Source of the DNA: Psilocybe cubensis
Lineage: Eukaryota
Reading direction: 5' to 3'
Assembly: GCA_017499595.2 (NCBI GenBank)
Contig: CM039005.1
Span: 3,100,001-3,164,000, forward strand
DNA: 64,000 bases
Below are positions 1-64,000 of the stretch, one piece after another (the first letter of the stretch is position 1; every line of letters begins with the position of its first letter). The position numbers and the translations under genes are program-made. A model generated the notes under the pieces. The model was not told the origin of the DNA. It did no database searches and saw nothing but the letters and a program-made list of their open reading frames with translations.

Positions 1-216
1 TAGAAAGCTATGCAGTTTGATGGTTGACTGATCCGTCGCATAGCCTTGATGATCTGACGAAGTGACATGATCCGGAATAACGTGGCTTCCATGTGACAAG
101 TGTTGATAAGATAAGATGTGTGGATGACTTATGGAAAGAATGACTGCTTGGGTTGAGGGCGTCGTGTGTAGATCCAAAATGAACATCTCATCTCCAATCA
201 GGATTGGGGTATGATA
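1..216 (-). mobile_element. Partial LTR (5' start) of a second copy or solo LTR of the same Ty3/Gypsy family, running out of the window
   Basis: Reverse complement of 1-216 matches the first 216 nt of the LTRs at 1588 and 11380 (TATCATACCCCAATCCTGATTGG...); it carries the GGAAGCCAC allele of the 3' LTR. On the minus strand it is preceded by ATGC, not the PPT, so it is a 5' or solo LTR. Confidence 0.95.
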
Positions 217-526
217 GCATGCCTTGGCTGTATTGGCAAATTATTTGATTTGAGCGGTAGATATGGAGGATAACTCTGCAAATCTATCAAAAACATACTC
301 ATTTCAATAGATCCTCGGATTTATTTAGAAAAAAGGAGTGCTAAAGTACATATTTCTGCCATGTTTGTATCAAAGTAAGGTCATTCTATGCATTGATGTG
401 TAGAAAAAGTCAAGGTCTCTCAAAATTTGTTCATTTTTAATCGTTGTGCTCGGGGAATTGTTCAATTTTTTCGCTGCTGTGCTTTCTAAAAAACCTCTCT
501 TATATTCAGCTAGTGTCGTCGATCCA

Positions 527-1587
527 ATGCCAAACCCTGGAATATTCAAAGGTGCTCGCAAAGAATTTTTGCTTACACAAAAGGGCATATACGCAGATGC
601 TGTCAAGAACGGGCATGTCGCTGAGACGCTGATGACTATCCAACGTCGGTATTTCAAGCGATTCCCCGTCGAAATGCCTCTCGACCAAGAACCAACTTCA
701 GAGGCTCTGGCGGCAGTAAATGATGACGCCCCCGATGAAGACATTGTGGAACCGGACCGGGACTTGTTATCCGAAGACGAGTATAATGCGCAGATGGCTG
801 CTTTCAAGTCTAGGCAGACTGTGCTTGTTGTTCGAAAAGGAGTAAGATTCATTCAAAACAATAAATTCATGTCTGTTGATAACATTTTAATGAAGCAATT
901 GAGACGATGGTTTGCCTACCAGTATGCCCGTGAAAATGGTTCCAAGATGAACGCCAACATTACTCTGCTCGCCGGTCTTCTTCAACGAATTTATAATCCG
1001 GGTCAGGAATCACAGCGTCCTCGACTCAAAGCTCCAGTTAATGTGTGGAGAAAGTCTCAGCGTGAGGCAATTGATAAGGCCTATGAGGACGAAGTTGCGC
1101 GTGCTAAAGAGCAAGGAGAGACCAGGGCAAAGGCAAACAAGGCAGCGGATCGAGATAGGATTGCCAGATCCATGTTTCAAGCCCTTCCGATTGGCGAGCA
1201 GGCCTACTGGAAGAAAGTGGCTCAAGAAGAACACGATGCTGCGATGGCAAAGTTCAAAGCCGAATCATCAGGCGCTCCCCCTTCAACTGATCCAAGAGAG
1301 CGTCAGAGGTATACATTATTGTAAAATCTTGAACATATTTGCTAATTTGTAAACGTAGATCGATTCAAAGTTTGCCTCAGATTCTTCAGCCTATCTTGGA
1401 TGCGATATGTGCCGCAACGGGATGGAAAGCTACGCTCATCGCTGGGGGTCCAGAACCTGCGAGAGGAGGTCATTTGAGTGTGATTAGGTAGGCAGTTCTT
1501 CTTTGTTTGCTTAGTTGTAAACCTTTACTCACGAGTCACTTCAATGTATGTGCCTAGTTTACATTCAGGGGTGACGTCGGGGGACGT
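527..1587 (+). pseudogene. 5' part of a spliced hypothetical gene (MPNPGIFKGARKEFL... family) interrupted by the LTR retrotransposon
   Basis: ATG at 527, long ORF to ~1308 with probable short GT-AG introns, further exons ...GWKATLIAGGPEPARGGHLSVI... and LHSGVTSGD directly abutting the LTR at 1588. Confidence 0.8.
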
Positions 1588-3216
1588 TATCATACCCCAA
1601 TCCTGATTGGAGATGAGATGTTCATTTTGGATCTACACACGACGCCCTCAACCCAAGCAGTCATTCTTTCCATAAGTCATCCACACATCTTATCTTATCA
1701 ACACTTGTCACATGGAAGCCAAGTTATTCCGGATCATGTCACTTCGTCAGATCATCAAGGCTATGCGACGGATCAGTCAACCATCAAACTGCATAGCTTT
1801 CTACACTGCCTTGCACAGCCGGACTGTCAACTCTATTTTTATCAATTCAATGGTCTTACTCAGCGTCAGGCTGCGGATTACTCATTCCAACTTATTTTTG
1901 GTTTGTCTTACTCATCCTTTTGTGTTTATTTATATCTTTTCTATTGTCTGTTGCGCTTTTATTGTCTTTGTCTTACCAATCTTCTATGCTTTCTGACTCA
2001 TCCTTGCTTCTTTTATCTAATCTGTATTACCATTCACCTTCGTCATACACTTCTTTCTTACTCATCCTATTCATTTCTTATCTGTCGTCGTGTCGATATT
2101 GACATGTCTTATTGTTCTTGCTTATTGTTACACTTGCGTAGCCTCATTCTTGACACTTTGTACAGTATATGACTCGGTTTTCAGTAGCTTAGATTGGTAT
2201 TTCGTTCACGTAGCTTTTAGTATAAAAGCTGTAGTAGAATTACACGAAACGATAGGAAAGTTACACCCAGTCCCCACTTTCTTCAAAGCAAGTCAATTTT
2301 CATCTAAGTCAAGTCAATTTCAAGTCAATCCACATCGATTCATTTCAATTCCAAGCTCAAGTTCAAGCCAAGCCCAAACCCAAGTCCAATTCAGTCATCA
2401 GTTCCACCCTCCGTCGAGACCAAGTTTACTTCCATTCATCCGAAGTCATCTCGCTTTCCATTAAGAGAGGATTTCATCCGAGACCAGTCATCCTCCTCAT
2501 CCAACGCCTCTTCTTCTCAGCATTGAATATCCAACTTCTATCCAGACCTCCAGTACTTCCCTACTTCCTCTCCTCCATTCAATCCGTCACCGCTCCTACT
2601 CTTTCTACACCTTCCAACCATCGCCGTTAGGAGTGTATTCAAGACATCCTTTCCCTCCGTCAACTCATCTGGAGCGATTTCATTCGAGACAGACTTAGTC
2701 TTTCATCCTCGATTCAGTCAATACTCCTGCGACGTATAGCTTCATTCCAAGCTTCAGAAAGATTGTCAATTTAAAGACACTTTCACCATTCTTCAAGATT
2801 CAGCCCGTTAACGACATTCCGACTCCTAGTCATCTTCTTATCTCCCCTCGGAACGTTCCCCACTCACTTCAGACAACCCCTCTAAGATTCACATTTATTG
2901 ATTTCTCATACGCAATCTACGCATCTTCTTCACGCTTTCCATATACACCCGCCATCCAATTCCACGGTTCCATCCCATTTTCGGAAGGCTTATTTACTAT
3001 TGTACCCAGACGACCCGGTTATCCTCTTCTTACTATTTCGCTTTCATTACCCTTCACAATCCACACCATCCTAATCTACTTAAATCCTAGGCAGCGTCCT
3101 CCCTTAAGAAACTTAGGAGAAGGTTTCGTCCTATCCAGTCTGGACCACTCTTTCCCTGGGGTTTGTGTTTGTTGGATTACATATAGTTTATAACCAATCA
3201 CAAACTTCGATCTTCA
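1588..3216 (+). repeat. 5' LTR (TATCA...CTTCA)
   Basis: Direct repeat of 11380-13008; I found about 5 substitutions by eye over 1629 bp. Confidence 0.97.
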
Positions 3217-3218
3217 TC

Positions 3219-3235
3219 TGGAGCCCACCGCGAGG
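3219..3235 (+). other. Primer-binding site, probably for a tRNA-Lys-like primer
   Basis: TGGAGCCCACCGCGAGG two nt after the LTR is complementary to a tRNA 3' end ...GGTGGGCTCCA; fungal tRNA-Lys(CUU) ends in GGGCU-CCA. The isoacceptor assignment is tentative. Confidence 0.7.
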
Positions 3236-3411
3236 GAGGGTTAATTAGGATTTTGTATTAGGAACACAGCAATCTACCACTTTATCACTTCCATTCCATC
3301 CATTTCGACTCTTTTTCTTTACAGGTTACTTCGCTTCGCTGGTCTATTCTCTAGGCAACTCTAGGCAACAATTCTAGGCGACACTTTCTGACTCTGTAAC
3401 TGGTTTACGCT

Positions 3412-6400
3412 ATGACTGATTCTGGCAATCCGCTTCCATCCTCTACTCCCACTATGGCTACTACCATCATCCAACGTACTCCTGTCGATATGCCTGTTCC
3501 TAAATCTAGTGCTGCTCCAAAATTCACTGGATCTTACATTGACGTCAAGAACTTCTTGGATCACTGCGACCGCATTTTTGATCAGTACAATGTCACTCTC
3601 GACGATGACAAAGTACGATACATGGTTCAATGCTGCAACCAAGAGAGCAGAGAAATCATTGAAGGTTTACCCAGCCACCATGCCAAGCAATGGGAACGAC
3701 TCAAGACTGATATGCTCAAGATCTTTGATCATGCTAGGACAACGCAGAAGTTCACGTTGAGTACTCTTCGTGCTTACGCTTTCCAACACTCCAATCTTTC
3801 TATGCGCTCTCTCGACGACTTCCGCGAGTATCAGAAGCAATACATTCACATCGCTGGTTGGCTTCTCAACAACAACAAGATATCCAAGACGGAATACAAT
3901 CAATACTTCTGGCTAGGAATCAATGAATCCCTCCGACCTGCGCTCGAAAGCAAGATCATGGTCTTTAATCCTCATATCGATCTCTCCTCACCTTTTTCCA
4001 TTGAAGACGTCACCAAGGCAGTTGAAATCATCTTTAAACGAGACCGCTTTGACGTTGGAATCTTTGACAATCCTTCTGCACGCCCCTTCACGTCTCTTAT
4101 TCCTCCAAAGGATTCGTATCCAGAGCGCTCATCAGTCTTTGACGAGATCAAGAAGTACTTACAGGAGATGTTTCCTAACATTGAGACACGCGATGCCCGT
4201 GAACGTCCATACAATCCCCCGGAAGAGACCAAGCGCATTTTTCAGGATCTAGACAAGGAAGAGAAGCAAGCGCACAAGGACGACAAAGTGGAGAACTTGA
4301 TCAAGCAGATGTCGAAGCTCACCATCCATGATTCTTCGTACGCCATTTATTATCTTCGCGCCATCAAGTTGGAACCCGCTCTTGCTAACATGCTCATTGC
4401 TCCGGCCATTATGAATCCAAGTGCACAGCCAGCTCAGCCAGTCCCAATCGCAAGTCAGTCAGCACCTCCAGCACCACGAGCACCACGTCAGTCCGCATCC
4501 GAGATCATCTGCTATGGTTGCCACCAACAAGGCCATGGAATCAACAACTGCCCGACGCTCATTGATCTTACAAACCGCAAGCTCATCTCCAGAGACAGTA
4601 GCAATCGAGTTGTCTTCCCTGATGGATCCCGCATTATTCGCCAGAATGGAGAGTCAATCGCACAAGCAGTCCTTCGTCAACAACAGCCTCCTCCTCCTCC
4701 TCCTCAAGTTGCTACCACAAGCATAGCCGTATCCGAAGCATATTATGGTCAGATGTTCAAGAACTACAGAGCCATGGTTGCAGAAGAAGAAGAGGACGAC
4801 ATTGGAACCTGGGATGGAGAAGACGAGTTTGAGTTTACGCTGGCAGGTCCTGGTAATCGAATCCCAACTGAAAAGCGAACACGTGCTGCACGCAAACAGG
4901 TCATGGACGCTGTGGTACCTCCGGAACCCGCGTATCTGAAAGGGAAGCGAGCGGAAATGAGTAAAGCTAAGGATTCTTCTCAGATCCCATCTATTCTTAA
5001 ACGTCCGGCTAACTCTGGATTGCCGAACAATGTGCCTAGCTCCACTTCCATTCAACCTGTCCCAATCCCGTCAATTAATCAACCTTCTGCCGAAATGAAT
5101 CCATCAATTCCTGTCAAACAAGCTCAACCCAATGTCCCGATTAGGGCAAATCCAACGGAACATCCCGAGACTGCCCAACGACACGAGGTTTTTGATCCGG
5201 CCGATGATGATCAAATCATGGAAGATGTCACTCCTAGTCTAGAACGAGGCAAATCAGTTACCAAGCCACGTGCAGCACCTCAGAAACGTGTCTCTGACAT
5301 ATCCCAAACTGTCGACACTATGGCCATTCTCAGACGATGCCTTAATCAACCCGTTAATGCGACGTTCGGCGAGCTACTTGGAGTTTCAAAGGACCTTAGG
5401 ACCCTTCTTATCAACAGCATCAAAGGCAAGACCCTTACTGTCGACGAATTCAAAGCTTCATTGGCAAACGGCAACTTAAAGCTTTCCGATAAGGAAGTTC
5501 TAGACATCATTCGCAGTGCCGAAAAGGACGTACCTGTTCAATACATGCACGAGACCAATTCAGTCGAATCCCTTCGCGCTCACGAGCCCCTTCTTCGAAT
5601 CACATTAATGTGTAATGGTCACGAACTCAATGCCTTGATTGACAGTGGATCTACGCAGAACATTCTAAGCGAACAGGCTTGGAAGAAGATTGTCAAGTTG
5701 CCGATGGACAGCCGGAATACTATTGTTATGGTCGATATTCATGGCGGCAAATCCCACATGCTTGGATTCGTTGGAAATGTTCAACTTGATATTGGTACAG
5801 TCAGGACGCGTGCTCATTGCTATGTATCCGACAAAGTCCAGTTTGATATACTCTTGGGACGTCCATGGACCCGTGACAACTATGTGGACATTCTAGAACG
5901 ACCCGAAGGGACCTTCATTGCCTTCTATGATGTCAAAGATCCTACACGTGAGCAGAAATTCCTTGTGACACCTGATACTCAGCACGACCGGCGTTACTTC
6001 ACGGATACCATTTACGACAAGACCCCCCACACAATGTTAGCACACAACGACCTCTCCTTAGCTAATCCGGATGCCGAAGAAGGTGAAATTGAAGAAGATC
6101 TAGAATCCGGTGAATTATTGGACGACCTTCGCTATCCATCACCTACCCCTTCTATGATCGAGTTATCTATCCTTACTAGGCAACAATCTCTGAATCGGGA
6201 CGAATCTGCTAACCCAAATGAGGACTTATCCACTTCACAAGATGCACCCTCTTTCTCTGACTCCAACTGCGAACATGACTCGACTCAGGACTCCTCTCAC
6301 GGTCTCTACGCTTCCGATTATGACTCAATGTATCAAGATGACTCGGGAACTTCTCAATTCAATGCGACAGCCCATTATGGTCATATTTCCACACCACCTT

Positions 6401-7293
6401 ACGATTCCACACATGAGGCCCCACAAATAGAACAGCCACCATCACCATCTGTCAATCCGTCCATCAAATCCCACACTTCAGACAATAACAACCCACATGA
6501 AGAAGAACCAGCTGACGACGATCCAGAAATGGAACAATTGAGCTCACCCGAAGTAGAAGCTATTCAATTCTCTTCTGACAATACTCACCTTACGGCTATG
6601 GGAATGCTCAACCCCCACTTGCGCTTTGAAGACTGGATTCTATACGACGCCACTTATTCTTCTCCTACTTGTGTTGTTTCTGACCGAACAGGAACGGCCT
6701 TTGTCCATTATGTTTATCCGCAGAGAGACAGCCATATAAACTTGACGACGACTCCAACTATTCTACACTTCAGTCGCACTGGTATCTCGTCTCAATCTAA
6801 CCACTCTGCTTCAGTCAGTGCCTATCCAATGGGCCAACGTCACTCAGCATCCTGGACTCATTTTATTCCCCAATCCATTCGCTCTCAAAACGCTTCTTCT
6901 ATTCCCCAACCTCATTCCCGAAATTCTGCTCTTCCAGAGACGCCTCTTTCGATTATGATTCACCAAGAAACACGTGTATCATCGACGGTCACCGCAAATG
7001 TAGACGAGCATCATCGAGGCCCAAAAGCTTTGGTACATCCTCTGCGAGTAGCCCACGACAGTCCGAAGGAGCCATTAAACGAGGATGAAGAAGAGCTACG
7101 AATCGCTCAAAATGGCAAAGAGGTCGACCACAATTCTTCCCTTTTACCTTTTCCAATAACCAGCACAATGCACGAATCGCGAGCTTCAAATATGGACGAT
7201 GGAAACGAATGGTACTATCAGTATGGAGAAGAAAGTCCCTTTTGTATTGACAACACGGAAGAGCATCCCTTGGACGCCAACACATTGTACTGA
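3412..7293 (+). CDS. gag: Gag-protease polyprotein (1293 aa)
   Basis: N-terminal gag-like region (APKFTG...), CCHC knuckle CYGCHQQGHGINNC, aspartic protease motifs ALIDSGS and DILLGRPW, long acidic Ser/Pro-rich tail. Confidence 0.93.
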   Translation: MTDSGNPLPSSTPTMATTIIQRTPVDMPVPKSSAAPKFTGSYIDVKNFLDHCDRIFDQYNVTLDDDKVRYMVQCCNQESREIIEGLPSHHAKQWERLKTDMLKIFDHARTTQKFTLSTLRAYAFQHSNLSMRSLDDFREYQKQYIHIAGWLLNNNKISKTEYNQYFWLGINESLRPALESKIMVFNPHIDLSSPFSIEDVTKAVEIIFKRDRFDVGIFDNPSARPFTSLIPPKDSYPERSSVFDEIKKYLQEMFPNIETRDARERPYNPPEETKRIFQDLDKEEKQAHKDDKVENLIKQMSKLTIHDSSYAIYYLRAIKLEPALANMLIAPAIMNPSAQPAQPVPIASQSAPPAPRAPRQSASEIICYGCHQQGHGINNCPTLIDLTNRKLISRDSSNRVVFPDGSRIIRQNGESIAQAVLRQQQPPPPPPQVATTSIAVSEAYYGQMFKNYRAMVAEEEEDDIGTWDGEDEFEFTLAGPGNRIPTEKRTRAARKQVMDAVVPPEPAYLKGKRAEMSKAKDSSQIPSILKRPANSGLPNNVPSSTSIQPVPIPSINQPSAEMNPSIPVKQAQPNVPIRANPTEHPETAQRHEVFDPADDDQIMEDVTPSLERGKSVTKPRAAPQKRVSDISQTVDTMAILRRCLNQPVNATFGELLGVSKDLRTLLINSIKGKTLTVDEFKASLANGNLKLSDKEVLDIIRSAEKDVPVQYMHETNSVESLRAHEPLLRITLMCNGHELNALIDSGSTQNILSEQAWKKIVKLPMDSRNTIVMVDIHGGKSHMLGFVGNVQLDIGTVRTRAHCYVSDKVQFDILLGRPWTRDNYVDILERPEGTFIAFYDVKDPTREQKFLVTPDTQHDRRYFTDTIYDKTPHTMLAHNDLSLANPDAEEGEIEEDLESGELLDDLRYPSPTPSMIELSILTRQQSLNRDESANPNEDLSTSQDAPSFSDSNCEHDSTQDSSHGLYASDYDSMYQDDSGTSQFNATAHYGHISTPPYDSTHEAPQIEQPPSPSVNPSIKSHTSDNNNPHEEEPADDDPEMEQLSSPEVEAIQFSSDNTHLTAMGMLNPHLRFEDWILYDATYSSPTCVVSDRTGTAFVHYVYPQRDSHINLTTTPTILHFSRTGISSQSNHSASVSAYPMGQRHSASWTHFIPQSIRSQNASSIPQPHSRNSALPETPLSIMIHQETRVSSTVTANVDEHHRGPKALVHPLRVAHDSPKEPLNEDEEELRIAQNGKEVDHNSSLLPFPITSTMHESRASNMDDGNEWYYQYGEESPFCIDNTEEHPLDANTLY

Positions 7294-7308
7294 CTATCTG
7301 GACGGTGC

Positions 7309-10300
7309 ATGGACATCAGCTTGCTTCCTCAACGCCCTCTCTTTGTTCTCCGATCCCCTCAATTTTTCTTTGTCACCTTTGCTGTTGCTGGTGTTTCTTC
7401 TTCCTCATTGTTATGCCTTTATTCCACCTCCCATTTTATTTCCACATTTTGCGTTTCTCTTTTCCATTTCATGGACACTTATGTAGATTTTTCATTTGTG
7501 CAACGAGTTCTTGAACGCCTCCACTTTTCTTTTATGCGCCTTTTCCTCACATTCACACTCTCAATGGCAACTCCACGCCATACAACCTTTTCCTTTACCT
7601 TTTATTTTCATTTTCTTTCCACTTTATCCATTTGTATGTACGTCGACCGAAAAGTCGTTAAACTAACCTTTATTTATTCCTCCCTTTTATTTATTTGTTC
7701 CACCCCCGCTTTACCACTTCAGTCCGCAAACAAATCCTCAGGTCACCTATTGCAGAGTTCTTGGAGAAACACGCGCAACCTCCCAAAGGAATGCTATACG
7801 GAATCTCTATCTCCAATATACACCACCATCATGCCTCCAATACACCTCGAACTCCTACAGAATCGGGAAGGGCTTCATCTTATCCACAAAGAGCGAAAAA
7901 TCAAGCTTACGGACAAGATAAGAAGGACGACCACTCCATTACCTCTGATGGGTCAAGACCTACAGAAATTTCGGATAGATCAAAGCATTTATGCAAGATC
8001 ATGGTCACTTAATTCAGATATTACTGCTAAACCCACCGTCAACCGAACTAATTCGGCAAGGTCGTCAAGCTCTCCTACAATTGGTTTTGTATTCACTGCC
8101 GCGTCAGGATCGACACTATCAACCTTCCGAGCCTCCATGAATCAATTCATATCACCTATTCTTTCCCCCTCTTCTGCCAATACAGCCTATAAACGAGTCG
8201 ATCGGAAAGTTAGACCTATAAATCGGGTTACTCCAGAATCGGCCAAAGTTATACGACGAATTCCTGTTGATCCCTTATTATCTCTCCCACCTCTCCCACT
8301 CCATCCCCCTGCCTTTACGCCAACAACCAGACTCACTCTTGAACGCATACAATCAATGAACATTAACGCCAACAAATTCCTATGGCCGGAAGAAGAAAAG
8401 CTTTTCCTTCATATTCTTAAACTCAATGAACGCTCACTCGCTTTTCATCAGTCCGAACGTGGAACATTTTCTGAAGAATACTTCTCTCCATACATCTTTC
8501 CTGTTGAGGATCACGAGCCCTGGGTAGTCCGAAATATTCCTATTCCACCCGGCATCAAGGATCAAGTTATCAGTCTCTTACGTGAAAAGATAGACGCTGG
8601 AGTATACGAACCAAGCCAAGCTCCGTATCGCTCTCCAATTTTCTGGGTCAAGAAGAAGACATCTGGTGCTATCCGTCTAGTTCATGATCTGCAGATTCTT
8701 AACTCTATTTCCTATCGCGACGCAGGAGTTCCTCCAGTTCTTGACGACTTTGTGGTTCCCTTTGCTGGTCATTCTATTTACACGGTCTTTGACTTATATT
8801 GGGGATATGACGCACGCAAAATCCATCCTATGAGCCGAGATCTTACCACATTCCAGTCGCCTATTGGACCTCTTCGACTTACTTCAATGCCTATGGGATA
8901 TACGAATGCAGTAGCGGAATTTCAAGCCTGTACAACTTTCATCCTTCGTGACGAGATCCCTCACGTAGCCAATGTCTTTATCGACGATGTTCCTATCAAA
9001 GGCCCTCCAACACAGTACTTAGACGAGGACGGCAATCCAGAAACACTTCCAGAAAATCCAGGAATACGACGATTTGTCTGGGAACACGCTCAAGATGTTC
9101 ATCGAGTTATGCACCGCATGGGATGTGCTGGTGCTACATTTTCTGGACCAAAGACTCAGCTCGCTCAGCCTAAAGTTCTTATCCTTGGACAGTTATGCAC
9201 TCCGGATGGACGACTACCCGATCAGAGTAAGATACAGAAAGTCACTGATTGGCCACGACCAAAGTCTGTTCACGACATCCGATCCTTTCTAGGTCTATGC
9301 GGAACAATGCGTGTTTGGATCAGAAATTACTCAGCCCTTGTCCGACCACTCACAGAACTCTATTGTAAGGACGAACCCTTTGTCTGGACTCAACAACGAG
9401 AAGACTCTTTCCAAACTCTCAAAGAAATCATTTCCAATCCTCCTGTTCTCACTTCTATTGACTATTCATCCGATCGCCCAGTTATTCTTGCCGTGGACAC
9501 TTCTCACATTGCTATTGGTATTATTCTCTATCAGCTTGACAAAGAAGGCATCCGACGACCTGTCCGCTATGGTTCTATCTCACTTAATCCACGAGAAGCA
9601 CGATACAGTCAGCCCAAGCTTGAGTTATATGGTCTTTTCCGTGCTCTTCGAGAATTCCGCCTCTATCTTATTGGAGTCAAGAACCTCTACGTTGAAGTCG
9701 ACGCCAAGTACATCAAAGGCATGCTCAATCAGCCTGACTTGCAGCCTAGTGCTAGTATGAATCGATGGATACAAGGCATTCTTCTCTTTGACTTCAAGCT
9801 CATCCATGTAAAGGCCGGTAATCATCGTGGACCTGATGGACTTTCAAGGCGACAACCAACTTCTGAAGAGTTAGAAGAACCTCAAGAAGACGATGACTGG
9901 CTCGACGATATTGCTCTTCTTAATACGGTCAAATTTTTCCCTACTTTTCTTTTTACTCCCTCTTCTATGCCATCGTATGACTCTATCTCGCTTCCTTCTT
10001 TTATTGCTTCTTCTTCTTCTCAAGAACGGACACTTCGACAAATTCTTCAATTTCTTACAGACCAAACTATACCCCCTTTTCCCAATTTGCAGTCCCGACG
10101 ACGATTCCTTGCTCGCGCTACTCAGTACTATCTCAAAGATGATCAACTCTATCGACGACGACAAGGAAGACCTCCACTCTTGGTTATTCTAGATCCAGAC
10201 AAGCGACGTCTCATTCTTACTCAAGCTCATGAAGAACTCGGACATCGAGGAGTATACGGTGTGTTTGGAGTTATTCGCATTCGGTTTTTCTGGCCATTTC

Positions 10301-11321
10301 TTTTTCAGGATATCAAGCATCATCTCGCTACTTGCCATGAATGTCAGATCAGATCCACCAAGAAAAGCGAAGTTCCTATCACTATCACAGCTACCCCAAC
10401 TATCTTCACTATCATCAATGTCGACGTCATGTACATGCCCAAGTCTGGACGCTTCCGATACGTAGTCCTAGCCCGAGACGACTTATCACGTGCACCTGAA
10501 GGACGTGCCCTCAAGTCTTTACGTTCCGAAGAGCTGGCCACTTTCTTTTGGGAAGAAGTCATATGCCGATATGGTGCTATTGCTATTGTACGCACGGACA
10601 ATGGAGTAGAAGTCTCTGGCGCTTTCAGTCTTTTGATGGAAAAGTACGGCATTCCTCAAGTTCGCATTTCTCCTTACAACTCTAAAGCCAATGGATCTAT
10701 TGAACGTGGTCACATTGACTTCCGTGAATCCATTCTCAAAGCTTGCGGCGACCGACCTCTAGACTGGCCACATCCCCTTTCTACGTCATGCATGGTGTTC
10801 ATCCTGTTCTTCCATTTGATCTCCTTGAAGCCACATTTCTAGTTGATGGATTCCGACAAGGAATGAGTTCCGAAGATCTCCTAGCTCTCCGTGTTCGACA
10901 ACTCATGGAACGAGATGAAGACTTAGCCAACATAGCCGACGTTCTGAAACAATCACGACTTCAATCCAAAGCTACTTTTGAACGACGATTTGCTCGACGT
11001 CTTCGACAAGAAAGCTTCAAGTTTGGTGATCTAGTCCTCGTTAGGAACAGTCAAGTCGAGAAGAAGATGAATCGCAAGCACAAGCCACGATACCTTGGAC
11101 CTTACGAAGTTGTACGACAGACACGAGGAGGATCATATGTGCTTAGAGAACTTAATGGTACACAACTGGCTCAAGGCGTAGCTGCTTTCCGACTTCTTCG
11201 CTATTTTCCACGAGACGGTTCAGTCATTCCTCGACCTCAGCTAGACCGGATGATCAGAGAACTTGGACACGAGAGTGAGGAAGATGAAGACACATGGAGC
11301 GACGATATGGACGATTTCTAA
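7309..11321 (+). CDS. pol: Pol (RT-RNase H-integrase), with a frame break at ~10770 after the integrase core
   Basis: RT motifs DLYWGY, MPMGYTN, FIDD; RNase H VDTS...YSQPKLEL...DGLSR; integrase HHCC (HEELGH...CHEC), D-D-E (DVMY, TDNG, IERGH); GPY/F module in the shifted frame 10743-11321; no chromodomain seen. True start uncertain. Confidence 0.93.
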
Positions 11322-11370
11322 TCTATCCCCCCCTTCCTTCCGCAACCGGGGACGGTTGATTTCTCAAGTT

Positions 11371-11379
11371 TGGGACGGA
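11371..11379 (+). other. Short imperfect polypurine tract
   Basis: TGGGACGGA immediately 5' of the 3' LTR. Confidence 0.45.
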
Positions 11380-13008
11380 TATCATACCCCAATCCTGATT
11401 GGAGATGAGATGTTCATTTTGGATCTACACACGACGCCCTCAACCCAAGCAGTCATTCTTTCCATAAGTCATCCACACATCTTATCTTATCAACACTTGT
11501 CACATGGAAGCCACGTTATTCCGGATCATGTCACTTCGTCAGATCATCAAGGCTATGCGACGGATCAGTCAACCATCAAACTGCATAGCTTTCTACACTG
11601 CCTTGCACAGCCGGACTGTCAACTCTATTTTTATCAATTCAATGGTCTTACTCAGCGTCAGGCTGCGGATTACTCATTCCAACTTATTTTTGGTTTGTCT
11701 TACTCATCCTTTTGTGTTTATTTATATCTTTTCTATTGTCTATTGCGCTTTTATTGTCTTTGTCTTACCAATCTTCTATGCTTTCTGACTCATCCTTGCT
11801 TCTTTTATCTAATCTGTATTACCATTCACCTTCGTCATACACTTCTTTCTTACTCATCCTATTCATTTCTTATCTGTCGTCGTGTCGATATTGACATGTC
11901 TTATTGTTCTTGCTTATTGTTACACTTGCGTAGCCTCATTCTTGACACTTTGTACAGTATATGACTCGGTTTTCAGTAGCTTAGATTGGTATTTCGTTCA
12001 CGTAGCTTTTAGTATAAAAGCTGTAGTAGAATTACACGAAATGATAGGAAAGTTACACCCAGTCCCCACTTTCTTCAAAGCAAGTCAATTTTCATCTAAG
12101 TCAAGTCAATTTCAAGTCAATCCACATCGATTCATTTCAATTCCAAGCTCAAGTTCAAGCCAAGCCCAAACCCAAGTCCAATTCAGTCATCAGTTCCACC
12201 CTCCGTCGAGACCAAGTTTACTTCCATTCATCCGAAGTCATCTCGCTTTCCATTAAGAGAGGATTTCATCCGAGACCAGTCATCCTCCTCATCCAACGCC
12301 TCTTCTTCTCAGCATTGAATATCCAACTTCTATCCAGACCTCCAGTACTTCCCTACTTCCTCTCCTCCATTCAATCCGTCACCGCTCCTACTCTTTCTAC
12401 ACCTTCCAACCATCGCCGTTAGGAGTGTATTCAAGACATCCTTTCCCTCCGTCAACTCATCTGGAGCGATTTCATTCGAGACAGACTTAGTCTTTCATCC
12501 TCGATTCAGTCAATACTCCTGCGACGTATAGCTTCATTCCAAGCTTCAGAAAGATTGTCAATTTAAAGACACTTTCACCATTCTTCAAGATTCAGCCCGT
12601 TAACGACATTCCGACTCCTAGTCATCTTCTTATCTCCCCTCGGAACGTTCCCCACTCACTTCAGACAACCCCTCTAAGATTCACATTTATTGATTTCTCA
12701 TACGCAATCTACGCATCTTCTTCACGCTTTCCATATACACCCGCCATCCAATTCCACGGTTCCATCCCATTTTCGGAAGGCTTATTTACTATCGTACCCA
12801 GACGACCCGGTTATCCTCTTCTTACTATTTCGCTTTCATTACCCTTCACAATCCACACCATCCTAATCTACTTAAATCCTAGGCAGAGTCCTCCCTTAAG
12901 AAACTTAGGAGAAGGTTTCGTCCTATCCAGTCTGGACCACTCTTTCCCTGGGGTTTGTGTTTGTTGGATTACATATAGTTTATAACCAATCACAAACTTC
13001 GATCTTCA
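11380..13008 (+). repeat. 3' LTR
   Basis: Direct repeat of 1588-3216, followed by the TSD ACGT. Confidence 0.97.
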
Positions 13009-13012
13009 ACGT

Positions 13013-13954
13013 TAAAATGAACTTTGGCCAGGCAGAACGTGTTGGTTATAAGAAACACATCATACCTATCTTTGGAAGCTTCCTCCACAGGTGCTACTGT
13101 GAGTTTGTCAAAACACATCTATTGTTCTATTTATCTTACTACTATTTCATTACATGGTGTTCAGCTAAAGAAGACTGTCAATCCCGTTCGCTTCCAGAAG
13201 AGGAAGGACTGCTGCCAATGGCAGACCTTCAATTCGATGAGGCAAACGCGACAGTTCATACTCTTGCTGATGGGAACCAAAGTTCAGAGGCATCCGGCAC
13301 CGGAGCCATAGTCACCGAAGACGTTGCGTCCACGTCACCTTTGCGCTTGGCGGCGGCAGATGATCGTGCGGATCACAACCCTTTCCCTGTCGACCTTGCA
13401 TCCGACGATGAGGGTAACGGTGGTGCAGATGAGCCACATTCACGTGGCCCCTCACCAGCTCTCTCGCTTCCCGTCAGTAGGCCACCATCCCCCCCACAAC
13501 AACCTCCCTCTGCTGCGCAAGTCTCATCGGAGCAGCCCTCGTCAGCATTGAACACACGTGTGGAATCACCAAGCAGTCAAGTTGCCGCCTCCTCTGCGGC
13601 GAAGGGTGTCACCAAGGCCAAGAAAGGGAGGAAGAAGGCCAAGCCCACTGTTTCAAAGGTGGACCGTCCAAAGCACAAGGCTGCCGCTGCGACAGCTGAT
13701 TCAACCTCTGCTGGTGGTGCTCCGCCTCCTAAAAAGAAAACAAAGCATTCGTAAGAATTAGTTTATATAATTCCACTAAAAGCAGACTAATTATACTTTC
13801 TATTTGCAGCTGGCATTACGAGGATGAATTTGGACGTCTCGTCGACAAAGAAGGACGTCGTATTGACGCCAAGGGAAATATTATTCCGCCTGAGCGCCTT
13901 GATGCTTTTGGGAACGAGATTGTCACAGGAGTTGAGGGGAGTGTGCCGATGTAG
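13013..13954 (+). pseudogene. 3' part of the gene interrupted by the retrotransposon
   Basis: Removing the element and one ACGT restores ...GVTSGD-V-KMNFGQAERVGYKKHIIPIFGSFLHRCY in frame; later exons are Pro/Ser/Lys-rich; last exon 13811-13954 ends ...EGSVPM-TAG. Confidence 0.8.
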
Positions 13955-14299
13955 TTCTTGTATGAGTACATGTTGTAGATTTTTTGTTGTTGCCAATGTG
14001 AAATTTTGTTGAGATTATAATGAAAAGTGTGTTTCATTAGGCTCGACTAAGGTCTAATAAGGTCCACTTGTTTCATTCAATTGATTTCAATGGTATATAA
14101 CGCCCAATGGTTTAATACAACTCGGGGAAGCAGAACATTAACATGATTATTCTAAATAATGCACTGAATCCTTTCCATGCCTATCCCATACCAGTACTCT
14201 GGGACCTCTCGTCGAGGAGACATCAACTCCATGACAAAACATGGCCCTCCAGAAACCAATCAGCCCTTGACATTGACGGCGGCGGGGCAGCATGCGGAA

Positions 14300-15220
14300 G
14301 CGCTTTCACGCATCAGCGTCGATCAGATGAACGGACCCGTGTGTGCCACGCGTGTATCTAATTATAGTGGATCCATCCATGATCCGTTGATTTAATCCGG
14401 AAGCTGTGCAGAGTTAATAGGAGTTAATGCAACGTCATCCAGATTTGACCCGCCCAATCCATCCCGCCCAGTGCCCGTACCTGCGAGAAAACGACCACGG
14501 CATAATCTGCTCGTCGAGGCGACCCCGACGCATTTTCGCTGCCCAAAACGGTGGCGCGGACGGCGAGCAACCCTGGTTTTGAAGGCGTGGGGGCGATGCG
14601 CTTTCACGCATCATTCCCATCAGTGTTGATCGGATGAACGGACCCGTGTGCGCCACGGGTGTATCTAATTATAGTGCATCCGTCTATGATCCGTCGATTT
14701 AATCCGGAAGGTGCGCACAAGTAATGCAAACGTCATCCAGAGTCGACCCGCCCAATCCATCCCGCCCCCTACCCGTACCAAGGCGCAAACGACGGCATCG
14801 TAATCTGCTCGTCGCGGCGATCCCGACGCATTTTGTCCCGCCAAAATTCGCCGACCAGACGACGAGCAACCCCTGGTTTTGAAGGCGCGGGGGCGTGCAG
14901 GCTGCGTCCAACGGTATCGGTGCGCGACGCGCGCGACGCGGCATGATGATCATTTTGATCATCATTCCCATCAATGAAGGATTGGCCTGGATCGGCCCAT
15001 GAATTTGCACGCGTGTAACTAATACATCCGTGACAACCCCTGTACCTAAAACGGAAGGCGCGCAGAATTAATGCTGGGCGTCATCCAGAGTCGACCCGCC
15101 CAATCCATCCCGCCCAGTGCCCGTACCCGCGCGCAAACGACGCCGACGCAATCTGCTCGTCGAGGCGGTCCCGACGAATTTTTTCCCGCCAAAATCGGCC
15201 GCCCGGACGATGAGCAACGC
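14300..15220. repeat. Three diverged ~300-bp GC-rich tandem units
   Basis: Units start near 14300, 14599 and ~14960 and share CGTCATCCAGA...GACCCGCCCAATCCATCCCGCCC...CCCGTACC...AATCTGCTCGTCG...CCCGACG. Confidence 0.9.
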
Positions 15221-15332
15221 ATTTTTCGCGCCCTCGGGGGCCCCGCTCGCTGTTGTTGACGTTTTGTTTGGTCGTATTGTTCATACCCCTGGCTAACCGC
15301 GTGCCGCACAGGTGAACACATCAAATGTGGCA

Positions 15333-15387
15333 CCTGGCAGTTGCCTCCATAGATATATACCATACACCTGGCAACTGCCAGGGTATG
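15333..15387. repeat. Perfect 13-bp inverted repeat plus an overlapping hairpin
   Basis: CCTGGCAGTTGCC (15333-15345) and GGCAACTGCCAGG (15370-15382); alternative stem CATAC-a-CCTGGCA/TGCCAGG-GTATG (15361-15387). Confidence 0.85.
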
Positions 15388-15408
15388 AAGGTTTCAAAGG
15401 GCCACTAG

Positions 15409-18400
15409 AGGTGTCGCAGCATTGCTCATGAGGCCGAGTCCCGATCGCACGAAGTTGAAGACAAGCTCTTTGCTGGAGTAAGCGTTCAGATTATCTGTTA
15501 TTTGCAAAAATGCTAAATATCTTACTAGGTTATGGATTTCAGTCAAGCTGAACGAAATGGATTTATTAATGCATTTATTCATTTCTGGGAAACACGTCCT
15601 GGAAATTCACGCACTACGTCCGAGCTTCAGCATGCTGCTGAACGCTTGCTCAAGGGATGCAGAGAACATTACCGTGCTGGAGTTACTCGCATTAGTCGAA
15701 TTTCCGGATTAATTCCTCCAGAACAAAGTGAAGAATTCAAATCACGCGCAATAGGACTTGTTTCTTTGCCGGATTCTACAGCCTTTCTAGACGAATCCTC
15801 GCTTCTTGTCAATGACTTTCCAAAATTAGCTCCCTGGATGGAATGGTGGACTCGTCCCGCCCACGCGTCCATGCTTTTTGAGTCAGCTAGAGTTATGGAT
15901 ATAGATTTGTGGAAATCTCTTCCAGACACAAACAATGCCGAAGAAGCCATGCACTGGAAGCTTTACTCTACATGTGGCCGAAATCATGAACTTATGGAAG
16001 GTCTTTATGCGTTACGCGGAGTTGCATTCTATTTCAAACGTTTATATGATGGTGCAAAACGTAAGTTGGCCGCTCCTTAATGTGTGCTTTGGTTCTAATT
16101 TATGTATTGTAACTTTTAGAGGGTATAAAGATCCGATATGGGCAACCAGAGCCATGGAAGCTCGTATCTGCAAAACTGGGATTCACCAAACCATCTCGGA
16201 ATCGCGATTCAGCCCAAGGCAAGAAGAAAAAAAATGATGGTCGTCCTCCTGACACGATTAAGGAGCTTTTAAATAAGCCCTCTGCACGCAAACGAAAAAA
16301 GGAAGCCTCTGTAGAAGACTCGAATCAGCAATCCAATGCAGAACCGCCATCCAAACGGCCAAAAAAATTGAAACTGAAGCCTTCTCTACAAACTCCGTCC
16401 ACACTTTCAAGATCAAAGCCATTGAAATCTGTGCTCAAGAATGGTCCATCTTCACAAGCGCTTTCTGCACGCTCACGGGCGCCTAAAAAAACCAAGCCAA
16501 TCAAATCGGATTTGAAGAAGATCTCGATACTTCAAGCACCACAGAATATAGTCTCGTATCCCTGGTCGCAAAATTCATGTTGGCTGGATACATCATTACA
16601 GTTGCTCTATGCATTGTTTGAGGAATCACCACCCGAGTTTCTTTTGATCTTCGACAAGCTTCCTGCTGATTCACCCCTGAAGGCACTATATACTATGCTT
16701 CATACGCGATACGAAATGGAATGCGAGGACAAAGCTACAAAAATGCACTCGAAAAGTCTAGGAAGTCTTTGTGACAAATACCGGCTACTTTTATTCAAGC
16801 ACAAAATTATCAATTCCTTAGATGGCTGTGACGCACTTCTAGTACGTTGTTTAGGTTTATGCATCCATTTTATTTGGCTTACATTGGAAATATAGTCATG
16901 GTTATCAGAACTTGTGCTCAAGGAAGATATCTCAAATTCATACAGAATCGTTGGTGCGCTAGCAACGCACCTCATGTCAATCAACATCTGTTCAGGATCT
17001 GGGGCTTCTGGAGGCCCTCATATACAAATCGACTCGGTTCCGAAACGCAAACCCTATTTGGTTTTCACTTCGTTGACCCATGCCAAATTTCAAGGAAGTC
17101 TTTCAGTCGCATTTGAAGACTTCATCTCGCTTGACAAGGAGCCAACCATATCATCTACATCAGAGCTATTCGAAGACGGGCATGAAGAACATATTCTAAT
17201 GGATAAATGCTGGCGTTCACAGGAGGGAAATGTTCTCTGCTCTGGAAAAAGGCATGATGTTCATAATCTGGTCGTTTCACTTCCAGTTATCTTGATGCTT
17301 GTTTTTACAAATGACGCATCGGACATGCGTAATGATGATTCTACTGTCGACACCTGGGATATTCCTTCTGTTTTAAAACCTGACACTGTCAACAAAAATG
17401 GGCCTCTATATGATCTATCTGGTCTTGCTCTCTATAACCGAGCTACTAACCATTTTATATCTCGCTTCTCTTCCAACAATACAATCTACACCTATGATGG
17501 GATGAAAAATAACGGGTACTGCATTGAAGAAATCAATGCTACCATGGAATCCCACATGTCTGGACGCTATCCGCAGCTCCCAGATGGGTTTGTGGTGTAT
17601 TCTGCCTTCTATATGCTTCGTGGTGGCCTCTCATCACAACAATCATTATTCAAACAGCGAATGCAGACAATCTCGACAAGATTTCATATAAATGCTACTG
17701 TGGATAGTCTTGAAATGCGTCCAACCTTCACCTACGAGTCCAGCAATATGGTGGCTATGAATCCAGCCAGTAGAACCTGGTTCAATAACCCGTATAGCCA
17801 GCAAACCCTGGAATATGTCTCAAGAGTCTCCACTATTTCGCTTCCCTCGCACTGGAATATTCGCCCGATTCAACATGGTGATAATGAAGATCAATATGAA
17901 TCCGAAGAGGAGACAACTCACCATGTTACTATGCGCTCTATTTCCCCTGCGCTCTCTATTTCTTCAAAGCCAGACTCTGATTTCTCACTCAATTGTCGCT
18001 GCGGGATTACTGGAGATGGAAACAAGTACTATCTAGACGACATATATGGACGTGCCGTTCAATGCAACAAGTGTAAAGACTGGTCGCATATAGCCTGTCA
18101 GCGTGATGGAAGGGCAAGTTGCCTTGCAGAAAAAGAACCCTTTATCTGCGATAACTGTGACATTCATCAAAAACTGTCCCGGGGTACTCGCGTCTCTGCA
18201 CGGATGTAAGTTCTATATCACTATAACACAGCAGATTGCTTACCAATTCTTTTAACTTAGCCACAATATTGCAAAGCGGGTAGAAACAGAAAAGCCATTA
18301 TCGGAAAGACTTATGTGCGTGAGATTAAACTAATCATGGAATAAAATTAACCATTACTCATAGAGCCGGACGAGGAGCTCTTGCACGCCATGGAGAATTC

Positions 18401-19469
18401 TGGTACCCTGTGCGGCTTATTCAGAAATTGGAAGCAGGCTGGCGTGTTAAATGGTGGCATAAAAATGAGTATTTCACACCAGGAATTGAAGTTGGGGACA
18501 TTACAGTAGTCCCTGTTTCTGATATCCGTGATTCTCTCTGGAAGGACCGTGCTGGACGCCGAGAAATTAGGGTGAGTGGTCTAATCTACATCTAATTGTC
18601 GAGATATATGTAACGTATCTTGCAAATCAGCTTGGAAAATGGACCCGATCTGACCTCGTTGAAGATGCTGAAGACATCCTGTCTAACCCAATGTCAATTC
18701 CGTTCACCAAAGAGATGAATGCCATCCTCTCGCCTTATATACCCGTTCTGCAAAAACTTTTATTGGGTGAGAAGACCGGAAAACATCATATTCCTGCTAG
18801 AAATTGGCTTGAAGATACCGGAAAGGACCCCATAAAGACGATAATTCAATATTGCGGCTCACTTTCAATCACCGAGCAGGCACAAATTGGAAACTGGGTC
18901 GAGCGAAGAGTTTGTGATGGTCAAAAAAATCTACGAATCTACTGGGCAAGCCGTCTACCACTCGCACACACGTATACGATTTATATTGCGCATCGCCTCA
19001 AGACAAACCCAAAATATAACAATCTCAGCGAAGATCTGCTTCTTGACGAGGCTTGGAAAGCACAAAAAAATGATATACCTTGCCCGATCCGAACACTGGA
19101 TGTTGACTTAGAGGCGTTGGCATCGTTGGAAGAGGAGATGTTTGAGGTTTCAAGCCGCGCCGGACTTGCAGGTAATTATCAGTGGGGTCTGGATGCTGGA
19201 GAGCCGCAAGGTTGGTTTCCATATGCAGGAGTTCCCGATTATTACAACCATGGCGACATTGAGATAGACAGTGACGAAGGAATGGTATGTTTATCTTTTA
19301 CTATTGCTAATATTCAATCTCAAAAATATTCGCTCAGACTGGCCCAAACTTTGTGAAATTTATACAACCCACCGAGCCAAAACTAGTAGAAGAGAAGAGA
19401 ATCCTTAGGCCACGACCTATCCCGGAAAATAGGACCGCAGCAAAGGCAGCGAAGTCAAAAACAAAGTAA
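15409..19469 (+). CDS. 5'-truncated multi-exon Mutator-like (MULE) transposase fused to USP/C19-like cysteine protease, PHD finger and Tudor-like module
   Basis: MDFSQAE (D), GCREH (CxxH), TNNAEEAMH (E); protease Cys box WSQNSCWLD and His/Asp box NHFISRF...YTYDGM; PHD CRCG...CNKCKDWSHIAC...CDNC; GRGALARHGEFWYPVRLIQ...WRVKWW; about 8 exons joined by GT-AG introns; stop TAA at 19467-19469; no ATG or N-terminal half in view. Confidence 0.8.
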
Positions 19470-19574
19470 TAGTATTCAATTTAGTAGGTACTACATTGAT
19501 TAGCTACGTACATGTCATGTATATCAAGTACAAGACGCTATGTACTACATAACAGCCTGCACGCTTGCGTTTTT

Positions 19575-19819
19575 TTTTTGGTTGCACTTGCGTGTGCATT
19601 ATACTGCACTTGCGCGCACACTGCACTGCACTTGCGTGCACACTGCACTGCACTTGCGCGCACACTGCACTGCACTTGCGTGTGCACTGCACTGCACTTG
19701 CGTGTGCACTTGCATGCACTCGCATGCACTTGCACTGCACTGCAGCACAGCCACCGTGCACTTGCATTTGCACGTTTTGCACTTGCGCACTTACGCTGCA
19801 CTTATTTTTTCCTATGCCC
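19575..19819. mobile_element. Right end of the MULE: (CACTG/CACTTGCG)n subterminal array and ...CCTATGCCC terminus
   Basis: Degenerate pentamer/22-mer array right after the transposase gene; reverse-complement terminus GGGCATAGGAAA resembles the termini GGGCACCAGGAAA and GGGCATACAGAAA of the element at 21855-23759. Confidence 0.7.
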
Positions 19820-21854
19820 CATGGAAAGTTACGACAGAGAGGATGATCCTGTCCTTGATATAGCGCCGCAGTATATTCCAGTCGAGGCAGATTGATGAAG
19901 CGCTGTTTTCATCATAGTCGATAGAGGGAGTTCCTGATGTTATTCGATTGTATGTATCTTCGACCCACGGTTGTCCGTTATAGCTCGTCGTTCTTGGCAA
20001 TCAAGTCATCGGAAACACTACTGAACCCAAGTCCCTTTGGCAAAATGAAGTGCAAAGAGGGTCACGTCGCCTAGTTCTCTGCGACTGCTTTGCAATTTGC
20101 GATGGGAGGGGACGACGTTGGTACCAGAACAGCAGTTACCAAGAAGGTAATCGAAATAGACTGGAGAAATGCCAATGAGGAAGTCATACTGGGATCGTTT
20201 GAAGTGTATGCACAGCGCGTGCTGCCCAAGAAGTAGAAATTGCGGAATGTCGAGGCGGTAGAGAGCATATATGATCACCATCATCACTACAGAGGCCAAG
20301 TCTAGCTGTGATTCATGTTTGCAAATCTGTAAAACACAACCCATATCTCATCAATAAGCTTTTCAGGCGCACCTGAATCCAAGAAAAAGAGGACCTGGGG
20401 CGTGTAAGAGAGTAAACCACACCCACAGGGAAATCCATAGCTATTCCCCAGAACTAGAGCGTGAAAAGAGTGTTCCCAAGTTCATCTGTGCATTTCAAAC
20501 ACCGATATGTGCGCCAAAAACACCACAAGACCGCACAGAGCAGGAGTGCAATTGATCAAATAAGCATACACATCCTTTGGATGATAAGCCAAAGAATTGC
20601 GCCCCATATATATCCTTCGAAAAGCAGAATAGATGTAAAAGAGGCGACTTCTCACCGCTCAGTGATCCTTGGAGCGAATGGAGATATATATAAACCGAAT
20701 AGTAAGGAAAGGATAAGGATAGGAAACACAAGGAAATGTTGCAAAGCTCACTCTTGCTCGGGCTAGGGGCACGTCGAACTATGCTGAACCCACTTTACAT
20801 GTCATAGGCCTCATCTCCAATCATTACTGCACAATTCAGACAGCTATGCAGAGAAATTTCCTTTCTGGAACACCCAACAATAGACTGGCATTTTAACCCT
20901 CGTATTGACCGCGCACCAGACCCAACGCCCGTTTTCAGCATGTCCTATATCGAATTACCTTTGTCCGTAGCTAAAGTAAGAACCTGAACATCGCTTAGGG
21001 CATGCATGAGGATTTAAATCTTACCTGTATAAATTGGGTTCAACGCCGCGAAAAGTGTAAGAAAAGGAGTTGAAAAGACAAGCAACGTTTCGCGAGTTCA
21101 GCGTTTCGCGAGTAGATGTGATCGTTTCTGTCAGCCGGCGTCACTTCATGCCGGACATGCTTTCAATCTGCTCGCAGTCGCTCTTCCACCAACATCATGA
21201 TTTGCTTTCTTGGCGCTTGAATGTTTCTTGTTGGGGTTTTTCTCGTTGTTCACGGCGATTGGATGAGGTGGTGGCGGGAGAACAGAAAATAACTTTTATT
21301 TGGTCGTGTTTGTTTGCAGGGTGTAGTAGGGCCGGGTAGGCCGGTAACCCGAGAAGACGATTCAGGGTCCAGCGCGTTCAAATCAGTGAGATCAACTTGA
21401 ACCGACTACTACCACTAATACTAATAGTAACCCGAGTGCTGTTTTTCTCTTCACATGCCCATAGAACCCTCCCGACAGAGAATCGCCTCTCTTCAGGCCA
21501 ACTGTTGAGGTTATTTAATGCCCTGTCATGAAAGATAATAGCGGGAAAGGATAAGAACGGTGCTCGTGGAAGTCTTTTGTAATCTCCTTATCACTGGATG
21601 CTTAACGTTTCATGTTGTTGACCTATTTAGCTGGTTCTTGTTCGCCTCCACTACCAACTCCTCTTCCAGTTCTGCTGTCCAAGTCGGGGCTCCTCCTGTT
21701 CGTGTACGTTTGGGCCATACATGTCCGCTTTCTTTTGGCTAACTGGGAAAGTGTCTCAGTGTTCCAATTTTCTGCAATTATGTAGTTGCTCAGCATCAAG
21801 TACACTGCCTATTAGAACTCGGAACGCCTGACAGAAATGGTATCGGTGGTACAA

Positions 21855-23759
21855 GGGCACCAGGAAATCAGCGTGGTTAGCCCGCGTGCGACCTATTTTT
21901 GCGTGCCACGCATAAATGCGAATCAGCAAATTTGCGTGTCTTTCACATGACTTTGCGTGCGAAATGCTACATGTTGCGTGTGCATGGAACGTAAACGCGT
22001 GCAGTGTTATTGAGGTAGCGTGCTATTTGCGTGCAAAATTCCGTATAAAACTCACATGAAGAGTAGTGTATAGTAAGCTATTTTCTGCAAGAATTGTAGT
22101 ATGCTACGCATCCAGTTGGACTAAGTAATTAATGGTCATCCTACTTTGTATGACATAATGGTTTTGAAGATGTCCTTATTCTTGCTTTCCAGCCAACCTT
22201 TTGCAGGAACAAGGTTTGAATAAACTTTTTCTGGGTCGCCTAGAAGGTCATACATTTTCTTCTTTGCCGGTGTAAGAGCCTTGTCTACTTCACATGAATA
22301 AAGAGTTGATGATGGATCAGACAGTATATCATTGTCTGTGGGGATCTTCCATGCTTGTTCCCAAATTGACCTGACTTGGATCTCACAAAGTCTGTATCTA
22401 TCACCCCACAAAAAGTCAACTATATTTGATTGACCCACAAATCTCACAGTATCAGGTTTTACTCCAGGATCCTGAATTGGCAACCTCGCCACCAGCGTAT
22501 GCCAAATAAATCCTCGTTGTTCTTCAGATGAATTAAACGAGCGGGATAACAGAATGATCCATGCTTTGCCAAAACTCCTCTTCCTCGTCAAATTCGTTTG
22601 TGTAAAGGCTTCTTTGAAAGAGTAAGATCTTCCATCTCGCTCAAAATAAAGCATTGTCATTTCATAGTGTAAAAAAACTGAGCGTGGAGCTTATACCTGC
22701 ACTCAGAGACTTGTCTGCTATCAGGTAGTGAAACTCGAGGAACAAGACACATAGATCCCAAACAGGAACACAAATGCATACCACAAGATACTCATTTAAC
22801 GAATTCATTGAGTTTCACCTTTTAATTTATTTGAGATCTTTCAAACATTCAACATTAATGCCAAAATCAAAGTTCAATCTATCTAATGGTACATCCGGAC
22901 GTATTTTTGCATTAAACTACCCCAAAACGCATTATTTTGTACTAGCGTGCAAGAATAAACTGCTTGCGGGGCCATCGCGTGCAGATTACAGTTGTTTGCG
23001 TGCCAATTGCACGCACTTAATTGGGTCGCGTGCTATCGCGTGCCGTCGCGTGCCATCGCGTTCTCGTGGGAAAGTGGGTCGCGTGCTGCCTGCGTGGTAA
23101 ATGCGTGCAATTGAGTGCACCTAGCGTGCTGTGGTGTCACGCTGGTGGTCGTTCAACAACATGAATTGCATCCCAAATTGACAAAATTGTTGTTTTTCTC
23201 CAAGTTCACCGTTTGATCGGATATTACCGATCATAAACCGTTGCCGATTTTATTGCCGAATCTTGGTTGCGGAGTCGGAGATTATTGCGAGGCCACGCCG
23301 AGGGACACGGCATACCAAGCCGTCCCACAAGCTCATTGTTTGTATGGCCCCTCTAAACACCAAATTGTTTCATTGAAGTTCTACTGGTTCCGAGAGCCAA
23401 ACACCTACACTTACCATGTATTGTAGACTGTTAAAGACATATATGTTGATTAATTCAAATACAGTATAGACATGTAATAATCTCTACATCCTAACTGCTT
23501 GATATCCGTGGTGGTGGCTGCACATGAAGTTAGTATAATACAAGGGCATACTCACAATACATTATTACACACCAAATAATTATAAATGAACGCTAACGAC
23601 CACTGTTACGTTACAATCCTACGTGTGACACAGCTGTGACATTGCGTGCAGAACATATCAATATGCGTGCAGAACACAGTTGTTGCGCAAAAATGCGTGT
23701 CACGCAGGCACACGCAAAAACGCACGCACGCGAGCAGCCACGCTGATTTCTGTATGCCC
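21855..23759. mobile_element. Non-autonomous MULE derivative (1.9 kb)
   Basis: 9-bp TSD GTGGTACAA at 21846-21854 and 23760-23768; imperfect TIRs GGGCA....GAAATCAGCGTGG...CGCGTGCG; GCGTG-rich subterminal arrays near 21880-22040, 22945-23140 and 23640-23745. Confidence 0.9.
22136..22500 (-). pseudogene. Relic of the C-terminal region of a MULE transposase-fusion gene
   Basis: PGVKPD...IVDFLWGDR...EIQ...DILSDP...VPAKGWLE...KDIFKTIMSY aligns by eye with PGIEVG...IRDSLWKDR...EIR...DILSNP...IPARNWLE...KDPIKTIIQY at 18480-18855. Confidence 0.8.
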
Positions 23760-36226: not shown

Positions 36227-38963
36227 GATTAGGATTATGTACTAGATTGCTGGATACATGTTACAAATGTCACATATCGATGAGATAGACTGACATTGAA
36301 GCCATCGATTCACTGGTAGAGTGCTTGGAAACGATGACATTGATTCGGAAAATGTATGTCCATGGGGACTTACCACAAAGATGGTTGCAAGAGCAGCACC
36401 ATACAGGCAACAATAGCGACCCCCACGGAGCACATATAGACGTAGAGGTTATCACTTGCCTCAAAGCCTTTGTTAAACGCTTCTCTCGTTGAATTGGGAT
36501 GAGTGATGAGGTAGCATTAGGAGCAGGAGCAGTATGGGAAGGCATGATTTTGACCATAGTTAATCTCCGGCGCCGATGCACCATCGGGTAGAATTACAAG
36601 TGGGTATCCAATCATTTGCCTTGAGGAACAGCGGGCGGATTAAGATGGACACTTGCAACTTCAAAGGCATGCGTAAGGCAGGATATGCCAATAGAAAAGT
36701 CGATGAAATATATGGGAGCACGGTGACCGTGGTATGAAGCAAATGCAAAGGACCGCGAACCGTGATGAGACAACAATATCCTAATGAGGTATGCCAAGGG
36801 GAAAGACACCGTAAATCAAACAAGGCAGAATTGTGAAAGGACAAGAAAAGAACGCAGAGGCGAACAGTGAAAAGTCGTCGCATGTAAAATGCTCACCACT
36901 TGTTTTGATTACCGTGAGTGCTAACCCATAACTTTATTTGCATCTCCTTCAGCGCACCATCGGTATATCATCAAAAAAGTTACAGCAATGGATAACAGAC
37001 CATCACACCCGCTGAGCGACCAAATGAAATGCTACATGTCCTAGCGAAGCTCGAATAGTTGATTTACGATGTAGAGGCCGAATTTCGAGGTAGCATCCAG
37101 CTGAAGTGAAGATATATAACCTATGACGTTGCTGCTGCATGGACGAAAAGAGCGAGCTAGTGCAGGGGAACCAAAGATCAGAGAGAGGCATGCCTAGGCA
37201 TGCAAAGCAAAACACTTACCGAGATGAACACCGGAAATTCAGTATTATTGCCCCTCCATTTCGCAACTTTTCTCTCATTCCAATTCCTGTGCCTTTCTGG
37301 CGTCAACTTTGGGCCAGTTATATGTATATATAACACAGGAAGAGAGAAATTTGAGAGAAACGTGCTGACTCGCGTCCCCGCCCTCGATTCCACAATCAAT
37401 TTGCTCGTCCCTAGACTCCCGATTCTTGTCCTCCTGCGCCGTTCAGATACTTATGGCATTTCCAAGCAACAAGAATCAGCATTGACAGATTTATCAAGAC
37501 CAGAGTTATTTTTGAGCTTTTGTTTCCTGTGAGTTATTCTTCTGCGGAGAAGCGATGGCGGCTGACGTCGGAGAAAAAGAACAACGTGGCGCGTCTGTCA
37601 GTGTTTGTCCTTGCTGTCCTCACAGCATTTGAAACTCCGCTTCGGCACAGCCGGACGTGCTCGGCGTGCAATAACCACCATCAGAAGACACAACTTTTTC
37701 TGGTAAGCTACGCCATCTCTTCCTCCCAAACTCAGAACGAATACCTTTCTTTTATATATAAAATGACTTCTGGGAGGACCGCCCTGATTAATATGGACAT
37801 TTGGACTAAACGGGCGCAGGATTATGGGAGAACAATGTGTGTCGCACATCATGGTAGCTGTTGTCAGTATCCCCCTTTCATTCGAAGCAGTCTAGCTTAG
37901 CTTATGGAACTCGCCTAATTATCAAGGACTGGGCATTTATTATGCACAAATTTTTGACCAGCCATGTTCAAGCTTGTAAGTAGATGCAACGATTACATTC
38001 CAAAATAACTACGCTCTGAAAAGAAGATGCATGACTTTATCACGAGGGGCTGAAGAATTATTGACGACCCTATTCCTTCGACTCAAATTGACCACATCAG
38101 ATGTCTGACCCTGAAGAAGGACGCAGAATTTTTTCAATGTCCAACATCACACTTGTTGACAATTTCATTAATATTAAAGGCCTGTGAGCGAACCACCTTC
38201 CGGGAACTTGGAGGCACAGCTGCAAAATCACTTTGTACCTGACTTCGAATTTTTATTCTGGTCAGCGGAATGGGTAAAACCAATGATGGTGTTGCGACAG
38301 AAGCCGTCAGTGCTGCAATTAGCGATCATGATGCAATCGATCCGAAGAACCCTTCATTTTGATAACAAGCATGTCAGGTATAACTTCTAAAAGTATCTGC
38401 AGAAATGCACCGTGTTCCATAGAAGCCTTGTACCGCTTGCAGAGTCGGAGAATAACTGCTCCCGAAATGTATACTTGGAAACGTATGTAATACTTCATTA
38501 CTGATAGCTATGAAGTTAAGTGTTCATTTTTTGGGGTATTGTGTAAATTTTTTCTGAACAGAGGGTCGATGTTATACAAGGAGTTAAGAAACAACACGGT
38601 TGAATGACTACCTGTGAGTGAATGGTGATTCTAAATAATATAAATGACTGTCTTCTAGGCCGTACTCGGCTAAAATGATTCTCTCACGGATGTGGGAGGA
38701 CCCTAGGTATCAGTAGCGTGTGCTGTCCAGGCGCAAGGGCTTCAAACTAGTATTCTGTCTTGTTCGGCTCGGGTCATATAATTTCCAACTTCATAAAAAA
38801 AACATTGAACGTCTGAAACATATAAAATCCAAACATCGTTATAATATACGTACCCGTCCAACACTTGTGCTTCGTAAATCCTGGTAAGCCTTTATCATCA
38901 CAGTGAATACTTTCCCGAGGTTCACCTTCATCACAATATAATTTAACACAGCACGCACATTCG

Positions 38964-39674
38964 ATGTTCAAATCTTTCACTCTCGCGTCACTTGCCTTGG
39001 CAGCACTGTACTGGGTATCCCCAGTTGTAGGTCATGGATATGTCACCGTACCCCCCAGTCGTCAAGCCCGTTGTCACAACGGAGAAGTTACCCGCTGCGG
39101 TGGCGTCGAGTACGAGCCACAGAGCGTCGAAGCTTTAGCAGGTTCATTTGCCTGCAATGGGGACGGTCATCGTTTCCATGAGCTTAACGACAACTCCTTG
39201 TTTGAAAACCTTTTCTTCACCGTCCCAGAAGGAACCGAATCACTCCCGTTTACCTGGGTGTTACCCGCGCCGCACAGGACGCTTGTTTGGGAGTACTTCG
39301 TCATCACACAGGAAAACGCGTTGTTGCTTTCAGACCCAGGTCACGGCGCGGTACCTCCGCAAAGCTTCACCCATTTAGTGCCATTGAATGGGATTAAAGG
39401 GAGACAGACAGTCCTTGCGCGATGGACCATTGCCGATACCCCGAACGCTTTCTATGCCTGTGTCGATCTCCTGATCGAGGGTTCTGAGACGGCCACTGCT
39501 GTTGCTGGAGCAGTCGCCACACCGGTTCCCATTGCGATGCCTTACGGGTTCCATAACTCGCTCGGACACGAGAATTCCGCCAACCGGTCGGAGTCTGCCA
39601 CCGCTGAAACGAGTCGCGCTGGTTCCTACAAAGCCATCCAAAACTTACTGTATGTACAAGGACCTCAATCCTGA
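38964..39674 (+). CDS. Secreted AA10 (CBM33/chitin-binding type 4) lytic polysaccharide monooxygenase, intronless
   Basis: 23-aa signal peptide then HGYVTVPPSRQARC, YEPQSVE, FTW...APH...WEYF, ARWTIADTPNAFYACVD: full His1/His/Phe copper-site pattern; low-complexity C-terminal tail. Confidence 0.93.
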   Translation: MFKSFTLASLALAALYWVSPVVGHGYVTVPPSRQARCHNGEVTRCGGVEYEPQSVEALAGSFACNGDGHRFHELNDNSLFENLFFTVPEGTESLPFTWVLPAPHRTLVWEYFVITQENALLLSDPGHGAVPPQSFTHLVPLNGIKGRQTVLARWTIADTPNAFYACVDLLIEGSETATAVAGAVATPVPIAMPYGFHNSLGHENSANRSESATAETSRAGSYKAIQNLLYVQGPQS

Positions 39675-40383
39675 GGCATTTGTTCCTGTCTGGCAAGCAC
39701 TTCATTCGTCATTTCCATCGACTGATTATTTGTATAAGTTGGTCGTTAAATTTCATAGTCCCGGTTAGTCAGTAACAGAAAAATATAGCGAAAGTTTGTA
39801 GATTTGAAATAGGAGATTCCAAAACTAATTTTAGAGGAATTAGGGATGGTATGTTTGATAAAGACTGGCCTCGATTCCTATTCCAGAGAATATGAGGATA
39901 ACCGGCAGCATGCCTGTGACATTGAAGCGGAGTTTACAATCTGGGAAACTCGCTAGCAATATCACCTGAAACTAATATTAAAGAAGAAGGATACCCAGAC
40001 GCTAACTCAGTGATGATGCTGATTGCAGTGATCACACGCTTGTTTGATGCGGATGGATTCCCGTTCGACAACACCTTTCCAAATAATATGATCACCCCCC
40101 AGAATCAGTTGTTCACCTTATTTTGAGCGTCGCTACAAACACAGTCAGAAATAAGAGGTATGAGATATAGATATACACTCTTCCGCGAGGTTTTCATCAA
40201 AGAAGTGGTACAGACTTCTTCTGCATTTTTCATGTTTTGATCAGGCTTTTCTTGATGAAACAAGATGCCAACTGTGGGACAGATTGTAGTATTCCCCGGA
40301 TCATGCGGGTATATCTGCCTTAGATGCATATAAAGCAGAGTATAAACTGATGATGCCACGTACATTAACACCAGCAAGACAAC

Positions 40384-41682
40384 ATGTCTAACCTTATTAA
40401 TGTAACTGTCATCCTACCCCCCGACAGTAATTTACCAGACATCGAAAAACTAATAGAAATGCAACACACAATGGAATCCATCAATCTCAATGCAATAATG
40501 ATGTTTAGTATTCTTACAGGTAAGTTGTTCCTTTTCCTAAAGATGTTATAATAAATCAATATTTGCAGGCGCATACACCTTGGTCTATGTGTACACTGTG
40601 TGTCTGTACAGTCCGTGGATGATGTTATACTTTTACAATTCTTATTTAACTCGGAATCAATAGTGTTGAAGCAATCAAGCAACAAAAACAATTTCCTTGT
40701 AATTTATCTTACATCTATCCTCTACATATTTACACTTGTTATGTTTCTCCTTCAATGGGTAGACTTCGTATCCCCATCGGTGTATGGGGTATCTCTTGAA
40801 GTGTTTCACGATATGCTGATTTTTATAAATATTTTAATTGCGGATATATTGCTGGTAAGCTCGTACTACATTGTGGATGCTTGACCACTTGGCTTACTGG
40901 GATATACATGCAGATATGGAGATGCTATCATGTCTGGGGGCGGTCAATACGATCAACAATCTTGCCGTTGATTTTTTTTGTTGCTGAATGTGGTGCGTTG
41001 GACGATTTGATAACTAATATTCTGTGATTACTCGATTTGTGGCGCCATGTAGGCCTGAACATTGGACGTTGCTTTTTCTTGATCAAGTTCAGTCAATTCG
41101 AGGTTTCAAACAGTGCCACAGTGATTATGAACGACATCACGGGAGCTCTGATTCTCACTTCTGTCGCAACAACGGCGTCAGCCTCATTCATGATCGGCTA
41201 CAGAATACACATTGTATCGAAGGAACATAGCTTGTCTTCCTCTTCTAGCAGGACCTTCACCCATATCATTTTCATAGTCCTCGAGTCTGCAGCAATGTAC
41301 TCTATATTTCCCCTGGAGGTAGCCATCCAGAATGTTGTCCCAGGAGCCGACAATCCAGACAACATATTTTTTAAAATGGGGAGCTTTTTTGAGCAGTTTA
41401 TGCACATTGTTACGGTGAGAGCTACGCATTTCATTGTAATAAATATATTGCCTAGAGGGTAATTAATATATGATGCAAATTCAGGGAATAGCTCCGACAA
41501 TAATGGTTGCCAGAGTTCTTATGGAACAGAACAAAGCGGAAAATAATGTGTCTTATGGTTCAGACTTTGGGCCTCCTCTGGATTCATCTGGTATCCAACC
41601 CAATTCTTTCATTGATGCAGCGGTTTCCCAAGAAAATAGGGAGTCCCAAGCTCAGGAATCTCAATCTGTCAAGCGGATGTAG
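40384..41682 (+). CDS. Multi-pass (7TM-like) membrane protein, copy 2
   Basis: Same intron positions and motifs (IADILL-IWRCYHVW, IGYRI, IVLESAAMYS, GIAPTIMVARV) as copy 1. Confidence 0.8.
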
Positions 41683-44476
41683 AAAGTTACGGAATATTAT
41701 GTACTAGACCATAGAAGCTTCCGTTCAGCTCTCAATGCTGTTATGTATTTCATTGTTTGAGTAGCTGCCATTGCTGAGTTTAAGTGGCGGTATTGAACTC
41801 AATGGAAGATGTTGAGGACTGTGGATCACAGGTAAATGGTACCTCAGCGAATGGTGGCAGTGTTAGCGTTCCCATAGTATTGAGAATACTGATTGCAAAA
41901 CCTGTCTGGACGATTATCTCACGATTCACATCCTCTCAACCGACTTGACAGCCTGGTGAGTGTTTTACCAACCAGAATTTTAGATCAAGACGGGAATTGA
42001 CCATATTCTGGACGCCAATTGATTGGAAACTCCCTTGGAAAGATTTGTACTTCCCAATGATATCATCTATGCTGAGCGGTCAAAGATACTGGGGAGGCAC
42101 ATCCAGGAGCAGAGAAACTAGTGAGCAACCGTGAAATTGATATTTCCCTCACCTTAAGCTGCACAGTAACGTTAGTGTTAATAATATAAAGTATCTGTAT
42201 CTTAAAACTCCGAATGTCGAGAGACCTTCAAAGATTTCCATGCTGAAACCGGCATTAGTAACCTTCTATCATTTACAATGTAATTGTATGAGTTATATAT
42301 CACGCAACATACAAAACACAATATTTCGATAAATTTGCTGAGTATTGAGCTGTACAGTTCAACATTGAATATATGCGTGTGTTTAGCTTTCAACGGCTGC
42401 GTTGAGGGGTCAATTCAAGTTGACCTCCAACAACTTGACGACTCGGAGCCCCTGAATCGTGTTCCCGGTTGTTCCCGGCCTATCGAATTCATCTGCAAAC
42501 AACAAGGCCAAATAAAGGCCGCTTCACTTCTAGTCTTCTACCACCACCTGCTTGTCCGATAGCGTACAAAGTCGACGTTCAAACTGAACAAGAGGCATTC
42601 AGTACCAGAGAAACGACTTCTCGTGACTTAGAGGAAAAACCAGTGCTTTGGAGGTCATGAGTTGGACGCAGGGAGTGACCAGAGGGGTTGTGTGGATTTA
42701 GTACAAGGGTGCAAAAGTAAGTCATTTGAGATCTTCTACTAGCGTTTGACCTGCCATATACCACATCTAGCACTGTTACAACCAATTCCCATCTCTTTTA
42801 TTAACACCCACCACTGAAAAGCCTTGCCTGTGGTTCTTTGCTTTCGACAGCGGTGATTCTGAATTCCGCAATCCTAGACACACCGACACTTTACCTGTTG
42901 GATTTCCCAATTCCTGCGACTCTATGCTAAACACTATGTTCCCCACTTCTGTCCTGCATGATCGGCAACCCGTTTCTCCCCAGCTTGGTGGTCAATGTAG
43001 ACCATATCCCACCATGACCAAGGAACATGCGGACGTCGGTAAGAAGCAGTCGGGGGTGAATTCCTTGCTCGCCCCAACGCGTTTGTGTTCTTCTGTTCAT
43101 CCATGAACAGTTGTTCCACGGTACCTTGAACAAAACGCCAGAGTCCAACCTACGCGTTCAAGATGCCAAATGCAGTTCAAAAAATGACGTGTCGCAGATA
43201 ATTGGCATTTTCATTGCGTAACAGCTTGATGCTACGGTGCACGCAGTTTCAGACGTCTGGGATATCATACTGGTATCAAAATGTATCTGCATTTCTCTGC
43301 TCGTGATATCGCTGCTATCTCTGGATTTTGGATATAATCAATCAGATATATGCGCGTTTAAGGCTTGTACGCGGAATTGTCTACTCTGGTATTGTCTTCG
43401 TATCCTGTGTGCATTCTGTGGGCTTCCTTGGAATATCAACATGTGCTCTTCATACCACCCACAGTTGTACTACGGCTCCCTAGAGGTCTTCTACAACGGC
43501 TACTTGTACCCAACACGTCCTCCATAACAGCACGGACACACGCTGACACCATTCTGTCCCTCTCTCCCCACTCCCGTTCCGCATTTCAACAATGCCAACA
43601 ATAGCGAGTGGGAACTCATACAACACGCTCAGAGCACCGTTTACGCATTCCTGTTGCTGCAAGCAGCTTGTGAGGGCGGCATGCGGTTGAGGAAGCAAAA
43701 GCGTGCGTGCAAATCTGGAACTGAGTGAATGTTTGAGATTGAGGTACTTTCTGGCATGCCAGTGAGGTCGTGTTCGTGTTGAAGGAACGGCGGGATATCT
43801 TTGTTACATGTTTTCTTGCCTGACCAAATGAACGGGTGTGTATGTATGCTGTGGTCAGAAATGTAAATAACAATTACTGCGAGCTCCCCTAACAGCGCGC
43901 GGGAAGACCGCTCGTGTCTGCTTATCTGGAGTTGCCTTCCAATGTGGATCGACATCACCGCAGCTGTAGTGAATCACACATGGATGGTATGACATTTCCC
44001 CTTTTATTCTTCTTCCCTACGAATGGTTTAATGGCAATACTAGGACATTAAGGTCCGACTAATAGGTACACCTGATGTAGGGACATCGACCTCGATGTAA
44101 CCAGTGGCTGTATTATAATTAGACCTAAGAAAAATGACACATCAACCAATCACATTTCGTGTGATGGAAATAGGACATGAGGTGGATGGATGACAGCTCG
44201 TTTCTCTCGGCACGTCAGGGAACTGGTGCGGCCATAGGCGTAGACAATGGTCGATTGTGTGTGTTCATGAGAAGCCATAGTATTTTATTGCCTAAAGGGT
44301 TGAAACGTCATTTTATACACGAGGAGTCGACGAGTCTTCCTGCACTAGCTTAATAAGGGCTGAAAACATGAGAAATACCCCTTCACATCGAATTAAACGA
44401 TTCCTTTCTTCCTTTCCACATTGTCACCCCCAAGCCCTGCCCCACAGAGCACAATCCATCTCCAGACTCCAGTAAT

Positions 44477-46318
44477 ATGTACAGTTTTTCCAGTTATGAC
44501 TTTTTGAACTCTGGACTCTCTTCCGGTGAATATACTCCCACCAAGTAATCAAGTTGGATTTCTTATCGATCGTTGACCTTTTCTCAGACAGTACAAGGAT
44601 ATCATCCGAGAGCAAACCGTCGTCATATTTCGGTTCAGATAGTCCCACAGGCTCTTCCAGCACTGGTTCTCAACAGACGCCATTCCTCTCAAGACACCAT
44701 GATGTTCCTGTTGAACCAACATTTGTCGAGTCGTCTTCCTATCCCACTCTAGATTTGGGAGATGTAAACAGTAAGCCACGGATTAGATTAATTTCTCTGT
44801 ACGACACTGACTGAATGGCTATAAACAATAGTATTCGCAGAATGGGATGCAGGATTCGACTCTTACCCACCGTTTTCCAACTCATCCACTCAGGGGTCTT
44901 CAATAAGCGGTTATCAACAAGCTTCGACTTCTTCATTTGAGCCCTTCCTGCAGCCTACGACGGAATCATTACCAAATTATCCTCCTCAAAGTTTTGAAGA
45001 CATTAATTGTAAGATTTTAATGCTACACGTTTTCAATTCAGCCCGCTAACTACACATCCTCCAACAGCCTTGTTTAGGTTGTCGCCTGACTATTTCCCTC
45101 AAACAACTTCAGAATTTGTGCCGACTCCCGATCAAATAAACATCCTTCCCGACTCTACGATTGAATCACCCTCGACAGCTTTTGGGCTCAGTTCAACCTC
45201 TATGAACGACCCATCTAATATATGCACCCCATCATCTGTCGGGTTATTTGCGCCTGCAACTCACCCACTCACCATTCATCAGGCGTCATCGAGCAGATGC
45301 CAATCTCAACCGCTCCAAAACTTTGCGCAATATCCATCCGTGGGCGTGGCTGATGGGTGTGTTCATTGTCCCAAACTTTGATTCAAACTAATGTTCTTCT
45401 TCAGGAATCCCAGTTATCCGTCAACCGCGCCCACGAGTGTGGCCCCAGACAATGTGCAAGGAAATAGATACATCGACATCCTTCATGGTGGGATCTTTCT
45501 CATCGACTCAGACCCACGCGCACAGGTGGCAAAACCCTTTACGAGGGTAGGCACAGAAGATAAAAAACGAAAACAACAGCGGCTTCCAACACTTGAAAGT
45601 GTTGAGCAACTGGTGTCATATCATCAGCTTGGGAGCCATGCCACCCTCCCAGGAGATTCTACCGACAGTTTCCACTCCTATATCGGAGGAAAGGAAACAA
45701 TTCATCATTCGGGATCCATAAGGACGAAATCAAACTGCGAAGAGAGCTCCGGGGGTAACCCCGTCGAGCCTCTCGCTAAGTTCAGACACAGCGATGGAGG
45801 GTATGATAAATTGTTCCCTTTTCTCATTTTCAGAGTGAAAAACCGAATCTGACGCTTTTTCGATTCTGTAGGATGGGCATCCGTCACTCCGCACCACAGA
45901 ATGGCGACAGGTACGAGCAATCCATTTATCTAGTCAAAGAATACGATTCGATTACTGACTTTACCTATCAAAATTAGGCAAGTCGCCGCCGCTTCCAGAT
46001 ATACTCGGAAGCGAAGGCTGTCGACGGCAGAGAGCAATGAGTATGTATAACACACCTTTTATCATTTTGTTCAATATCTGATATCCCATTTCCTCCCTCC
46101 GTTTTTGATTCAGGGGCATATTCACCTCTGCCGTCAAACGCCCGAGAGCAGGATCGGTCGCGGTAGCCCACACGGCCGCGCCGAGGCCGATGTTGCGGCC
46201 AGCGCCACCGCGCTGTCTAGCTGACGGATTCTCGCAAGGGCGTCTGGTGATTGAGAAGCGTGAGCGTCACCGAAAAAAGGACGGAGGGCTCACCTTCCAA
46301 GTGATGAGGCCCACATAG
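44477..46318 (+). CDS. Multi-exon Ser/Pro/Thr-rich hypothetical protein, copy 1 (start uncertain)
   Basis: Exons bounded by GT-AG; conserved RYIDILHGGI, QQRLPTLESVEQLVSY, SGGNPVEPLAK and C-terminal FSQGRLVIEKRERHRKKDGGLTFQVMRPT shared with 60181-62078. Confidence 0.65.
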
Positions 46319-46780
46319 GATCCATAAAAGGCTCTATATAGGCAGGCAACAAACCATTAAAACATAGTTAGTATCTAATAAAAATTACATTGAAAAACAC
46401 ATGTACCTTGGAGGACATTGAATATCTTGAGGATTTTTGGAGCATTTTGCAACTCTGTCATGGTGTAGGTGGCGTAACATAGATGTCGCGCATTAAAGGC
46501 GATGTCGTCGCAGAGTGAGATAAGGGATCAGATAACACTTTGCGTCGAGCTAGTATCCCCGAGATAATCAAGATTTGAAGTGACCGTGGGACATCTCCTG
46601 AGAACGGCCTTTCGGCACGTCGTGTTTAATGCTTTTCACGGACTTCGACAGTATGATGGTAAGAGGAGTGAATTAGATGATTGAAATTATCTACTAGTTA
46701 GAGCTTGTACACTTTGAATTGTAACCGTGTTGGGAACCTGCTACGTTTATGAAAGAACTGGTTGAATTGCTCGATGGTAC

Positions 46781-47957
46781 TCAATGAGAACCGACATTTG
46801 AGCTTTCGCAAGTCTCTTCAGTTCTTATCTGCGCCATGGCCACTCTAGCGACCACAATTGTCGGGGCTATTCCCTAAATATCCATAAAATTTTGACTATT
46901 ATCAAGCAAATATATCGGAAAGAAAATATAAAATTCTCACCGTAACAAAGTACATATATTGCTGAGTATAGTCATCCAGTCGTTTTGAGACATTTAACGG
47001 GTCGCTGTTTGATGGCAGCACATTCAAAAGAGCCTCTACCAGGAGGAATACAGAGTATATAGCGGCTGACTCCATGATTATGAAAAGGATGTGTTTGAAT
47101 GTCTGTCTGGAAGAGGATGACACATCACGTTCCTTTGATACGGTGTGTATCCGGTGGCCTATGAGGAATGAGGTTAAAGCAGTTGTTGCAACGGAAACAA
47201 ACAGCAGTGCTCCGGCAATGCTGTTGTCGGTGGTTGCCACAGCGTGTGAAAGGTTGACTTTGCCAAACTTAATTAAGAAAAAGGAATGGCTAAGGTATAG
47301 GGCTACGCAAAATGAGAGAATTGTTAATCACAGAGAGGCCATGTTCTAACCATCCACCGCACCAAATTCAATAACAAAAAGAGTCAACGGGACGATTATT
47401 GATTGTATTGACCGTGCCCAGACGTGATAACATCTCCATATCTGTTTGAATAATGCCGTCAATTGCCTGGTCAAGCCCCTATCAATTATCTGTATTGAGC
47501 GCTCACCAACAAAATATCCGCAACAAGAATTCTCATAAAAATAACCATTTCATTTCCCACTCCCATTACGCCGGTGGGAACTACAGGTAGCCAAGCAATA
47601 CACTGCGCAATTATCCATTGAAGCCAAAAGGTATAGCACGACGATAGGAAGAGGATAGATATCAGAAATAGCACAAAGAGTTTGTTTTTTCCGGCTGGTT
47701 TCTTTGATACTTTGAAAGCAAAACTTGGTAGACATTGAGAGATTTTACCACATTCACGCACTGTAGAGAAACATCGTGCTTCCGTAGACCAAAGTGTATG
47801 TGCCTAAGATAAGGGTCCAATGACAATCAATGCATGTATAAAAGACGATATGCATACCCATGAGAAGGTTAAACATCATTGCAGAGTTTACACTGGCGGA
47901 AAAGATTTTCTTTTCAAAGTCGGGTGTGATAATAATGTCATCGAACTGATGAGACAT
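46781..47957 (-). CDS. Multi-pass (7TM-like) membrane protein, copy 3
   Basis: Motifs VNSAMMFNLLMG, VADILL-IWRCYHVW, IGHRI, IIMESAAIYS, GIAPTIVVARV; closest to copy 2. Confidence 0.78.

Positions 47958-64000: not shown

Follow-up and report, generated by a model that had tools for sequence, protein, structure and literature searches.

An intron-free AA10 LPMO gene of Psilocybe cubensis belongs to an Agaricomycete clade of probably ancient actinomycete origin

In the turnover of chitin and cellulose LPMOs play a key part, and it is commonly taught that their AA10 family is 'bacterial'. Among its characterised members, JdLPMO10A (5aa7) is listed in a table of PMC5094447 with activity on alpha- and beta-chitin, C1 regioselectivity and a His32/His109/Phe164 site. 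AA10 is rare in fungi: it was found in 2 of 79 fungal genomes (PMC4424831), and PMC10282164 calls it 'missing in the examined Agaricomycetes'. UmAA10 from Ustilago maydis is chitin-active with C1 regioselectivity, and horizontal gene transfer (HGT) is suspected, according to PMC10617569. A bacterial origin has also been proposed for a Galerina marginata gene, reported in 2015 as a putative AA10 of bacterial origin (PMC4424831), and for a Mycena AA10 cluster, flagged in 2024 as possible HGT (PMC11293592). The initial annotation of the locus described here took AA10 to be mainly bacterial and viral, which agrees with its rarity in fungi, but the Ustilaginomycetes, Galerina and Mycena cases were already in print.

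In this study we focus on an AA10 gene in a 64,000-nucleotide stretch of the P. cubensis genome (assembly GCA_017499595.2, contig CM039005.1, positions 3,100,001 to 3,164,000, forward strand), called the window below. The gene is a single intact ORF of 236 codons (Table 1). Full-length fungal homologues (P0002, P0003 and P0005) aligned to it by tblastn without a break down to the stop codon, and the C-terminus ..YVQGPQS is kept in all three, so that a GTATGT close to the stop is no splice donor. The Pfam LPMO_10 profile (PF03067) matches residues 24-169 with an E-value of 1.5e-15 and 58.8 bits, where the gathering cut-off is 23; the match spans profile positions 1-183 of 183 and is far beyond chance. 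The hydrophobic leader ends directly before His24 (MFKSFTLASLALAALYWVSPVVG followed by HGY in the translation), and His24 aligns with the first residue of the mature protein in the crystal structures 5aa7, 2bem and 5ftz. The intact intronless ORF, the His-brace pattern and the YEPQSVE motif announced by the initial annotation are thus all present; its compact domain with a low-complexity tail of about 65 residues proved to be a 149-residue domain and a 64-residue tail, the latter conserved across a fungal clade and hence not mere low complexity.

Table 1. Features of the AA10 gene and of its spliced upstream neighbour (positions are those of the window; residues are those of the AA10 protein).
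Feature	Position	Strand	Basis
Complete AA10 LPMO CDS without intron, 236 codons + TGA stop	38964..39674	+	ORF translation; homologue tblastn continuous
Predicted signal peptide (residues 1-23: MFK, a hydrophobic core, SPVVG), removal of which would leave His24 first	38964..39032	+	Hydropathy
AA10 catalytic domain, residues 24-172 (149 aa)	39033..39479	+	Pfam PF03067, AF2, Foldseek
His24 codon CAT, N-terminal His (His1) of the His-brace	39033..39035	+	Alignment; 48/49 fungal-clade rows
YEPQSVE, residues 50-56, surface/second-sphere motif common to CBP21 and JdLPMO10A	39111..39131	+	Alignments, conservation
His104 codon CAC, second His (His2) of the His-brace, in APH (102-104)	39273..39275	+	Aligned to 5aa7 'aph' His; 47/49 rows
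Phe163 codon TTC, AA10-type axial Phe, in NAFY (161-164)	39450..39452	+	Aligned to 5aa7 'nafy'; 47/49 rows
C-terminal extension, residues 173-236 (64 aa), predicted disordered, conserved in the Agaricomycete clade	39480..39671	+	Alignment, tail HMM, pLDDT
63-nt GT..AG intron of the upstream neighbour gene, 1.7 kb from AA10	37157..37219	-	Joint 37156->37220, X14 contig

The best PDB sequence match was 5aa7 (E 1e-30), followed by CBP21 (1e-17) and 5ftz (1e-16), and the list of best sequence matches continued with 5wsz, 5l2v, 5lw4, 4a02 and GbpA; the cellulose-type enzymes 4oy7 and 5uiz matched weakly, and by fold only (Foldseek). For structural comparison an alignment-based AF2 model built from 96 sequences was used, and not the single-sequence AF2 model (pLDDT 39). 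Over residues 21-170 its pLDDT reached 93-98 in 10-residue block means. Foldseek placed the model on 5aa7_A with an E-value of 3.4e-16, a TMt of 0.95, an rmsd of 1.3 A and 42% identity, and all of the top 18 matches were AA10 structures. The protein therefore combines the family profile, a His directly after the leader, a second His with an axial Phe, and the beta-sandwich LPMO fold, which establishes its family membership, its fold and its intact catalytic residues. Moreover, its nearest characterised relatives are chitin-active and the YEPQSVE motif of the CBP21/JdLPMO10A type is kept; judged by this kinship, the enzyme most likely cuts chitin. That the protein is secreted, binds copper and is specific for chitin and for C1 is inferred, as is its biological substrate; substrate and regioselectivity are taken from homology at 42% identity, and our literature search found no biochemical data on any AA10 of the Agaricomycete clade.

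As a secreted copper-dependent LPMO, the protein would lose its signal peptide so that His24 becomes residue 1. One copper ion would be bound by His104 and by the amino group and side chain of His24, with Phe163 beneath it, and the flat face bearing Tyr50, Glu51, Gln53, Ser54 and Glu56 would bind crystalline chitin. Given a reductant and O2 or H2O2, C1 oxidation of the glycosidic bond would follow, opening the crystal for GH18 chitinases. As substrate we would, tentatively, favour exogenous chitin from fungal necromass and from the remains of arthropods in litter or dung, which could serve nutrition or competition. The use against arthropod or fungal chitin put forward in the initial annotation is likewise an extrapolation from homology.

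The main alternative is that the same enzyme, like UmAA10 in the role put forward for it, acts on chitin of the fungus's own wall, to remodel hyphae or fruit bodies; against this, the named AA10 carriers are saprotrophs of litter, wood, dung or termite nests, and UmAA10 represents a separately acquired clade. According to PMC10617569, UmAA10 cleaves Ustilago cell-wall chitin and boosts an endogenous GH18, and the loss of a CBM5 with the gain of a disordered tail, described below, would agree with an enzyme that is tethered or regulated at the wall. On the other side, according to PMC10282164, AA10 is missing from most fruit-body-forming Agaricomycetes, so that development cannot generally require it. 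A role in the own wall is in our opinion possible, but not probable.

A further possibility is that the protein is no oxidase, but a chitin-binding or neofunctionalised protein of lectin-like or effector-like type. Some relatives point in that direction: the paralogue P0003 has Asn in place of His1, at His2 one of the Mycena proteins P0050 and P0051 has Ala and the other a gap, and the Umezawaea-type relatives discussed below are devoid of the whole His-brace, so not every copy need be an enzyme. In addition, two MOA-like ricin-B lectin genes are found 4.7-13 kb from AA10. The window copy, however, keeps His24, His104, Phe163, Glu56, Ala102 and both disulfide pairs, and these are shared by 47-49 of the 49 fungal-clade rows (Ala102 by 37), the four Cys being kept in 49, 49, 49 and 48 of them. 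The fungal AA10 group is kept under purifying selection. For the window gene, a non-catalytic role seems unlikely to us.

In the fungal clade the CBM5 position of the bacterial relatives is taken by the clade-specific tail, whose aligned pattern within the Agaricomycete clade reads TATAVAGA.AT..PI..P ... QN.L..QG..S. An HMM of this tail matched 28 of the 51 clade rows, none of the named bacterial rows and no row outside the Agaricomycete-type set. A search with residues 173-236 alone returned the protein itself and P0002 and nothing else, and the Atlas search with the tail gave no usable match. The AF2 model assigns it a pLDDT of 40-57. Hydropathy values of the last 11-residue windows were +0.35 and -0.57, with 1.44 for the most hydrophobic one; with no hydrophobic C-terminal stretch and such a low maximum, neither a GPI signal nor a transmembrane anchor is suggested. 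A search for longer relatives (414-2000 aa) found none, which is weak evidence.

The origin of the gene was addressed with an IQ-TREE phylogeny (LG+C20) of 105 rows. A domain-coverage filter had removed 42 of 269 proteins, and of the remaining 227, 122 were left out of the final tree so that a thorough search stayed practicable. Most of these were near-duplicate Actinoplanes-type rows and distant representatives; the 122 also include four rows of the 55-row fungal clade of a FastTree analysis, namely P0043 and P0154 for their long branches (P0154 being garbled as well), P0129 for its partial domain and P0028, which nearly equals P0021. The window gene falls inside an Agaricomycete clade of 51 rows with 100/100 support, of which the 25 named rows come from Psilocybe, Galerina, Pholiota, Hypholoma, Mycena and Athelia. 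Named orthologues and paralogues from these six Agaricomycetidae genera, the only ones with named carriers among the top 120 matches, are 46-78% identical to the window protein. P. cubensis itself has three named paralogues besides the window gene, a count of named proteins and not a genome scan; the window gene groups with two of them at 99/93 and with the third at 99/91, and the Agaricineae-type subclade is supported at 100/98. Mycena has many AA10 copies.

This fungal clade is nested with support among actinomycete sequences. It lies within a 93-row clade (100/97) whose other named rows are all actinomycete except the chytrid P0097, and it joins the Actinoplanes type at 82/91, with a stem branch length of 0.48. 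Furthermore, a scan of 185,579 bacterial and archaeal species genomes gave 580 relatives, of which the best 80 were all from actinomycetes. Ranks 1-17 belong to nine genera of Micromonosporaceae, with a maximum identity of 52%; this family assignment was checked for Actinoplanes, Hamadaea and Spirilliplanes, and we take the remaining genera to be Micromonosporaceae as well. As support for the sister group is moderate (82/91), the choice of a Micromonosporaceae-like donor among the actinomycetes is a best guess. The branch order within the fungal clade does not mirror the species tree, the Mycena and Athelia rows forming a poorly supported basal grade, so that both a single transfer followed by vertical descent and loss, and later fungus-to-fungus spread, would fit.

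Vertical descent of an AA10 that was ancient in fungi and lost almost everywhere could be argued from its occurrence in three fungal groups, the Agaricomycetidae, the Ustilaginomycotina and one chytrid. These groups do not form one clade, however: the Ustilaginomycotina proteins P0176 and P0153 sit with GbpA/Paenibacillus-type rows across a 100/97 branch, and the chytrid falls inside the Actinoplanes clade (88/92). Forcing a single fungal clade costs 51.5 lnL and is disfavoured by an AU p of 0.0305, a value not far below 0.05 for a group that was named post hoc. With all named neighbours being actinomycetes, and the gene having no introns, we consider this explanation very improbable.

The opposite case, a recent transfer from a bacterium private to P. 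cubensis, would agree with the intron-free gene, the rarity of the family in fungi and the base composition, since the CDS has 54% GC, above the 43-47% of the neighbouring coding ORFs; the flanks have 43% and 40%. It is already contradicted by the relatives in six genera and the three named paralogues, by the 52% ceiling on bacterial identity over the whole genome scan and by the stem branch of 0.48. The GC3 of the CDS is 55%, whereas bacterial-type loci have at least 60% GC overall; compared with the 54% of the CDS, the bacterial loci have about 70%. The fungal-type metagenome loci L001, L002 and L073 carry continuous, intron-free copies with a locus GC of 44-45% and CDS ORF pieces of 54-54.5%. 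We give a recent private event hardly any credence. Indeed, the shared clade, the paralogues, the 54% GC and the bacterial identity of at most 52% indicate a transfer that is old and not limited to the P. cubensis genome. Of the horizontal acquisition put forward in the initial annotation, the bacterial origin is upheld, through nesting among actinomycete AA10s, the missing intron and the rarity of AA10 in fungi, as an ancient event common to a clade, and not as a recent or private one. The broad, vertically inherited fungal clade that would have spoken against it exists in part: the clade is common to at least six Agaricomycetidae genera and includes the three named P. cubensis paralogues, and it nests among actinomycetes.

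A simple one-way transfer is complicated by two bacterial sequences, Umezawaea sp. P0123 and the metagenomic P0045, which stand as a pair (98/98) inside the fungal clade, within a 100/98 subclade; placing them outside the fungi is not rejected by the AU test (p 0.169). The Umezawaea gene has 62.9% GC and a GC3 of 81.5%, close to its own flanks, and it occurs in only 1 of 301 genomes sampled from its bacterial family, a tally that takes in the unpublished genome G285, on which no claim here depends. Its protein has neither leader, cysteines nor His-brace, and carries two fungal-type insertions. As a speculative extension, which we put forward tentatively and think rather unlikely as a whole, the Agaricomycete AA10s could be a third independent fungal domestication of a bacterial chitin LPMO, apart from Ustilago and the chytrid, in which a Micromonosporaceae-like AA10-CBM5 had its CBM5 swapped for the tail and radiated, and was later passed back to Umezawaea, where the LPMO fold would be re-used intracellularly and non-oxidatively.

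The AA10 gene is physically integrated in the fungal chromosome. Raw Illumina reads from another study (run X12) cover positions 36500-42000 with an even depth, about 23-52x per bin when the two mate directions are added up, which does not drop at either gene border. In a different study (X7), a 6005-nt contig covers 37407-42000, including the gene and both flanks, with 9 differences, and a 10,383-nt contig from X1, a possible source of the window DNA, shows 0 differences. Four SNP positions were found within the CDS in the X12 reads, and the X7 contig shows three of these as well; one of the four is E117D and the others are synonymous. The alternative bases make up about 27-65% of the reads at these sites, fractions that fit a dikaryon or diploid nuclear locus. 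The view that the locus is an assembly error, or fungal DNA fused to contaminating bacterial sequence, for which nothing speaks beyond the bacterial family name, has practically no chance of being correct in view of the even depth over both junctions, the bridging X7 contig, the allele fractions and a composition unlike that of bacterial loci, and the chimeric or contaminant junction named in the initial annotation as a possible objection was thus not encountered.

The surroundings are fungal, with a Ty3/gypsy LTR element, the two MOA-like lectin genes and a spliced minus-strand neighbour. The X14 data, which are RNA by guess only, cover this spliced neighbour and not AA10, and say nothing for or against expression. 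Among 40 ORFs at 30-48 kb, NCBIfam gave no second bacterial-type gene beside AA10, so that nothing points to the transfer of a whole block. A Pfam search with the 143 ORFs that are 90 aa or longer gave no named family within 4.6 kb of AA10 on either side. Separately, the ORF at 34812-35741 gave an F-box-like lead, the sole Atlas result.

We consider it likely that the gene encodes a secreted chitin-type AA10 derived from one old actinomycete transfer into the Agaricomycetidae, followed by tail replacement and duplication. The source would be a Micromonosporaceae-like (Actinoplanes-type) AA10-CBM5 gene, received once by an ancestor or early member of the group. In the fungus, the CBM5 would have given way to the conserved disordered tail and the base composition would have drifted toward that of the host, before duplication yielded the named P. 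cubensis paralogues and the many Mycena copies. This does not overturn current understanding, since HGT was put forward for the Galerina orthologue as early as 2015. It suggests that a group of common litter, wood and dung mushrooms has kept and multiplied an actinomycete-derived LPMO of predicted chitin type, a second, independent natural experiment, beside the Ustilago type, of a fungus with a bacterial LPMO, in which the CBM5 was lost, a conserved tail gained and paralogues formed, some of them without a catalytic His. The clade is also a source of small (149-aa) eukaryote-adapted AA10 domains for enzyme work.

Compared with known systems, the nearest solved structure is JdLPMO10A, the N-terminal domain of Jonesia denitrificans Jden_1381. 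The two are alike in having a minimal AA10 domain of about 142-149 aa, a His/His/Phe copper site, which is predicted in the window protein, and YEPQSVE. JdLPMO10A forms the N-terminal module of a larger bacterial protein with several domains, named 'chitinase' in the PDB, which we presume to have the architecture AA10-CBM5-GH18, whereas the window protein is stand-alone and fungal and carries small insertions at two places, of 4 aa and 3 aa, as well as the disordered tail. The nearest bacterial relatives, the Actinoplanes/Micromonosporaceae AA10-CBM5 proteins such as P0054 and P0103 (47-52% identity), come from high-GC genomes, are free of the two fungal insertions and, in place of the fungal tail, have a CBM5 (PF02839) with a Pro/Thr linker. 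More distant is Tma12 of the fern Tectaria macrodonta (6if7; sequence E 0.067, Foldseek E 9e-07, 20% identity), another AA10 of a eukaryote, for which a bacterial origin is assumed and which is reportedly insecticidal.

The Galerina marginata and Mycena AA10s (P0005 and P0017-P0051) belong to the same 100/100 clade, with the same domain plan and tail, and are orthologues or paralogues with 46-59% identity to the window protein. UmAA10, the only characterised fungal AA10, likewise combines an AA10 domain with a disordered C-terminal region, and acts on the fungus's own wall chitin according to PMC10617569. Its lineage is represented in our set by Thecaphora and Violaceomyces rows, the UmAA10 sequence being outside it; these Ustilaginomycotina rows fall in another part of the tree than the window clade, with the 100/97 branch between them, and the tails of the two types are unrelated as far as the tail HMM goes. 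Our work shows that the Agaricomycete lineage is not that of the single fungal AA10 investigated to date, at the AU p of 0.0305 obtained post hoc.

The AA10 gene is a single unbroken open reading frame of 236 aa on the plus strand (38964-39674). The hydropathy profile of its product reveals a 23-residue hydrophobic leader (MFKSFTLASLALAALYWVSPVVG) with His24 immediately next, and PF03067 (LPMO_10) matches residues 24-169 over all 183 profile positions (E 1.5e-15, 58.8 bits; gathering score 23). The motifs reported in the initial annotation, YEPQSVE, APH and NAFY, were all found in the translation, and its description of a gene without introns was borne out. A GTATGT a few codons upstream of the stop is ruled out as a splice donor, since the C-terminus encoded 3' of it (..YVQGPQS) is conserved in the Psilocybe, Galerina and Pholiota homologues; as tblastn with these homologues also gives an alignment unbroken up to the stop, the gene is intronless and complete.

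Features of the window and of the AA10 protein
Feature	Position	Strand	Basis or remark
Ty3/gypsy LTR retrotransposon, gag-aspartyl protease ORF	3400-7290	+	Pfam
Ty3/gypsy LTR retrotransposon, RT-RNaseH-integrase ORF	7294-10839	+	Pfam
Ty3/gypsy direct repeats, at least 300 nt, 100% identical	1588-1887 and 11380-11679		spacing 9792
First MOA-like lectin gene, RicinB_lectin_2	26024-26674	+	Pfam
Second MOA-like lectin gene, RicinB_lectin_2	33171-33614	+	Pfam
Second MOA-like lectin gene, Agglutinin_C in separate ORF	33993-34286	+	Pfam
ORF similar to F-box-like hypothetical proteins	34812-35741		language-model features only
Spliced minus-strand gene	36273-37450	-	X14 contigs; 1.7 kb upstream of AA10
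AA10 protein, catalytic domain	residues 24-172
AA10 protein, YEPQSVE	residues 50-56
AA10 protein, APH	residues 102-104
AA10 protein, NAFY	residues 161-164
AA10 protein, tail	residues 173-236		64 aa

The nearest solved chain by sequence is 5aa7_A (E 1e-30), followed by CBP21 (2bem, 1e-17), 5ftz (1e-16), and then 5wsz, 5l2v, 5lw4, 4a02 and GbpA. An AlphaFold model built on a 96-sequence alignment has a mean pLDDT of 81, with block means of 93-98 over residues 21-170 and of 40-57 over the tail, which is predicted to be disordered. Foldseek against the PDB places 5aa7_A best (E 3.4e-16, TMt 0.95, rmsd 1.3 A, 42% identity); the next 17 structures listed are all AA10s, while cellulose-type AA10s (4oy7, 5uiz) and viral fusolins rank far lower. 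According to the available text of PMC5094447, 5aa7 is JdLPMO10A from Jonesia denitrificans, described with Cu(I), His32, His109 and Phe164, and with C1 oxidation of alpha- and beta-chitin. These three residues align with His24, His104 and Phe163 of the protein studied here, which is an AA10 in family, fold and catalytic residues. Its best-supported description, judging from sequence and model, is a chitin-active, C1-oxidising enzyme, and we infer copper binding, substrate, regioselectivity and secretion. Cleavage of the signal peptide would expose His24, whose amino group and side chain would hold a copper ion together with His104, above Phe163; the flat YEPQS face could bind crystalline chitin, and oxidative chain cleavage may supply chitinases. 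Use of the enzyme against arthropod or fungal chitin, as proposed in the initial annotation, is conceivable.

Read support over both flanks of the gene was confirmed by even Illumina depth and by spanning contigs. The interval 37500-41000 is present in runs from four studies, and contigs and reads were compared over 36500-42000. A 10,383-nt contig of run X1, which may itself be the source of the window DNA, spans this whole region with 0 differences, and a 6,005-nt contig of X7, from a separate study, covers 37407-42000, including the gene and both flanks, with 9 differences. In X12, from a further study, raw depth is even at ~23-52x per bin (both mate directions counted together) and shows no step where the gene begins or ends. 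At several sites ~27-65% of X12 reads show an alternative base, which fits a nuclear locus in a dikaryon. X12 reads reveal four SNP positions in the coding sequence, three of which also appear in the X7 contig; of the four, one changes the protein (E117D) and the others are synonymous. Moreover, eleven X12 reads match the window right of 39381 and diverge leftwards into a part that translates to TPPAIVTHPV, matching the P. cubensis paralogue P0002, so both genes are present in the sequenced organism. Contamination as the origin of the AA10 gene is excluded. Separately, a structural variant, either heterozygous or specific to a strain, is marked 1.5 kb upstream of the gene (37407-37417) by loose ends in both X7 and X12 and by the break of an X7 contig.

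The surroundings of the gene are fungal in character. Besides the Ty3/gypsy element and two MOA-like lectin genes, AA10 is the sole Pfam match among the 143 stop-to-stop ORFs of at least 90 aa in the window. The retrotransposon insertion is probably young, because its flanking repeats are identical over at least 300 nt. The lectin genes lie 4.7-13 kb upstream of AA10, and the second seems to be interrupted by an intron; MOA-like and ricin-B lectins are fungal defence proteins. An X14 contig skips 63 nt (37157-37219, CT..AC on the plus strand, hence GT..AG on the minus strand), which points to a spliced neighbour gene upstream of AA10; it is seen in contigs of X14, a run taken as RNA by guess only, and would then be expressed. 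Its ORF pieces match no Pfam or NCBIfam family. NCBIfam matches AA10 alone among 40 ORFs between 30 and 48 kb, which argues against a co-transferred block of bacterial genes. At 54% (GC3 55%), the GC content of the AA10 coding sequence exceeds that of the 2-kb flanks (43% and 40%) and of the window (44.5%). Just downstream of AA10, 108-nt inverted repeats (40903-41010 and 47345-47452, 81% complementary) enclose 6.3 kb, possibly as terminal repeats of a DNA transposon.

A word-indexed protein search returned 925 proteins at E <= 0.001 among 5,447 candidates, 120 of which were listed. Among the matches listed are two proteins of P. cubensis (78% and 67% identity), proteins of Pholiota conissans (62%) and Galerina marginata (57%), two of Athelia sp., many of Mycena spp. 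and one of Hypholoma sublateritium; below the fungi come ~60 Actinoplanes-type proteins with CBM5 (PF02839) at 47-53% identity, and one chytrid protein, P0097 of Borealophlyctis nickersoniae (54%), is also listed. An exhaustive representative search gave 320 clusters at E <= 0.001. Cluster look-up added a third P. cubensis paralogue (P0121/P0270), on a 2,562,776-nt contig that equals P0002's in length and is presumably identical to it, and bacterial neighbours that are actinomycetes (Kineosporiaceae, Streptosporangium, Nocardia, Aldersonia, Oerskovia, Glycomyces).

After a domain coverage filter (227 of 269 proteins retained), FastTree recovered a 55-row Agaricomycete clade with support 100. 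IQ-TREE (LG+C20+F+G4 PMSF, 150 columns; 105 rows kept, 122 dropped) recovered it with 51 rows, 25 of them named (100/100, stem 0.48). Within it, the window gene groups with two P. cubensis paralogues (99/93), the third joining at 99/91, inside an Agaricineae-type subclade of Psilocybe, Hypholoma, Pholiota and Galerina (100/98); rows from Mycena and Athelia branch basally, as a grade with weak support. A 93-row clade (100/97) encloses the fungal one, and its other named rows are all actinomycetes except P0097; together with the Actinoplanes-type clade, one row from Kineosporiaceae and two unnamed rows, the fungal clade forms a group at 82/91. The chytrid protein falls within the Actinoplanes clade (88/92) and lacks the fungal insertions and tail, and thus represents a separate, more recent transfer or an assembly contamination.

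A scan of 185,579 bacterial and archaeal species, one genome each, yielded 580 relatives, and no locus exceeded 52% identity. The best 80 of the 580 are all actinomycetes, and ranks 1-17 belong to Actinoplanes, Hamadaea and Spirilliplanes, members of Micromonosporaceae, and to Paractinoplanes, Asanoa, Dactylosporangium and Catellatospora, which we take to be members as well. In JGI metagenomes, GC is at least 60% in 77 of the 80 best loci. Three others (L001, L002, L073) show the contrast seen in the window, with a locus GC of 44-45% and AA10 ORF pieces at 54-54.5%, and their copies are continuous, without introns. That of L001, from a sibling data set, is intact; L002 has an in-frame stop and L073 is frameshifted, which indicates pseudogenised paralogues in a fungus.

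Two insertions occur in all rows of the fungal clade and in none of the bacterial rows: 4 aa in a loop ahead of the TW strand, and 3 aa following EYF. The tail, which occupies the place of the linker and CBM5 of the bacterial proteins, is conserved in Psilocybe, Galerina, Pholiota, Mycena and Athelia (consensus TATAVAGAAATQ.PIGMP ... N.S.SAN ... NM.LQN.FV..KGSS), and several shorter forms retain an AAA.Q.PIG core. A tail HMM matches 28 of the 51 clade rows, 9 of them outside its building set, and no named bacterial row; tail searches found no detectable relatives outside the fungal clade, and hydropathy gave no GPI-like or transmembrane signal. His1 is kept in 48 of 49 fungal rows, His2 and the axial Phe each in 47, and the four Cys in 49, 49, 49 and 48. 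The paralogue P0003 of P. cubensis has Asn instead of His1, and at His2 the Mycena proteins P0050 and P0051 show Ala in one case and a gap in the other; these three could be non-catalytic derivatives.

Two further proteins, P0123 from Umezawaea sp. (150 aa, locus L162, G078:C1:9570613-9571062, on an 11.8-Mb contig) and the metagenomic P0045, pair at 98/98 inside the Agaricineae-type subclade (100/98). In each protein the two fungal-type insertions are present; a signal peptide, His1, His2 and the four cysteines are missing. The P0123 gene has a GC of 62.9% (GC3 81.5%), close to its flanks; among 301 genomes sampled from its bacterial family, one carries a gene of its type (99% identity; next best 43%). 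A tree with the pair outside the fungi is not rejected by an AU test (p 0.169); the pair may derive from a gene returned from a fungus to a bacterium, or it may be left over from the donor lineage.

Tree nesting, genome scan and metagenome loci together support a transfer that is old and had a Micromonosporaceae-like actinomycete as its donor, with amelioration and duplication afterwards; a recent transfer is excluded. Thus the bacterial origin proposed in the initial annotation stands, the gene being nested among actinomycetes, but the acquisition was not private: it is ancient and shared by a patchy Agaricomycetidae clade.

Fungal AA10s have been noted before. The available text of a 2015 survey (PMC4424831) reports that, of 79 fungal genomes, two (those of Galerina marginata and Ustilago maydis) had putative AA10s, for which horizontal transfer is proposed; that of PMC10282164 (2023) describes the Agaricomycetes examined there as without AA10, and that of PMC11293592 (2024) a Mycena-enriched AA10 cluster of possible horizontal acquisition. 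A literature search, supplements aside, found nothing on Psilocybe AA10s, on the clade tail or on a separation from the Ustilago type. UmAA10 of U. maydis, as presented in the available text of PMC10617569 (2023), is C1-oxidising and active on fungal wall chitin, has a disordered C-terminal region and a suggested horizontal origin, and stands in a tree of nine fungal AA10s, Ustilaginomycetes only. In our tree, the Ustilaginomycotina rows (Thecaphora frezii, Violaceomyces palustris) form a clade (100/98) grouped with GbpA-type and Paenibacillus rows (99/91). Constraining them to one clade with the Agaricomycetes costs 51.5 lnL (AU p 0.0305, not far below 0.05, for a group named post hoc), so the mushroom AA10s and UmAA10 probably stem from different acquisitions. 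Modestly new are the Micromonosporaceae-like nearest relatives, the leaderless bacterial derivative (P0123/P0045), the conserved tail in place of CBM5, and a probable origin independent of UmAA10.
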